This document shows positions 1 to 64,000 of a DNA stretch of 64,000 nucleotides, piece by piece. This DNA comes from an uncultured Planctomycetota bacterium (GTDB lineage: Bacteria; Planctomycetota; PLA2; JAEUHO01): assembly GCA_963752285.1 (NCBI GenBank), contig CAVVXN010000005.1, positions 1,952,001 through 2,016,000 of the forward strand, written 5' to 3'. Each line of letters begins with the position of its first letter. The stretch's first letter is position 1. The notes under the pieces are model-generated. The model was not told the origin of the DNA. It worked only from the letters and a program-made list of their open reading frames with translations, and made no database searches. Position numbers and translations under genes: made by a program.

Positions 1-81
1 CAACCTGAGCCCCTCCTCGAACATCTTGCGGATCCAGGAGGCCTGGACGAGCGCTTCGCGGACGGCGTTCGAGATCGGCAT
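1..81 (-). CDS. PLP-dependent aminotransferase (aspartate aminotransferase-like), N-terminal fragment running off the window
   Basis: ATG at 81 translates to MPISNAVREALVQASWIRKMFEEGLRL; SWIRKMFEEG is typical of a class I/II aminotransferase subfamily. Confidence 0.7.
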   Translation of the reverse strand, partial: MPISNAVREALVQASWIRKMFEEGLRL

Positions 82-160
82 GGCGCGGGTGTAGCCCGAA
101 GCGTGGCGCGAGACAAGGCCGGTCGGTCGTTCCCTCGGGCAGGCCGGCCCCGACACGAGA

Positions 161-201
161 GCGCCGTCCCGGGCACCCCGTGGGGCGCGCCGGGACGGCG
201 C
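161..201 (-). terminator. GC-rich hairpin, probable terminator of the 227-1816 gene
   Basis: 12-bp stem GCGCCGTCCCGG (161-172) / CCGGGACGGCGC (190-201), 25 nt past the stop; weak U-tract. Confidence 0.5.
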
Positions 202-226
202 GATGCGTCGTCGGAGACGGGTTGGG

Positions 227-1816
227 CTACTTCGTGCCGAAGACGCGGTCGTAGCGGTAGTAGACCTCGAGGCACATGGCGAGGAGCGCCGTCGAGTAGA
301 CGCGGCCGCCGTCCGGGCCCCAGGGGTCGATCGGGTCCCAGGAACCCTTGTACATGCAGAAGTCCGTGTCGTGGCGCTGGTTGTCCACGACCGCGGTCTT
401 GAGCGCCTTGTTCCACGAGTCCCACTGCGAGCCACCGACCTGGTACATGGCGAGCGTCGCGTAGTACCAGTAGTACATGTCGATGCTGCCGTCGTTCGGG
501 TTCCAGCTCGGGGGCAGCTTCGAGCAGATGTCGGCGCCCTTCTTGATGACCTCGCTCTTGCGCGGGTCCTCGCCGATGAAGATGCGCGCCAGCATGCCGA
601 CGCCCGTCATCGACTCCGACTTGTCGCCCGGGAACTTGTCGATCAGCTCCATCGGCCGCGCCGGCTGGCCGCCGCGCTGCACGTACCCCGTGCGGCCGTA
701 CTCGTCGGTCATCTTGTCGATCCACGACTTAACGCCGTCGAAGGCCTCCTCGTCGATCACGAGGGGGTGCTGCTTGCCGCGGCCCTCGGCGTCCTTGTCG
801 ATGAGCTTCGCGCTCTTGAGCGCCATCATCATCCAGCCGGAGCAGGAGGTGTCGTTGTCGCCGGGCTTCACGCCGTAGCGCCACGCGAAGTACGGGTTCC
901 GGGCCAGCGCGATGAAGTCGAGGGCCTTCTGCGCCGAGCCCTTGAAGATCGGGCTCTCGGTCATGCCGTAGGCCTCGACCATCGCGAGCGACGCGGTCGC
1001 GTGGTTGTAGATGAAGTGCTGGCTCTGGCGGGGCCCGAAGCAGCCCTCGGGGTCCTGCACGTTCTTGAGATAGCGGAGGCCGCGCGCGACGACCTGCGCG
1101 AAGGGGTGCTTGCCGCGGTTCGTGTAGCCGGCGCCGAGGAACGCGCAGAGCGCGAGGCCCGTCACGCCCGGGTCGTACATGATCGGCTTCCCGAGGCCGT
1201 CGGGCCCCTGCGAGACCGGCTTGTAGTCGCACCACTTGTCGAAGCCGCCGGCTTCCCACGCGCCGCTCGGCGACTGGTGCGACGCGAGCCACTTGAGCGC
1301 GTCCTCGACGGCGCCCTGGGTCTTCTTGCCGCCGCCGCCGCTTCCGAGGTCGCGGTGACCGCCGCGCCCGCGGAACGCGCCGCCGGCACCGCCGCCGAGG
1401 CCGATCGCGCCGTTGTTGGCCGGGCCGGTGAAGGGGGCGTCCGAGATGCCGTCCTCACCGAGCGACTCCTCCGTCGGGAGGTCGTTGTCGGTCTCGACGT
1501 GGTCGGACTGGTCCTCGTTCTTGATCACGGGCTCGGGGGTGACGATGTCCTCCGGGTGGACCTCCTTCGTCTCCTCCGGAACCTCGGGAAGCTCTTCCTC
1601 CGGAGGCTTGTCGGTGGCCTTGATGGCGACCTGCGACGCGGGCGGTTCCTCCGCCGCGTGCTGCATGATCAGGCTCGCGATCACGAAGATGATCACGTGG
1701 ATCGCGATCGAGATCATCCACCAAGGCGCCTGTTTCAAGGCGTTGTAGAGCTGCTCGTTGAAGTCGCCCTGCGGGGCGAAGGCATCGAGGTGCTGTGCGC
1801 GCTGGTCCCGAGGCAT
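227..1816 (-). CDS. membrane-anchored prenyltransferase/squalene oxidase repeat protein
   Basis: N-terminal TM (WWMISIAIHVIIF), acidic linker, ALKWLASHQ..GAW, YYWYYATLAM, GSWDP..GGRVYSTAL motifs. Confidence 0.85.
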   Translation of the reverse strand: MPRDQRAQHLDAFAPQGDFNEQLYNALKQAPWWMISIAIHVIIFVIASLIMQHAAEEPPASQVAIKATDKPPEEELPEVPEETKEVHPEDIVTPEPVIKNEDQSDHVETDNDLPTEESLGEDGISDAPFTGPANNGAIGLGGGAGGAFRGRGGHRDLGSGGGGKKTQGAVEDALKWLASHQSPSGAWEAGGFDKWCDYKPVSQGPDGLGKPIMYDPGVTGLALCAFLGAGYTNRGKHPFAQVVARGLRYLKNVQDPEGCFGPRQSQHFIYNHATASLAMVEAYGMTESPIFKGSAQKALDFIALARNPYFAWRYGVKPGDNDTSCSGWMMMALKSAKLIDKDAEGRGKQHPLVIDEEAFDGVKSWIDKMTDEYGRTGYVQRGGQPARPMELIDKFPGDKSESMTGVGMLARIFIGEDPRKSEVIKKGADICSKLPPSWNPNDGSIDMYYWYYATLAMYQVGGSQWDSWNKALKTAVVDNQRHDTDFCMYKGSWDPIDPWGPDGGRVYSTALLAMCLEVYYRYDRVFGTK

Positions 1817-2023
1817 CGCTTGCTCCTGTCCGCCGGGCCCTACGGCCTGCGCGGCGTCCGTCCGCCGTGGATCCGGGTCCGCCTGGCCACCGGGCCCGTC
1901 GTTCGGCCTTCGGGGGTCCTTCCGGCCGGCGTCGGGCGATTGTAGGGGCGGACCCTGGCAGGACCAACGGGCGGGGCCCGGCCCGGGTTCAGCGAAACCC
2001 GCCGGCCCCCCGCGGCCGGACGG

Positions 2024-3274
2024 TCACCGGAACCGGACGAGCCGGTTCACCGGGTCCCGGTCGAGCTCCTCGAGCCGCCGCTGGGCCATGCCGACGATCG
2101 CGTCGGCCAGGTCGGGGGGCTGGACGACGCTCCGCGTGGTCAGGAGCTCGATCAGGCGCTGCTCGGCCAGGCGCTCCTGCCGGATCCCGCGGACCCGCTC
2201 CACGATCTTCTCGTACGCCTTCTCGTAGGGGATCCGCCGGGAGGGCCGGACCTCGTGGACCCCGAGGACCAGCGGGCCTTCCGCTTCGGCGAGCACCTTC
2301 ACGTCCCCCTGCTTGCGGCCCGGGGCGAGGAGCCAGGCGGCCGCGGCGTGGCCGAACTGGCGCTCCAGGCGGTCGGCGTCGTCCACGACCTCGGGGAAGT
2401 CGTTCCAGCGGGCCGGGCGGGGCAGGTCGTAGCGCTTCGCGAGCTCGGCGGCCGGGGTCCCGGCGGCGAAGGCGGCGGCGAGCGCCTCGGCGTCCTTCTG
2501 CGCCTTCTCCTCGGCCTCGAGGAAGCCGACGTCGTCGGTCAGGTAGCGGTCCACGGGGATCTGCCAGACCGCGAACTCGACCCCCGCCTTCTCGTCGAAG
2601 GCGCCCGGCGCGGTGAGGTAGATGCTCCGCGCCTCGGCGGGCGAGGGGTCGAGGTCCACCTGCGGGCGCCCCTTCGGGCCGATCCCGTGCGTCAGGCTCC
2701 GCATGTACAGCTCGACGAGGATGCTCTCGCGGACCTGGTCCTTGTACTCGTCCCGGGTCAGGTTCCGCTCGGCCAGGATCCGGGCCGGCGTCGTCTCGAC
2801 CCCCGTGTTCTTCTCGACCGCACGGACCTGGTCCTCGAGGTTCCGGTCCACGAACTCGTCGAGCTGCTGCGGCGGGATGTGGATGCCGATGCGCCGGGCC
2901 TCGTGGACGAAGATCAGGAGCTGGGAGCGCTCGAGGAGGCGCTGCCGGATCTTCTGGTCGTACTGCGACTCGGTCTCGGGCGGCACCCGCGGTCCCGCCT
3001 CCCGCACCAGCCGCCGCCGGGTGATCACCTCGCCGTCCACGACCGCGAGCTTCGCGTCGAGCTCCGTCCCCTGGGGCTCGGGCGGCGGCGCGTTGCTGTC
3101 GGACGTCGCGTACCGGTAGCCCGGCGGGAGGCAGGACGGGGTCGCCTCGTTCGCGTTGGGGCCGTTGGCCAGGTTCGCCGAGTGCTGGCAGGCGGCGAGC
3201 CCGACCAGGAGGAGGGCCGCGAGGCCCAGGCCCGCCAGCCGCTCCGGCCCCCACGCCCTCGCACGCGTCCGCAT
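2024..3274 (-). CDS. SurA/PpiC-like peptidyl-prolyl isomerase or chaperone lipoprotein
   Basis: lipobox LAAC; LAVVDGEVIT SurA N-domain start; AELAKRY parvulin-like segment; lies downstream of mfd. Confidence 0.65.
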   Translation of the reverse strand: MRTRARAWGPERLAGLGLAALLLVGLAACQHSANLANGPNANEATPSCLPPGYRYATSDSNAPPPEPQGTELDAKLAVVDGEVITRRRLVREAGPRVPPETESQYDQKIRQRLLERSQLLIFVHEARRIGIHIPPQQLDEFVDRNLEDQVRAVEKNTGVETTPARILAERNLTRDEYKDQVRESILVELYMRSLTHGIGPKGRPQVDLDPSPAEARSIYLTAPGAFDEKAGVEFAVWQIPVDRYLTDDVGFLEAEEKAQKDAEALAAAFAAGTPAAELAKRYDLPRPARWNDFPEVVDDADRLERQFGHAAAAWLLAPGRKQGDVKVLAEAEGPLVLGVHEVRPSRRIPYEKAYEKIVERVRGIRQERLAEQRLIELLTTRSVVQPPDLADAIVGMAQRRLEELDRDPVNRLVRFR

Positions 3275-3283
3275 CCGTTGAGA

Positions 3284-6200
3284 CTACCCGCCCCGGGGCC
3301 CTCGTCCCCGACCCGGGAGCGGTGCACGCGCCCGGGTCTCGGGACCCGTGGGACGAGACGCGGCCTCGAGGCGGGGGAGCGCCGTCTCGAGAACCGCGGG
3401 CGCGCCCCTGGCCTCGGGCGTCGGGAGGAACCACGACCGGGGTCCGATCGAGAAGAGCGGTCCCGAGGCGCGGAGGCGGTCGAGGTCCCGGCCCGGCGGC
3501 ACGTCGACGAGCAGGACGCCGGGCCGCTCGGCGGGGTCCACGCGCCGCGCGCCGAGACGTCCGGCGGCGATCCGGACGCGCTGCGCGAGGAGGAGGCGCT
3601 CGACCTCGGGCGGCCGGGGTCCGAAGCGGTCGAGGACCTCGGCGGCGACGTCGTCGAGCACCGCGGCGTCTCCGGCGCCGGAGATGCGGCGAAAGAGCCG
3701 GAACTTCTCGCGCGGGTCCGAGACGTAGGCGTCGGGGATGCCGCCCGGGAGGTCCACCGCGAGGTACGCGGGCTCGCCCTTCGGCCGCGGCTCGCCCCGC
3801 GCGTGGCGCACGGCGTCGGCCAGCAGCCGGCAGAAGAGGTCGTAGCCCACCGCCGCGATGTGGCCCGACTGCTCGGGGCCGAGGAGGTTTCCGGCGCCGC
3901 GGATCTCGAGGTCGCGCATCGCGATCCGGAAGCCCGCGCCGAGCTCCGAGTACTCCTCGACCGCCCGGATGCGCTCCGCCGCCTCGGGCCGCACGGGCCG
4001 GTCGGGGGGGAGGAGCAGGAGCGCGTGCGCGCGGCGGCGCTCGCGCCCCACGCGCCCGCGGAGCTGGTGGAGCTCGGCGAGCCCGTAGCGGTCGGCGTCG
4101 CGGAGCACGATGGTGTTGGCGTTCGGGATGTCGAGCCCCGACTCGACGATCGTCGTGGCGAGCATCACGTCCGCCTCGCCGCGCACGAACCGGAGCATGC
4201 GCGCCTCGACGCGCTCTTTCTCCATCTGGCCGTGGATCGAGACGATGCGCGCCTCGGGGACCATGGCGGAGATCCGCTTCGCGACGAGCGGCAGGTCTCG
4301 GATGCGGCTGTTCACCACGAACACCTGGCCGCCGCGGTCGATCTCGCGGCGCACGGCGTCGCCCACGACCTCGTCGCTCTCCCGGGCCACGACCGTCTCG
4401 ATCGGGTGTCGCCCGAGGGGAGGCGTGGTCAGGTTCGAGATGTCGCGGATGCCGAGGAGCGCCATGTGGAGCGTGCGCGGGATCGGAGTCGCGGAGAGCG
4501 TCAGGAGGTCCACCTCGGTGCGGATCGACTTGAGCCGCTCCTTCTGCTTCACGCCGAACCGCTGCTCCTCGTCCACGACGACCAGGCCGAGGTCCCGGAA
4601 CGAGACGTCCTTCCCGAGCAGCCGGTGCGTGCCGACGACGACGTCCACCGAGCCATCCGCGAGGCCCGCGAGCGTCCGCCGGTTGTCGCGCGCCGCGTGC
4701 AGGCTCGACAGCGGCCGCACGCGGATCGGGTACGGCGCGAGGCGCTGCGTGAACGTGCGGACGTGCTGCTCGCAGAGGACCTTGGTGGGGACGAGGACCG
4801 CCGCTTGGCGCCCCCCGGCGACGACGCGGAAGACCGCGCGGAGCGCCACCTCGGTCTTGCCGTAGCCCACGTCGCCGCAGAGGAGCCGGTCCATCGGCCG
4901 GTCCCCGCAGAGGTCCTCGTGGATCGCGCGTGTGGCCGACGCCTGGTCGGGCGTGTCGGGGTGGGGGAACGCGGCCTCGAACTCGGCCTGCCAGTCGCCC
5001 GGGACCGGGAGCGGCGACGTGGTGCGCCGCTGGCGCGCCGCGTGGGTCTCGAGCAGGTCCTCGGCGAGCTCCTCGACGGCGGCCTCGACCTTGGCCTTCC
5101 GGTGCCCCCACTCGGGGCTCCCGAGCTTCGAGAGGCGTGGCGTCCGCCCCGTCCCGACGTAGCGCTGCACGAGGTCGATGCGCGCGACCGGGACGTACAC
5201 CAGCGTCCCCTCGGCGAACTCCACCTTGAGGAACTCGCCGGACCCGTCCTTCCCCTCGAGCGTCACGAGCCCACGGAAGACGCCGATCCCGTGGTGCAGG
5301 TGCACGACGGGCTGGCCGAGCTCGAGCTCCAGGTAGTCCTGGATCGGGCGCCCGCGCGGGCCGGCGCGCCCGACGCGCCGCTCGCGCGCCGGCAGGTCGG
5401 CGAGGTCGTCGTACGCGACGTGCGCGGTACGCGTCGGCCCGAACACGAAGGAGTGGCTGAGCGACCCGCGGCGGAACGCGACCGGAACACCCGGCGCGTG
5501 CTCCTGGAAGAGCTCCCGCATGCGCTGCTCCTCGCCGGTCGCGCGCGCGTGCACCACGATCCGCTCCGCGCGCGCGGCGAGGTTCTCGAAGGCGCCGGCG
5601 ATGCGCTCGGTCCGCGCCGCGGGAGCCTCCTCGGCCCGGGCGCCCTCGAGGCCGTGGAGCGCGATGCCCTGGAGCGCGTCCACGCCGCCGACGTCCACGT
5701 CGAGGTCACCGGAGCGACCGAGCGGGAGCGAGGACACCTCGATCGACGGGCGGGGCGCGAGCGCGGCCTCGAGGCGCGAGAGCCCCGGCCCGGGCAGCCG
5801 GGTCGCGGCCTCGAGGAGGGCGTCGGGCTCGACCTTCGCGAGCCGGACGTCCGGCGGGAGGTGGTCGAAGAGGAGCGCGTCCTCTTCGGGGAGCGGATGG
5901 CGGAAGCGATCCGCGGGGAGGAGGAAGACGTGGACCCCGTCCCTCGGCTCGCCGCTCCGCTGGGTCGCGGGATCGAGCCCGCGGACCGACTCGATCTCGT
6001 CGCCGAAGAAGTCCACGCGCGCCGGGAGCTCGGCGCCGTAGCCCCAGACGTCGAGGACGCCGCCGCGCGCCGCGAACTCGCCCTCGGACTCGACCGCGCC
6101 GACGCGCACGTAGCCCGAGAGCGCGAGGTGCTCGAGGAGGGCCGTAAGGTTCTGCTCGTCGCCCACGTCGAGAGCGAGACGCGAGGCCGCCAGGGCCGCG

Positions 6201-6601
6201 GTGGCGGGAACGGGGTCGAGGAGCGCCGCGAGCGACGCGACCACCACCAGCGGCGCGCCGGTGGGCCCCGTCCCCAGGCATTCCGCCGCCTCGAGGACGC
6301 GGGCGCGCGCGTGCAGCACCTCGGGGTCGGGCGGCCCGGCGCCGTCGCCCCGCGGCCAGGCCGGAAACGGGAGCGAGGGCGCCGGGAGGAACGCATCCAC
6401 GTCCAGACGCAGGCGATCCAGGGCGTGCGCGTCCGCGACGAGGAGGACGAGCGCGCCCTCGCGCTCCGCGATCGCCGCGAGCACGAGGCCCGCGGCGCCC
6501 GCGTGAAGTCCCCCGACGCGGACGGACCCCTCCCGGCCGAGGAGGGCCTCGAGCGGGCCCGCCACGGTTCCGAGCGTTCGTAGAGGCGTCGGGCCTCGCA
6601 T
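3284..6601 (-). CDS. mfd: transcription-repair coupling factor
   Basis: CarD-like VVHLHHGIG, GDVGYGKTEV, DEEQRFGV, SATPIPRT, QLRGRVGR, RDLEIRGAGNLLG. Confidence 0.96.
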   Translation of the reverse strand: MRGPTPLRTLGTVAGPLEALLGREGSVRVGGLHAGAAGLVLAAIAEREGALVLLVADAHALDRLRLDVDAFLPAPSLPFPAWPRGDGAGPPDPEVLHARARVLEAAECLGTGPTGAPLVVVASLAALLDPVPATAALAASRLALDVGDEQNLTALLEHLALSGYVRVGAVESEGEFAARGGVLDVWGYGAELPARVDFFGDEIESVRGLDPATQRSGEPRDGVHVFLLPADRFRHPLPEEDALLFDHLPPDVRLAKVEPDALLEAATRLPGPGLSRLEAALAPRPSIEVSSLPLGRSGDLDVDVGGVDALQGIALHGLEGARAEEAPAARTERIAGAFENLAARAERIVVHARATGEEQRMRELFQEHAPGVPVAFRRGSLSHSFVFGPTRTAHVAYDDLADLPARERRVGRAGPRGRPIQDYLELELGQPVVHLHHGIGVFRGLVTLEGKDGSGEFLKVEFAEGTLVYVPVARIDLVQRYVGTGRTPRLSKLGSPEWGHRKAKVEAAVEELAEDLLETHAARQRRTTSPLPVPGDWQAEFEAAFPHPDTPDQASATRAIHEDLCGDRPMDRLLCGDVGYGKTEVALRAVFRVVAGGRQAAVLVPTKVLCEQHVRTFTQRLAPYPIRVRPLSSLHAARDNRRTLAGLADGSVDVVVGTHRLLGKDVSFRDLGLVVVDEEQRFGVKQKERLKSIRTEVDLLTLSATPIPRTLHMALLGIRDISNLTTPPLGRHPIETVVARESDEVVGDAVRREIDRGGQVFVVNSRIRDLPLVAKRISAMVPEARIVSIHGQMEKERVEARMLRFVRGEADVMLATTIVESGLDIPNANTIVLRDADRYGLAELHQLRGRVGRERRRAHALLLLPPDRPVRPEAAERIRAVEEYSELGAGFRIAMRDLEIRGAGNLLGPEQSGHIAAVGYDLFCRLLADAVRHARGEPRPKGEPAYLAVDLPGGIPDAYVSDPREKFRLFRRISGAGDAAVLDDVAAEVLDRFGPRPPEVERLLLAQRVRIAAGRLGARRVDPAERPGVLLVDVPPGRDLDRLRASGPLFSIGPRSWFLPTPEARGAPAVLETALPRLEAASRPTGPETRARAPLPGRGRGPRGG

Positions 6602-6634
6602 CAAGACGAGAGGCCGCGCCCGGGCAGGGCGTCG

Positions 6635-8293
6635 TCAGAGGCCGGCGTCGAAGCCGGGCTCCTCGTCCTTCTGCCGCGGGGGCGGACGCGGCGCGCGGCG
6701 GCGCGCAGCGACGTGGCTGGTGGGCGGCGGCGGCGCGGGCGGCGCGGGCGGCCCGCCCTTCGGCGCCGGCACGTCGAGACCGTTCGCGAACCCGTCGGGC
6801 GCGGCCGGGGGCCGGGCCGGCGGGGCGGGCGGCGGGCCGACCGGCGGGGCGGGCGGCGGGCCGACCGGCGCGGCGGCCGGCAAAACGGACGGCCGCGCGG
6901 GCGCGGCGCGTTCCGGCGCCCGGGGACGGCCGGTCCCCGGGCCGGGCGGCGGGGCGGCCTCCCGCCCGGGCGTCCGGTGGTCCCAGGCTCCGGTCGTCCC
7001 GGACCGCTCGGAAGGCCGGGCCCCCTCGGCGCGGTCGTGCGGCCGGGCGGCCCCCCGCGCATCGGAGGACCCGGACCTCTCAGACGGGCCGGGGCTCTCC
7101 GACGGGCCGGAGCTCCGGGAACGGTCGTGCGCCTCGGCGTGGCCGTTTCCGTCCACCTCGCGCGCGGGCTTCGTGCCCGGCCGGCCGCGGCGTCGGGTGG
7201 GCCGTCCCCGTCCCTCGGGCCGCGACGGCGCGTCCGGCGGCTCGGAACCGGTGTCGAACGCCGCGATCGGGTCCGCGTCCCCGCCGTCCTCCCGGGCCTC
7301 TCGGCCGGCGTCGAAGGGGCCGCCGTCCTCGGACCTGTCGTCCGCCGCGCCGTCGTGGGGCGGGTGGCGGTCGTCCAGCCCGCGTCCCGGCCCGGCCGCG
7401 CCGGCCGGCTCGGGCTCGCCACGTCCACGGCGACGACGCCGGCGGCGGGGCCCCTCCTCCGGCCCCTGGCCGGCCGGGACCGACGCGCCGGCAGGCGGCG
7501 GCGGGGTCGGCGCGGGGGGTTCCGCCCGGCTCGCGACGACCGGGACCTCTCCGACGTCCGACTCGGCGACATCGGCGACGGGCCCACTCCCGCCGCGGCG
7601 GCGGCGACCGCGCCCGCGGCGTTCCCACGCCTCGAGCGCGCGACGCGCGGCCTCCTGCTCGGCCTCCTTCTTCGTGGTGCCGGTGGCGCGGCCCCACTCG
7701 CGTCCGCGGATCAGCGCCGCGACGCGGAAGACCTTCTTGTGGTGGGGTCCCTCCTCCTCGAGCATGCGGTAGGTCGGGGTCGCGCCCGCGCCCTGCTGCA
7801 CCTCGTGCTGGAGGAGGCTCTTGTAGTTCTTGGCGCCTCGGTCGTTCAGCGTGTCCTCGAGCTCGGGGCCGAGGTGTCTGAGGACGAACTCCCGGGCCGG
7901 GTAGATCCCGGCGTCGAGGTAGATCGCCCCGATCACGCTCTCGACGAGGTTCGCGATGACGCTCACCGGGAGCTCGTTTCGCTTTCCGACACCCCGGGCG
8001 AAGCTCGCGAAGCCCGCGAGCCCGAGGTTCATCGAAGCGCGATACAGCGCGCCGCGCGAGACCACCGCCGACTTGATGCGGGTCAGCTCTCCCTCGGCCT
8101 GGTCGGGCAGCAGCCGGTAGAGCTCTTCGGTGACTACGAGCCCGAGAACCGAGTCGCCCAGGAACTCCAGGCGTTCGTTGCACTCCCGGTCCGGCGTCCT
8201 CAACGACGAGTGCGTGAGGGCCACCTCCAGGAGCTCGGGGTTCGCGAAGTGATGTCCGATGACCCGCTGGCACTCCGCCAGCCGATTCTCCAT
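6635..8293 (-). CDS. rnc: ribonuclease III with a long low-complexity C-terminal extension
   Basis: NERLEFLGDSVL signature, ESVIGAIYLD, dsRBD (NYKSLLQ..KKEAEQEAA) in the first ~225 aa. Confidence 0.92.
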   Translation of the reverse strand: MENRLAECQRVIGHHFANPELLEVALTHSSLRTPDRECNERLEFLGDSVLGLVVTEELYRLLPDQAEGELTRIKSAVVSRGALYRASMNLGLAGFASFARGVGKRNELPVSVIANLVESVIGAIYLDAGIYPAREFVLRHLGPELEDTLNDRGAKNYKSLLQHEVQQGAGATPTYRMLEEEGPHHKKVFRVAALIRGREWGRATGTTKKEAEQEAARRALEAWERRGRGRRRRGGSGPVADVAESDVGEVPVVASRAEPPAPTPPPPAGASVPAGQGPEEGPRRRRRRRGRGEPEPAGAAGPGRGLDDRHPPHDGAADDRSEDGGPFDAGREAREDGGDADPIAAFDTGSEPPDAPSRPEGRGRPTRRRGRPGTKPAREVDGNGHAEAHDRSRSSGPSESPGPSERSGSSDARGAARPHDRAEGARPSERSGTTGAWDHRTPGREAAPPPGPGTGRPRAPERAAPARPSVLPAAAPVGPPPAPPVGPPPAPPARPPAAPDGFANGLDVPAPKGGPPAPPAPPPPTSHVAARRRAPRPPPRQKDEEPGFDAGL

Positions 8294-8507
8294 CGAATCC
8301 GTGTCCGTGTCCTTGACTCCGCCGATGCGGGATGATGAGGTCCGTTTCGCCGAGGCGACCGCGTGGCGACCGCGCGGCGGGGAAGCACACGGGGACGGGA
8401 CCCGCCGCGGCCATTCGGCCAGACGCGCGGGCCCGGTCCTCGAGGGCCCCCATGGCGCGCCACCCTAGCACGGGATCTCCCCGGGCCCAGGAATCCGACG
8501 CGAACCC

Positions 8508-9470
8508 ATGCGACCCGACGACCGGCCCCCTCCCCCCCGCCGAGGCGCCCTCTCCCCCGGGTCCGGCCCGACGGCCGACGGTCCCGGTCCGGGCCCGAGG
8601 GTCTCCGTCGTGGTCCCGACGTACGAGCGCGCGGCCCTGGTCGTCGAGGCGGTAGCGAGCGTGCTCGGGGGAACGTTCGAGGACCTCGAGGTCCTCGTCG
8701 TGGACGACGGGTCCACGGACGACACGGGGGTACGCGTCCAGGCCCTCGCCGCGGACGACCCGCGGGTCCGCTACGTGAAACAGGAAAACGGGGGCGCCTC
8801 GAGCGCGCGGAACCGGGGTCTCGACCTCGCCCGGGGCGCGTACGTCGCGTTCCTCGACAGCGACGACCTCTACCTCCCCGGGCACCTCGCGTCGCAGGTC
8901 CGCGCGCTCGAAGCCAATCCCGAGGCCGACGTCGTCCTCTGCGACGCGCGCTACGAAGGCGGGTGGAAGGAGGACGGTCAGACGGTGTTCGGCCGTCGCC
9001 ACTTCCGCCCGCCGGTGGACCTGTGCGCGCTCCTCGACGGCGCGTGGGTGCTCCCCTCGACGCTCATGGCGCGGCGCGCGCGCATCGGCGACGTCCGTTT
9101 CGACGAGAGCTACCGCGTCTGCGAGGACCTCGAGTGGCTGTGCCACCTCTACGCCGCGGGGCTTCGCGGCGTCCTCAACCCGGAGGTCCTGACCCGGTAC
9201 CGCCGGCACGGCGCCCAGGCGAACGACGACGACGAGGGCATCCGGCTCGGGACGCTCCGCGTGCTCGAGGCGTACGCGGACCACGCCGGGCGGGTGGGCG
9301 CGCGGCTCCACCGCTACCAGGTCGAACGCCGCCGCGCGACGCACCTCGTCAAGACCGGACGCTGGCGCGAGGCGCGCCCGCACCTCGGGGCGTGGCTGCG
9401 GCGGCGATTCTCGTCGCGGGCGTTCCGGTGGTGGCTCAGGAGCCTCCTCGCGCGCCGCCGGGCGCCCTGA
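8508..9470 (+). CDS. glycosyltransferase family 2
   Basis: VSVVVPTY, VVDDGSTD, ARNRG, FLDSDD, EDLEW. Confidence 0.9.
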   Translation: MRPDDRPPPPRRGALSPGSGPTADGPGPGPRVSVVVPTYERAALVVEAVASVLGGTFEDLEVLVVDDGSTDDTGVRVQALAADDPRVRYVKQENGGASSARNRGLDLARGAYVAFLDSDDLYLPGHLASQVRALEANPEADVVLCDARYEGGWKEDGQTVFGRRHFRPPVDLCALLDGAWVLPSTLMARRARIGDVRFDESYRVCEDLEWLCHLYAAGLRGVLNPEVLTRYRRHGAQANDDDEGIRLGTLRVLEAYADHAGRVGARLHRYQVERRRATHLVKTGRWREARPHLGAWLRRRFSSRAFRWWLRSLLARRRAP

Positions 9471-12096
9471 GGGCGCCCCGGGCCATGTTGGCCTCGAGCG
9501 CGCGGAGCCGCCTCGCGACGTAGCGGCTGTCGGGGACCGCGTCGAGCAGACGCGCGAGGGCGGCCGCCTCTCTCTCGTCGTCCCCCGCCGCGTCGGCGAC
9601 GTCGGCCTCCACCCCGAGGAGACGCACGTCGCCCTCGAGGCGGCGCTTCGCGCGGCCGAGCGCCGAGTCGGCGGCGCCCGGTCTCCCGGCGGCCGCGTAC
9701 CGAACGGCGAGGCCGAGGTACACGTCGCCCGCGAATCGACGACAGAATCCGATCGCGGGGTGGAGCGCGACGGCGCGGTCGAGCGCGTCCGTGTCCACGG
9801 GCCGGTCCTCGGCGAGCGCCTCCTCCGCGCGGATCACGGCGTCGAAGGGCGGCGGCGGCTCCCCCCAGAGCGCCGCCACCCACCGCACGCAGGCCCCCAT
9901 CTCGTCGTTCTCCATCTGCCTCGGCGTCGCGTACTCGAGGCGGAGGCCGTCCTCGGTCAGGACGACGCCGTCCCTGGCGGCCGCCTCGAGCGCGTCCGGC
10001 CCGGCCACGCGGAGCATCGCGAGGTCCGGCGCGCCCACGCGCTCCAGGTCGGCCTGGGCCTTCCCCGTGAGCGCGCGCGGGGGGGGCGGGTCGCGCCCGA
10101 CGGTCCCGATCAGGAGGAGGTCGGCTCCGCCGTAGTACAGGTCCGCGCGGAACACGCTGGTGAACGTGCGGACGATGTCGATCAGGTCGTTCTTGCCGAG
10201 CTGGTAGAGGGGCACCCACTGGCACAGCACGCCGCCGGGCGCCAGGCGGTCGCGGCACGCCTCGTACGCCTCCTTCGCGTAGAGGTCGCCGCTGCCGCGC
10301 ACGAAGGGGTGGATCGGGTCGGCGGTGATCACGTCGTAGCGCTCGTCGGTCGCGCGGAGCCAGGTCCGCGCGTCGTCGAGCACGAGGCCGCGCGGGACGA
10401 CGCCGAGGTACGCGGCAGCGCGCGGCACCGCCTCCTCGATCTCCACCACGCGGACGGACCGCGGCGCGTGCGTCTCCACCGCCCGGTAGGTCGTCCCCAT
10501 GCCGAGCCCGACCACGAGGACGGACTGCGGGTCCTCGTGCACGGCCATCGGCACGTGGCCGAGCAGCGCTAGGTGGTGGACGTCGGCGGAGATCATGGAG
10601 CTCGCGACGACCTTCCCGTCCACGCGGAGCCCCGGCGCGCCGTACCAGCGCGTCACGGCCACGGTGGCCTCGCGCCCCCACGCGTAGAACGGCACGTCGT
10701 AGCCTTCGTCCCACCACTCGTCTACGACCTCCCCGTCCCGGATCCACTCGTCGGGCTCGAACCAGACGCCCGCGAGGAGCCGCTCGAGGGCGGGCCCCGA
10801 CGGAGGCACGAAGCCGACCGTCGCGACGAGGGCGAGGAGCGCCACGCCCGGCCGCCGGGCGCCGATCGCGACGGCGCCCGCCACGGCGGTGGCGACGGCG
10901 GCCATCGCGACGGAGGGCCCGAGCGCGGGGACGAGGAGGAACACGGCGAGCGTGGACCCCACGACGGAGGCGAGGGCGTTCGCGGCGAGGAGCCGTCCCG
11001 TCCCGCGACCCTTCCCGGCCGCCGTCGCCACGTGGAGCGCGAGGGGGAAGCTCACACCGAGCCCGATCGCGCCGGGCAGGAGCACGAAGGCCGCGATCGC
11101 GAAGCGCAGCGCGACCGCCGCCTCGAACGTCCGACCGAGGAGCACGTAGCCCTCGAGGTAGAGACGGGGCAGCTCGAACACGAAGAGCGCCGCGAGCGAG
11201 AAGAGCGCGGCCGTGAGGCAGACGGAGAGCTCGAGGCGCCGCGGCGCCTTCTCGCCCGCGAGGCGCGCGCCGAGGAACGAGCCGAGGACGATCCCGAGCA
11301 GGAACACGGCGAGGACCGCGGCGAACGCGTACGTCGTCGCGCCCAAGACGAGCACGAGCGCACGCGTGAACACGACCTCCGCGGCGAGCCCGAGGAACCC
11401 CGAGAGCGCGGCGAGGTGGACCGCGCGCCGCACGGCGCGGCCCTCGACGGACGGGAGCGCAGGCGGCGCCGGCGGAACGACGACGGCCCGCCGGCCGAGG
11501 ACCCACGCGCCGAAGGCGGCCGTGCCCGAGAGGACGGCCGCGGCGCGCATCGTCGTCGCGAGGCCGAGCGACGGGAGGAGGACGAAGGCCGAGAGGAGCG
11601 TCCCGGCGACGCCGCCGAGGGTGTTCACGGCGTAGAGGCGTCCGAGGTCGCGGCCGCGACGCCCGGCGCTCGTCCGGACCGCGGCGGCGGCGGCCGGGAG
11701 CGTCCCGCCCATCAGGATCGTCGGCGGCGCGAGGACGAGGACGGTGACGAGGAACGACCCCGTGAGCACGAGCACGTCGTGCCCCGCGGCCGCGCGGTGG
11801 ATCCCCACGACGAGCGGCGCGGCGGCGGCCAGGAGGAGAGGCGAGAGGACGGCGAAGACGGCGACGCCCGCCTCCAGCCCGGCGTAGAGGAGCGCCGGCC
11901 GTCGCCCGCGGTCCGCGACGCGACCGAGGAGGTGGGCCCCGAGCGCCATGCCGCCGATGACGGCGGCGAGGACGCCCGCGAGCGCGACGGCGGTCGCGCC
12001 GGCGATCTGCGCCATGCGACGGAGCCACGCGATCTCCAGGACGAGCGCGCCGGCCCCCGACAGGAAGAGGAGCGGAAGGAGTCGCCAGGTCGGCAC
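9436..12096 (-). CDS. fused membrane (MFS-like)/spermidine synthase-like protein
   Basis: multiple TMs (SGAGALVLEIAW, LMGGTLP, GRLYAVNTLG), then VLVVGLGMGTT, VEIEEAV, DARTWL, YDVITADP; GTG start inferred. Confidence 0.85.
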   Translation of the reverse strand: MPTWRLLPLLFLSGAGALVLEIAWLRRMAQIAGATAVALAGVLAAVIGGMALGAHLLGRVADRGRRPALLYAGLEAGVAVFAVLSPLLLAAAAPLVVGIHRAAAGHDVLVLTGSFLVTVLVLAPPTILMGGTLPAAAAAVRTSAGRRGRDLGRLYAVNTLGGVAGTLLSAFVLLPSLGLATTMRAAAVLSGTAAFGAWVLGRRAVVVPPAPPALPSVEGRAVRRAVHLAALSGFLGLAAEVVFTRALVLVLGATTYAFAAVLAVFLLGIVLGSFLGARLAGEKAPRRLELSVCLTAALFSLAALFVFELPRLYLEGYVLLGRTFEAAVALRFAIAAFVLLPGAIGLGVSFPLALHVATAAGKGRGTGRLLAANALASVVGSTLAVFLLVPALGPSVAMAAVATAVAGAVAIGARRPGVALLALVATVGFVPPSGPALERLLAGVWFEPDEWIRDGEVVDEWWDEGYDVPFYAWGREATVAVTRWYGAPGLRVDGKVVASSMISADVHHLALLGHVPMAVHEDPQSVLVVGLGMGTTYRAVETHAPRSVRVVEIEEAVPRAAAYLGVVPRGLVLDDARTWLRATDERYDVITADPIHPFVRGSGDLYAKEAYEACRDRLAPGGVLCQWVPLYQLGKNDLIDIVRTFTSVFRADLYYGGADLLLIGTVGRDPPPPRALTGKAQADLERVGAPDLAMLRVAGPDALEAAARDGVVLTEDGLRLEYATPRQMENDEMGACVRWVAALWGEPPPPFDAVIRAEEALAEDRPVDTDALDRAVALHPAIGFCRRFAGDVYLGLAVRYAAAGRPGAADSALGRAKRRLEGDVRLLGVEADVADAAGDDEREAAALARLLDAVPDSRYVARRLRALEANMARGALRAPGGARGGS

Positions 12097-12140
12097 GGGC
12101 GACGATCGTATCCGGGGGCCTCCGCCCGCCGCCGACCCCG

Positions 12141-12884
12141 TCAGGGGGCCCGGCGCACGCCCACGAAGAGGCGCCGGTCCGCGTCCGGGGCGAACTCGGA
12201 GTGGCGGTACGGGAGCGTCCGGGCGTCGAGCCCGGCGCGGTCCATGAGCTCGAGCCAGACGGACCGCGGGAAGAGGCCGCCCTCGTGGAGGTCCGAGACG
12301 AGCCGCGGTGGGGCGTTTCCCTCCCGGAGGAGGAACGCGAAGGCCGTCAGGACCCGTTCGTCCGCCAAGTCGGGGTCGTACTTCCACTCTAGGTACCGGA
12401 GCGCGCGGCCGTCCCCGTCGTAGCCGCCGTGGTGGGTCGAGGGGCGCCACGTCTCGGCGGTGTCGTCGGGGACGAGGAGCACGACGCCGCCGGGGCGGCA
12501 GTGCACGGCGGCGGTCTCGATCGCACGCCCGAGGTCGTCCCGCGTGGTCATGTACGAGATCGCGTCGTGGACGAAGACCGCGTCGAACGTCCGGCCGAGC
12601 CGCACGTCGCGCATGTCGCCTTGGACGTGCTCCAGGCCGGGGTTGAGCGCCCGGCTCACGGCGAGCATCCCGGGGGCGAGGTCCACGAGCGTCATGCGAA
12701 AGCGCGGCGCGAGGTGGTGGGCGTTGTTGCCGCCGCCGCTCCCGAGCTCGAGGAGGGTGTCGAGCGGGCCCATGGCCGTCGACTCGAGGGCCTGGCGGTA
12801 CAGCGCCGCCTCCTCGGCGTAGTCCTGGAAGCGGCTCAGGATCGGCCACCAGTCGGCGAGCTCCGTGTAGAGGCGGGGCGGCAT
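12141..12884 (-). CDS. class I SAM-dependent methyltransferase
   Basis: LLELGSGGG, VDLAPGML, GDMRD, FDAVF; C-terminal part of ORF 12141..14891. Confidence 0.88.
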   Translation of the reverse strand: MPPRLYTELADWWPILSRFQDYAEEAALYRQALESTAMGPLDTLLELGSGGGNNAHHLAPRFRMTLVDLAPGMLAVSRALNPGLEHVQGDMRDVRLGRTFDAVFVHDAISYMTTRDDLGRAIETAAVHCRPGGVVLLVPDDTAETWRPSTHHGGYDGDGRALRYLEWKYDPDLADERVLTAFAFLLREGNAPPRLVSDLHEGGLFPRSVWLELMDRAGLDARTLPYRHSEFAPDADRRLFVGVRRAP

Positions 12885-12916
12885 GCCCCCCACGCTCCTC
12901 CCCGGCGCGCGCGCCG

Positions 12917-14854
12917 TCAAGACGCGGCGGGGCGACCCCCGAGGCGCGGTCCGTCCGACAGGTCGCCGCGCGGGATCGCCTCCAGGAGCTTTTGCGTGTA
13001 CGGGTGCTCGGGGTTCTCGTACAGCTCCTCCGCGGGCTTCATCTCGACGATGTGGCCGCCCCGCTGCCGATCGAGGAGGCGCTGGCGCTCCTCGCCCTCG
13101 AAGAGGTCGGCCATCGTGTGGTCGGGGCACATGACCGCGACGACGTCGGAGACGTACTTCACGACGCCGAGGTCGTGGCTGATGAAGACATACGTGAGGC
13201 CCATCTCGTCCTGGAGGTCGAGCAGGAGGTTGATGACCCCGGCCTGGACCGAGACGTCGAGGGCGCTCACGGCCTCGTCGAGCACGACGAACTCGGGCTG
13301 CACGGCGAGCGTCCGCGCGACGCAGATGCGCTGGCGCTGCCCCCCGGAGAACTCGTGGGGGTACCGGTCGAGGTGCTCGCGCTTCAACCCCACGCGCTCG
13401 AGGAGGGCGGCGGCCTGCTCGCGCCGCTCCTCGACCGTCGGGTACAGGCGGTGGACCTTCATGGGCTCGGTGATCGCCTCCTCGATGGAGAGGCGGGGGT
13501 TCAGGGACGAGTACGGGTCCTGGAAGACGATCTGCATCTTCCGGCGCATCTCCCGCATCTCGCGCCCCGAGAGCTCGGTGAGCTCCTTCCCCTGCCAGCG
13601 AATCGAGGACCCCTCGCGCGGCTCCACGAGACGGAGGATCGTGCGGCCCAGCGTCGTCTTGCCGCAGCCCGACTCCCCCACCAGACCGAGCGTCATCCCC
13701 CGCTTCACGGTGAGATCCACGCCGTCCACGGCCCGGACCCAGTCCACGACGCGCTGGAACACCCCGGCGTGGACGGGGAACCACGTCTTGACGTCCCGGA
13801 GCTCCAGCAGCGGCTCGCCGAACCCGGGCGCGTCCTCGCGGCGCTTCGTGGCCTTGCCGGGGTAGTCGAGATCGAGGTCGGGGTCGCGGGCGTCGAGCAC
13901 GATGCCCCGCTTCTCGGCGCGGAGGAAGTCGTCGATCGTCGGCAGCCGCTCCGAGCGCGACTCGAGCGTGGGACGGCAGCGGATCAGTCCCTTCGTGTAG
14001 GGGTGCTGCGGACTCTGGAAGATGCTCCGGACGCTGCCCACCTCGACGATGTGGCCGCCGCGCGTCGCGTCGGCGGTGCCCGCCTGGGGCGTGCCCCCAT
14101 AGAGCTTCTGGAGCGTCTCCCCCGGGCACATCACGGCAACCGTGTCCGTGATCTCGGCGATCACCCCGAGGTCGTGCGTGATGAACAGCACGGCCATGTT
14201 GCGCTCGCGCTGGAGCCGGAGGATCAGCTCGAGGATCTGCTTCTGGATCGTGACGTCGAGGGCGGTCGTCGGCTCGTCGCAGATCAGGAGCTTCGGGTCG
14301 CAGGCGAGGGCCATCGCGATCATGATGCGCTGACGCATGCCGCCCGAGAGCTCGTGAGGGAACTGCGCCATGCGCTGCTCGGGATGGTCGATGCCCACCT
14401 CGTGGAGCAGCTCGGTGGCCCGCGCCCACGCGGCCTCCTTCGAATAGCCCTGGTGGATGCGCAGCGGCTCCGCGACCTGCCAACCGCACCGGAACACCGG
14501 GTTCAGGCTGGTCATCGGCTCCTGGAAGATCATCGCGATGTCGTTGCCGCGAATCCGCGGGAGGCGCTCGATGGGCAGGTGAGCGAGGTCCACGGGCTGG
14601 TCGCCGCCGTACCACCAGATCGAACCGCCGACGATCTCCCCCTGTCCCTCGGGAATCAGGCGGAGGACGGAGTACGCCGTAACGGACTTGCCCGAGCCCG
14701 ACTCGCCTACGACGCCGAGCGTCTCGCCGCGACCGATCTCGAGGCTCACGCCGTCCACGGCCTTCACGATGCCGCCTTCGGTGTGGAAGAAGGTCTGGAG
14801 GTTCTCGATCCGGAGCAGGAGGCCCGGTCTCGTGGCGGTCGCGGCTTCGCTCAT
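12917..14854 (-). CDS. peptide ABC transporter ATP-binding protein with two fused NBDs (YejF-like)
   Basis: GESGSGKS and GESGCGKT Walker A; LSGGMRQR and [12 protein letters not shown] motifs. Confidence 0.93.
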
Positions 14855-16269
14855 CGGAGCCTCGAGTAGAGCTTCGGGTCGAACGCCTCACGGACGGCCT
14901 CGCCGACCATGACGACGCAGAAGAGGGTCGCCGCGAGCGCGAGGATCGGGAACAGCACGAGCTCGGGGTAGTTCGCCACGTTCTCCGCGCCCTGGTTCAG
15001 GAGGCGCCCCCACGACGGGGTGCCCACGGGGAGCCCGAAGCCGAGGTAGTCGAGCGCCACGAGGGTGCTGATGTAGCCGACGACCTGGAAGGGCATGAAG
15101 GTCACGACCGGCACGAGGGCGTTCGGGAAGATGTGGCGCGCCAGGATCTTCGGCGTGCGAACGCCGAGGGCCCGCGCGGCCTGCACGTAGTCGAGCGAGC
15201 GCTCGCGGTAGTACTCGCCGCGCATCGTGTACGTGATGCCGGTCCAGCCCTGGAGCAGCACGAGGAGGAGCGCGAGGAGCAGGAACGACGGCGTGACGAC
15301 GCTCGCGAAGATCATGATGACGTAGAGGAACGGGATCGCCTCCCAGACCTCGATCACGCGTTGCGTCACGATGTCGATCCACTTGCCGAAGTAACCCATC
15401 ACGGCGCCGACCGCGATGCCGATCGAGAACCCGAGCACCGCCACCACGATCGCGAACGCGAACGACACGCGGAACCCGTAGAGGATCTGCGAGAGGACGT
15501 CCTTTCCCTCGAAGTCGGTTCCGAGGATCGGGATGCGGGGGTCGTCGCCAAACGCGCGCTGCGGGGGCGAGCCGGGGAGATCGAGGAGCTGCTCCGTCGG
15601 GGCGTACGGGTAGAGCGGCATCCAGATGGAGGCCTTCCCCGCCGCGAAGTCCTGCCGGAGCGCCCGGTAGAAGGCCGCCTGGGTGTGGAGCGCGTCGAGC
15701 GACGCGGTGGCCTCCTTGGAGAGCGGCGAGGTCGTATCGTAGGTGTCGCCCCGCTCCTTCGCCGCCTTCGCGAGCTCGGCGCGGACCGTCGCCTCCTCGG
15801 TCTTCGCCTCTTCCTCGAACCCGCGCGCCTTCTCCTCGAGCGTGGACGGGTCCGCGACCCAGCGCGCGTAGTCGCGGTACGGGACCTCGCCCTTGCCCTC
15901 GAGCCCGAACTGGTCGGCCACGGCGCGAGCGTCCCGCTCCAGGTGGAGGAAGGGGACCCACGAGAGCCAGTCGGCCACGGCCGGGCACAGGCGATGGTCG
16001 CCGTAGCGGATGTAGAGGGGCTTGTCGTTCACGTAGAGCTCGAGAAAGAGGCTCAGGACGAAGCCCGTGGTGACGATCAGGAAGCAGACGTACCCGCGCC
16101 GGATGCGGCGGAAGCGCTCGATGCGCTTCGCCGTGAGCGGCGTCGGCCGCATGCGGAAGCCGAGGAGCCGGCCGAGGCGGACGATCAGCCACGGCAGGAC
16201 GCGCCGCGTCACGAACAGCCCGGCGAGCAGGATCAGCGCGAAGGCGACGAGCCTGAGGACGACGCTCAC
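14851..16269 (-). CDS. peptide ABC transporter permease (YejE/OppC-like)
   Basis: LGTD..GKDVLSQILYGFRVS, YVQAARALG EAA loop, LDYLGFGLP..PSWG. Confidence 0.9.
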   Translation of the reverse strand: MSVVLRLVAFALILLAGLFVTRRVLPWLIVRLGRLLGFRMRPTPLTAKRIERFRRIRRGYVCFLIVTTGFVLSLFLELYVNDKPLYIRYGDHRLCPAVADWLSWVPFLHLERDARAVADQFGLEGKGEVPYRDYARWVADPSTLEEKARGFEEEAKTEEATVRAELAKAAKERGDTYDTTSPLSKEATASLDALHTQAAFYRALRQDFAAGKASIWMPLYPYAPTEQLLDLPGSPPQRAFGDDPRIPILGTDFEGKDVLSQILYGFRVSFAFAIVVAVLGFSIGIAVGAVMGYFGKWIDIVTQRVIEVWEAIPFLYVIMIFASVVTPSFLLLALLLVLLQGWTGITYTMRGEYYRERSLDYVQAARALGVRTPKILARHIFPNALVPVVTFMPFQVVGYISTLVALDYLGFGLPVGTPSWGRLLNQGAENVANYPELVLFPILALAATLFCVVMVGEAVREAFDPKLYSRLR

Positions 16270-16306
16270 GATGTCCGGACCTCCTCCGTTCGGTCGCGCA
16301 TGGCCG

Positions 16307-18268
16307 CTACCCGAACCGGATCCGCGGGTCGATGAACGCCCACACGAGGTCCGAGATGATGTTGCCCGTCAGGAGGATCAGCTCCAGGAACACGAGCTCG
16401 CCGAGGATGATCGGGTAGTCGCGCTGGATCAGCGCGTTGTAGCCGAGCAGCCCCATGCCGTCGATGTTGCAGGTCTTCTCGATGAGGAACGCGCCGGCGA
16501 AGAGGAGGCTCAGGGCGTAGCCCACGCCGGACGTGATCGGGATCAGCGAGTTCCTCAGCGCGTGGACGAAGATCACGCGCCGCTCGGGCAGGCCCTTCGC
16601 GAACGCGGTCCGGACGTAGTCCTTGCCGAGATTCTCGAGCAGGGAGTTCTTCATGAGGATCGTCATCGTGGCGAAGCTGCCGACCATGTAGCCCGCGACG
16701 GGGATCAGCATGTGGCGCACCCGGCCGACGAACGAGTCCCACCACCCGAGCTGGTCGATGTTGGACGGCTTGTACCCGCCGAGGGGCAGCCAGTCCACGT
16801 GGACCGCGACCTGCGACAGGAGGATCAGGCAGAGCACGAAGCCCGGGATCGCATACCCGAGGAACACGACGAACGACGTCATGGCGTCGATCACCGTGCG
16901 GTGCTTGATCGCCTTCAGCACGCCGAGGGGCACGCACACGATCCAGGTGAGGAAGTACCCGATCAGCCCGAACTGGACCGAGACCTCCATGCGCGACCCG
17001 ATCAACGACAGGACCGGCTCGTTGTAGGTGTACGACTGCCCGAAGTCGAGCTCGAAGATTCCGCTCAGCCGGTAGTCCACACGGTAGAGGATCCCGTCCT
17101 CCGTCATGTCGTAGCCGTAGCGGTCGGCCAGACGCGCGATCTCGTCGTTCGCCGCGCGACGCGTCGCGAGGAGGCTCTCCACGACCCGCATGACCTCGGG
17201 GTGCGCCTCCCGCCACGCGTCGTCCACGCGCTCGAAGTACACGCCGCCCCGCCACGTGAAGCCGCGCTTCTCCAGGTACGCGAGGAGCTCGTCCCGCTTG
17301 CCGAACCCCTTCTCCACGAGCTCGTCGGCCCGGGTGAAGAAGGCGGCGTTCTCGGGGCGGGCCCGCTCGTCCTTCCCCGCGGGACGGTAGAGGTCGCCGC
17401 GGTACACGATGAACCCCTCGGCGTCGAGGCGATCGCCGATCCTCCGGTCGGCCTCGGACCGCACGTCCTGGAGGTCCCGGAGGACCCGGAAGGGCACCGC
17501 GAGCGGCTTCTGCGTGAGGTCGAGGTAGTACCCCGTCTCCGCCTCGGCCTTCGCCGCCTCGGCCCGCGCGTCCACGAGCGCGGCGAGGAGCGCCTTCGTG
17601 CCCTCGGGCCACCCGGACTCCGGGACGACCTCGAGGACGCGCCGGACCTCCTGGTCCTCGCCTTCCTCGTCCGTCTCGTGGCGCACGTCGAGGACGTACC
17701 CCTTCGACACGAGGAAGGCCGAGAGCTCGGGTCGTTCGCCGAAGGTCGTCTCGAAGAGATCCTCGGTCTCCTTCTGGACGTCGTCCGGGAGCGCGTCGGG
17801 CTCGACGGGCCGGCCGATCCGCCCGCGCGCCTCGGCCAGGCCCGCCGGGTCGAGCGACGCCGCGAGGGCCGCCCGGGCCTTCTCGACCGCCGCGTCGGCC
17901 GCGCCGAGGCGCGCGAGCGCGTCGGCGTGGACGTGCGGGTCCACCGGGGGCACGCGGTGACGGACCTCGCGGGGCCACACGCCGAGCCACTGGAGGTAGC
18001 CCACGGGGATCGAGCGGTCGAGCGCGTAGTAGCGCTCGAGCTCGCGCATGGACGACTCGTCGAGCTGGAGGCCCGTCTCCTGGCCGATACCGCCGCCGTG
18101 GGAGCCGCCCTCGCCGCCCATCGCCTTCAGCTTGCTCGCCGCCTCGGCCTGCTCGATCGGACCGCCCGGCACGACGCGGAGCACCGCGTACACCAGGAAC
18201 GTGATCACGAAGAACGTGATCGGCACGAGCAGGAACCGCCGCAGGAAGTAGGCCGACATCCCGCTCAC
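16307..18268 (-). CDS. peptide ABC transporter permease (YejB/OppB-like) with a large soluble insertion
   Basis: YFLRRFLL..VPGGP, DFGQSY, DYVRTAFAKGL, HALRNSL, RDYP, DPRIRF. Confidence 0.9.
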   Translation of the reverse strand: MSGMSAYFLRRFLLVPITFFVITFLVYAVLRVVPGGPIEQAEAASKLKAMGGEGGSHGGGIGQETGLQLDESSMRELERYYALDRSIPVGYLQWLGVWPREVRHRVPPVDPHVHADALARLGAADAAVEKARAALAASLDPAGLAEARGRIGRPVEPDALPDDVQKETEDLFETTFGERPELSAFLVSKGYVLDVRHETDEEGEDQEVRRVLEVVPESGWPEGTKALLAALVDARAEAAKAEAETGYYLDLTQKPLAVPFRVLRDLQDVRSEADRRIGDRLDAEGFIVYRGDLYRPAGKDERARPENAAFFTRADELVEKGFGKRDELLAYLEKRGFTWRGGVYFERVDDAWREAHPEVMRVVESLLATRRAANDEIARLADRYGYDMTEDGILYRVDYRLSGIFELDFGQSYTYNEPVLSLIGSRMEVSVQFGLIGYFLTWIVCVPLGVLKAIKHRTVIDAMTSFVVFLGYAIPGFVLCLILLSQVAVHVDWLPLGGYKPSNIDQLGWWDSFVGRVRHMLIPVAGYMVGSFATMTILMKNSLLENLGKDYVRTAFAKGLPERRVIFVHALRNSLIPITSGVGYALSLLFAGAFLIEKTCNIDGMGLLGYNALIQRDYPIILGELVFLELILLTGNIISDLVWAFIDPRIRFG

Positions 18269-18308
18269 CGACGTCCTCCGCGCCGCGCCGCCCCGCCGCG
18301 AGCCCGGC

Positions 18309-20357
18309 TCACCGAGACGGCTCCGGAACGAGGGTCCCCCCCTCGGAGACCGGGGTGTTCGCCATCGGGAGGTCGTGGTCGTTCCACCACGTCTGCTCGG
18401 GGTCGTCCTCCTGGTCGAGGCCCCACGGGGAGTCCGGGTAGGTCGGCAGGTTCGCCGACCGGTTGTGCAGCATGCGTTGCTCCCGCTCGGGATCGGCCCA
18501 CCAGTAGGACATCAGGTTCGTGAGGTCGTCGGTGACCCGTGCGGCGTACTCCGGGGGATGCCCGAACTTGTCCCAGTAGAGGATGCGGAAGTAGGGGGCG
18601 TACCACGCGAGGGCGTACATGTGCGTGTCGAAGAGGATTTCGTCGATCCGCTGGAGCATGCGCATCCGCGCCTTCGCGTCCCACTCGGTCCGGTACTTCA
18701 CGCAGAGGTCGTCGATCTCCTTGTTCTTCAGACCGTTCAGGTTGTTCGAGCCCTTCTGGTCGGCGTAGATCGAGTGGAGCTCCTCGTAGGGCTCCGGGAA
18801 GAGGCTCGCGCTCCAGAACCACCACGCGACCTTGAACTTGAAGTCCCAGACCTTCTTCAGGAGGGACGCGTCGTCGAGGAGCTTCAGCTCCATCTTGATG
18901 CCGGCCTCGTTGAAGAGGTCGTTCGTGACGACGCCGAAGATCCGGATCCACGAGTCGCTCGAGAACTCGAGCGTCAGGGTCGGGAAGCGCTCGCCGCGGT
19001 CGTTCACCAGGAAGCCGGCCTTGTCCCGGTGCGTCCATCCCTCCTCGGCGAGGAGCGCGCGGGCCTTCGCCGGATCGTAACGCACCCGCTCGGCGTTCGG
19101 CCGGGCCCACTTCTGTCCGGGCCAGTACGAGTCCATGTACAGGTACTGGTGGAACAGGATCTTGTCGAAGAGCTTCTCGCGGTTGAACAGATGGGCGAAC
19201 GCGAGGCGCACGTTCCGTTTGTCGAACGGCGGCTCCCGCAGGTTGAAGCAGAACCCGCCGTAGCCCTCCGGGACCTTGTAGTAGATCTTCCGCTTCTGGA
19301 TCCAGCCCATCCGGACGGCGTGCTCGGCGTTCACCTCCTCGACCCAGCGCTGCGCGCGGCTGACGAGGTAGACGTCGATCTCCCCCGCGAGGAACTTCGT
19401 GTACATGAGCTCGAAGTCGCGGACGATCTGCCACTCGATCTCGTCGAAGTTGCAGGTGCCGCGGTTCTGCGCGAGGTCCCGCCCCCACCAGTCGGCCCGG
19501 CGGTGGAGCGTGATGGCGCGGCCCTTCTTCACGTCGGCGGAGCGGATCTCGTAGGGACCGCTCCCGGGCGGCAGCTTCCAGTTCCAGTCCTGGATGTACG
19601 TCTCCCCGTCCATGCGGATGTAGGCCGCGGGGTAGATGAACTGGTTCCCGATCTCGAGGAGCGCGCGCCACCGCGCCTCCTTCGTGCGGATCTCGACGGT
19701 CAGGCGGTCGAGGACGTGGACGTACTCGACCAGCTGGTTCCACTTCGTGCAGACGAGCGGGTCCTTCCGGTCCGGATTGCGGAGGTGCTCGACCGTCGCC
19801 AGGACGTCGTCCGCGGTGACGGGCCGGCCGTCGGCCCACCGCGCCCGCTCGTCGATGCGGAAGCGGTACGTCCGCTTGTCGGGGTCCACCTGCCAGTAGC
19901 GGGCGAGCCCGGGCACGAACTCGAGGCTCACCGGGTCGATCCCGAGGAGCGTCTCGTAGACCATCGACTGCAGCTGGAAGGTGAGGAGGAGCCTCGAGTT
20001 CGGCCCCTCGGTCCGGAGCGTCGGGGGCCAGTCGGTCGTGGCGAGGACGAGCCGGCCGCCCGGCTTCGCACGGGGGTCGCCGATCGACGGCGCCGGGGGG
20101 TTCGTCTGCCACGCGCTCGGGTCGAAGGGCAGGTCGGGGGGAAAGGTCGGGTCGTAGCCCTCGCCCGGGACCGGGGGCGCGTCGAGCGGGACCGTCGCGA
20201 GCCGCTCCGCCGCCTGGGCGAGGGCGTCCGGGGTGGAGGCGTCGCGGAGGCCCATGCGACCGAGGACGTCGGCGCTCGGGGGGGCGGGAGGAGCCGACCG
20301 GCCGCCGCACCCCACGAGGAGCAGGAGCGCGGCGAGAAGGAGGGAGCGCGTGGGCAC
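18309..20357 (-). CDS. family 5 extracellular solute-binding lipoprotein (YejA-like)
   Basis: lipobox LVGC; PGLARYW, ARWADGRPVTADDV, GSGPY, FNLREPPF..NVRLA; start GTG 20357 (or ATG 20387). Confidence 0.9.
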   Translation of the reverse strand: MPTRSLLLAALLLLVGCGGRSAPPAPPSADVLGRMGLRDASTPDALAQAAERLATVPLDAPPVPGEGYDPTFPPDLPFDPSAWQTNPPAPSIGDPRAKPGGRLVLATTDWPPTLRTEGPNSRLLLTFQLQSMVYETLLGIDPVSLEFVPGLARYWQVDPDKRTYRFRIDERARWADGRPVTADDVLATVEHLRNPDRKDPLVCTKWNQLVEYVHVLDRLTVEIRTKEARWRALLEIGNQFIYPAAYIRMDGETYIQDWNWKLPPGSGPYEIRSADVKKGRAITLHRRADWWGRDLAQNRGTCNFDEIEWQIVRDFELMYTKFLAGEIDVYLVSRAQRWVEEVNAEHAVRMGWIQKRKIYYKVPEGYGGFCFNLREPPFDKRNVRLAFAHLFNREKLFDKILFHQYLYMDSYWPGQKWARPNAERVRYDPAKARALLAEEGWTHRDKAGFLVNDRGERFPTLTLEFSSDSWIRIFGVVTNDLFNEAGIKMELKLLDDASLLKKVWDFKFKVAWWFWSASLFPEPYEELHSIYADQKGSNNLNGLKNKEIDDLCVKYRTEWDAKARMRMLQRIDEILFDTHMYALAWYAPYFRILYWDKFGHPPEYAARVTDDLTNLMSYWWADPEREQRMLHNRSANLPTYPDSPWGLDQEDDPEQTWWNDHDLPMANTPVSEGGTLVPEPSR

Positions 20358-20482
20358 GGGCGGGTCCTCGAAGGCGCGGCGCGGCATTCTACGGGCGTTC
20401 CCGCGGCGCCGCGGGAACGGGATTCCAAGGCGCGGCCCCGGACGTTCTCGAGACACTCGGCGTCGCCCGGAGGAGCTCCGTC

Positions 20483-21619
20483 GTGTCGCATCTTCTGACC
20501 CTCGCGCTCGTGTTCCTGCTCTTCGTCGCCCTCGCCCCGCTCCACGCCGAGGAGGGCGCGGAGGACGAGGACCCGCTCGCGCTCGTCGAACGCCTCCTCG
20601 AGCGGCCGCCCGCGACCGGGCTCCTCGTGCGGTTCGTCGCGGAGTCGAGCGCCGCCGCGGCGGCCGCGGTCCGGGTCGGCGACACGCTCGTCTCGTACGA
20701 CGGCCTGCCGGCCACGACGATCCAAACGGTCGCCGAGGCGAAGGCCAAGGCCTCCGCCGCCGGAAAGGAGTCCGTGACGGTGGTCCTCGCGGGTCCCACC
20801 GGGACACGGCGCGAGGTCACCGTCGCGACCGGCAGCCTGGGGGTCGGCCTGATCCCCGTCGAGGCCGGGAAGCCCGCCTCCGCGCTGCCTCCCGCGACCG
20901 AGAAGGACCTGCCCGCCGCGGCCTTCCCGCCCCCGCCGCGGGACGATTGGTACGCGTTCCTCCACGGACAGGACCAGTGGGGGTTCGAGCACGGGCTCGT
21001 GAAGCTCGACGGTGACGCGCTCGTCGTGCGCCGCGAGGTGGCCTTCGACGGCGGGGCCGAGTGGGGTCTCAACCACTTCGACGTCACGATCCGCGTCTCG
21101 CGGGAGCACCCCCTCGACGTCCGTTCCCTCGTCTTCGACACGCCGCGCACCGCGTGGACCGCGCGGGGCGAGATGAGGCGGGGGCCGGAAGGCGGACGGA
21201 CCTGGCACGTCGCGGCGCACGGACCCGACGGAGCCGACGCCGAGGAGCACGACACCCGCGTGCCCGACGCGCTCCCGCTGATCCCCACCTACTACGTCGA
21301 GGTCCTCGCCTCCGCGATGCCCCGGAGGAAGGGCGCCTGCCTCCATTTCCGCCCCCTGGTGGACATGAACGGGACCTTGATGCTGCGGGAGGCCCTCTAC
21401 GTGGTCGGCCCGGAGGAGGTTCTGGTCGGCGGGAAGCCCGTCGCAGCGTGGCGCGTCGAGGACCGGCGCCTCGGCGGCGAACTCGGCTCGACCTTCTGGG
21501 TGGCGGAGGACGGCCAGGTCGTGCGCGCCGACTACGGCGGCCCCGTCGCGTCGCTCACCACGAAGGCGAAGGCGATCGAGCACCTCCATCCCGACCTTCG
21601 CCCCCGTTCGGCCGACTGA
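20483..21619 (+). CDS. exported hypothetical protein with a PDZ-like N-terminal segment
   Basis: signal peptide; SAAAAAAVRVGDTLVSYDG resembles a PDZ motif. Confidence 0.6.
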   Translation: MSHLLTLALVFLLFVALAPLHAEEGAEDEDPLALVERLLERPPATGLLVRFVAESSAAAAAAVRVGDTLVSYDGLPATTIQTVAEAKAKASAAGKESVTVVLAGPTGTRREVTVATGSLGVGLIPVEAGKPASALPPATEKDLPAAAFPPPPRDDWYAFLHGQDQWGFEHGLVKLDGDALVVRREVAFDGGAEWGLNHFDVTIRVSREHPLDVRSLVFDTPRTAWTARGEMRRGPEGGRTWHVAAHGPDGADAEEHDTRVPDALPLIPTYYVEVLASAMPRRKGACLHFRPLVDMNGTLMLREALYVVGPEEVLVGGKPVAAWRVEDRRLGGELGSTFWVAEDGQVVRADYGGPVASLTTKAKAIEHLHPDLRPRSAD

Positions 21620-21718
21620 AGCGCGAAACCTCCGCGCCCGCGCTGGCCCCCGCCGGCCAGGTCCCTACCCTCGACGGATCGACGCCCCTCGCGCGGCGTC
21701 GCGACGAACGGGGTCCAC

Positions 21719-22882
21719 GTGGCACGGGCGAAGACCATCGCGGTCCTGACGGGCGGCGGCGACGTCCCGGGGCTCAACCCCTGCATCAAGACGATCACCG
21801 CCCGCGCGGTGGACGAGGGCATCCGGGTCCTCGGGATCCGGCGGGGCTGGGCGGGACTCCTCGAGCTCGACCCGGACGGCCTCGGGAACCGCGACGCGTG
21901 CGTCGTCGGGCTCGACAAGAAGAACACGCGTACGATCGACCGGACCGGCGGCACCTTCCTCCACACCTCGCGCACGAACCCCTCGCGCGTGAAGGGCGCC
22001 CGCGCCCCCGCGTTCCTCCGGGACCGCGCGCCCGATCCCGACGCGACGTACGACTTCACCGACTCCGTCCTCCGCGGGCTCGAGGCCCTTGGCGTGGACG
22101 TGCTGGTGCCCATCGGGGGCGACGACACCCTCTCGTTCGGCGAGCGGCTCCACCGCGAAGGGTTTCCCGTGGTGGCCGTGCCGAAGACGATGGACAACGA
22201 CGTCTTCGGCACGGACTACTGCATCGGCTTCTCGACGGCCGTGACCCGGAGCGTCGAGTTCATCCACCAGCTGAGGACCTCGGCGGGGTCGCACGAGCGG
22301 ATCGCGGTCGTCGAGCTGTTCGGCCGCTACTGCGGCGAGACCTGTCTCGTGTCCGGGTACCTCGCGGGCGTGGACCGCGCGGTGATCTCGGAGGTGCCGT
22401 TCGACGTCGAGCGCCTGGCGACGCTCGTGATGGAGGACAAGCGCGCGAACCCGAGCAACTACGCGATGGTCGCGATCTCGGAGGGCGCGCGGCCGACCGG
22501 GGGACAGATGTCGCTCCGGGGCGAGGCCGACGACTACGGCCACCGCAAGCTCGGCGGGATCGGCATGGAGACCGGCGAGGCCTTGAAGCGCCTGACGGGC
22601 GAGCACGTGATCTTCCAGCCGCTGTCCTACCTGATGCGGTCGGGCGCGCCCGACTCCCTCGACCTCATGGTGGCGGTGAACTACGCGAACCTCGCGGTCG
22701 CGCTCGTGGCGCGCGAGAGCTACGGCCGCCTCGTGGCCCTCGACGACGGACGGTACGGCGACGTGCCGCTCGAGACGATCTCGTCCGGGAAGAAGCGCGT
22801 GGACGTCGAGGAGCTGTACGACCCGGACGAGTACCGGCCGAAGGTCCGCCACGTGCCGGGAAAGCCGATGTTCCTGTACTGA
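21719..22882 (+). CDS. 6-phosphofructokinase, probably PPi-dependent
   Basis: [30 protein letters not shown]. Confidence 0.9.
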
Positions 22883-23000
22883 CCGCCGCGGCGCGTTCGT
22901 CGTACGCGCGCGACGAGCACCGCGAATGTCCTCCCGCCCGCGGCGCACGGCGGGTTGAATGCGATGTACGCCGCGTGGCGCGCGGCGGCAGGAGGTCGTC

Positions 23001-24323
23001 ATGGCGCGGCGAACGAAGGTCGTCATCCTCGGGGCGGGCGGCCGGGACTTCCAGGTCTTCAACACGATCTACCGGAACGACCCCGCGACGGAGGTCGTGG
23101 CGTTCACCGCCGCGCAGATCCCCCACATCGACCACCGGACGTACCCGAGCGAGCTCGCGGGGCCGCTCTACCCGAAGGGCATCGAGATCGTCCCGGAGGC
23201 CGACCTCGAGGCTCTGATCCGCGACCGGGGCGTCGAGAAGGCGATCTTCGCGTACAGCGACGTGACGTACGCGTACGTGGACGCGATGGCAGAGCGCGTG
23301 AAGAAGGCCGGCGCGACCCTCGAACCCTTCGACCCGGCGCGCACCATGATCCACGGGGAGAAGCCGTGCGTGGCCGTCTGCGCGGTCCGGACGGGCTGCG
23401 GCAAGAGCGCCCTCTCACGCTACGTCATGGAGATCCTGGCCGGGATGGGCCACCATCCGGCCGCGCTCCGGCACCCCATGCCGTATGGCGACCTCGCGAA
23501 GCAGGCCGTGCAGCGGTTCGCCCGGCTCGAGGACCTGGCCACGGAGCACTGCACGATCGAGGAGATGGAGGAGTACGAGCCCCACATCCGGGCGGGGAAC
23601 GTCGTGTTCGCCGGCGCGGACTACGCCGCGATCCTCGCCGCCGCCGAGAAGGAGGCCGACGTGATCGTCTGGGACGGCGGCAACAACGACACGCCGTTCG
23701 TCGAGCCGGACCTGATGATCACGGTTCTCGACCCGCTCCGCGCGGGCGACGAGCTCCGCTACTTCCCGGCGCGGTGGAACCTGGAGCACGCCGACGTCCT
23801 CGTGATCGGCAAGCACGACGAGGCCACCCCGGAGGGGCTCGCGACGCTTCGCGAGAGCATTCGGACGCACAACCCGAAGGCTGTCGTCGTGGAGGGGCGA
23901 AACCCGATCACGCTCGCCGACGCGGCGGCCGTCACGGGCAAGCGCGTGCTCGTCGTGGAGGACGGCCCTACGACCACGCACGGCGGCATGGGCTACGGCG
24001 CGGGCTGGCTGGCGGCCAAACGGGCGCGCGCCGCAGAGATCGTGGACCCGCGGCCGTACGTGAGCGGCGAGATCGCCGACGCGTTCCGGAAGTACCCGCA
24101 CGTCCGCGAGGTGCTCCCGGCCCTCGGATACGGCGACGCCCAGCTCCACGACCTCGCGGCGACGATCGAGCGCGTGCCGTGCGACGTCGTCGTGATCGGG
24201 ACGCCCATCGACCTGTCGCGCGTGCTCCGGATCTCGAAGCCGTGGGTCCGCGTGACCTACACGTTCGAGGAGACCGGCGGGACCCGCCTCGCCGACCTGC
24301 TGCGCGCGCGGTTCCCCGTCTGA
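23001..24323 (+). CDS. COG2403 P-loop enzyme (cyclic 2,3-diphosphoglycerate synthetase-like / predicted GTPase)
   Basis: GAGGRDFQVFN, AVRTGCGKS, RHPMPYG, EEMEEYE, WDGGNND, VEDGPTTTHGGM; GGAGG RBS. Confidence 0.82.
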   Translation: MARRTKVVILGAGGRDFQVFNTIYRNDPATEVVAFTAAQIPHIDHRTYPSELAGPLYPKGIEIVPEADLEALIRDRGVEKAIFAYSDVTYAYVDAMAERVKKAGATLEPFDPARTMIHGEKPCVAVCAVRTGCGKSALSRYVMEILAGMGHHPAALRHPMPYGDLAKQAVQRFARLEDLATEHCTIEEMEEYEPHIRAGNVVFAGADYAAILAAAEKEADVIVWDGGNNDTPFVEPDLMITVLDPLRAGDELRYFPARWNLEHADVLVIGKHDEATPEGLATLRESIRTHNPKAVVVEGRNPITLADAAAVTGKRVLVVEDGPTTTHGGMGYGAGWLAAKRARAAEIVDPRPYVSGEIADAFRKYPHVREVLPALGYGDAQLHDLAATIERVPCDVVVIGTPIDLSRVLRISKPWVRVTYTFEETGGTRLADLLRARFPV

Positions 24324-24385
24324 CCGGGGCCCGTCGCACCGCCAGGCCCGCGGGGTAGAGTTGCCCCGCACGAGGAGGGTCATCG

Positions 24386-26644
24386 ATGGGCGAGGGCGGC
24401 GGGCGCTCGCTGGGCGTGCTTACGAGCGGCGGCGACGCGCCCGGTATGAACGCCGCGGTGCGCGCGGTCGTGCGGACGGCCCTGGACCGCGGCGTCCCCG
24501 TCTGGGGCATCCGCGAGGGCTACCAGGGCCTCGTCCGGGGCGGCGACCAGATCCAGCCGCTCGGGTGGGACGACGTCGGCGGGATCCTCCAGCGCGGCGG
24601 AACCGAGATCGGCAGCGCGCGTAGCGAGGCGTTCCGCACGCCCGACGGGCGCCGGGAGGCGGTGGCGCACCTCATCGAGCGCGACATCGAAGCGCTCGTG
24701 GTGATCGGCGGGGACGGCAGCCTCACCGGCGCCGACCTCCTGCGCCGCGAGTGGTCGGAGCACCTCGCGGCGCTCGTCGCCGCGGGCCGGGTCCCCGCCG
24801 CGAGGGCGGAGCGGCACGAGCGCCTGACGATCGTGGGTCTGGTCGGGTCGATCGACAACGACATGGCCGGGACCGACGTGACGATCGGCGCGGACACGGC
24901 CCTCCACCGCATCACGGAGGCCATCGACGCGATCTCGAGCACGGCCGCGAGCCACCAGCGGACGTTCCTGGTCGAGGTGATGGGCCGGCGGTGCGGCTAC
25001 CTGGCGCTCATGAGCGCGCTCGCGACGGCCGCCGACTGGGTGTTGATCCCCGAGAGCCCGCCCGACGTCGAGGACTGGAAGGAGACGATGTGCCAGCGCC
25101 TCCTCGCGGGGCGCGCGGCGGGCCGGCGCGCGAGCATCGTGGTCGTGGCGGAGGGCGCGATCGACCGCGACGGGAAGCCGATCCCGGTACGCGAGGTGGT
25201 GGAGGCGCTGGAAGAGCGGCTCGGCCAGGAGGTCCGGGTCACCACCCTCGGCCACGTGCAGCGGGGCGGGAGGCCCACCGCGTTCGACCGCAACATGAGC
25301 ACGTTCCTCGGTCACGCGGCGGCCGAGGAGGCGCTCGACGAGTCGATCCGGGGCCAGGCCCGGATGATCGGGCTCGCCGAGAACCGGATCGTGAGGCGCC
25401 CGCTCCTCGAGTGCGTGCGGGAGACCCAGGCGGTGGCCGAGGCGATCGAGGCGCGCGCGTACGAGAAGGTCCTCGCGCTCCGCGGCGCGGGCTTCGCGGA
25501 CGCGTTCCGGACGTTGCGGACCCTGGCCCGCGCCCTCCCCCACGCGCCCCCGGCGGGACGACGGCGCCTCCGGATCGCGGTCCTCTGCGCGGGCGCGCCC
25601 GCGCCGGGCATGAACATGGCGGTGCGTGTGGCCGTGCGCCTCGGCCTGGACCGGGGGCACGTGATGTTCGGCGTGCGCCACGGCTTCGAGGGGCTGGTCG
25701 GGGGCCAGGTGCTCCCCCTCGACTGGATGAGCGTGAACGGATGGGCGTCCCGCGGCGGGGCCGAGCTCGGGACGAGCCGCCATGTGCCCCGCGGTCGCGA
25801 CCACTACGCGATCGCGCGCACGCTCGAGGCGAACGGCATCGACGGGCTCCTCGTGATCGGGGGCTACGAGGGCTACGAGTCGGCGCACGGCCTGCTCGAG
25901 CTGCGCGAGACCTTCCCGGCGTTCGACGTGCCGATCGCGTGCGTGCCGGCGAGCATCGACAACAACCTGCCGGGCTCCGAGATCAGCGTGGGCTCCGACA
26001 CGGCGCTCAACACGGTGGTCCGCGCGGTGGACGCGATCAAGCAGTACGCGGGCGCCACGCGGCGCGTGTTCGTGGTCGAGGTGATGGGCGCGCGATGCGG
26101 CTACCTCGCGTTCATGAGCGGGGTGGCGACCGGCGCGGAGCGCGTGTACCTGCCGGAAGAGGGCGTGACGCTCAAGGACATGGAGGCGGACCTCGCCGAC
26201 CTCGTGGAGGGATTCCACCGCGGGAAACGCCTGGGCGTCGTGATCCGGAACGAGCGCGCGAACGCCGTCTACGACACCGGGTTCATGACCGCGCTCTTCG
26301 AGGAGGAGGGCGGCAACCTCTTCCAGGTCCGAAGCTCGATCCTCGGCCACATGCAGCAGGGTGGCGACCCGACCCCGTTCGACCGGAACCTCGCGACGCG
26401 CCTCACGGGCCGTGCGATCGGGCGCCTGGACGAGGCGGGGCTCGCGGGACGAAGCGACGCGGTGTTCGTGGGCGTCGAGCGCGCGCGGATCGGCTTCCGA
26501 GAGCTCGCCGACCTCCCCCGGCTGCTCGACCCCGAGAACCGCCGGCCCTGGGAGCAGTGGTGGCTCGCGCTCCGCCCCCTCGTGCGCGTGATGTCGCAGC
26601 CCGGCCCCCGCGCCTCCCCGACCGCCCCCCCGCCCGCGGGGTAG
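24386..26644 (+). CDS. pfkA: ATP-dependent 6-phosphofructokinase, tandem-domain (eukaryote-type)
   Basis: N half TSGGDAPGMN, GGDGS, GSIDND, EVMGRRCG; C half GAPAPGMN, ASIDNN, EVMGARCG, LGHMQQGG. Confidence 0.93.
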   Translation: MGEGGGRSLGVLTSGGDAPGMNAAVRAVVRTALDRGVPVWGIREGYQGLVRGGDQIQPLGWDDVGGILQRGGTEIGSARSEAFRTPDGRREAVAHLIERDIEALVVIGGDGSLTGADLLRREWSEHLAALVAAGRVPAARAERHERLTIVGLVGSIDNDMAGTDVTIGADTALHRITEAIDAISSTAASHQRTFLVEVMGRRCGYLALMSALATAADWVLIPESPPDVEDWKETMCQRLLAGRAAGRRASIVVVAEGAIDRDGKPIPVREVVEALEERLGQEVRVTTLGHVQRGGRPTAFDRNMSTFLGHAAAEEALDESIRGQARMIGLAENRIVRRPLLECVRETQAVAEAIEARAYEKVLALRGAGFADAFRTLRTLARALPHAPPAGRRRLRIAVLCAGAPAPGMNMAVRVAVRLGLDRGHVMFGVRHGFEGLVGGQVLPLDWMSVNGWASRGGAELGTSRHVPRGRDHYAIARTLEANGIDGLLVIGGYEGYESAHGLLELRETFPAFDVPIACVPASIDNNLPGSEISVGSDTALNTVVRAVDAIKQYAGATRRVFVVEVMGARCGYLAFMSGVATGAERVYLPEEGVTLKDMEADLADLVEGFHRGKRLGVVIRNERANAVYDTGFMTALFEEEGGNLFQVRSSILGHMQQGGDPTPFDRNLATRLTGRAIGRLDEAGLAGRSDAVFVGVERARIGFRELADLPRLLDPENRRPWEQWWLALRPLVRVMSQPGPRASPTAPPPAG

Positions 26645-26697
26645 AGGATCCGCTCCGGGGCGCTCGATCGAAACCCCCGTCTTTTGAGGAGCGAGCC

Positions 26698-27648
26698 ATG
26701 CCGGCGAAGAAGGTGATCGCGGTGGTGGGCGCCACGGGCGCGCAGGGGAGCGGACTCGTCCGCGCGATCTTGGAGGACCCGTCGGGTCCGTTCACCGTGC
26801 GCGCGCTGACGCGCGACCCCGCGTCGGAGAAGGCGAAGGTCTACGCGGCCCGCGGCGCGGAGGTCGTGAAGGCCGACGTGGACGACGAGGCGAGCCTCGC
26901 GCGGGCGTTCGCGGGCGCGTACGGCGCGTACTGCGTCACCTTCTTCTGGGCGCACTTCTCGCCCGAGCAGGAACGCGCCCAGGCGAGGGCCATGGCGCGC
27001 GCGGCGAAGCAGGCGGGCGTCCAGCACGTCGTGTGGTCCACGCTCGAGGACACGCGGCGCTTCGTCGGCCTCGACGACGACCGGATGCCCACGCTGATGG
27101 GCACGTACAAGGTCCCCCACTTCGACGCGAAGGGCGAGGCCGACCAGGAGTTTCGCGACGCGGGCGTCCCGACGACGTTCCTCCTGACCTCGTTCTACTG
27201 GGACAACCTGATCCACTTCGGGATGGGTCCGAAGAAGGGTCCGGACGGGCAGCTCTCCTTCGCGCTGCCGATGGGCGCGGCGCGCCTCCCGGGGATCGCC
27301 GCCGAGGACATCGGCCGGACGGCGTACGGGATCTTCCGGCGAGGCCCCGAGACGATCGGCCAGACGATCGGCATCAGCGGCGAGTGCCTGACCGGGGCGC
27401 AGATGGCCGCCGCGCTCTCGAAAGCGCTCGGCCAACCGGTCCGCTACGACGCGATCGAGCCCGACGTCTACCGGCGCCTCGGCTTCCCCGGCGCCGAGGA
27501 CCTCGGCAACATGTTCCAGTTCAAGCGCGACTTCGAGGCCGAGTTCTGCGGCGCGCGAGATCCCGCGACCGCGCGGTCGCTGAATCCGAAGCTCCAGTCG
27601 TTCTCGGACTGGCTGGCCCGGCACGAGGACGAGATCCCCCTCGTCTAG
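26698..27648 (+). CDS. NmrA/HSCARG family NAD(P)-binding protein
   Basis: VVGATGAQGSG, VRALTRDP, VPHFDAK; GAGGAG RBS. Confidence 0.92.
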   Translation: MPAKKVIAVVGATGAQGSGLVRAILEDPSGPFTVRALTRDPASEKAKVYAARGAEVVKADVDDEASLARAFAGAYGAYCVTFFWAHFSPEQERAQARAMARAAKQAGVQHVVWSTLEDTRRFVGLDDDRMPTLMGTYKVPHFDAKGEADQEFRDAGVPTTFLLTSFYWDNLIHFGMGPKKGPDGQLSFALPMGAARLPGIAAEDIGRTAYGIFRRGPETIGQTIGISGECLTGAQMAAALSKALGQPVRYDAIEPDVYRRLGFPGAEDLGNMFQFKRDFEAEFCGARDPATARSLNPKLQSFSDWLARHEDEIPLV

Positions 27649-27711
27649 CCCGGCCCTTGCGCGGACGGCCCTCCGGGAGGAGGATCGAGAAGCCGACCCG
27701 CGGGAGAGATC

Positions 27712-29730
27712 ATGGGCACCTCTCGACGCCGTCCCCCCGAGGGGGACCGGCGGTGCGGGTCCTCGCGCGAACGCGCCCGCTTCGCCGAGACGCTCCGCCT
27801 GAACGCCGCGACGTCGCTCTTCCTCGGCGCGCTCGCCTGCCTGGTCGGCTGCGGCGGAGGCCAGGACGCGGGACCGGGTGCGGCGGCCGGAATCGAGCTA
27901 CCGGTCGTTGGGACGCTCGGCCACGCGCCGTCCGGACCCGACACGATCGAGGTGGGGATCGACCGCGACGGCCGCATCTCGCTCGGAGGTCTCGGACCGC
28001 TCGACCTCGTGTCGCTCCAGAAGGAGCTCGCGGCGCGGACCCCGTACCCCGGTGCGCGCGCGCTCGACGGCACCAGCAAGAAGCGCCTCCTCATCCGCGC
28101 GGACGCCGCGGTGCCGTGGATCGTGCCGTGCTGGGTGACGATGGCGGCGGCGGACCCGCGTGTTGAGATCTACCAGGTCTTCCTCGCCGCGCGGGCGCGG
28201 GGGGACGGCGCCCTGGGCGCGATCGGATGGCGGCTCCCCGTCGATCGGAGCGGCCCTCGCCCCTTCGTGAGGGACGCGGCGCCGAGGATCCTGACCCTCC
28301 GCCTCCGGATGAGCGACGGCGTCGAGAGCGATCCCGCCGCGATCCTCTCCGAGCTCCGACGCGTGGCCGGGGACCGGCCCGTCTCGGAGATCACCCTGGA
28401 GGTCAAGTACCCGCCGCCGCGCGGCGCCACGGTGCCGACGGAGTTCGTCGCCCAGGTCCTCGACCAGGCGCTTCGCGCGGGCGTTCGCCGGGTGACCTTC
28501 GAGGGATCGCCGTTCCCGGGTGGGTACCCCCAGTCCCCGGACGCGTCGCCGTCCCTCGACCCCGCGGACGCGAACGCCCTCCTCACGTACGTACGAAGCC
28601 TCGCCGCGGCCGGCGGGAAGCCGACGATCCGCGTCCGCACGGAGGACCTCGGCGGCGCGTCGCCCGGGGACCGGCTGCCGGACCGAGGACTCCTGCCGGG
28701 GCTCTACGAGGCCGCGGAGGAGAGCGACGTCGTGCTCTTCGAGGAGCCGATCCTCAAGGCCGACGAACCGAGGTCCGAGGCGGTGGACGCCGGGCTCCGG
28801 TGGCTCGCGGCGCACCAGGCGCCGGACGGACGGTGGTCGTCCGCCGGATTCGGGTCGTGGTGCGAGTACCAACCCGTGCCCGAAGGCGAGGGCCCCGACG
28901 GCGCGGCCGCCTCGGCGCACGACGTCCGCGCGACCGGCCTCGCGCTCCTCGCGTTCCTCGGCGCCGGTCACACGAACCGCGGGCGTCATCCGTTCGCCCA
29001 GGTCGTGGCCCGCGGCCTCCGGCACCTCAAGAACCAGATGACCGCGGACGGCTCCTTCGCGGAGACGGACCCGACGACCGCGCTCGCCGACGACGCGACC
29101 GCGACCCTCGCCCTCGTTCGCGCCTACGCCCTGACGGAGAGTCCCATCCACCGAGGCGCCGCGGGGAAGGCCGTCGCCTTCCTCCTCCGGACGCGCGAGG
29201 GCCACGGCGGCTGGACCGCGACCGTCCGGGCCGAGGCGGCCCCGGACGAGGCGCTCGCCTGGATCGCGCTCGCGCTCGTCGCCGCGCGCGACGCGAACGA
29301 CGACGCGACGACGAAGGGCCACGCCGCGGTCTTCCCCGAGGACCTCGCGCTCGCGGACCTCCAGGACGCGCTCGACGCCGCCGCCACCGCCTCGACGGAC
29401 GCGCTCGGCCTGGCCGCGTGGCTCCGGGGCCGGCTCGGCGGAGACGGCGCGAAGGACCCGCGGGCGGTCCAGGCGCAGGAGGCGCTCGCGAGGGACCCGC
29501 TCGCGTGGCCCTTCGGCGCCGCCTCGCTCCCCCGCCTCGTGTCCGAGGGCGGCGGCGCCTTGGAGAGCGCGATCCGCGCGGCGGCGCGGCGCGGCTCGAC
29601 GCCGTGTCTCTACGAGGGCTCCTGGGACCCCGTCGGCCCGTGGGGCCGGGAGCAGGGGCGCGTCGCGACCACGGCCCTCGCGGCGCTCGGCCTGGAGGTC
29701 TTCGCCGGGTACCCCGATGCGCTTCGATGA
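27712..29730 (+). CDS. lipoprotein with an ExbD-like N-terminal domain and a prenyltransferase/squalene oxidase repeat domain
   Basis: LVGC lipobox; IEVGIDRDGRI..LLIRADAAVPW (ExbD-like); GLRWLAAHQAPDGRW and GSWDPVGPWG; start uncertain. Confidence 0.7.
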   Translation: MGTSRRRPPEGDRRCGSSRERARFAETLRLNAATSLFLGALACLVGCGGGQDAGPGAAAGIELPVVGTLGHAPSGPDTIEVGIDRDGRISLGGLGPLDLVSLQKELAARTPYPGARALDGTSKKRLLIRADAAVPWIVPCWVTMAAADPRVEIYQVFLAARARGDGALGAIGWRLPVDRSGPRPFVRDAAPRILTLRLRMSDGVESDPAAILSELRRVAGDRPVSEITLEVKYPPPRGATVPTEFVAQVLDQALRAGVRRVTFEGSPFPGGYPQSPDASPSLDPADANALLTYVRSLAAAGGKPTIRVRTEDLGGASPGDRLPDRGLLPGLYEAAEESDVVLFEEPILKADEPRSEAVDAGLRWLAAHQAPDGRWSSAGFGSWCEYQPVPEGEGPDGAAASAHDVRATGLALLAFLGAGHTNRGRHPFAQVVARGLRHLKNQMTADGSFAETDPTTALADDATATLALVRAYALTESPIHRGAAGKAVAFLLRTREGHGGWTATVRAEAAPDEALAWIALALVAARDANDDATTKGHAAVFPEDLALADLQDALDAAATASTDALGLAAWLRGRLGGDGAKDPRAVQAQEALARDPLAWPFGAASLPRLVSEGGGALESAIRAAARRGSTPCLYEGSWDPVGPWGREQGRVATTALAALGLEVFAGYPDALR

Positions 29731-29789
29731 GTCGCCCCCCGTTCCTCGGGCGCCCGCCCCCACGGCGAGCCCCGAGCGGCCAGTCGCCC

Positions 29790-29997
29790 AATCCCGACCG
29801 ACGGGTCGGTTTTGCCGGACGTCCGGCGCGCCCGGGTCTTTACACGAGCCCCCCGGCACGAGCCCACGCCCCAATCCAGACCCGGGTCGCGATTGCCGAA
29901 CGTTCGGCGCGGCCTCGTCTTCACACAGCGCCTCTCGCGCGCGCCGGGCGGGCAGACCCGATCGCGGCCAGGGTGCAGGATCCGGCCGTGCGGCGCG
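29790..29997. repeat. left copy of an imperfect repeat built from ~81-bp palindrome-containing units
   Basis: palindromes CCGGACGTCCGG (29815-29826) and CCGAACGTTCGG (29896-29907); aligns with 30749-30930. Confidence 0.8.
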
Positions 29998-30051
29998 ACC
30001 GGGCTCGACCGGATGCCGGCCGACGCGTCCGGGCCGGTTCGCTGACGATCG

Positions 30052-30612
30052 TCAAACCGTCGGGCGGTAGCGGAGACGGAGGACGCCGCCGTCGAAGCGG
30101 TGGTGATCGACGAGAGTCAGGTCGAGGCGACGGTCGGGGGGCAGAGCGGGCCTTTGCCCACCGAGGACGATCGGCCAGACGAAGAGGACCAGCTCGTCCA
30201 CCAGTCCGGCAGCGAGGGCCTGGCCGGCCAGGTTCGGTCCACCGACGAGCAGATCCCCGCTCGTGGTCGCTTTCAGGTCGCGCACCGCTCCGGGGTCGAA
30301 GCGGCGTTCGAGGCGGGTCCTTGCGGTGATGGGTGCCGTCGAGGTGGAGGAGAAAACGACCTTGTCCGCCGCCTGCCACGCGGCCGCATAGTCGGCCGCG
30401 TGGTGCGACTGGGCGGCCAGAGAGGGCTCGGTCTCCCAGACCGCCAAGGTCTCGTACATGCGCCGCCCGTAGAGGTAGGTGCCGGCGGAGCGCATGATGT
30501 CGGTGATGGACACGAACACGTCGTCGTCGGGCGGTGCCCAGTCGAAGGCCCCGTCCCGGTCCTCGGTCCAACCATCGAGGGACATGTTCGATGCGTAGAT
30601 CAGCTTCCCCAT
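30052..30612 (-). CDS. dihydrofolate reductase / RibD C-terminal family protein
   Basis: NMSLDG, LYGRRMYE, GGPNLA, GLVDEL..PIVLGG. Confidence 0.92.
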   Translation of the reverse strand: MGKLIYASNMSLDGWTEDRDGAFDWAPPDDDVFVSITDIMRSAGTYLYGRRMYETLAVWETEPSLAAQSHHAADYAAAWQAADKVVFSSTSTAPITARTRLERRFDPGAVRDLKATTSGDLLVGGPNLAGQALAAGLVDELVLFVWPIVLGGQRPALPPDRRLDLTLVDHHRFDGGVLRLRYRPTV

Positions 30613-30748
30613 CCATCGACTCCTTCGACCTCGTGTCCAGCCGCCCGACGGATCCAGCGGGTCCCGCGGCCCTCTCGGGGCCTGGCGTTCCCCGGGAACC
30701 CCGGGAGCGATGCGGACCCGTTGCTGGCTGGACGCAGGTACCTGATCC

Positions 30749-30930
30749 CCGAACGTTCGGCGCGCCCGGGTCTCTACAAAAGCCCCCCGAACGAGCCCGC
30801 CCCTGAATCCCGACCCACGGGTCGGTTTTGCCGAACGTTCGGCGCGGCCTCCTCTTTACAGAGCGGCTCTCGCGCGCGGGTCGTGAAGCCCCGCGCGTGG
30901 GCGCGGCGTAGGATCCGGCCGTGCGACGCG
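30749..30930. repeat. right copy of the palindromic repeat
   Basis: CCGAACGTTCGG at 30749-30760 and 30831-30842; AATCCCGACC.ACGGGTCGGTTTTGCC shared with 29790-29816. Confidence 0.8.
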
Positions 30931-32594
30931 GGCCCGTCCTCTTCGCGCTCCTCCTCGCGGCGATCGGCGCGGGCGGGCTCTGGCGGGCGCTCGCCCCGAA
31001 GCCTCCGCTCGGCGCCCCGGTCGGCGGGACGCCCCCGGGCACGACGGCGGGACGGACGACCGCGGAGACCGGGAGCGTCGCGGCCGGCCTCCGGGGGACG
31101 CCGGGCGCGGCCGCCCGAGCCGAGGTCGATCTGTCGAACGCGGACGTCGCCACGACGCTCGCGGCGGTCCGCTTCTCACCCCCGGCCCTACCGGCGTCCG
31201 TCGTCGCCCGCCTCCGTGCGCTGGTCGCAAAGCGGCCGGGCCTCCTCGAAGTCTGGATCGCGACCGCGATCTACGACGAACCGCTGCCTGAGGACCCGAC
31301 GTTCGACGGGGGGCCCGGCCCGAAGTGGGCGACGTACTGGGCGCTCGTCGCCGTCGGGCCGCCCGCGGCGAAGGCCCTGGCGGATCGGCTCCAAGACGAG
31401 CGCGATCCGAAGCTCCAGGAGGACCTGCTCCGGGCCCTCTGCGCGTTCGAGGACGACGGCGCCGCCGCCGCGGTGCTGATCTCCGTTCTCCGCGACCCGA
31501 AGACGACCGACCGGGTCCGCTGGTACACGGCGGAGGCTCTGGCGCACGCCGGCGACGCCGGCCGACCGGCGATCCCCGACCTCGCGGAGCACGCCGAGCG
31601 ACCGAACGGAGCGATGTGGCAGATCTCCCTCCAGTCGGTGCTGACCCTCGCGGGTCCGTCCTCCCCCGAGGCCCAGGCGGTGGTGACTCAGCTCCTCCAG
31701 CGGGACGATCCGGTGCTCCTCGCCACCGTGCTGGAGACCGTCGGACGGACCCTCGGCGCCGAGGCCGTGCCGCTCCGACCGGCCATCGAGAACCTTCTCG
31801 GACACGAGAGCTCGGACGTGAGGGCGTGGGCGCTCTTCGCGCTCGCCCGAACCGGCGTGGAAGACGTCGCGACGATCCAGCGGATCGGGCACCTCGTCGA
31901 GGACGAGACCGAGGAGGGCGAGAAGCAGGCGATCGCCGTGCTCGCCGCGAGCGGGAAGGCGGGACAGGACGAGCTCGTCCAGGTCGCGCGCCGGGCGGAC
32001 CTCCTCGAGGTCGCGCTCCACGCCTGCCAGGCGCTCGACGCGCGCGGCTACCCCCTCGCCGACCACCTGGACGTCGTCCTGCCCCTCTACCTGGACGGGG
32101 AAGACCAAGTGGCCACGGGCGTGCTCCGCCTCCTCTCGACGATGCAACCGGGCCCGAGGGCACGGGACGTCCTGGACCTGCTGCGCCGCCAGATCCAGAG
32201 CTCCGAGGACCCGCACCGGTTCGCCGCGCTGTGGATCCTCGCGAACGTCGAGGGCGACGACGCCGCGGTCGAGAAGCTCTTCGACGAGGCGTTCGAAGAC
32301 CCGACGCCGCTCCGGGACGTGGGCGTGATCTCGGCGCTCGGGGAGGCGACGACGCACATGGCGCGTCGCGTCGCGATCCTGGAGGCGCACGCCGACCGGG
32401 CTCCGGACGAGGTCGCGGCGGTACTCGGGAGATTCGCCGTGGCGGACGACGGGGCCCTCGCCGCGCTCGAGCGCGTCGCCGCCGCCCACCCGGAGGTCCG
32501 CTGGCGCGTCGACCTCGCCCACCAGCGGCGGGAGGCGATCGCCCGTCACCCCGGAGAGGGCGCCGCGGGCACGTCCTCCTCCGGGTGGAGGTAG
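30921..32594 (+). CDS. membrane-anchored HEAT repeat protein
   Basis: N-terminal hydrophobic anchor; VRWYTAEALA and VRAWALFALA helical repeats. Confidence 0.7.
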   Translation: MRRGPVLFALLLAAIGAGGLWRALAPKPPLGAPVGGTPPGTTAGRTTAETGSVAAGLRGTPGAAARAEVDLSNADVATTLAAVRFSPPALPASVVARLRALVAKRPGLLEVWIATAIYDEPLPEDPTFDGGPGPKWATYWALVAVGPPAAKALADRLQDERDPKLQEDLLRALCAFEDDGAAAAVLISVLRDPKTTDRVRWYTAEALAHAGDAGRPAIPDLAEHAERPNGAMWQISLQSVLTLAGPSSPEAQAVVTQLLQRDDPVLLATVLETVGRTLGAEAVPLRPAIENLLGHESSDVRAWALFALARTGVEDVATIQRIGHLVEDETEEGEKQAIAVLAASGKAGQDELVQVARRADLLEVALHACQALDARGYPLADHLDVVLPLYLDGEDQVATGVLRLLSTMQPGPRARDVLDLLRRQIQSSEDPHRFAALWILANVEGDDAAVEKLFDEAFEDPTPLRDVGVISALGEATTHMARRVAILEAHADRAPDEVAAVLGRFAVADDGALAALERVAAAHPEVRWRVDLAHQRREAIARHPGEGAAGTSSSGWR

Positions 32595-33853
32595 CGGCGC
32601 ACCACGCGGCCGATCGTGAGGCCCTGGACGAGGATCGAGAACACCACGACCACGTAGGTCATCGTGATGATCTCGTCCACGCCCGTCCGCTCGGCGCCGC
32701 GCGGGAACCGGTCGCGAAGCGACAGCGCGAGGGCCACGGAGATCCCGCCACGGAGCCCGCCCCACGTCAGGACCTTCACGCCGTGCGACGGAAACGGGCG
32801 GAGGAGACGCAGGGCCGTGGCGGGCACGCCCACGGCGACGAAGCGCGCGAAGAGCACGGCGGGGACGGCCACCGCGCCCGCGAGGAGGTACTCGCCGCGC
32901 ACCGTGATCACCATGACCTCCATGCCGATCAGCAGGAAGAGCACGGCGTTCAGCACCATGTCCACGAGCTCCCAGAAGCCGTCGAGGTGCTCGCGGGTGA
33001 GGTCGGACATCGCGAACGCGCGCCCGTGGTTCCCGAGCAGCACACCCGCCACGACCATCGCGATCGGACCGGAGACGTGGAGCGCGTTCGCCGCGGCGTA
33101 TCCGCCGGTCACGAGGGCGAGCGTGATCAAGACCTCGATCTTGTACTCGTCCATCGACTTCAGCATGCGGTACGCGACCCAGCCCGTGACGAAGCCGAAC
33201 GCCGCGCCGCCGAGGGCCTCGCGGACGAAGAGGACGAGGACCTTGGCCGCATCCGGCGCCACCGCCGTGCTCCCCGGCGCCTGGGCGGTCGCGACCTCGA
33301 GCACGATCACGAACAGCACGACCCCCACGCCGTCGTTGAACAGCGACTCGCCGGCGAAGATCGTCTCGAGGGCCTTCGGCGCGTGGATCGACTCGAGGAG
33401 GCCGAGCACGGCGATGGGGTCGGTCGGCGCGATGAGCGAGCCGAACAGAAGGCAGTGGACGAGCGAGAGGTCGATTCCGAGGAGGCGGGTGGCGCCCCAC
33501 GTGATCCCGGCGACGAGCGCCGCGGTGAGCAGCGTGCCGATCGTCGCGAGAAGGCCGATGCCGAGGCCCTGCGCGCGGAGGCGTTCCAGGTCCACATGGA
33601 GCGCCCCGGCGAACAGGAGGAAGCCGAGCATCCCCTGGAGCAGCGTCTCGTTGAAGTCGATCGAGCCGAGGAAGCCCTCTGCCGACTGCCGGAGGGACGG
33701 GAAGAGCGCACCGGAGAACAGGATCGCGAGCGAGAGCACCAGCGACATCAGCATCACGCCGATCGTCGTGGGGAGCCCCAACCACTTGAAGTTCACGTAG
33801 CTGAAGACCGCAGCCAGGACGAGCAGGACCGCGACGATGTCGAAGAGCGACAT
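32546..33853 (-). CDS. CPA1 (NhaP-type) Na+/H+ antiporter
   Basis: LLFAGAL, PTDPIAV, GESLFNDG, WGGLRGGIS, SILVQGLTI. Confidence 0.93.
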   Translation of the reverse strand: MSLFDIVAVLLVLAAVFSYVNFKWLGLPTTIGVMLMSLVLSLAILFSGALFPSLRQSAEGFLGSIDFNETLLQGMLGFLLFAGALHVDLERLRAQGLGIGLLATIGTLLTAALVAGITWGATRLLGIDLSLVHCLLFGSLIAPTDPIAVLGLLESIHAPKALETIFAGESLFNDGVGVVLFVIVLEVATAQAPGSTAVAPDAAKVLVLFVREALGGAAFGFVTGWVAYRMLKSMDEYKIEVLITLALVTGGYAAANALHVSGPIAMVVAGVLLGNHGRAFAMSDLTREHLDGFWELVDMVLNAVLFLLIGMEVMVITVRGEYLLAGAVAVPAVLFARFVAVGVPATALRLLRPFPSHGVKVLTWGGLRGGISVALALSLRDRFPRGAERTGVDEIITMTYVVVVFSILVQGLTIGRVVRRYLHPEEDVPAAPSPG

Positions 33854-34002
33854 CCGCAGAGTCTACCGGACGCCTCTGTCGGTCGAAGGTCCTCGGACGT
33901 ATGCTCCGCCTCTCTCGGAGCCCCGCGCCGTCGAGCGGGCCGCCGTGTTCGCGCGCGGACGTGCGGCCCGGGCCTCGACGGACGGGCGCCAGAGGAGACC
34001 CC

Positions 34003-35583
34003 TTGAAGGCGCTCCTGCTCCACCCGGAGTTCTCTCCGCACGGGTTCTGGAACTACAAGGAGGTGTGCCGGCTGCTCGGCGCGCGGTACCCCGCCTCCCC
34101 GCTCGGGCTCGTCACGATGGCGGCGCTCCTCCCCGCGGAGTGGGAGGTTCGTCTCGTGGACCTGAACGCGAGGCGGCTCGACGACGGGGTCCTCGACTGG
34201 GCCGATCTCGTCTTCGTCGGCGGCATGCTCTCACAGCAGGCTGAGACCCTCGGCTTGATCCGGCGGGCGCACGAGCGCGGGAAGCGGGTGGTCGTCGGCG
34301 GACCCGACCCGACCTCGCAGCCCGGGATCTACGCCGAAGCCGACTACCTCGTCCTCGGCGAGGCCGAGCGCACGCTGCCGCTCTTCCTCGCCGATCTCGC
34401 GCGCGGGGCGGACTCGGGCACGTATCGGCCCGGCGAGCGGATCGAGATGACCGAGAGCCCCGTGCCCCGGTTCGACCTGCTTCGGCTCCGCGACTACGTG
34501 ATGATCGGCGTGCAGACGAGCCGAGGATGTCCCTTCGACTGCGAGTTCTGCGACATCGTCGAGCTCTACGGCCGGAAGCCTCGGTCCAAGTCGCCGGAGC
34601 AGGTCGTCCGGGAGCTCGAGGCGCTCTACGCGCTCGGCCACCGGGGCCACGTGGACCTCGTGGACGACAACTTCATCGGCCACAAGGCGAGGGCCAAGGC
34701 CATCCTCCGCGCGATGAAGGCGTGGTCGGACGAGCGCGGGCACCCGTTCTACTACTCGACCGAAGCCTCTCTGAACCTCTCCGACGACCACGAGATGCTG
34801 GCGCTGATGCAGGCGCTCGACTTCCGGTACGTGTTCGTCGGACTCGAGTCCCCCGACGAGGCGACCCTGGCCGCGGTCGGGAAGCGGGCCAACGTCCACC
34901 GCGACCTGGTGCGCGACGTCCACGAGATCCAGCGGTACGGCATCGTGGTGAACGCGGGCTTCATCCTCGGGTTCGACCACGAGGACCGCGACGCCGCGCG
35001 GCGCATGGCCGATCTCGTGCGCGAGAGCCGGATCCCGATGGCGATGGTGGGGCTCCTCTACGCCCTCCCCCACACCCGGCTCACGAGGCGGCTCGCGACG
35101 GAAGGCCGGCTCCTCCTGGACCACGGCGCCCCGATCCCCGCCTCCCCCACACACGCCGACCAGGTGTCGAGCGGCCTCAACTTCGTGACCGTGCGGCCCC
35201 GGGCGCAGGTGATCGGGGACCTCGTCGAGGTCGTGGGCTCGATCTACGCCGCGCGGGCCTACTTCGACCGGTGCCTCGACCTCTGCCGGGGCTTCGAGCG
35301 CCAGGCGGGGTACGCGCCCTCCTGGCGACGCGTGCTGAGCCTCGCCCGGGGCTTCGTCCTGACCTCGGCGAAGCTGGGGTTCCGACCCTCGACGGCCTGG
35401 CTCTACTGGCGGAACCTCTTCCGGGTCCTCTTCACCCGGATCTCGGCGGTCGAGACGCTCGTGAACCTGATGGCGATGTACATCCACTTCCGCAAGCAGT
35501 CCCGCTTCATCCTCTTGACGATGCGCGGGCGGCTCGCCGAGGGGGCGGGCGCCAACGGCCTCACCCGGGCGAGCTTCTCCTGA
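34003..35583 (+). CDS. B12-binding radical SAM protein (DUF4070-type C-terminus)
   Basis: PLGLVTMAA, GGPDPT, RGCPFDCEFC (CxxxCxxC), VDDNFIG; TTG start after GAGGAG. Confidence 0.9.
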   Translation: MKALLLHPEFSPHGFWNYKEVCRLLGARYPASPLGLVTMAALLPAEWEVRLVDLNARRLDDGVLDWADLVFVGGMLSQQAETLGLIRRAHERGKRVVVGGPDPTSQPGIYAEADYLVLGEAERTLPLFLADLARGADSGTYRPGERIEMTESPVPRFDLLRLRDYVMIGVQTSRGCPFDCEFCDIVELYGRKPRSKSPEQVVRELEALYALGHRGHVDLVDDNFIGHKARAKAILRAMKAWSDERGHPFYYSTEASLNLSDDHEMLALMQALDFRYVFVGLESPDEATLAAVGKRANVHRDLVRDVHEIQRYGIVVNAGFILGFDHEDRDAARRMADLVRESRIPMAMVGLLYALPHTRLTRRLATEGRLLLDHGAPIPASPTHADQVSSGLNFVTVRPRAQVIGDLVEVVGSIYAARAYFDRCLDLCRGFERQAGYAPSWRRVLSLARGFVLTSAKLGFRPSTAWLYWRNLFRVLFTRISAVETLVNLMAMYIHFRKQSRFILLTMRGRLAEGAGANGLTRASFS

Positions 35584-35776
35584 GCCACGGGCCGCGACCG
35601 TGCGAGGTGGCGCCCCGGACCCGCCCGCCCACGGGCCGGCCCGCGCGGTCCCCGGCCCGGCGCGGGGGTCGTTTTGGGAACCGGCGCCCGCTTCCCTCGC
35701 CGCCATGGCGGCGGGCCAGTAGAGTCTCTGCCCGTCCGGGCCGGGGGTGCCGGTCCGGCGGGCCCGGGAGAGACGC

Positions 35777-36319
35777 ATGCCGATGCAGATCCAGTTCCCG
35801 CAGGAGGTAGGCCTGCGCGACGCGCGGCGGGTGATCATCCGCCCCTTCACCGAACACGACGCGGACGCGCTCTTCGCCTTCTTCCAGGGTCTCCCCGAAC
35901 AGGCCCAACGACTCGCGTGGGACCGGATCGACGCCCGAACCACGGTCGACGTGTGGGCCCGACGACTCGACTACGACCGCGTGGTCCCGCTCCTCGCGCT
36001 CGACGGGGAGCGGATCGTGGCCGACGCGACGCTCCACTACCGGAGCCACGGCCCGCTGCGGCGCGTCGGGCGCGTGAAGTGGCTGATCGACCCGGCCTAC
36101 CGGGGCGCGGGCATCGGGACGGCGCTGGTCACGAACTTCATCGAGATGGCACGGCTGAACGGCCTGCGCCGCCTGACCTGCATGCTCGTGGACGGCTACG
36201 AGCAGGACGCCCAGAAGACGCTCGACCGGATGGGGTTCGAGTCGCTCCGGCTCCCGGGGTACGGAACGGACCCGGACGGCGAGCAGGTGGACATGCTCAA
36301 GCTGATCCTGGCCCTCTGA
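35777..36319 (+). CDS. GNAT family N-acetyltransferase
   Basis: IRPFTEHD, IDPAYRGAGIGTAL acetyl-CoA motif, LDRMGF. Confidence 0.88.
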   Translation: MPMQIQFPQEVGLRDARRVIIRPFTEHDADALFAFFQGLPEQAQRLAWDRIDARTTVDVWARRLDYDRVVPLLALDGERIVADATLHYRSHGPLRRVGRVKWLIDPAYRGAGIGTALVTNFIEMARLNGLRRLTCMLVDGYEQDAQKTLDRMGFESLRLPGYGTDPDGEQVDMLKLILAL

Positions 36320-36325
36320 CCCCCC

Positions 36326-36426
36326 CATACGGAGCCAGAGCAAATCGTCCGAATCAGCGCTCCGCCGCAGGCGGCCGACGGGGGGCCCGGCCGCCTGAGT
36401 AGGACAAATTGCTCTGGCTCCGTATG
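36326..36426. mobile_element. MITE-like 101-bp element or bidirectional terminator
   Basis: perfect 18-bp terminal inverted repeat CATACGGAGCCAGAGCAA; internal 10-bp stem CAGGCGGCCG/CGGCCGCCTG; between convergent genes. Confidence 0.5.
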
Positions 36427-36473
36427 TCCCCCCCCCGTGTGGGTGGGGGAATCGGGGGCCTCGCTCGTCGGGG

Positions 36474-37584
36474 TCAGGCGCCGCCCAGCTTGGTTCGGAG
36501 CGCGGCTTCCATGAAGGGCAGGATGTCGCCGTCGAGCACGGCCTGGATGTTGCCCGTCTCGTGGTCCGTGCGGTGGTCCTTCACCAGCTGGTACGGGTGC
36601 AGCACGTACGAGCGGATCTGGTAGCCCCAGCCGATCTCGCCCTTCTCGTCGTACCGGTTCGCCGCATCCTCCTGGCGCCGTTCCTCCTCGAGACGCACCA
36701 GCTTGGCCTTCAGCATCTGCATGGCCATCTTCTTGTTGCGGTGCTGGCTCCGCTCGTTCTGGCAGGCCGCCACCACCCCGGTCGGCAGGTGTCGGATCCG
36801 CACCGCGGACTCGGTCTTGTTGACGTGCTGGCCGCCGGCGCCGCCCGCGCGGAAGGTCTCGATCTCGATGTCGCCTTCCTTGATCTCGATGCCCTCGTCC
36901 TCCGCCACGACCGGCGTCACGTCCACGGACGCGAACGTCGTCTGACGGCGCTTCTGCGCGTCGAAGGGCGAGATGCGCACGAGGCGGTGGACGCCCGCCT
37001 CCGTCTTCAGGTAGCCGTACGCGTAGGCGCCCTGGATTTCGACCACCGCCCAGCGAACGCCCGCCTCGTCGTTGTCGAGGCGGTCCACCTGGCGCACCGC
37101 GAAGCCCATCGACTCCGCCCAGCCCGCGTACATGCGCAGCAGCATCGCCGCCCAGTCGCACGACTCGGTCCCACCCGCGCCGGCCTGGACCTGCAGGAAC
37201 GCGTCCTTGTCGTCGTTGGGGCCGGAGAGCATCGCGCGGAACTCGAGGTCCTCGAGCGACTTCTCCAGCGCCCGCGCCTCGGTCCCGGCCTCGGCGAGCG
37301 CCGACTCGTCTTCCTCCTCGGTCGCGAGGCCGAGCAGCACGTCCGCGTCCTCGAGGCGGTGCTCGAACGCGCTCCACGGCTCGAAGACGGACCTCACGGA
37401 CTTCAGTCGCGCGACCACGCCCTGCGCGGCCTCCGGATCGTCCCAGAAGCCCTCGGCGGACATCTTCTCCTCGAGGGCCTGTCGCTCGGACCTCAGGCGG
37501 TCCAGGTCAAAGCCGCCCCCGGACGAGGTCGAAGCGGTCCCTCAGGGTGGCGAGATCGGCACGGAGGTCGTCGAACGCGGACAT
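36474..37584 (-). CDS. prfB: peptide chain release factor 2 with programmed +1 frameshift
   Basis: SPF and GGQ motifs; ATG 37584, 25 codons, then CTT TGA C (37512-37506) preceded by SD-like CGGGGG. Confidence 0.96.
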
Positions 37585-37639
37585 GATGGGCAGACGGTAC
37601 GGAACCGCGCGGGGCATGACAACCCGGGCCCCACCGCGG

Positions 37640-39064
37640 CTACCACCACTCGAACGCGTCCACGAACCGGCCCCCCGTGGCCGTCGCGATGCGCTTCAGG
37701 AGCGGGAAGACCTCGTCGCCGGCCGCGATCGCGTGCACGGGCACGCGGCCCTGGGAGAGGCGGCGGATCCCCTCGACCACCTCGTCGTCCCGGCGGTACC
37801 GACCGCGGTTCGGGGCGCCGTCGGACAGGAGGAAGATCGCGTCGACGCGCGAGGCGCCGGGGACCGCGCGGTCGCCGATGCCCCCGTACCCGAAGGCCGT
37901 CTCCACCGCGTCGTACAGGTTCGTGTACGACACGGTCTCGAGGCGATCGAGCCACGCCACGACCTCGGCCTTCACGACGGGATGCGCCGGGAGCAGCCCG
38001 CCCCCGCACGGCATCACCTTCTCGTTGAAGGCGATCACGTCGAACCGCGCGGTCGAGGGGAGTCCCGCGATCGTGCGCTCGAGCTCCTCTCGCGCCTGCT
38101 CGATGCCCCGGCCGTACATGCTCTGGCTCACGTCGAGGCAGAACACGACGTGCGGGTGGAGCCCGGCGATCGGGATCCCGTAGTAGGTCGGTACCCACGC
38201 CGGGACGGGGTCGTGGTATCGCGCGTCCGGATCGGAAGCCGCGGCCGACGCCGGCGGCGGGACCGGCTCCGCGCCGCGCGCGAACGCCTCGGGGTGCGCG
38301 GCGATCCACGTGCGCCACGCCGCGGCGTCGGGCGGCAGCGCCGCGTGCGTAAGCGCCGCGAGCGACTCCCACGCCGAGGTCGAGGCCGTCCGATCGCCGC
38401 CGTCCAGGATCGACACGAGCGCGCCCCCCGCCTCGCGCCCGCCCAGCCGAGCGAGCGCCCGGGCACGACCCGCCGCGACGAGGCCCGGCTCCGCGCCGCC
38501 CGCCCCCGCGACGATCGGATGGAGGAGCAGGAGCCGCGCCGCCGGGCCGCCGAGTCCGCCCACCGCCTCCACCGCGAGCGCGCGGTCGGCGGGCGTCGCC
38601 GCGGGGTCGCGGGCGCGGTCGAGGAGCGCCCGCTCGGCGTCGTCGTCGCCCCGACGCGCCCCGGCGACGTCCACGGCCGCGAGGTAGACCTCCCACGGAC
38701 GCAGGGCGGAGATCGCCTCGAGCCAGCGCCGCCTCGCGTCCGGGCCCGGGACCCGGGCCAGGAGCCGGACGGCGCGCGCCGCCTCGCGGGGTCCCCGGCG
38801 CCGCAGCACGTCGCCGAGCGCGCGGACGGCCGGGGCGAGCGCCGCGGGGTCGGTCGCGGCCACCCCCTCGAGCAGGGCGAGGGCCTCTTCCCGCGTGCCC
38901 GTGGTGGACGCGAGGAGCCGGGCCGCCCCCGCCTCCACCCGCGATCGCACGTCCTCGCCGCCCCCCCCCGCGCGGCTCGAACGGGCGCCGCCGAGGGCCA
39001 CGATCCCGACCGCGCCCAAGAAGGCGAGCGCGCGGGAGGTCCCGATGCGTACGGCCGGTGCCAC
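37640..39064 (-). CDS. exported HEAT-repeat plus von Willebrand factor A domain protein
   Basis: MIDAS DVSQSM, TNLYDA, LLSDGAP; PTYYGIP linker; GTG start inferred. Confidence 0.8.
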   Translation of the reverse strand: MAPAVRIGTSRALAFLGAVGIVALGGARSSRAGGGGEDVRSRVEAGAARLLASTTGTREEALALLEGVAATDPAALAPAVRALGDVLRRRGPREAARAVRLLARVPGPDARRRWLEAISALRPWEVYLAAVDVAGARRGDDDAERALLDRARDPAATPADRALAVEAVGGLGGPAARLLLLHPIVAGAGGAEPGLVAAGRARALARLGGREAGGALVSILDGGDRTASTSAWESLAALTHAALPPDAAAWRTWIAAHPEAFARGAEPVPPPASAAASDPDARYHDPVPAWVPTYYGIPIAGLHPHVVFCLDVSQSMYGRGIEQAREELERTIAGLPSTARFDVIAFNEKVMPCGGGLLPAHPVVKAEVVAWLDRLETVSYTNLYDAVETAFGYGGIGDRAVPGASRVDAIFLLSDGAPNRGRYRRDDEVVEGIRRLSQGRVPVHAIAAGDEVFPLLKRIATATGGRFVDAFEWW

Positions 39065-39233
39065 GAACTCTCCAACGCCGGAACCCGACCCGGCGCACCC
39101 CCCGGGGCTCCCGCCGGGTGGCAGGGCTTGTGGGTCGCGGCCGGGTTCGTATCGTACGCGCCATGACCGAGGGACCGGCGCGACCGGAATCGGGGTCGGG
39201 GGCCCCCCCTCGAGCCGCCAGCCGCACGTCAAG

Positions 39234-40727
39234 GTGCTGCTCGCGTTTCTCGGGGTCTTCCTCCTCTTCCTGATCCTCTTCCACGGGGTCCTCTTCCCGT
39301 TCCTGATGGCGATCTTCATCGCCTACCTGATCGAGCCCCTCGTGGCCCGGATCACGCGCTCGCGGTTGCTCGGGGTCCGGTGGACGCGCGGTCCGACGAT
39401 CGTCGTGCTCTACGTGCTCGGCATCGGCGGCCTCGTGATGCTCGGCATCGCCGCCACCACGAACGTGGTCGCGCGCGCGAAGGAGCTGACGCTCGACGTC
39501 GCGCAGGGCCTGAAGGAGAACGCCGAGCGCGCGCGGTTCACGATCGAGCCCACCGAGGCGAAGGAGGGCCAGCCCGCAACCGAGGGCTTCCCCCAGGACG
39601 TCCGCATCCCCGCCGGCGTGCGCGTGGTCCTCATGCCCTGGCGCGCGCCGGAGGCCCGTGGTCCCGCGCCGCAGCCCCGCGTCTACGTGACGCACTACGA
39701 CCTGATCGTCCCGGCGGGCGACACGCGGGCGTCGATGCTCCTCGACGTCGCGGACGAGACCGTGCCTCGCGGCGCGAAGGTGGGCACGATCCTCGACGCC
39801 GACCGCGCGACCTCCGTGGACGACGGACCCGTACCCGACGCCGCGGCGCGGCTCCGCGCCGAGATCGACACGCCGGCCGAGGGCCTCGAGGTGCTCCTCG
39901 AGCGCCGCCTCATCACGCCGGTGGTGCAAAACCTCGCGAAGGCGGGGGTCCACCTCGACCCCGGCAAGCTCCGCGCGCTCCTCGCCGCGCAGGCGCGGGG
40001 CGTGAGCGAGGACCTTCCCGAGAAGATCAGCTCGTTCGGGAGGAACTTCGTCGCGAAGGTCGCGCTCTCGATCTACGAGCTGGTCCTGATCCTCATGCTC
40101 ACCGCGTTCATCGTGATGGACCGGAAGCGCATCTCGGAGTTCTTCGCGAGCCTCCCACCCCCCCGCCTGCTGGGCGAGTACAGGACGCTGCTCCGCTACG
40201 TGGACCGCGGCCTGGCCGGCGTGATCCGCGGACAGCTCGTGATCTGCGGCGCGAACGGCACGCTCACGTGGATCGGGCTCACGTTCATCCAGGTGAAGGG
40301 AGCGCTCCTCCTCGCGATCGTCGCGGGGATCCTGAGCCTCATTCCCATCTTCGGCACGATCCTGTCGTCGGTGCCCATCGTGCTGCTCGCGCTCACGGAC
40401 GGCATCGACAAGGGCCTGCTCGCACTCGTCTGGATCCTGATGATCCACCTCATCGAGGCGAACCTCCTGAACCCGCTGATCATGGGCTCGCACGCGCGCA
40501 TGCACCCGGTGATCATCGTGTTCGCCCTCCTCGCAGGGGAGCACGCCTTCGGCGTCTGGGGGGCGCTCCTCGCGGTGCCCACGGCGAGCATCGTGCAGGC
40601 GTGCTTCCTCTACTACCGGCACGAGGTCGAGGGGATCCCGTTCACGCCACCCCAGCCGCACACGTCGTGGATCGCGCGCTGGTGGCGGGCGCGGCGCGCC
40701 GCGGTCGGAAAGAGCGAGGTCTCGTGA
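39234..40727 (+). CDS. AI-2E family transporter with an inserted soluble domain
   Basis: PFLMAIFIAYLIEP, IRGQLVI, LIPIFG, EANLLNPLIMG, GALLAVP; start uncertain (see finding). Confidence 0.85.
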   Translation: MLLAFLGVFLLFLILFHGVLFPFLMAIFIAYLIEPLVARITRSRLLGVRWTRGPTIVVLYVLGIGGLVMLGIAATTNVVARAKELTLDVAQGLKENAERARFTIEPTEAKEGQPATEGFPQDVRIPAGVRVVLMPWRAPEARGPAPQPRVYVTHYDLIVPAGDTRASMLLDVADETVPRGAKVGTILDADRATSVDDGPVPDAAARLRAEIDTPAEGLEVLLERRLITPVVQNLAKAGVHLDPGKLRALLAAQARGVSEDLPEKISSFGRNFVAKVALSIYELVLILMLTAFIVMDRKRISEFFASLPPPRLLGEYRTLLRYVDRGLAGVIRGQLVICGANGTLTWIGLTFIQVKGALLLAIVAGILSLIPIFGTILSSVPIVLLALTDGIDKGLLALVWILMIHLIEANLLNPLIMGSHARMHPVIIVFALLAGEHAFGVWGALLAVPTASIVQACFLYYRHEVEGIPFTPPQPHTSWIARWWRARRAAVGKSEVS

Positions 40728-40915
40728 CCCTCGTCGCGGGCTACGCCGACGTCCTCGGGATCGTCGTCGGCGTCGTGCTCTGCCTCTCGGGCCTCGGCCT
40801 CGTCCTCATGGGCGCGATCGGGATGGCGGACCGTCGGCTACGGCGCGGGGCGATGGGGATCGCGGCGGGCGCCGCGGTCGCGCTCCTCGGATTCTGGCTC
40901 GTCGGCGTCCTCTGA
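40724..40915 (+). CDS. small two-TM membrane protein (63 aa)
   Basis: GTGA overlap with the upstream stop; two hydrophobic helices. Confidence 0.55.
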   Translation: MTLVAGYADVLGIVVGVVLCLSGLGLVLMGAIGMADRRLRRGAMGIAAGAAVALLGFWLVGVL

Positions 40916-41013
40916 CACGTACGGAGTCGGGCAGTTTTCGACCACCGCCGTGACCTTCGCGTCGGCGCGATCACGAGGCACCCCGCCGCCGGGCGGAGAC
41001 TCGCGTCCGAGCG

Positions 41014-42294
41014 ATGAGCACGTCCGGGGGGCTGGGCCGGGACGCGGGAACGCGGGACGCACCGCGCGCCCCGGTGACCCCTCGCGTGCGACCGGCGGAG
41101 GGCGGAGACCCGCTGCCCCTCGAGTTCCACGTCGAGCGCCTGCTCGTGACGAAGCCCAAGGGCGTGGTCTGCCTCGTCGGCGGTCCGGGCTCCGGGAAGA
41201 CCACCGCGCTGGCCCACCTCGCCGCGGTGTTCGGACCCGATCGCCTCCGTCTGCTCGACGAGGGCGAGCACCCGCAACCCGACCCCGCCAGCATCCTCCT
41301 CGCCGTGGACGCGTCGTGGAGGCCGGAGAGGAATCCCGGGCTCTTGCGCCTCGCCCGGCGGTCCGGGGCCCGCTGGGGCGGGGTCGACCTCCGGGGCTGG
41401 GGCATGGAGAGGGCCAATCTGGAGCGGGCGGACCTCGAGGAGGCCCGACTCGACGGCGCGGCCGCCGTCGGCACGAACCTCCACGAGGCCGTGCTGCGTC
41501 GCGCCCACCTGGGCGGGATCGTCGCGAACGGGGCCGACCTCACGGGCGCCGACCTCTCCGGCGCGGACCTCCAGGGAGCTCGCCTGAGGGGCGCCCGGCT
41601 CGAAGACGCCGATCTCCGGGAGGCGAACCTCTCCGGCGCCGACCTGAGCCGCGCACGTCTCGCGCGCGCCCGCCTCGTCCGCGCGAGCCTCCGCAGGGCG
41701 GTCTTGAAGCACACGGAGATGGCCGGGGCGGACTTCACGACGGCCGACCTGTGCGGAGCCCAGGTCCTCGGGGTGCGCCTTTGCGAAGCCTGCTTCCGCG
41801 GCGCGATCTTCGCGGGAGCGCGGCTCGCCCGCTGCGACCTGGAGGGCATGGAGCTCGAGGTGCCGGACTTCGAACGCGCCTGCCTGGACGGCTCCCTGCT
41901 GACCGCGTGCGTGTTCCCCCGCGCGATCTTCCGCACCGCGATCCTGCGCAACACCGGGCTGGCCGACGTCGACTGGGAGGGCGCCGATCTCCGAGGCGCC
42001 GACGTGACCGGCGCGTCGTTTTGCCTGGGGTCCTCGCGCGACGGGCTCGTCTTCAGCCCGATCGCCTCCGAGGGCACTCGCACGGGCTTCTACACCGATG
42101 ACTACGACGAGCGGGGCTTCCAGGCTCCCGAGGAGATCCGCAAGGCGAACCTCCGTCGCTGCGACCTCCGCGGCGCGAAGGTCGAGGGCGCGGACTTCTA
42201 CCTCGTCGACCTCCGCGGCGCGCTCTACGACGCCCAGCAGGCGCGGCACTTCGCCCGCTGCGGCGCCATCCTCCGGGACCGCACGCTCCGCTGA
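41014..42294 (+). CDS. pentapeptide repeat protein with an N-terminal P-loop remnant
   Basis: GGPGSGKTT; many A(D/N)Lxx repeats. Confidence 0.88.
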   Translation: MSTSGGLGRDAGTRDAPRAPVTPRVRPAEGGDPLPLEFHVERLLVTKPKGVVCLVGGPGSGKTTALAHLAAVFGPDRLRLLDEGEHPQPDPASILLAVDASWRPERNPGLLRLARRSGARWGGVDLRGWGMERANLERADLEEARLDGAAAVGTNLHEAVLRRAHLGGIVANGADLTGADLSGADLQGARLRGARLEDADLREANLSGADLSRARLARARLVRASLRRAVLKHTEMAGADFTTADLCGAQVLGVRLCEACFRGAIFAGARLARCDLEGMELEVPDFERACLDGSLLTACVFPRAIFRTAILRNTGLADVDWEGADLRGADVTGASFCLGSSRDGLVFSPIASEGTRTGFYTDDYDERGFQAPEEIRKANLRRCDLRGAKVEGADFYLVDLRGALYDAQQARHFARCGAILRDRTLR

Positions 42295-42323
42295 CCGCGG
42301 CGACGCGACGCCTCCGTCGTGGG

Positions 42324-42623
42324 TCACCACCCGGAGGCGCGGTGGATCTCGAAGGACCCGACCCTCGTCGTCGCCGGGACGTCCGCGACCTCGACGCTCT
42401 CGACCTTCGCGGCCGGGGGGCCGTGCCGCGCCCACAGGAGGAGCTGGTCGACGTCCTTCGAAGGCCCCTCGGCCTCGAGCTCGACCGTCCCGTCGGCCCG
42501 GTTCCGAACCCAACCGGCGAGGCCGAGGCGCGTCGCCTCCGCCTGCGTCGATGCGCGGAAGCACACACCCTGGACGCGTCCGCGCACGACCGCGCGCACC
42601 CGTCGTCTCTCGACCTCGCCCAC
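42324..42623 (-). CDS. acyP: acylphosphatase
   Basis: VRGRVQGVCFR, GWVRNRADGTVE, GPPAAKV; GGGGAGG RBS. Confidence 0.93.
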   Translation of the reverse strand: MGEVERRRVRAVVRGRVQGVCFRASTQAEATRLGLAGWVRNRADGTVELEAEGPSKDVDQLLLWARHGPPAAKVESVEVADVPATTRVGSFEIHRASGW

Positions 42624-42643
42624 GTCGTGCCTCCCCGCGGAGC

Positions 42644-44071
42644 TCAACAATGGACCAGCTGGATCAGGCTCGTCGCGCCCGCGGGGTCACGGGCCCCGCC
42701 CATCACGGCCACGGCGCGCTCGCCCGCCTGGAGGGCGCCGCTCTCCCGCAGGTGCTCCACGACGTGCTGCACGATGACGTCGGTGTGCCGCGCGCCGTCG
42801 AGCAGCACGGTCCGAACGCCCCAGGCGAGCGCGAGGCGCCGCACGACGTCCGCGCTCGGTGCGAACGCGTGGATCCGGGCCGCCGGCCGCTCCTTCGAGA
42901 GACGCACGGCGCTGCTCCCCGTGCGCGTGAACACGACGATCGCCGCCGCGCCGGCCTCGCGCGCGAGGTCCACGGCCGCCCGCACGACGTGCTGGTCGGG
43001 ACGCCCCGGCCAGCGCGTCGGCGCGGGGAGGCTCCCGCGGCCCGCGTAGGGCGCCGAGGGGTCGGCCTCGGCGGCGGCCAGGATCCGCGCCATCGTCTCG
43101 ACGACGAGCACCGGGTGCTCGCCCACCGCGGTCTCGCCCGAGAGCATCACCGCGTCGGCTCCCTGGAAGACCGCGCCCGCGACGTCGCTCGCCTCGGCGC
43201 GCGTCGGGCGCAGGCGGTGCGTCATCGAGTCGAGCATCTCCGTCGCGACCACGGCGGGCTTGGCCCCGCGCCGCGCGGCGTCGAGCACGCGACGCTGGGC
43301 CGACGGCACGTTCTCGACCCCGACGTCGATCGCGAGGTCCCCGCGCGCGACGATGAGCGCGTCGGCGCGCTCGACGATGCGATCGAGGGCGTCGAGCGCC
43401 TCGCGCCGCTCGATCTTCGCGACCGCGAGGAGGCTTCGCCCGCCCGCCGTCACGAGGGCCTCCTTCAGCCGGCTCATGTCCTCCGCGGTACGTACGAAGG
43501 ACTGGGCGATCATGTCCACGCCGGCGGCGACGCCGACCCGGAGCAGGTCGCGGTCACGACCCGTCGGGACGGCGGCCGGGACCGAGACGCCGGAGAGATG
43601 CACGCCCATCCCCGTCCGGACCTCGCCGCCCTCGAGCACTTCGAGCGACAGGGCGTCGGGCTCCACGCGCTTCACGAGCAGGCGCTCCCGCCCGTCTCCG
43701 AGCTGCACCATGTCGCCGGCGCGGACCGCGCCGATCGTCTGGAGCGAGCGGACCGGGATGCGGTCGCCCCGGCTCGGTTCGGGCTCGGCGTCCAGGCGGA
43801 GGGTCTGGCCGGGCCGGATCTCGAACCGATCGCCCTCGACCTCGCCCACCCGGAGCTTCGGGCCGGGCAGGTCGAGGAGCACCCCGACCTCCCGCCCGGC
43901 TCGGGACGCGGCGCTCCGCACCCGCTCGACCCACTGGCCCACCTGCTCGTCCGTGACGAGCGCGCCGTTCACCCGGAACACGTCGGCCCCGGCCTCGACG
44001 AGGCCCTGGAGGACGGCCACGTCCTCCGTGGCGGGTCCGACGGTGCAGCAGATCTTCGTCCGGGGGTCCAT
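42644..44071 (-). CDS. pyk: pyruvate kinase
   Basis: TKICCTVGP, DLPGPKLR, AKIE, VARGDL, PTRAEASDV, MLSGETA. Confidence 0.95.
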   Translation of the reverse strand: MDPRTKICCTVGPATEDVAVLQGLVEAGADVFRVNGALVTDEQVGQWVERVRSAASRAGREVGVLLDLPGPKLRVGEVEGDRFEIRPGQTLRLDAEPEPSRGDRIPVRSLQTIGAVRAGDMVQLGDGRERLLVKRVEPDALSLEVLEGGEVRTGMGVHLSGVSVPAAVPTGRDRDLLRVGVAAGVDMIAQSFVRTAEDMSRLKEALVTAGGRSLLAVAKIERREALDALDRIVERADALIVARGDLAIDVGVENVPSAQRRVLDAARRGAKPAVVATEMLDSMTHRLRPTRAEASDVAGAVFQGADAVMLSGETAVGEHPVLVVETMARILAAAEADPSAPYAGRGSLPAPTRWPGRPDQHVVRAAVDLAREAGAAAIVVFTRTGSSAVRLSKERPAARIHAFAPSADVVRRLALAWGVRTVLLDGARHTDVIVQHVVEHLRESGALQAGERAVAVMGGARDPAGATSLIQLVHC

Positions 44072-44210
44072 CGCCGGCACCCTCCCACGAGCCACAGATC
44101 CGCGCGAGTGTACCGTCCGCGGGCCGCGGGCCTCGACACGCCGACGCAAAGTGGCCCGGGGCGCGCGGGGCCACGGTACGCTTGGCCGTTTCGACGCGAC
44201 TTCCACCTCC

Positions 44211-46028
44211 ATGCCGATCGACGCGCTCAGAAACGTCGCCGTGGTCGCCCACGTGGACCACGGCAAGACCACCCTGGTCGACCGCCTCCTCGTGACGGCC
44301 GGCGCCGTGGCGTCGTTGCCCGAGAACCAGGCGCTCCTGATGGACAGCAACGACCTGGAGCGCGAGCGCGGGATCACGATCTTCTCGAAGAACTGCGCGA
44401 TCGACTACCGCGGGGTCAAGATCAACCTGATCGACACGCCCGGTCACGCCGACTTCGGCGGCCAGGTGGAGCGCGTGCTGCGAATGGCCGACGCCGTCCT
44501 CCTGCTGGTGGACGCGTTCGAGGGCCCGCTCCCGCAGACCCGGTTCGTGCTGCGCAAGGCCCGCGAGGCGGGTCTCCGACCCCTCGTCGTGATCAACAAG
44601 GTCGACCGGAAGGACGCGCGCCCGCTCGAGGTGCTCGACCTCGTCTACGACTTGTTCATCGATCTCGGCGCCGACGAGCACGAGCTCGAGTTCCCGGTGG
44701 TCTACGCCTCCGGCCGCCAGGGCGTCTCCGGCCCCGCGCCCGATCAGCTCCAGCCGAACCTCCTCCCGGTCCTCGACGCGATCCTCGCGCACGTCCCGCC
44801 CCCGAGCGGCGACGCGGGCGGCACGACCGACCTCCCCGTCTGCGACGTGGACGTGGACCCGTACCTCGGACGCATCGCCGTGGGCCGCCTCGAGGGGGGC
44901 ACGCTGCGCTCCGGCGACAAGGTGCTCGTGCTGGGCCCCGACGGCGCGCGGAAGACCGTCGGGCCCGCGCAGCTCTTCGTCTTCCGGGGGATGGGCCGCG
45001 CGGGCGCCGACGAGATACGCGCCGGCGACATCGCCGCGGTCGCGGGCATGGAGGGCGTCGAGATCGGCGACACGCTGACCGACCCCGAGCGACCCGCCGC
45101 GCCGCGCCCGCTCCGGATCGAGAGCCCCACGCTCGCGATGGAGTTCCGCGTGAACGCCTCGCCGGTCGCCGGCCAGGAGGGGCGGTTCGTGACGTCGCGG
45201 CAGATTCGCGCGCGCCTCGACCGCGCCGCGCGCGCCGACGTGGCGCTCCAGGTGCTCGACGGCGACGAGCCGGACGGCTGGGAAGTCCGCGGACGCGGCA
45301 TCCTCCACCTCGGGATCCTCGTCGAGACGCTCCGGCGCGAGGGCTACGAGTTCGCCGTCGGTCGCCCGCGTGTCCTCTTCCACGAGACGGACGACGGACT
45401 GGAGGAGCCGATCGAGACGGTGAACGTGGAGGTCCCGCCGAACGACGCCGGGCGCGTGATCGAGATGCTCGGACGCCGGCGCGGCGAGCTGATCCACATG
45501 GAGACGCGCGGCGACCTGGCGTTCCTCGAGTTCGAGGTGCCCTCGCGCGGCCTGATCGGGCTCCGCTCGCGCCTGCTCAGCGCGACGCGCGGCGAGGCGG
45601 TGATCCACAGCGTGTTCAAGGCCTACGGCCCCCACCGCGGCGACATCCCCGCGCGGACCACGGGCAGCCTGATGGCCTCCGAGGGCGGTCGCGTGACCGC
45701 GTACGCGCTGAACGCCCTCGCGGACCGCGGCCCGTTCTTCGTGGACGCGGGAGAGGCGGTCTACGAGGGCCAGGTGGTCGGCGAGCACCGTCGCGACGAC
45801 GACGTGCTCGTGAACCCGTGCCGCCGCAAGCACCTCACGAACATGCGCGCGGCCGGCTCGGACGACAAGGCCGACTACGCCCCGCCGGTGCGCCTGGGCG
45901 TCGAGGCGTCGCTCGAGTTCCTCGCGAACGACGAGCTCCTCGAGGTGACGCCGCAGAGCCTCCGGCTGCGGAAGCGGCTCCTGAAGGAGGCCGACCGCCG
46001 CCGCGCGGCCCGCGCCGCGCGCACCTGA
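44211..46028 (+). CDS. typA: translational GTPase TypA/BipA
   Basis: [50 protein letters not shown]. Confidence 0.96.
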
Positions 46029-46053
46029 GCCGCGGACTCTCGCGGACCCGTCG

Positions 46054-46896
46054 TCACTCGGCGGCGTCCTGCCATTGATCGTGGGTCGCGTGGCGGTCGA
46101 TGTACGCGACCGCCTTGTCCACGCTGTCGGTCAAGAGCCAGAGGTCGAGGTCGCGCTCGTCGATCGCCCCGGCCGCGAGCATCGACTGCTGCAGCCACTG
46201 TACGAGGCCCGCGTAGTACTCCTTGCCGAAGAGCACGAGCGGGACGCGTCGCGTCTTGCGCGTCTGGATGAGCGTCAACGCCTCGAAGAGCTCGTCCATC
46301 GTGCCGAAGCCGCCCGGCGAGATCACCACCGCCGACGCGAATTTCATGAACATCATCTTGCGCACGAAGAAGTACTTGAACTCCAGACCGACGTCGAGAT
46401 AGCGGTTGAGCTTCTGCTCGGCCGGCAGATTGATGCCGAGGCCGACGGAACGACCGCCGCCGCGACGCGCCCCCTTGTTGGCTGCCTCCATGATCCCGGG
46501 CCCGCCGCCCGTGACGATCGTGTACCCCTGCGCGGCGAGCGCGCGAGAGAGCTCGACGGTCGAGCCGTACGCGGGACTCGAGCGCGGCATCCGCGAGCTG
46601 CCGAAGATCGTGACCGCGCGCTCGATCCCGCGGAGCTCGTCCACGGCCTCGACGAACTCCGAGATGATCCGAAAGATGCGCCACATCTCCCGGGCGTCGC
46701 CGCCCTTGTCGATGGTCGGGTCCTCGCCCTTCCGGAGCACGCGCCCAACGTCCGTCGAGGCGCGGAGCACGCTGTCGCCGACGCCGGCCTTGAGCTGCGT
46801 GGCGCGGGCGCGCTCGGCGTCCGCGCCCCCGTCCGCGAGCGCCTCGGCGCCGGGGGTTCGACGGGGACGACGGCGGTTCTTCCGGGGCTCGGGCAT
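46054..46896 (-). CDS. LOG family (TIGR00730-type) nucleotide phosphoribohydrolase
   Basis: VTIFGSSR, TGGGPGIMEAAN, YFFVRK, PGGFGTMDE. Confidence 0.92.
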   Translation of the reverse strand: MPEPRKNRRRPRRTPGAEALADGGADAERARATQLKAGVGDSVLRASTDVGRVLRKGEDPTIDKGGDAREMWRIFRIISEFVEAVDELRGIERAVTIFGSSRMPRSSPAYGSTVELSRALAAQGYTIVTGGGPGIMEAANKGARRGGGRSVGLGINLPAEQKLNRYLDVGLEFKYFFVRKMMFMKFASAVVISPGGFGTMDELFEALTLIQTRKTRRVPLVLFGKEYYAGLVQWLQQSMLAAGAIDERDLDLWLLTDSVDKAVAYIDRHATHDQWQDAAE

Positions 46897-47235
46897 CGGG
46901 ACTCCGGGCGGGAGGGCTCGGACGGGTACGAGCGGGGCAGGATACCCGCCGCCCGCTCGCGCCCCGCGGCGGCGTTTCCTGGCGCGCCGACTCGTTACCG
47001 CGTCGTAGCGCCGGGCCGGGCGCGCCGCCGACAAGACACCGCGTCGATGGGGTCTCCCGGTCACAACCCCTTGGCAAGGCGCCACTTGACGCCGCATCCC
47101 CAGGATGACACCCTCTCGGGATGCCCCCCGCGGCGTGGCATCCGGGGTGCATGGTAGACCAACGCCTCCCCGGATCCCGCGAAGCGACTTCGCGGGGCGA
47201 GCAGTTGCGGTCCCACGAATCGGAGTCTTCCCTCC

Positions 47236-49323
47236 ATGAAGCGCATCGTCCTCACCGCCACCGGCGTCGTGCTCGCGATGGGCATCTTCGCCCTCCCGGC
47301 CCTCGCCCACGGTGGCCAGTTCCGCGGGCCGGGTGACGGCGTACCGCCCGGGCTGCGCGAGCCGTCGGATCCCACGCCGCCGCCGCCGCCGCCCCCGAGC
47401 GGTCCGCCGACGACGCCCACGCCCACCACACCGTCCTCGACGCCCACGCCGGCCACGCCGACGACGCCGACCACGGCGCCCCCGCCGACCACGACGCCGA
47501 CGTCGCCGACGCACCAGCCGAGGACGTCACAGCCGTCCTTCGAGGACTGGACGTTCTGGTACCACAACAACAAGGCGGACATCGAAGAGCTGAAGTCGCG
47601 TCTGTACAAGGTTCGCGGCTCGGACAACCCGCTGTTCCACACGGGCGACGAGACCGACTCGGGCCGCACGGCCGCGACCCGCATGACGCAGAAGAAGGTC
47701 CAGGACGCCATCATCCCGGCCCTCCTCTGGGCCATGGACCCGAAGAACTCCGGCTACCAGGACACCGAGTCGGCGGCGTACATCGCGCTGGCGAAGGTCG
47801 CGACCGACCTCGAGCAGATCAAGCTCATCGAGGACGGCCTCGACAAGGACAAGAAGCACGACGTGATCGTGCAGGAGTCCGCCGCGCTCGCGCTCGGTCT
47901 GTTGCGCCGCGCCGATCCCGCCAAGCAGTTCACCGCCCGCGACCTCGACAACGTGCGGACGTTCCTCTTCAAGGTCTTCGAGGACAAGGACTACAAGACG
48001 CGCACGCGTGGCTTCGCCGTCGTCGCGATCGGGCTCCTCGGCGACCAGCCCACCGGATCGGGTGACTACGCGAACGACGTCGATGCGGCTGCCCGCGCCA
48101 CGACGAAGCACCTCTTCGACCTGCTGCAGGAGAAGTACGCCGACGAGAACCTGGCCGTCGGCCTCCTGATGGCCATCGGCCTCCAGCCCCACACGTCGGT
48201 AGACAAGGACCAGCGCGACGCGCTGGCCGAGGCCGCCGTCAAGGGCCGGCTCTACAAGGACAACGTCAGCGAGCTGACGCGGGCCTACGCCGCGCACACC
48301 CTGGGACAGATCGGCACGATCACGGACATCAAGGTCCTCGAGACCGTGCTCACCACGCGCCGGGGGATGGGCAAGAACATCCAGCGTTCGGCCGCGATCG
48401 GCCTCGGCCTCCTCGGCCGTCTGGTCAGCGGGTCGGACCGCGTGGACACGGCCAAGATCCTTCTCGACACGGTGAAGAAGTCGAAGGACCCGAGCACGAC
48501 CAACTTCGGGATCATCAGCCTCGCGTACCTCATCATCGACGACATCCAGACGCAGACCACCGACGTGGTCGGCAACACGACCGCCGACGAGAAGCTGCTC
48601 GAGCTCGCGGAGAAGGGCAATTACATGGAGCGGCCGTTCGGCGCGCTCGCCCTCGCGCTGATCCTCCGCGCGATGCCCGACGACCTCGAGATCGACCGCT
48701 ACCAGCAGTTCAAGGAGGAAGCGCTCAAGGTCCTCCGCGCGGGCGTCGCCGAGGGCAAGGGCGACAAGAAGACGCAGGCCGCGTTCTGCACCGCCGTCGG
48801 GATCGCCCACGACGACCGCAGCCGCGAGGCCCTCCGTCAGATCGTCGACGACAAGAAGGAAGACAAGATGCTCCGCGGCTACGCGTGCCTCGGGCTCGGT
48901 CTGATCGGCCTCCCGACCAAGGAGATCACGCAGTCGATCGCCGACGCGATGCGTGAGAGGTCCTCGGAGGACCTGCGGCGCCAGTCCGCGGTGGCCCTCG
49001 GCCTGCTCGGCCCGACCACCGTCGGCGGCACCGGCAAGACCGCGATCGAGCTCCTGCTCGAGGAGCTGAAGGAGGCGAAGAGCCAGGCCCACAAGGGTCA
49101 GGTCGTCCTCGCGCTCGCCAGCATCGGCAACGAGAAGGCCGTGGACCCGCTCGTCGAGATCCTGAAGAGCAAGAGCGAGCAGGACCTCACGCGCGCCCTC
49201 GCGTGCGCGGGCCTCGGCCTCATCGGGGACCTCGAGTGGATCCCCTCGCTCGCCCGCGCGAGCACCAACGTGAACTACCGCGCGTCCACCGACCTGGTGA
49301 ACGAGCTGCTCTCCATCCTGTAG
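47236..49323 (+). CDS. secreted HEAT repeat protein with a Pro/Thr linker
   Basis: signal peptide ALA-HGGQFRGP, PT-rich linker, repeated SAALALGLL/SAAIGLGLL helices. Confidence 0.82.
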   Translation: MKRIVLTATGVVLAMGIFALPALAHGGQFRGPGDGVPPGLREPSDPTPPPPPPPSGPPTTPTPTTPSSTPTPATPTTPTTAPPPTTTPTSPTHQPRTSQPSFEDWTFWYHNNKADIEELKSRLYKVRGSDNPLFHTGDETDSGRTAATRMTQKKVQDAIIPALLWAMDPKNSGYQDTESAAYIALAKVATDLEQIKLIEDGLDKDKKHDVIVQESAALALGLLRRADPAKQFTARDLDNVRTFLFKVFEDKDYKTRTRGFAVVAIGLLGDQPTGSGDYANDVDAAARATTKHLFDLLQEKYADENLAVGLLMAIGLQPHTSVDKDQRDALAEAAVKGRLYKDNVSELTRAYAAHTLGQIGTITDIKVLETVLTTRRGMGKNIQRSAAIGLGLLGRLVSGSDRVDTAKILLDTVKKSKDPSTTNFGIISLAYLIIDDIQTQTTDVVGNTTADEKLLELAEKGNYMERPFGALALALILRAMPDDLEIDRYQQFKEEALKVLRAGVAEGKGDKKTQAAFCTAVGIAHDDRSREALRQIVDDKKEDKMLRGYACLGLGLIGLPTKEITQSIADAMRERSSEDLRRQSAVALGLLGPTTVGGTGKTAIELLLEELKEAKSQAHKGQVVLALASIGNEKAVDPLVEILKSKSEQDLTRALACAGLGLIGDLEWIPSLARASTNVNYRASTDLVNELLSIL

Positions 49324-49343
49324 ACGGGAGAGCGCCCTTCCTG

Positions 49344-49378
49344 GACCGGCCGGCCTTCCGCGAGGGAGGCCGGCCGGT
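49344..49378. terminator. hairpin between convergent genes
   Basis: ACCGGCCGGCCTTCC-GCGA-GGGAGGCCGGCCGGT stem-loop with GNRA loop. Confidence 0.7.
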
Positions 49379-49393
49379 TCTCGTAGCGGGGGG

Positions 49394-52195
49394 CTACTTC
49401 GCGGTCCGAACGAGGCGGAATCCCACCCCGGCGGGCGGCGTCCACCCCGTGAGCGCGTCGGCCTCGGTCAGGAGCGCCTTCGCATAGGAGGTCGCGTAGC
49501 CCGCGCCGAGCGCGAGGCGCCCCGTCGTCCCGCGGCAGGTGGCGAGGGTCGCCGTCCACTCCCGGACGCCGCCCGCGAGGTCCATGAGCCCGAAGGGGTT
49601 CCGGTCGGCCGCGACCGTGCCCACGTCCCGGGCGCCGCCGTCGAGGTCGTCGATCGCCAGCCCGAGCCCCACGAGCGCGGGAAAGGGCCCGAGCGGCGTC
49701 GCCCGCCGGTCGCCGCCCGACGCGGCCCACGCCCACTCGGGAGCGGTCGGGAGCCGCGCGCCGTCCGCCGCCGCGAACGCCTCGGCGTCCTCGTACGAGA
49801 TGCCCTGGACCGCGCGGTGGCTCGTGCCGGGCGGAGGGACGAACCGATCGCCGTCCCGCTCCCAGAGGGGGACGCCCGGACCGCCGAGCGCGTCCGGGGA
49901 CCGCGGAACGCGCCGCGTCCGTTCCGCCGGCGCGAGGCCGTCGAGGAACCGAGCGTACCGATCGACCGTGACCTCGAACCGGTCCCAGAGGAGCGCGGGC
50001 ACGTCGGCCGTCCCGAGCGGACCCTCCACGTGCCCCGCGGGCACGTAGACGCGGTCGGGGGCGAGCGCCGCGGGATCGACGGGGAACGTCACGGAGAGCG
50101 CATCCCGGCCCGGGGGCACCGCAAGGGGCAGGTACACGGTGCCGGCGCCCCGTTCGAACGCGAGGACGTACCGGCCGGGCGCAAGGGCCGGCGCCGCGCC
50201 GAGGTCGTTCGGCTCCGACCACGCGACCACGCCGCCGGGGCCGTCCATCGCGTACGCGCGGAGCGCGCCCCCGGTCGGCAGCCCGGGGAACACCAGCGAG
50301 CGCGTCGGTCGCGCGAGGGCGACGAGTCGCTCGGCCTCCTCGCGGTCCGGCCGGGAGGCGTCGGTGAGCAGGGGCTCGATGCGCTGCGCCAGCGTCTCTT
50401 GGAGACGGACGCGCGCATCGTGCGCGGCACCGTCCCGGCCGGCGTCGAAGGCCCGGCCGACCTCGTCCGCGAGGGCCGCGGCCCGGCGGAGCGCTCGCTC
50501 GAGCTCCTCGCGGCGCGCGAGCGTGGCCAGCACGTCGAGCGCGCGGTCCGAGGTCGAGGGATCGCCCGCCGCGCGGCGCGCGGCCGCCTCGATCTCGGCA
50601 TCGGAGAGCTTCCCGGTCCGGAGCCCCTCCTCCGCACGCTCGATCCGGCGGACCGCGCCTTCGCCCGCGGGCGGGGGCGCCCGATCGAAGGCGCCGTTCG
50701 CGGCGAGGAGCACACCAGCCAGCAGGAGCACGAGGAGCGCGGCCGCGGCGCGGCGCTGACGCCCTACGAGGAGGCCCAGCCGGTAGAGCGCGCGGCGCGC
50801 GGGGTCCATCCCGCCGAGGACGGCGCGGGTCGGCCTGCGCTCGAGCCAGGCGACGACGTCGTCCCGCAGGGCGAGGGCGTGTCGATACCGCTGCTCGGGC
50901 GAGACCGCCATCGCGTGACGCACGATCTCGCGGAGGGGACGCGGCGTACGCGCCGGCAGCTCCGAGTACCGGCCGGCGAGGACGTCCTTCTGGAGCTGGT
51001 CGAGTCCCCGCTCGCGACCGCTCGCCACCGCGGAGAGGCGCGCGCGGTAGAGCGCGGCCTCCTTCGCGTCACCCTTTCGGACGGCCTGCTCGACGAGCAT
51101 CCGGAGGCCTTCGATGCGCTCTGGCGTGCTCACGGTGGTGCGTACGGCGGGCGCGAGGGGTGGGGCGCCGGTCAGGAGGTACTGGAGGATCGCGCCGAGC
51201 GCCCAGACGTCGCCACGGCGGTCCACCTCGCCGCGGGCCTGCTCGGGGGGCATGTACACGAGCGTGCCGGTGACCCGCACGCCACCGGAGGCCAGCCGCG
51301 CGGGCGTCTCGGTGGGCAGGTGGGCGAGGCGCTGGTTCTTCCGCTCGACGAGCGAGCAGATGCCGAAGTCGATCACGAACGGTCTCAAACCGTTGCGGTC
51401 GATCAGGACGTTCTCCGGCTTCAGGTCGCGGTGGATCACCCCCTCACGGACGTTCGCGTGATGGATCGCCTCGCAGACCGGGAGGAACACGTGGCGCAGG
51501 ATGCCGTCGAGATTCGAGGCCGGTCGGAGCAGGGGGTCCCGGGCGGCCTGCCCGTCGTGCGCGAACCGCGTGAGGGTCGCGAGGCTCAACGGGTCCTTCA
51601 GGAGCTCCATCGCGAAGTAGCGACTGCGCCCGAGCGTGCCCGAGTCGAAGATCGGCATGATGTGCGGGTGCTGGATGTTTCCCTGCACCTGGACCTCGCG
51701 CTGGAAGCGCACGACGTCGTCGGGCGGCGCGGTGGCGGACAGGACCTTCAGCGCGACGTGCCGGTTGGCCGCCGGGTCGAACGCGCGGTACACGGCCGCC
51801 ATCCCGCCGCGGCCGAGGAGCTCCTCGACCTCGTAGCGCCCCACGCGCTCCCCCATGCCGATCGCCGCGGTGACGCGGGCGTCCGGCGCCTCGGAAGCCC
51901 CCTTCGCCCCCCCCGACCGCGACCTCGGGGCCTTTCGTTTCCCCCGGGGGCGGCTCGCGGGGGGGCGCGTCTTCCGGTTCGGCTGGGACGTCCGCCCTCC
52001 GCCCTCCGTCAGGAGGACGGCCTCGATCGCGCCGTCCTCGCCGGGGCGGAGCCGGAAACGCGCGCCGCAACGGGAGCAGCGCGCCGTGTGAGGTCTCCCC
52101 TCCGCGGTGACGGCCCCGGGATCGACGCGGAATCGCTTGCCGCAGCCGGGACAATGGACGCGCGGCTGGGGCTCGGAGGCGGACGAGTCGTCCAT
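49394..52195 (-). CDS. Ser/Thr protein kinase with N-terminal Zn-ribbon, TM and C-terminal FGE-sulfatase (SUMF1) domain
   Basis: CPGC..CSRC; GRGGMAAVY, HRDLKPEN, DFG, YMPPEQ; RLPTAPEW, NPFGLMDLAGGVREW, VGFRLV. Confidence 0.9.
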   Translation of the reverse strand: MDDSSASEPQPRVHCPGCGKRFRVDPGAVTAEGRPHTARCSRCGARFRLRPGEDGAIEAVLLTEGGGRTSQPNRKTRPPASRPRGKRKAPRSRSGGAKGASEAPDARVTAAIGMGERVGRYEVEELLGRGGMAAVYRAFDPAANRHVALKVLSATAPPDDVVRFQREVQVQGNIQHPHIMPIFDSGTLGRSRYFAMELLKDPLSLATLTRFAHDGQAARDPLLRPASNLDGILRHVFLPVCEAIHHANVREGVIHRDLKPENVLIDRNGLRPFVIDFGICSLVERKNQRLAHLPTETPARLASGGVRVTGTLVYMPPEQARGEVDRRGDVWALGAILQYLLTGAPPLAPAVRTTVSTPERIEGLRMLVEQAVRKGDAKEAALYRARLSAVASGRERGLDQLQKDVLAGRYSELPARTPRPLREIVRHAMAVSPEQRYRHALALRDDVVAWLERRPTRAVLGGMDPARRALYRLGLLVGRQRRAAAALLVLLLAGVLLAANGAFDRAPPPAGEGAVRRIERAEEGLRTGKLSDAEIEAAARRAAGDPSTSDRALDVLATLARREELERALRRAAALADEVGRAFDAGRDGAAHDARVRLQETLAQRIEPLLTDASRPDREEAERLVALARPTRSLVFPGLPTGGALRAYAMDGPGGVVAWSEPNDLGAAPALAPGRYVLAFERGAGTVYLPLAVPPGRDALSVTFPVDPAALAPDRVYVPAGHVEGPLGTADVPALLWDRFEVTVDRYARFLDGLAPAERTRRVPRSPDALGGPGVPLWERDGDRFVPPPGTSHRAVQGISYEDAEAFAAADGARLPTAPEWAWAASGGDRRATPLGPFPALVGLGLAIDDLDGGARDVGTVAADRNPFGLMDLAGGVREWTATLATCRGTTGRLALGAGYATSYAKALLTEADALTGWTPPAGVGFRLVRTAK

Positions 52196-52296
52196 GCGAG
52201 GTCGGAGGATACGAGGCTGGAGACTCGGGGGCCAGCCGACCGACACAGAGGAAGGGCTTGTCGCCTCCCGATCCTCTGACCACGATGAGACGGCAG

Positions 52297-53373
52297 ATGG
52301 ACGACGCCCTCCCCCCGGCCCCCGACCGATCGAGTCGGCCGCCCCCGAAAGGTGAGCGCCGCGCGACGTCGGGACCGGCACCGGCTCGGCCGAAAGCGGC
52401 GAGCGCCGCGGAGGGACCCCGCGCGGCGACGCCCGACCGCCCGCGCGAGGCGCCGGTGATCCGGGCGCTCGTGGTCGAGGGCGGCGCGGTCGAGCGACGG
52501 CTCCTCGGCGCGATCGCCGAGGGGCAGGGCCTACAGGTGCGCGAGGTCGCCGACGGCGCGACCGCGGTGCGCGCGGCCGAGGCCGAGGTGCCCGACGTCA
52601 TCCTCCTCGACATGGAGCTCCCCGACGCCGACGGGCTCCGCATCCTCTCCCAGCTGCACTCCGAGCATCCGGACGTACCGGTGGTGGTCCTGGCCCACCC
52701 CTCCGACGCGGACCGGATCGAGGCCGCGCTGGACCTCGGCGCCGTGAACTTCGTGTGCAAGCCGGTGAAGCCCCGCGAGATCGTGTTCGTGATCGACCGG
52801 ATCCGCCGGGCGCTCCGCGCGGAGGCCGGCCTGACCGAGGTGCTCGAGGTCATCGTGGACCGGACGACGCGCCTCGAGGTGCCCTGCGACCTCGGCCTGA
52901 TCCCGAGGGTGGTGTCGCTCCTCGGCCGTGAGCTCCAGCACCACTACCCCGGGTTCCGCGTCCCGACCTCGGACGTGAAGCTCGCGCTCTACGAGGCCCT
53001 CGCGAACGCCATGGAGCACGGCAGCCTGGAGATCGACTTCGAAGGCAAGGCGGAAGCGATGATCGACCCGGGCGGCCTCCAGGAGCTGGTGCGCCGCCGG
53101 CAGGAGGATCCCCGGTTCCGCGGGCGCAAGGTGCACGTAGACGTGCACTACGGCGCAGAGCGCGTCGAGTACGTGGTCCGAGACGACGGCCCGGGCTTCG
53201 ACCCGCGGCGCTTCGTGCGCCGCGAGGCGCTGACCGACGTTCAGGCACTCCACGGGCGCGGGCTCGCGCTGATTCGTCACTACATGAACGACGTCCGCTG
53301 GAACGACGCGGGCAACGAGATCCGGATGGCGCGGCGCCTCGCGCGCCGCCACGAACAAAACGGCGGCCGGTAG
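52297..53373 (+). CDS. response regulator receiver fused to an anti-sigma-type HATPase domain
   Basis: PDVILLDMELP..KP; EALANAMEHG, VRDDGPGFD, GRGLALI; start uncertain. Confidence 0.85.
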   Translation: MDDALPPAPDRSSRPPPKGERRATSGPAPARPKAASAAEGPRAATPDRPREAPVIRALVVEGGAVERRLLGAIAEGQGLQVREVADGATAVRAAEAEVPDVILLDMELPDADGLRILSQLHSEHPDVPVVVLAHPSDADRIEAALDLGAVNFVCKPVKPREIVFVIDRIRRALRAEAGLTEVLEVIVDRTTRLEVPCDLGLIPRVVSLLGRELQHHYPGFRVPTSDVKLALYEALANAMEHGSLEIDFEGKAEAMIDPGGLQELVRRRQEDPRFRGRKVHVDVHYGAERVEYVVRDDGPGFDPRRFVRREALTDVQALHGRGLALIRHYMNDVRWNDAGNEIRMARRLARRHEQNGGR

Positions 53374-53377
53374 CGCG

Positions 53378-53803
53378 TCACTCGTGGATGATCGGGCTTG
53401 CGTCCGGGGGACGGTATCGCGCGACGTCCAGGATCTTGAAGAGCAGTCGCCGCTCGACGTGCCGGCCGGGCGCGAAGGACGACAACCACGCGCTCAGGTG
53501 CTGCAGTTCCTCGCCGTCCTCCTCGGCCCCGAGGAACTCCACCTCGATACGCACGCCGTCACGGGCCCGGGGGTCCATGATCGGGTCGAGCACGAGGAGC
53601 GACGCGCGGGCATTCCGGCGCAAGTTCTTGAACGTCCGCCCTCCCACGCCGGCTTCCTCGCCCCCGGCGATCATTCCGTCCGAGGTGAGGCGCGGCGCGA
53701 TCAGCAGGCAGCTCTCGGGGATCCCCTGAGGGTCCGTGCTCGCGAGAACGGTCACCGCCGTTCGGCGATCGAGGTACATCCGGACGTGGTCGGCAGGGTC
53801 CAT
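53378..53803 (-). CDS. pyridoxamine 5'-phosphate oxidase-like (split barrel) protein
   Basis: VLASTDPQGIP, TFKNLRRNARASLLV. Confidence 0.65.
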   Translation of the reverse strand: MDPADHVRMYLDRRTAVTVLASTDPQGIPESCLLIAPRLTSDGMIAGGEEAGVGGRTFKNLRRNARASLLVLDPIMDPRARDGVRIEVEFLGAEEDGEELQHLSAWLSSFAPGRHVERRLLFKILDVARYRPPDASPIIHE

Positions 53804-53879
53804 GAGAAGGCTGGAGCATACCGTCCCCCGCCCAAAGTTCGCGGCCCGGCTCCGGGGTGGCCCTCGCCCCGGCCCGAGG

Positions 53880-53885
53880 TATCCT
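53880..53885 (+). promoter_or_regulatory. putative -10 element of tRNA-Pro
   Basis: TATCCT 17 nt upstream of the tRNA 5' end. Confidence 0.45.
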
Positions 53886-53902
53886 CTCCCCTCAACCGCC
53901 GT

Positions 53903-53979
53903 CGGGGCGTAGCGCAGTTTGGTAGCGCGCCTGGTTCGGGACCAGGAGGTCGCTGGTTCGAATCCAGTCGCCCCGACCA
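53903..53979 (+). tRNA. tRNA-Pro(CGG)
   Basis: acceptor CGGGGCG/CGCCCCG, anticodon arm CCTGG-TTCGGGA-CCAGG, T-loop TTCGAAT, encoded CCA; 77 nt. Confidence 0.97.
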
Positions 53980-55287
53980 ACTCTCGTCTCCCGCCCGTTG
54001 GCACGACGCGGCCGCACGGAGAAGCACCCAGCGACCGGGTTGGGGGGTAGGCTCGGGTGTGCGACAGCACACCCATGCCGTAGGGGGGACTACATAGTCC
54101 CCCCTGTCTTGGCGGCGTCGCTGGTTCCAACGGCACGCCCGACGCGAAGCGGCGGGTGGGCCGTTGGTTCGAATCCAGTCGCCCCGACCATTTCACGATG
54201 CCCTCCCGTGTCCCAGTAGGCGACCTCCAGCAGAGGCACCCAGCGACCGGGTTGGGGGGTAGGCTCGGGTGTGCGACAGCACACCCATGCCGTAGGGGGG
54301 CCGGGCCCGGCCTGCGTGCGAATCGTGCGTCGAGACGCGAGCACGTGGCGCGACAAGTGCACGCACCGAGGGACGGGAGCCTCGCGTCCGGAGCGCAGGG
54401 TGTCCGGCGTGCGCCTGGGGCCCGAGGCCAAGGCGCGAGGAGGAGGCGACCCCGAAGGGGTCGTGGACGACGAGCAACGCAGGCATCGGGTTCCAGGCGT
54501 GCGCCGGACCGCGCGAGTCGCGCGTAGGTCGGGCCGTCAAGTCCCCCCTGTCGTGGCGGCGTCGCTGGTTCCAACGGCACGCCCGACGCGAAGCGGCGGG
54601 TGGGCCGTTGGTTCGAATCCAGTCGCCCCGACCATTTCACGATGCCCTCCCGTGTCCCAGTAGGCGACCTCCAGCAGAGGCACCCAGCGACCGGGTTGGG
54701 GGGTAGGCTCGGGTGTGCGATAGCACACCCATGCCGTAGGGGGGCCGGGCCCGGCCTCTTTGCGAATCGTGCGTCGAGACGCGAGCACGTGGCGCGACAA
54801 GTGCACGCACCGAGGGACGGGAGCCTCGCGTCCGGAGCGCAGGGTGTCCGGCGTGCGCCTGGGGCCCGAGGCCAAGGCGCGAGGAGGAGGCGACCCCGAA
54901 GGGGTCGTGGACGACGAGCAACGCAGGCATCGGGTTCCAGGCGTGCGCCGGACCGCGCGAGTCGCGCGTAGGTCGGGCCGTCAAGTCCCCCCTGTCGTGG
55001 CGGCGTCGCTGGTTCCAACGGCACGCCCGACGCGAAGCGGCGGGTGGGCCGCCCGTTCGAATCCAGTCGCCCCGACCATTTCACGATGCCCTCCCGTGTC
55101 CCAGCAGGCGACCTCATGAAAGGCGCCCCAGCGACCGGGTTGGGGGGTAGGCTCGGGTGTGCGACAGCACACCCATGCCGTAGGGGGGCCGGGCCCGGCC
55201 TCTTTGCGAATCGTGCGTCGAGACGCGAGCACGTGGCGCGACAAGTGCACGCACCGAGGGACGGGAGCCTCGCGTTCGGACCGCAGG
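53980..55287 (+). repeat. tRNA-linked tandem array of structured units (211, 444, 444 bp and a ~209-bp truncated unit)
   Basis: tRNA 3' end ...GTTCGAATCCAGTCGCCCCGACCA recurs, ending at 54190, 54634 and 55078; units 2 and 3 differ at only a few positions. Confidence 0.95.
54301..54540 (+). ncRNA. candidate structured single-stranded element (RNA or ssDNA); copies at 54745-54984 and partial from 55189
   Basis: 26-bp and 28-bp stems whose non-WC pairs are all G.T or G.A on the + strand; tandem-GA zipper with GAA loop. Confidence 0.55.
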
Positions 55288-55390
55288 ACGACGCCGGGAC
55301 GCCGGTCGTCGTACTCCGAACGGTTGCGGCGGGCGGCTGTTGTGCCGCTCCGACCTCTCGCTGACCGACTCCGCGTCCCACGCCCGGCGC

Positions 55391-55933
55391 TCACCCAAGA
55401 GCCGGCACCTCCCACGCCCCGCCCCCGCTCTCGACGACGTGCACGCCCTCGACCTCCCCGACGAGCGACGCGTCGAAGAGGATCTGGTCCCGGTCGTGGG
55501 ACGCGGAACGAAGCATCCGGTCCGCTCGCCGAACGACCTCGCCGCGCACGTTCGTCAGCGTCCCATCCCGCACCGTGAAGGTGCCCTCCCCACGCGCCAT
55601 CGCAACCGCCACCCGAATGGGCGCCACGTCCCGTGGGGCGCCCGACAGCAAGATCGCCCGCACGTCACGGAAAAGGTCCCTCGCCACGCCGACGGCGTCG
55701 CCCCGTCGCAGGCTCGCCTCCTCGGACCAGACTCCAACGATCCGAGAACCCTCGACGTCCGACCAGGACACGTCGGCGATTCGTCCGCCCGTTCCGCCGA
55801 CGGTGCCGGCACACGCGTCCACGAGATCGCGGGACAAGCGGACGAACGCCTCGGCCTCCAGGGCGTCCGCGACGGCATGGAGCCCGCGCACGCTGAGGAC
55901 GAGAAGAGTCAGATCTGCTCGCGACGTGGCCAC
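55391..55933 (-). CDS. degenerate class III adenylate/guanylate cyclase-like protein
   Basis: LTLLVLSVRGL..GGRI..IRVAVAMARGE..VRGEVVRRADRM..QILFD follows the cyclase-fold pattern. Confidence 0.55.
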   Translation of the reverse strand: MATSRADLTLLVLSVRGLHAVADALEAEAFVRLSRDLVDACAGTVGGTGGRIADVSWSDVEGSRIVGVWSEEASLRRGDAVGVARDLFRDVRAILLSGAPRDVAPIRVAVAMARGEGTFTVRDGTLTNVRGEVVRRADRMLRSASHDRDQILFDASLVGEVEGVHVVESGGGAWEVPALG

Positions 55934-55955
55934 GGCGTCCGGCGGCCCGCCCCGG

Positions 55956-57272
55956 TCAGTCCCCCCACATGTGATCGGGCTGGACGCCGTAGGCGCGGGC
56001 CGCCTCGTTGGGGAGCGGGAAGTGCTCCAGGTCGAGCGCCGCGGCGGGCGCGAACCCGTGGATCTCGACGTCCGTGTCGCCCTCGGAGTCGTCGCCCTCC
56101 CCGCCCGTCTCGTCGTCGCCGCGGTCGGCCTTCCCGACGCGGAGCCTGCCGCCCGCGTCGAGGCCCGGGTCGAGCGAAACGTTCTTCTCGAAGCCGTAGT
56201 CGAGACCCTCCGAGACGGCGTCGAGGTCGAGGACGCGGTAGGTCGGCGCCGCGCCGAACTTGCCGACGAGGACCCCCGCCGCGTCCTGGTCGTTGCCGAA
56301 GAGCGTGGCGTTCTGGAAGAACAGGTTCCCTTCGATCTTCAGCGTCGGCATTCGATCGACGGCCCAGTCCTGCTGCAGCGCGCCGCCCGGGTTGTGCGCG
56401 AACAGGTTCCCCACGAAGTCCAGCTCCTCTGCGGAGCCCTTGTGGTGGAGCTCGACCGCGCCCACGTTGCTGGACGTCGGGTCGGGGTTGTACGGCCAGT
56501 TGCAGAGGAACGTGTTGTGGGTGAGGCGCACCCGCCGAACGATCTTCCCGCGGAACCCGAAGCCCGAGCCGACGCGAAGCGTCAGGAGGTTGTTCCAGAA
56601 CAGGTTGTTCTGGATGTCGATCGTGGTGTCGTCGGACACGGGGGCGATCAGAGGGTCGAAAACGCCTTCGGGGGCGTTCAGGAAGGCGTTGTCGGCAATC
56701 ACGAGGTGGTCGGTGTGGAGCTGCCCGAACGTGATGAGGGGAACCGTCCGGGTCTTCGAGCGCGAAAGGCTCTTCGAGGCGGCGTCGTACGTGTTCGAGG
56801 GCGCCGCGTCGAAGACGAAGCCGCTGATCACGAGCTCGTGGATCTGAGAGCCCTTCGTGATCTGCAAGAAGGGACCGCCACGGTCCGGCGCGGTCTCGAG
56901 TCGCGTCAGGGTGGCGAAGCTCCGGCGCGTGAACGTGGGATCGAAGCCACCCACGACGTGGACGTCCGCCGCCGGGTTGTCTACGAGCGGCAGCGCCCAC
57001 ATCCCCATGCCGAGCTGTCCCCGGTACGCGTCGCCGGAGACCAGCACGTTCACGGTCCGCGCCCCGGGCTTGGAAGCGATCTCCGCGGCCACGGGCAGGG
57101 CCTTGAAGAAGGAGGTCACCACCTGGCCCCCGTCGGCCGCGGCCTTCTTCGTAGCCGCCTCGGCCGCCGGGGAGCCCTTGGGCGCCACGTAGATGGTCAC
57201 GGTCTCGGCCCGCGCGGCGGCGGCGAAGAGAATCCAGAGCCCCGACACCACGCACGTCGTCTTCCCGATCAT
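55956..57272 (-). CDS. secreted protein, probable right-handed beta-helix
   Basis: signal peptide ARA-ETVTIYVAP; IADNAFLN, IQNNLFWNN, LTHNTF, FVGNLFAHN, IEGNLFFQN repeats; GAGGAGG RBS. Confidence 0.75.
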   Translation of the reverse strand: MIGKTTCVVSGLWILFAAAARAETVTIYVAPKGSPAAEAATKKAAADGGQVVTSFFKALPVAAEIASKPGARTVNVLVSGDAYRGQLGMGMWALPLVDNPAADVHVVGGFDPTFTRRSFATLTRLETAPDRGGPFLQITKGSQIHELVISGFVFDAAPSNTYDAASKSLSRSKTRTVPLITFGQLHTDHLVIADNAFLNAPEGVFDPLIAPVSDDTTIDIQNNLFWNNLLTLRVGSGFGFRGKIVRRVRLTHNTFLCNWPYNPDPTSSNVGAVELHHKGSAEELDFVGNLFAHNPGGALQQDWAVDRMPTLKIEGNLFFQNATLFGNDQDAAGVLVGKFGAAPTYRVLDLDAVSEGLDYGFEKNVSLDPGLDAGGRLRVGKADRGDDETGGEGDDSEGDTDVEIHGFAPAAALDLEHFPLPNEAARAYGVQPDHMWGD

Positions 57273-57304
57273 CGTCGTCCTCCTCGCGCGATCGTCCCGG
57301 CGGG

Positions 57305-58504
57305 TCACCCGGTGACGGTGATCACGATCTCGTCGATGCGCCCGAAGCCCTTCCGTCGTTCCTTGTCGAACATCTGGAAGGCGAGCTTCCACGTCCCCCC
57401 CACGCGGGGCGTCGTGAGCTTGAACTTCAGGTCGAGCTCCTTGCCCGGCTCCGTGAAGTGGCGCGAGGCCAGCGGGATCTCCACTTCGAACTCGTGGGGG
57501 TCGTCCTCGGGGCCGGAGACGTGCTTCTCGACGGTCACCCGCAACACGAGCGTCTTGTACTCGTTCCAGGCCGAGTGCCCCTTGTTGCGGACCCTCACCT
57601 CCACGGGGAACGACCGTCCGCCGGCGATCTCGACCTCGTCGGACTTCCCGTTGACCTTGATGGACGTCACCTGGGCGTCGAGGTCGCGATCCACGGTCAC
57701 CTTGGCGGTCTCCGGGTCGCCGAAGGGATCGCCCTTGAAGGTCATCGTGCACGTGAGCTCGTACTCGCCCGACCAGGTGGGCACCGGCAGCGAGTCCGAG
57801 AAGGTGTGCGACTCGCCCGGCCCGACGTCCTTGCCGCGCAGCGGCAGCTCGAGGCGGAACGTCTTCAACACGTCTTCGGCGTCCTTCGGGCCCTTCGTCG
57901 CCTCGAGGACCATGACGAAGTCGTCGCCCTTCCCCTCCCACTGCCGCTTGCCCGTGTTCTTCGTCGTGACGTAGACGCGCGACTCGCGGCCGGGGTCGAG
58001 CTTCGAAGCCACGTCGAGCTTCGTGATCGAGGCATCGAGGTCGCCCGTGACGAACACCTTGGCGTCCCCGACGTCGCCGAACTTTTTTCCCTCGTACGTC
58101 ATCCAGCAGGAGAGGGTCCAGCGTCCGTTCCATTCGGGCGCCTCGACCTCGCCGTGGATGGTGGCCCGCTCCTCGGCCTCGAGCGCGTCCTTCCCCGCGA
58201 GCGCGTCGGCCTCGAAGCCGAATTCGTCCCGTCGTGCCGGCGCCCCCGAGGGGCTCGAGGTGTTCCGACAGACGAGGATCCACTTCTTCGCCTCGCGCCA
58301 GGCGCCGGAGCTCTTGTTCTCGACGATCACCTCGATCTTGTACTTGCGGCCGGGCTTCATGGTCCGCGCCACCTCGAAGCGCACGATCCTCGCGTCGAGA
58401 AGCTGGGGCGGCTCCGAGGCCCCCGCGGGGGCCGGCGCGAGCGACGCGCCGGCCAGCGCGAGGCCCACGAGCGCCACCAGACCGCGACCGGACGTCTTCG
58501 CCAT
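57305..58504 (-). CDS. secreted protein with three NBR1-like Ig domains
   Basis: signal peptide; three repeats of (V)xNxxxxxW..PG/E..P..G.W/Y.L..M..FG. Confidence 0.7.
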   Translation of the reverse strand: MAKTSGRGLVALVGLALAGASLAPAPAGASEPPQLLDARIVRFEVARTMKPGRKYKIEVIVENKSSGAWREAKKWILVCRNTSSPSGAPARRDEFGFEADALAGKDALEAEERATIHGEVEAPEWNGRWTLSCWMTYEGKKFGDVGDAKVFVTGDLDASITKLDVASKLDPGRESRVYVTTKNTGKRQWEGKGDDFVMVLEATKGPKDAEDVLKTFRLELPLRGKDVGPGESHTFSDSLPVPTWSGEYELTCTMTFKGDPFGDPETAKVTVDRDLDAQVTSIKVNGKSDEVEIAGGRSFPVEVRVRNKGHSAWNEYKTLVLRVTVEKHVSGPEDDPHEFEVEIPLASRHFTEPGKELDLKFKLTTPRVGGTWKLAFQMFDKERRKGFGRIDEIVITVTG

Positions 58505-58624
58505 CGCTGCTCCCTCCACGACGCGCCGGGATCGTACGGACCACCGGAGGGGCGGGCCCGATCGGAACCCGCGCGGGCCACCCCGCCCTCGCGGGCCGGC
58601 CGCCGCCACGGTAGAAGGTCCGCG

Positions 58625-59239
58625 ATGCGACCTCGGCGCCCCCTCGCGTTCCGGTTGCGCTGGGCGTTCGGCGCGGTCCTCGTGGGCCCCGCCGTGCTGC
58701 TCGCGCTCCTCTCGACGCCGTGGCCGTCGCGGCCGGCGTGGATCGCGGTCTCGCTCCACGCCGCGGGCTGGGTGGTCTTCGTGCTCGGCGCCGCCGTCCG
58801 TTTCTGGGCGACGCTCTACGTCGGAGGGAGGAAGCAGCGGAGCGTCGTCGCCGACGGGCCGTACTCGCTCTGCCGCCACCCGCTCTACGTGGGATCCTTC
58901 CTCGTGGCCCTCGCCCTCGGCCTCTTCCTCGAGAGCCTCGTCGTGGTCGGAGCCGTGGCCCTCGCGGCGGCGGCCTACGCGAGGGTCACGATCCCCGCCG
59001 AGGAGCGCGTGCTCTTGGCGGCGCTGGGCGAGCCGTACGCGCGCTACCAGTCGTCGGTGCCACCGCTCCTCCCACGCTTCGCGGGCTACCACTCGCCCGC
59101 GACGATCGAGGTGGACGTCGCCGCGCTCCGGAGGGAGGCGAGGCGCGCGGCGCGCTGGCTGCTCCTCCCCGCGGCGGTGGAGGTCCTCCTCTGGCTCCGC
59201 GCGATGCCGTGCTGGCCGCGGCCCTTCCACCTGCCCTGA
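58625..59239 (+). CDS. isoprenylcysteine carboxyl methyltransferase / PEMT family protein
   Basis: GPYSLCRHPLYVG, EERVL..GEPYARYQSSVP. Confidence 0.9.
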   Translation: MRPRRPLAFRLRWAFGAVLVGPAVLLALLSTPWPSRPAWIAVSLHAAGWVVFVLGAAVRFWATLYVGGRKQRSVVADGPYSLCRHPLYVGSFLVALALGLFLESLVVVGAVALAAAAYARVTIPAEERVLLAALGEPYARYQSSVPPLLPRFAGYHSPATIEVDVAALRREARRAARWLLLPAAVEVLLWLRAMPCWPRPFHLP

Positions 59240-59243
59240 ACCC

Positions 59244-60044
59244 TCACACGACGAACGAGAGACCACGGAGCGCGTCGAAGTAGGTCTTTGCGCGAAGCTC
59301 GATCGTGTGGTCGTCCACGAGGTGGGCGCCCGGGTACCAGGACGCCCAGTACGCGCGCTCCGCGCGCACGAAGCGCACGCGGAGATCGAGGGGCTCGGGG
59401 GGCGTCAGCAGGCATTGCGAGACGTCGCCGAGGAGCGCCGTACGCGCCCCCTCGCGGATCCGCTCCGCGGCCTCGGCGGGGTGGATCGAGACCGTCGAGT
59501 CGCCGACGCCCCGCATCACCGGCACGGTGACGATCGCCTCGTTCTCGGCTCTCACGTCGGCGCAGACCGCCTCGTCTCCCGAGACCATCACGACGGGCAC
59601 GCCCACCGACGCCGCCGCCCACGCGAAGAGGTGGAACTCGGCGACCGACCGGCCGTTCACCTCGATCCGCGCGACCTTCGAGCTCGAGAGCGTGTGCGCG
59701 AGCGGATTCCCGCCCGACCCGGCGCGCGCGTGGTAGCCGACGAAGCAGGCCGCGTCGAACGAGTCCTCGATCTCCTGGACCATCGAGAAGGGGTGATGGC
59801 TCCACCCGCGGATCAGGCGCGCCTCGCGCGGCAGCCGGTCGGCGATCACGTTCCGTCCCGTCGCGTGGGCGTCCTTCACCCAGATCTCGTTCGCGCCCGC
59901 GTCCACGGCGCCCGCGCAGCACGCGGCGACGTGCTCCGTCATGCGGTCGCGCATGGCCGGATAGGCGGGGTGCGAAGCCGTCGCCTCGTCCCAGCTCGAG
60001 ACGCCCGCGATCCCCTCGATGTCCGCGCTGACGTAGACCTTCAT
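59244..60044 (-). CDS. dppA: M55 family D-aminopeptidase
   Basis: MKVYVSADIEG, DAH, VGYH, LAHT, SGD. Confidence 0.92.
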   Translation of the reverse strand: MKVYVSADIEGIAGVSSWDEATASHPAYPAMRDRMTEHVAACCAGAVDAGANEIWVKDAHATGRNVIADRLPREARLIRGWSHHPFSMVQEIEDSFDAACFVGYHARAGSGGNPLAHTLSSSKVARIEVNGRSVAEFHLFAWAAASVGVPVVMVSGDEAVCADVRAENEAIVTVPVMRGVGDSTVSIHPAEAAERIREGARTALLGDVSQCLLTPPEPLDLRVRFVRAERAYWASWYPGAHLVDDHTIELRAKTYFDALRGLSFVV

Positions 60045-60139
60045 TCGCCCACCCGGGTCCTCTCCGCGAGGAACGCGACGAGGGTACACCTCGCGCCTCC
60101 CGGCCGCGCGGGGCCGCCCGGCCCCCGCACCGCCGGATC

Positions 60140-62737
60140 TCACTCCAGGAAGGCGACGTCCCGCCACCTGGCGAGCGCGGCGAGCGTCGGGACGTGGACG
60201 TAGACGTCGACGTCGTGCCCAAAGACGTCGCACCAGCTCTTCCGGCCGGGGAGCGCCATCCGGACCAGGGCCGCGAGCGCCTGGGCCCGCTCCGGCCCCG
60301 AGCGCTCGGCGTCTCGCACGACGCCGACCAGGAACCGCACGCTCTCCGGGTCCGTCACGCGCGCGTACGCACGGGCGACGGGCTCGCGTTCCTCCGTCGT
60401 CCGGCACGCCTCCCAGATGCCCCGGAGGTCGTCCGCGGCCGCGGGACCGAGGAGCCGCGCCAGCGCGGTCGCGGCCGCCGCGCGCCGGCCGTCCGGGTCG
60501 CCCGTCGCCACCGAGGCGCGGATGGCGTCCACCGCGCTCGTGTCGCCCAGCATCCCCGCGGCCAGGATCGCGGCGGGCGCCACGCCGCGCGGCGCGTCGG
60601 CGAGCGCTCGACGGACCTCGGGACGCGCCTTCCCGGCCTCCGACAGACCGACGGCCACGAGCGCGGCGGCGCGGTCCAGCGGGTGGTCGAACGCCGCCAG
60701 GTCGCGGAGGACGTCCTCGGTCGCGGCGGGCCGATGGAGCCGGCCGAGCGCGAGCAGACACCAGCCGCGTTCGGCGGTGCGCGTCGTGTCTTTGATCGTG
60801 CGCACCGCGTGCGCGCGGACGATCTCCTCGGCGCGCGGCCCGCCGATCTCCGCGAGCGAGAGGAGGAGCTGGGCCCGCACGCCCCCGAAGGTCGAGCGCG
60901 ACTTCTCGAGATACGCCGCGACGCGGTCGAGGGCGTCGTCGTCGCCCGCGGTGATCACACGCGGGAGCGCGAGGGCCGCCGCGACCTGGATCGGCAGGAG
61001 ATCGTCGTCCGGCCGCGCGTCGCGGAGCAGGGAGAGCACGGCGTCCCGCTGGTCGGCCGTGGCGACCTGTGCGAGCGCTTCGCCCGCCGCGGCGCGGAGG
61101 GTGTCCGGGCGGCGTCTCTCGGTGAGGATCTCCGCCAGGAACGTCGCGTTCCCGGACGTGCTTCCCAGGCCCAGCGCGCGGACCGCACACACCTCGATCT
61201 CCTCGCGGTGCAGCCGATCGCGTGCGAGGGACTTGCCCGCGTCGAGCACGTGCTCGCGAATCCACGCGGCCTGTCCTCGGTGCCCGAGGGCGAGGACCGC
61301 GTGCGTGCGGACGCGCAGGTTCTCGCCCGTGTCGCGGGCCCGTCGTTCCAGGAGGGCGAGAGACTCCGGGTCGTCGAGCGTCCCCAGCCAAAGGGCCGCG
61401 GTCTCCCGGACGCGCTGGGCGGCGTCCTTCTCCAGGCACGCGCCGAGCACGGTCCTCGCGTCCTCGAGGCCGAGGCGCGCCGTGCCCATCACGGCGGCCG
61501 CTCGGAGCTCCGTGGGCGCGCCGGCGGCGAGCGCCTCGTGGATCAGCGCCGCGAGCATCTCCGGCGCCGGACCCGAAGGGTCCGCCGGCGCCCCATCGGC
61601 TCGGGGGCCGCGCTCCGGGTCCCCGGCCCCCGGCACGTGGAGGTGCGCGAACCCGAGCCACCAGGCCCCTCCGTACATGCGCTCGTAGTACGTGGCCAGC
61701 GGGAGCACCACGCGGTCGGCGCCGTCCTCGTCCGGCGCGCGCGGTCCGTCGCGCCACGGCGGTCGCCCCGGGTTCGCGTGGTCGAGCATCCACGCGACCC
61801 AGCGCGGCAGGGTGGCCGGCACGTCCGCGGTCTCCGGGTCGATCGGAGGCTCCCCCGTGATGGGATCCGTCCCGAGGCGGCGCCAGGTGTCGAGGAGGAG
61901 CGGTCGAACCTCCATCCAGTAGGGGCTGTTGGGGCCGGCGACGTCGCGGAAGCGCTTCGAGCCCGTGCGGAACCCGGCGACGGCCTCGTACTTGTTCACC
62001 CAGTGGTATTCGTACGCCTGGAAGACGTCGATCTCGTGGTCGACGATCTCTCGCCGCAGGGCGCCGGGAAGGTCGGGCGTCGTGGCGAGGAGTCGCAGCG
62101 CGGCCTCGGTGGCGGCCTGTGCGTCGGACCCGGTGTCCGCGGAGATCGCCTCCTCGCTCAGCCAGGCGCCCACCGCGCGCAGCCGATCGGGGTCGTCAGC
62201 CGCGAGCCGCAGCAGCGACTGGAAGAGCGCCTCGTAGAACCCCGGCTCCCGGACGTAGTCCTGGTCCCGGAGGACGCGACGCTTCGCCACGTCCAGGACG
62301 CGCGGCAGGATCGACGGGGACAGGTCGCCCAGGGCGACGGCCGCGCGGACCTGCACCCGATGGCGGGTGTTCACGTGCGTTCCGTGAGGGAGTCGATCGA
62401 GGACCAGGGCGTCGAGCACGGCCGCCTCGAGATCCTGGCGGAAGCTCCGCTCCGCGCTCCGAGCCTCGCGATCCGCCGTGCTGGGGAGCGCGCCCGGGCT
62501 CCGCGCATCGGGCACGAGTTCCCGGGAGGCCTCCATCGCCGCGTCGAGGGCGGCGAGGATCTCTCCCGTCTCGGACCCCGGGCGCCGGAGGAGCCGCCGG
62601 AGCGAGGCGACCCGCTCCAGCGCCTGGGACGCCGGGACGGGCTCGGCCGAGGCGGGCGCTCCGAGCGCCAGCAGGAGCCCGAGCCCCAGAGCGGGGAGGC
62701 CCCGGGTCGATCGCCGGTCCGACGTCGGGTCTCGCAT
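60140..62737 (-). CDS. secreted HEAT repeat protein
   Basis: signal peptide; repeated RAAAVMG, RETAALWLG, RTHAVLALG, RAAALVAVG helices. Confidence 0.75.
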   Translation of the reverse strand: MRDPTSDRRSTRGLPALGLGLLLALGAPASAEPVPASQALERVASLRRLLRRPGSETGEILAALDAAMEASRELVPDARSPGALPSTADREARSAERSFRQDLEAAVLDALVLDRLPHGTHVNTRHRVQVRAAVALGDLSPSILPRVLDVAKRRVLRDQDYVREPGFYEALFQSLLRLAADDPDRLRAVGAWLSEEAISADTGSDAQAATEAALRLLATTPDLPGALRREIVDHEIDVFQAYEYHWVNKYEAVAGFRTGSKRFRDVAGPNSPYWMEVRPLLLDTWRRLGTDPITGEPPIDPETADVPATLPRWVAWMLDHANPGRPPWRDGPRAPDEDGADRVVLPLATYYERMYGGAWWLGFAHLHVPGAGDPERGPRADGAPADPSGPAPEMLAALIHEALAAGAPTELRAAAVMGTARLGLEDARTVLGACLEKDAAQRVRETAALWLGTLDDPESLALLERRARDTGENLRVRTHAVLALGHRGQAAWIREHVLDAGKSLARDRLHREEIEVCAVRALGLGSTSGNATFLAEILTERRRPDTLRAAAGEALAQVATADQRDAVLSLLRDARPDDDLLPIQVAAALALPRVITAGDDDALDRVAAYLEKSRSTFGGVRAQLLLSLAEIGGPRAEEIVRAHAVRTIKDTTRTAERGWCLLALGRLHRPAATEDVLRDLAAFDHPLDRAAALVAVGLSEAGKARPEVRRALADAPRGVAPAAILAAGMLGDTSAVDAIRASVATGDPDGRRAAAATALARLLGPAAADDLRGIWEACRTTEEREPVARAYARVTDPESVRFLVGVVRDAERSGPERAQALAALVRMALPGRKSWCDVFGHDVDVYVHVPTLAALARWRDVAFLE

Positions 62738-62898
62738 CACGCTCCATGAGAACGCGCCCCGCGGCGGGCCGGAGCCGCACGACCCGAGCGCGGGGACACG
62801 CCCCGCGCCACGCCCCGGGTCCATGCGGGACGATTGACCTTCGAGCGACGAGGGGCGATTCTCGCCGCCGCGGCGGCGAGGAGGCGGCGGGGACGGCC

Positions 62899-64000
62899 AT
62901 GGACGAGCGCGAGGCGAACGAAGAGACCCCCCCTCTCGACTTCGTGGTCCTGATGGGCCCTCCGGGCGCGGGGAAGACCCGCCTGGCCGAGCGGGCGCGG
63001 GCCGAGCTGGGGCTCTCCTTCACCTCGCTCGAGCCGGAGCCGATCCGCCCGTTCGGACGGGGCGCGGAGTTCGCCCGTCACAAGAGCGAGGCGCTCGCGA
63101 TCCTCGAGGCGGCGCTCCTCGCTCAGCACCGCCAGGGCCCCCGTCCCGTGCTGATCGAGTCCACCGGGCTGAGCGACCGGCCCATCCTCGAGCGGCTCGC
63201 GACGGACCATCGCGTGGCGCTCCTCCGCCTCGGCGCCTCCGCGTCCACGTGCCTGTGGCGCGTGTCGGAGCGGGCCCGCGGCGTGCACCACGACGACGAC
63301 CTCGACCGCGCGCGCATCCAGATCGACCACTGGTTTCGAACCGTCGCTCCGGGCTACCGGTACGACCGAACGATCTGGAACGACGGGCCGGGCGAGGATC
63401 CCGTCGCCGTCCTGGCTCGATTCCTCGAGGAGCGCCGCCTTCCGGTCCCGACCCGGGCCGCCGCGCTCACGGCTTCCTGGTGCGAGCCGGTGGTGCGGCT
63501 TCGTCACCCTCGCGCGCGCGTCACCGCGGTCGAGACCGAACGGATCGGCGTCGGCTTCGGCCTGGCCAGCGCGATCGATCGCGTGCACCTCGCGGGGCGC
63601 GGCGGACCCGCCACGCTGGTGGTCAAGCGCTGGGACTTCGACGCGACGACCCGCGATCGCGAGATCTTCTTCTACCGACATCTCGCCGAGCAAACGCCGA
63701 TTCGACTGCCTCGCTGCGACCTGGCCCGGCGCGACGCGGGCGCCCGTCGCGGGGTGCTGGTGCTCGAGGACCTGGCGGGAGCGGTCCAGGGCGACTGCCT
63801 CACGAGCCTCGACGTCGAGGGGGCCCGCCGTCTCGTGTCCCTGCTCGCCCGCTGGCACGCGCGCTGGTGGGAAGACGAGACGATCGTCTCGACGGCAGAG
63901 GAGGATCTGCCGCGCGCGGCCCGGACGGAGCGGGACGCGGCCTGGATCGAGGACCGCCGCGCGGGCTTCGAAGAACGCTTCGGGGGACGAATCGCCGCGG
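62899..64000 (+). CDS. P-loop (AAA_33/shikimate kinase-like) domain fused to an APH/EcKinase-like phosphotransferase, running off the window
   Basis: MGPPGAGKT; then IGVGFGLAS, LVVK, REIFFY, LVLEDL, LARWHARWW; read by hand, not in the ORF track. Confidence 0.75.
   Translation, partial: MDEREANEETPPLDFVVLMGPPGAGKTRLAERARAELGLSFTSLEPEPIRPFGRGAEFARHKSEALAILEAALLAQHRQGPRPVLIESTGLSDRPILERLATDHRVALLRLGASASTCLWRVSERARGVHHDDDLDRARIQIDHWFRTVAPGYRYDRTIWNDGPGEDPVAVLARFLEERRLPVPTRAAALTASWCEPVVRLRHPRARVTAVETERIGVGFGLASAIDRVHLAGRGGPATLVVKRWDFDATTRDREIFFYRHLAEQTPIRLPRCDLARRDAGARRGVLVLEDLAGAVQGDCLTSLDVEGARRLVSLLARWHARWWEDETIVSTAEEDLPRAARTERDAAWIEDRRAGFEERFGGRIAA

Follow-up and report, generated by a model that had tools for sequence, protein, structure and literature searches.

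Our analyses show that the tandem array lying directly behind tRNA-Pro(CGG) in the window, a 64,000-nucleotide stretch of DNA from an uncultured member of the Planctomycetota, is real and not an assembly artefact. Judged by its layout, it is an array of the kind described in E. coli as tRNA-linked repeats (TLRs) and is thus known in kind, although unrelated in sequence to the E. coli repeats. TLRs, in the account that PMC8144298 gives of these repeats, end in 18–19 bp that repeat exactly the 3′ terminus of the tRNA or rRNA upstream, occur as 22 copies at ten E. coli loci, and have been known since 1978 without a known function. An earlier note on this DNA had presented the array as an undescribed system; since it bears the published TLR hallmark (PMC8144298) and has its internal anatomy in common with the E. 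coli TLRs, it is not undescribed in kind. We propose, with slightly less than even confidence, that it consists of tandem copies of a tiny non-autonomous TLR-type element that would act as folded single-stranded DNA, a short inverted copy of the tRNA (B) guiding insertion at tRNA T-arms. The earlier note, which missed both B and the GTAG hairpin doublet, had offered two alternatives, a non-autonomous element served by a trans-acting enzyme or a co-transcribed non-coding RNA array. This was the right pair, and the first is now modestly favoured, but no trans-acting enzyme was found.

A complete unit begins with a trailer and the inverted copy B (9 nt); two REP-like GTAG hairpins come next, then a third hairpin and lastly a direct copy of the tRNA 3′ end (A) (Table 1). 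The unit sizes (211, 444 and 444 bp plus a truncated unit) and ends (54190, 54634 and 55078) reported earlier hold; of the tRNA 3′ copies, the first two have 26 nt as stated, whereas the third has 24 identical nucleotides, not 23. The high degree of structure ascribed to the units is borne out by folding far beyond shuffles, with z-scores of −5.4 (DNA) and −7.8 (RNA) on the plus strand and −3.5 (DNA) and −3.8 (RNA) on the minus strand, though the pairing of hp3 with the T-stem exceeds shuffles only modestly (3.9 versus 2.6 of 6 nt). As in GTAG REPs, the Pro unit has an imperfect hairpin with GTAG at its 5′ foot. Covariation, proposed earlier as a check, was found in the core, where 7 of 12 base pairs are changed on both sides versus 0 of 500 shuffles.

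Table 1. Features of the tRNA-Pro(CGG) array, in window positions
Feature	Position	Strand	Basis or further copies
Intact tRNA-Pro(CGG), anchor and putative target	53903..53979	+	tRNA call
Unit 1, 211 bp, insert-free, ancestral form	53980..54190	+	same form in independent contig
Trailer of unit 1, 48 nt	53980..54027	+	98% identical to first C4 trailer, 53–59% to later window trailers
B, reverse complement of tRNA positions 45–53 (variable loop and T-stem 5′ strand), putative guide	54028..54036	+	repeats at 54240, 54684, 55128
Conserved core: G-run, GTAG, hp1, second GTAG, hp2	54042..54104	+	repeats at 54254, 54698, 55142
Bulged hairpin hp1	54050–54079	+	part of core
Second GTAG	54080–54083	+	part of core
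G/C hairpin hp2	54083–54104	+	part of core
Partial direct T-arm copy	54117–54127	+	sequence comparison
Hairpin hp3, cGAAg triloop; 3′ arm ends in T-stem copy	54127–54167	+	fold
A, last 26 nt of tRNA including CCA	54165..54190	+	also 54609–54634 (26 nt), 55055–55078 (24 nt)
Unit 2, 444 bp	54191..54634	+	unit comparison
Nested, diverged long-hairpin MITE-like repeat, 239 nt, in hp2 loop of unit 2	54301..54539	+	also 54745–54983; shortened 55189–55287
Unit 3, 444 bp; 7 differences from unit 2	54635..55078	+	unit comparison
Unit 4, 209-bp stump truncated inside MITE insert	55079..55287	+	alignment

That the array is no assembly artefact follows from a second locus and from independent contigs. The same genome (4.64 Mb, 73% GC, 89% complete) carries another array of the Pro unit behind tRNA-Pro(GGG) on contig C4 (53368–54124, minus strand), with one full 444-bp unit and a 234-nt stump. 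The 3′ half of tRNA-Pro(CGG) is identical to that of tRNA-Pro(GGG), and both head the same kind of array. The first trailers of the two arrays are 98% identical and the last ones 86%, the trailer of unit 4 being closest to the last trailer on C4; both arrays stop inside the insert, at different points. Public contigs from four runs of four other studies reproduce the unit junctions, the insert-less unit 1 among them, each contig covering part of the array and one of the four runs being possibly the source sample; one public contig holds a shorter distal variant that joins 54678 to 55375. None of the contigs reaches from one end of the array to the other, which leaves its copy number unconfirmed and speaks for an artefact. 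Even so, that explanation is extremely improbable, given the second locus, the junctions in four studies, homologous arrays in 27 of 40 genomes, and the differences between units (seven between units 2 and 3), which the earlier note had already held against simple assembly duplication.

The earlier note was also right that the array has no credible ORF: the four ORFs that lie over it show no codon-position bias, and protein coding was rejected for this reason. Nor was any integrase or transposase domain found, in agreement with the same note, among 45 window ORFs compared with Pfam (41 of the 62 codon-biased ORFs plus 4). Its suggestion of an Rfam search brought no family other than tRNA to the gathering score, and the RF00391 (RtT) covariance model, which scores the E. 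coli repeats at 133–138 bits as a positive comparison, had no match up to E 10 in 52500–57000. A second tRNA-Pro call by ARAGORN in the window (62609–62695, minus strand) lies inside a HEAT-repeat ORF and is probably spurious.

The later units do carry the insert of about 240 nt that had been described as an optional part of the unit, but it measures 239 nt and is a separate nested element, not a unit module. It takes the place of 7 nt of the hp2 loop of unit 1 and, by sequence comparison, is a passenger MITE outside the unit proper. The repeat has 27 BLAST places in its own genome, four of them in the Pro arrays, and a dispersed MITE-like family of 240–260 nt with inverted ends occupies about 25 places (for example C5:619238–619482 and C5:414455–414695). 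In the congener G001, members of this family also stand in pairs and triples at 245-bp spacing.

Comparison with this and related genomes, likewise suggested earlier, revealed a family widespread in this Planctomycetota order in addition to the C4 array. A core covariance model built from 12 copies matches 27 of 40 genomes from the order. In 143 genomes sampled outside it, where stricter, less sensitive filters were applied and 33 candidates were scored per genome, the model has no match; a plain pattern search outside the order found a few tRNA-free cores. The 94 core matches, grouped into 70 places, are tRNA-linked in 62. By script, 42 places follow an intact tRNA in its own orientation, 4 do so in the opposite orientation, and 16 adjoin a T-arm copy; the remaining 8 show no sign of a tRNA, and among these inspection by eye found one after a 16S 3′ end and one duplicating a tRNA 5′ end. 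At L295 (G015:C7) the core lies on the opposite strand just past the 16S rRNA 3′ end, and at L279 (G038:C143) the array duplicates the tRNA 5′ end in place of the 3′ end. The hosts of the core comprise 13 isoacceptors, with Leu, Ser and Tyr not among them, which disposes of the specificity for tRNA-Pro assumed before. In the genome of the window, all six core matches are at tRNA-Pro, in direct orientation, and related arrays follow tRNA-Met (3 × 180) and tRNA-Val(GAC) (about 5 × 149), while an array with a different core follows the tmRNA.

Occupancy is patchy between relatives, and arrays decay towards their distal end. The congener G001 has no units at either of the orthologous Pro loci, where different island-like sequence is found, and three at Ala(GGC); in G013, two clean 150-bp units lie between tRNA-Ile and tRNA-Ala (L067). 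Named relatives are Planctomycetota in 8 of 9 stretches, the ninth being a chance match in a coding region. One tRNA-Pro(GGG) array, L220 (G021:C61), has units of about 135 bp with a full inverted T-arm copy and no GTAG core. Outside tRNA contexts, intergenic DNA of other bacteria and two phage contigs carry the G-run/GTAG hairpin doublet by itself (L051, L211, L096, L106, L117, L152, L157, L202 and L208), with no recombinase evident among the neighbouring ORF starts, and at L290 (G013:C20:33249–33321) a tRNA-free core lies between imperfect direct repeats of about 48 nt. The metagenome pattern scan gave at least 118 stretches, mostly chance matches; 16 of 124 loci passed a hairpin filter, three of them behind a same-strand tRNA. 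Three scans of viral_contigs gave 1, 0 and 6 stretches. One pattern scan had equal control and real matches and served solely to collect loci.

Across the family, B varies with the host tRNA. It is complementary to positions 45–53 of the cognate tRNA at all nine positions in 28 of 41 loci, as against 0 of 738 comparisons with non-cognate tRNA words, and the cognate tRNA has the highest score in 33 of the 41 loci and an equal-highest score in 4. The comparison comprises 19 distinct words and omits a tRNA-Ile row with a core assignable to the tRNA that follows; because the loci are related, its counts overstate independence. Of 42 loci, 35 have an exact B block of at least 8 nt, and in 34 of these 35 the block includes positions 45–48. 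A starts at tRNA position 48–51 in 28 of 29 cases, so B includes bases that only the intact gene has (1–8 nt, median 6), and the overlap between B and A is about 3–6 nt in most units. B sits 6–12 nt 5′ of the first GTAG. The window B alone is weak (9 nt, shuffle P 0.075) and its standing thus rests on the family-wide register. An internal B:B′ stem was rejected as the general reason for B, a partner being present in 2 of 34 units, both of them Pro units of the window's own genome.

Two features of this register weigh against a neutral by-product, in which a REP-like GTAG doublet would have docked behind tRNAs, B would have arisen once per locus by fold-back copying and have no function, and arrays would have grown by slippage or unequal crossing-over. 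The 45–53 block remains constant and tracks host variants while the adjoining trailers diverge to 53–61% identity, and B blocks cover positions 57–67 in at most 7 of 35 loci. A neutral origin accords with the existence of the core alone elsewhere and with the lack of a linked enzyme, and recombination between identical G-rich blocks could account for C4 unit 1; taken together, we consider a neutral origin improbable.

The loops of the hairpins bear on whether the units act as DNA or as RNA. GNA triloops are stable in DNA and are not known to be so in RNA. With stems of at least 3 bp, cGNAg triloops number 25 on the sense strand versus 2 on the reverse strand, in 18 versus 2 of 24 units, a count that leaves out 3 of 27 loci (one in opposite orientation, the second own Pro locus and one without core); the other loops in the 24 units are cGNRAg (7) and cUUCGg (1). 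A terminator-like hairpin lies between the tRNA and B in 12 of 25 units, 2 of the 27 loci being left out. Single-stranded DNA and RNA motifs are, however, hard to separate by sequence, as PMC5737381 points out where it treats them.

The main rival to our proposal is a host RNA module comparable to RtT or RrA/B/F of E. coli. Its units, co-transcribed with the tRNA, would be liberated as small structured RNAs by processing at their tRNA-like ends, or B would refold the precursor through tRNA positions 45–53 and so tune its processing, arrays having arisen by local duplication. Structure is indeed biased to the transcribed strand, no terminator-like site was found in the window array, Rfam pairs the inverted piece of RtT with its 3′ copy, and the E. 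coli TLRs are transcribed and processed, RrB binding Hfq and CsrA (PMC8144298, in its treatment of these RNAs). The persistence of the family across the order also points this way and fits a domesticated host function equally well. Among the public runs listed as containing the stretch there is no RNA run. Nevertheless, GNA triloops exceed GNRA and UUCG loops 25 to 10 by our count, terminator-like hairpins precede B in those 12 of 25 units, cores exist on the opposite strand and on their own, occupancy differs between congeners, and most units have no internal partner for B. We therefore regard an RNA module as unlikely, though a serious competitor.

Under our preferred single-stranded DNA reading, a trans-acting enzyme, most likely a HUH (Y1/Y2-type) single-strand transposase, would bind the GTAG hairpins, and B would form base pairs at about positions 45–53 of the tRNA gene's sense strand, immediately 5′ of the junction, in the manner of IS200/IS605 guides. 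Joining would take place at the T-arm, the element's own A and trailer restoring the tRNA. Since full pairing of B requires the intact gene, new units would enter next to the tRNA and displace older ones outward. The first copy of A is the best or equal-best in 13 of 13 multi-copy arrays, with the last copy worse in 8, which fits entry beside an intact gene; distal decay is also expected from ordinary unequal crossing-over. Recombination between units may then expand, delete and homogenise the array. Such a “peel and paste” single-strand logic is the best fit, and we infer each of its enzymatic steps. A circle junction would equal the tandem junction in sequence, and neither movement nor an empty allele was observed in this strain.

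The search for a helper enzyme or an autonomous partner covered the gene types that the earlier note had named as possible companions (tyrosine recombinase, HUH and reverse transcriptase), and no linkage was found. The genome of the window has 12 tyrosine-recombinase (PF00589) matches and one Y1 match, all outside the window, three IS110-type matches, and, at 89% completeness, no match to reverse transcriptase or Rep_trans. Its Y1 gene (C1:103535–103858) is flanked by its own inverted repeats, unrelated to the core. Y1_Tnp was not detected in the core-bearing genomes G001, G013, G017, G018, G024 and G038, and the core is absent from the contig stretch of every Y1 gene listed, and no RAYT flanked by the core was found. 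IS91-type Y2 genes occur in 17 of the 40 genomes and went undetected in G013, G015, G016, G020, G030, G031 and G038; no core lies near any of 30 Y2 loci, and the core has no match in the termini of local IS91-type elements. Three near-identical IS91-type copies stand within 12 kb in the window's genome (C5:301837–313694). A gene-bearing longer version of the window core was found neither in phages or plasmids nor beside the cores examined, and a corresponding search with RtT gave no phage match and plasmid matches that look like chromosomal pieces.

A tRNA 3′ direct repeat is the classic att footprint, and a miniature att-type island moved by a tyrosine recombinase has to be considered, with A as attP core and folded A:B single-stranded DNA as the recombination site. 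Recombination sites formed by folded single-stranded DNA are known from integron attC and CTX-type attP. The 12 PF00589 matches could supply the enzyme, and these tRNA ends are hot spots for larger islands. However, the overlap of B and A in most units is too short for a folded core site, the tRNA-linked integrase islands of the window's genome show neither B nor core, and a single core is used with 13 isoacceptors, whereas an integrase is usually specific to its site; this makes a miniature island improbable. Among the larger islands, a tRNA-Met island of about 12 kb in the same genome (C1:817935–830339) bears a match to tyrosine recombinase and, distally, a tRNA 3′ copy. At the tRNA-Gly(CCC) hot spot L273 (G009:C4:444500–461000), a stretch of 14 kb contains units scattered among small cargo ORFs, remnants of IS elements and tRNA copies of 49 nt, and an insertion splits one of the units. 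An island end shared by two genera follows tRNA-Pro directly at L238 and L242 (G001) and L240 (G002), with a recombinase-like frame, its family judged by eye, pointing at the tRNA.

Among known systems, tRNA-targeted islands of tyrosine and serine recombinases resemble the array in their tRNA 3′ direct repeat, in the restored tRNA and in older material pushed outward (as at L273). They differ in that our units measure 130–450 bp, lack a recombinase and carry an inverted guide-like copy, and no integrase gene lies within the array or is linked to it. The proposed logic resembles that of the HUH elements of the IS200/IS605 (IS608) and IS91 groups, with single-stranded hairpin ends and guide pairing with the target 5′ of the junction. 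In engineered IS608, extended DNA-guide pairing of 12–17 nt works (PMC5934647), and IS801 and IS1294 target GTTC and end in a hairpin followed by GTTC (bioRxiv 2025.01.24.634351); GTTC is present in the tRNA T-loop. Unlike these elements, the Pro unit has no transposase and has a tRNA-restoring copy, and the array shares no ends with a resident IS91-type element, as a derivative of it should. GTAG REPs and BIMEs with TnpA-REP (RAYT) share with the unit a GTAG at the 5′ foot of a hairpin, a 2-nt internal loop and amplification in local tandems; the PVC group is known to have GTAG repeats (PMC3733652), and TnpA-REP requires GTAG and a stem mismatch (PMC3333891). By contrast, the two GTAG hairpins of the unit are direct and not inverted, copies are few and mostly tRNA-linked (62 of 70 places), and, unlike a REPtron, the family is not dispersed at high copy and has no cognate RAYT flanked by the core.

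The closest relatives in kind are the E. coli TLRs. Ten K-12 TLRs (tyr, lys and arg loci) contain a host-matched inverted T-arm piece (Tyr 18–19 of 22, lysQ 13 of 13, others shorter) and 21 cGNAg-type motifs on the sense strand versus 0 on the reverse strand, but having a common core they are not independent. In 4 of 5 Lys TLRs and in the Arg TLRs, the inverted piece that is retained falls within A, a position more in keeping with an internal stem than with a target guide. Raised coverage at tyrT/rttR has been attributed to RNA/DNA hybrids, not circles (bioRxiv 2024.07.17.603846), and this source, like PMC7002104 and PMC3318445, offers nothing on mechanism. Neither this family nor a guide role for TLRs is described in the literature covered; the original descriptions (Egan and Landy 1978, Bosl and Kersten 1991, Rudd 1999), outside that scope, may already note the inverted copy. 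It is conceivable, though doubtful, that TLRs from E. coli to Planctomycetota are unrecognised non-autonomous single-stranded DNA mobile elements, retargeted by a natural 9–15-nt guide B beside an enzyme-binding hairpin, regenerating the tRNA and growing polar arrays, in which case the enzyme would be a putative DNA-programmable single-strand recombinase. Since B covaries with the host tRNA, TLR function becomes testable: the family provides a rule, namely a short inverted segment varying in step with positions 45–53 of the host tRNA, together with DNA-type hairpin loops common to the E. coli TLRs. If the guide reading is true, a natural DNA-guided insertion enzyme would target tRNA genes without breaking them; if it is false, TLRs are still extended to a distant phylum with an independent core. 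Like the E. coli TLRs (the 178-bp tyrT/tyrV repeats, RtT, RF00391), the array consists of tandem non-coding units directly downstream of a tRNA whose 3′ end they copy (26, 26 and 24 nt), and units of this kind are present in one to five copies at several loci of the genome, namely the Pro(CGG), Pro(GGG), Met, Val(GAC) and tmRNA arrays. Unlike them, it has no sequence similarity to the E. coli repeats and a GTAG doublet as its core, its tRNA copy spans 24–29 nt from the T-stem as against 18–19 nt in E. coli, and its B is centred on positions 45–53, partly outside the direct copy.
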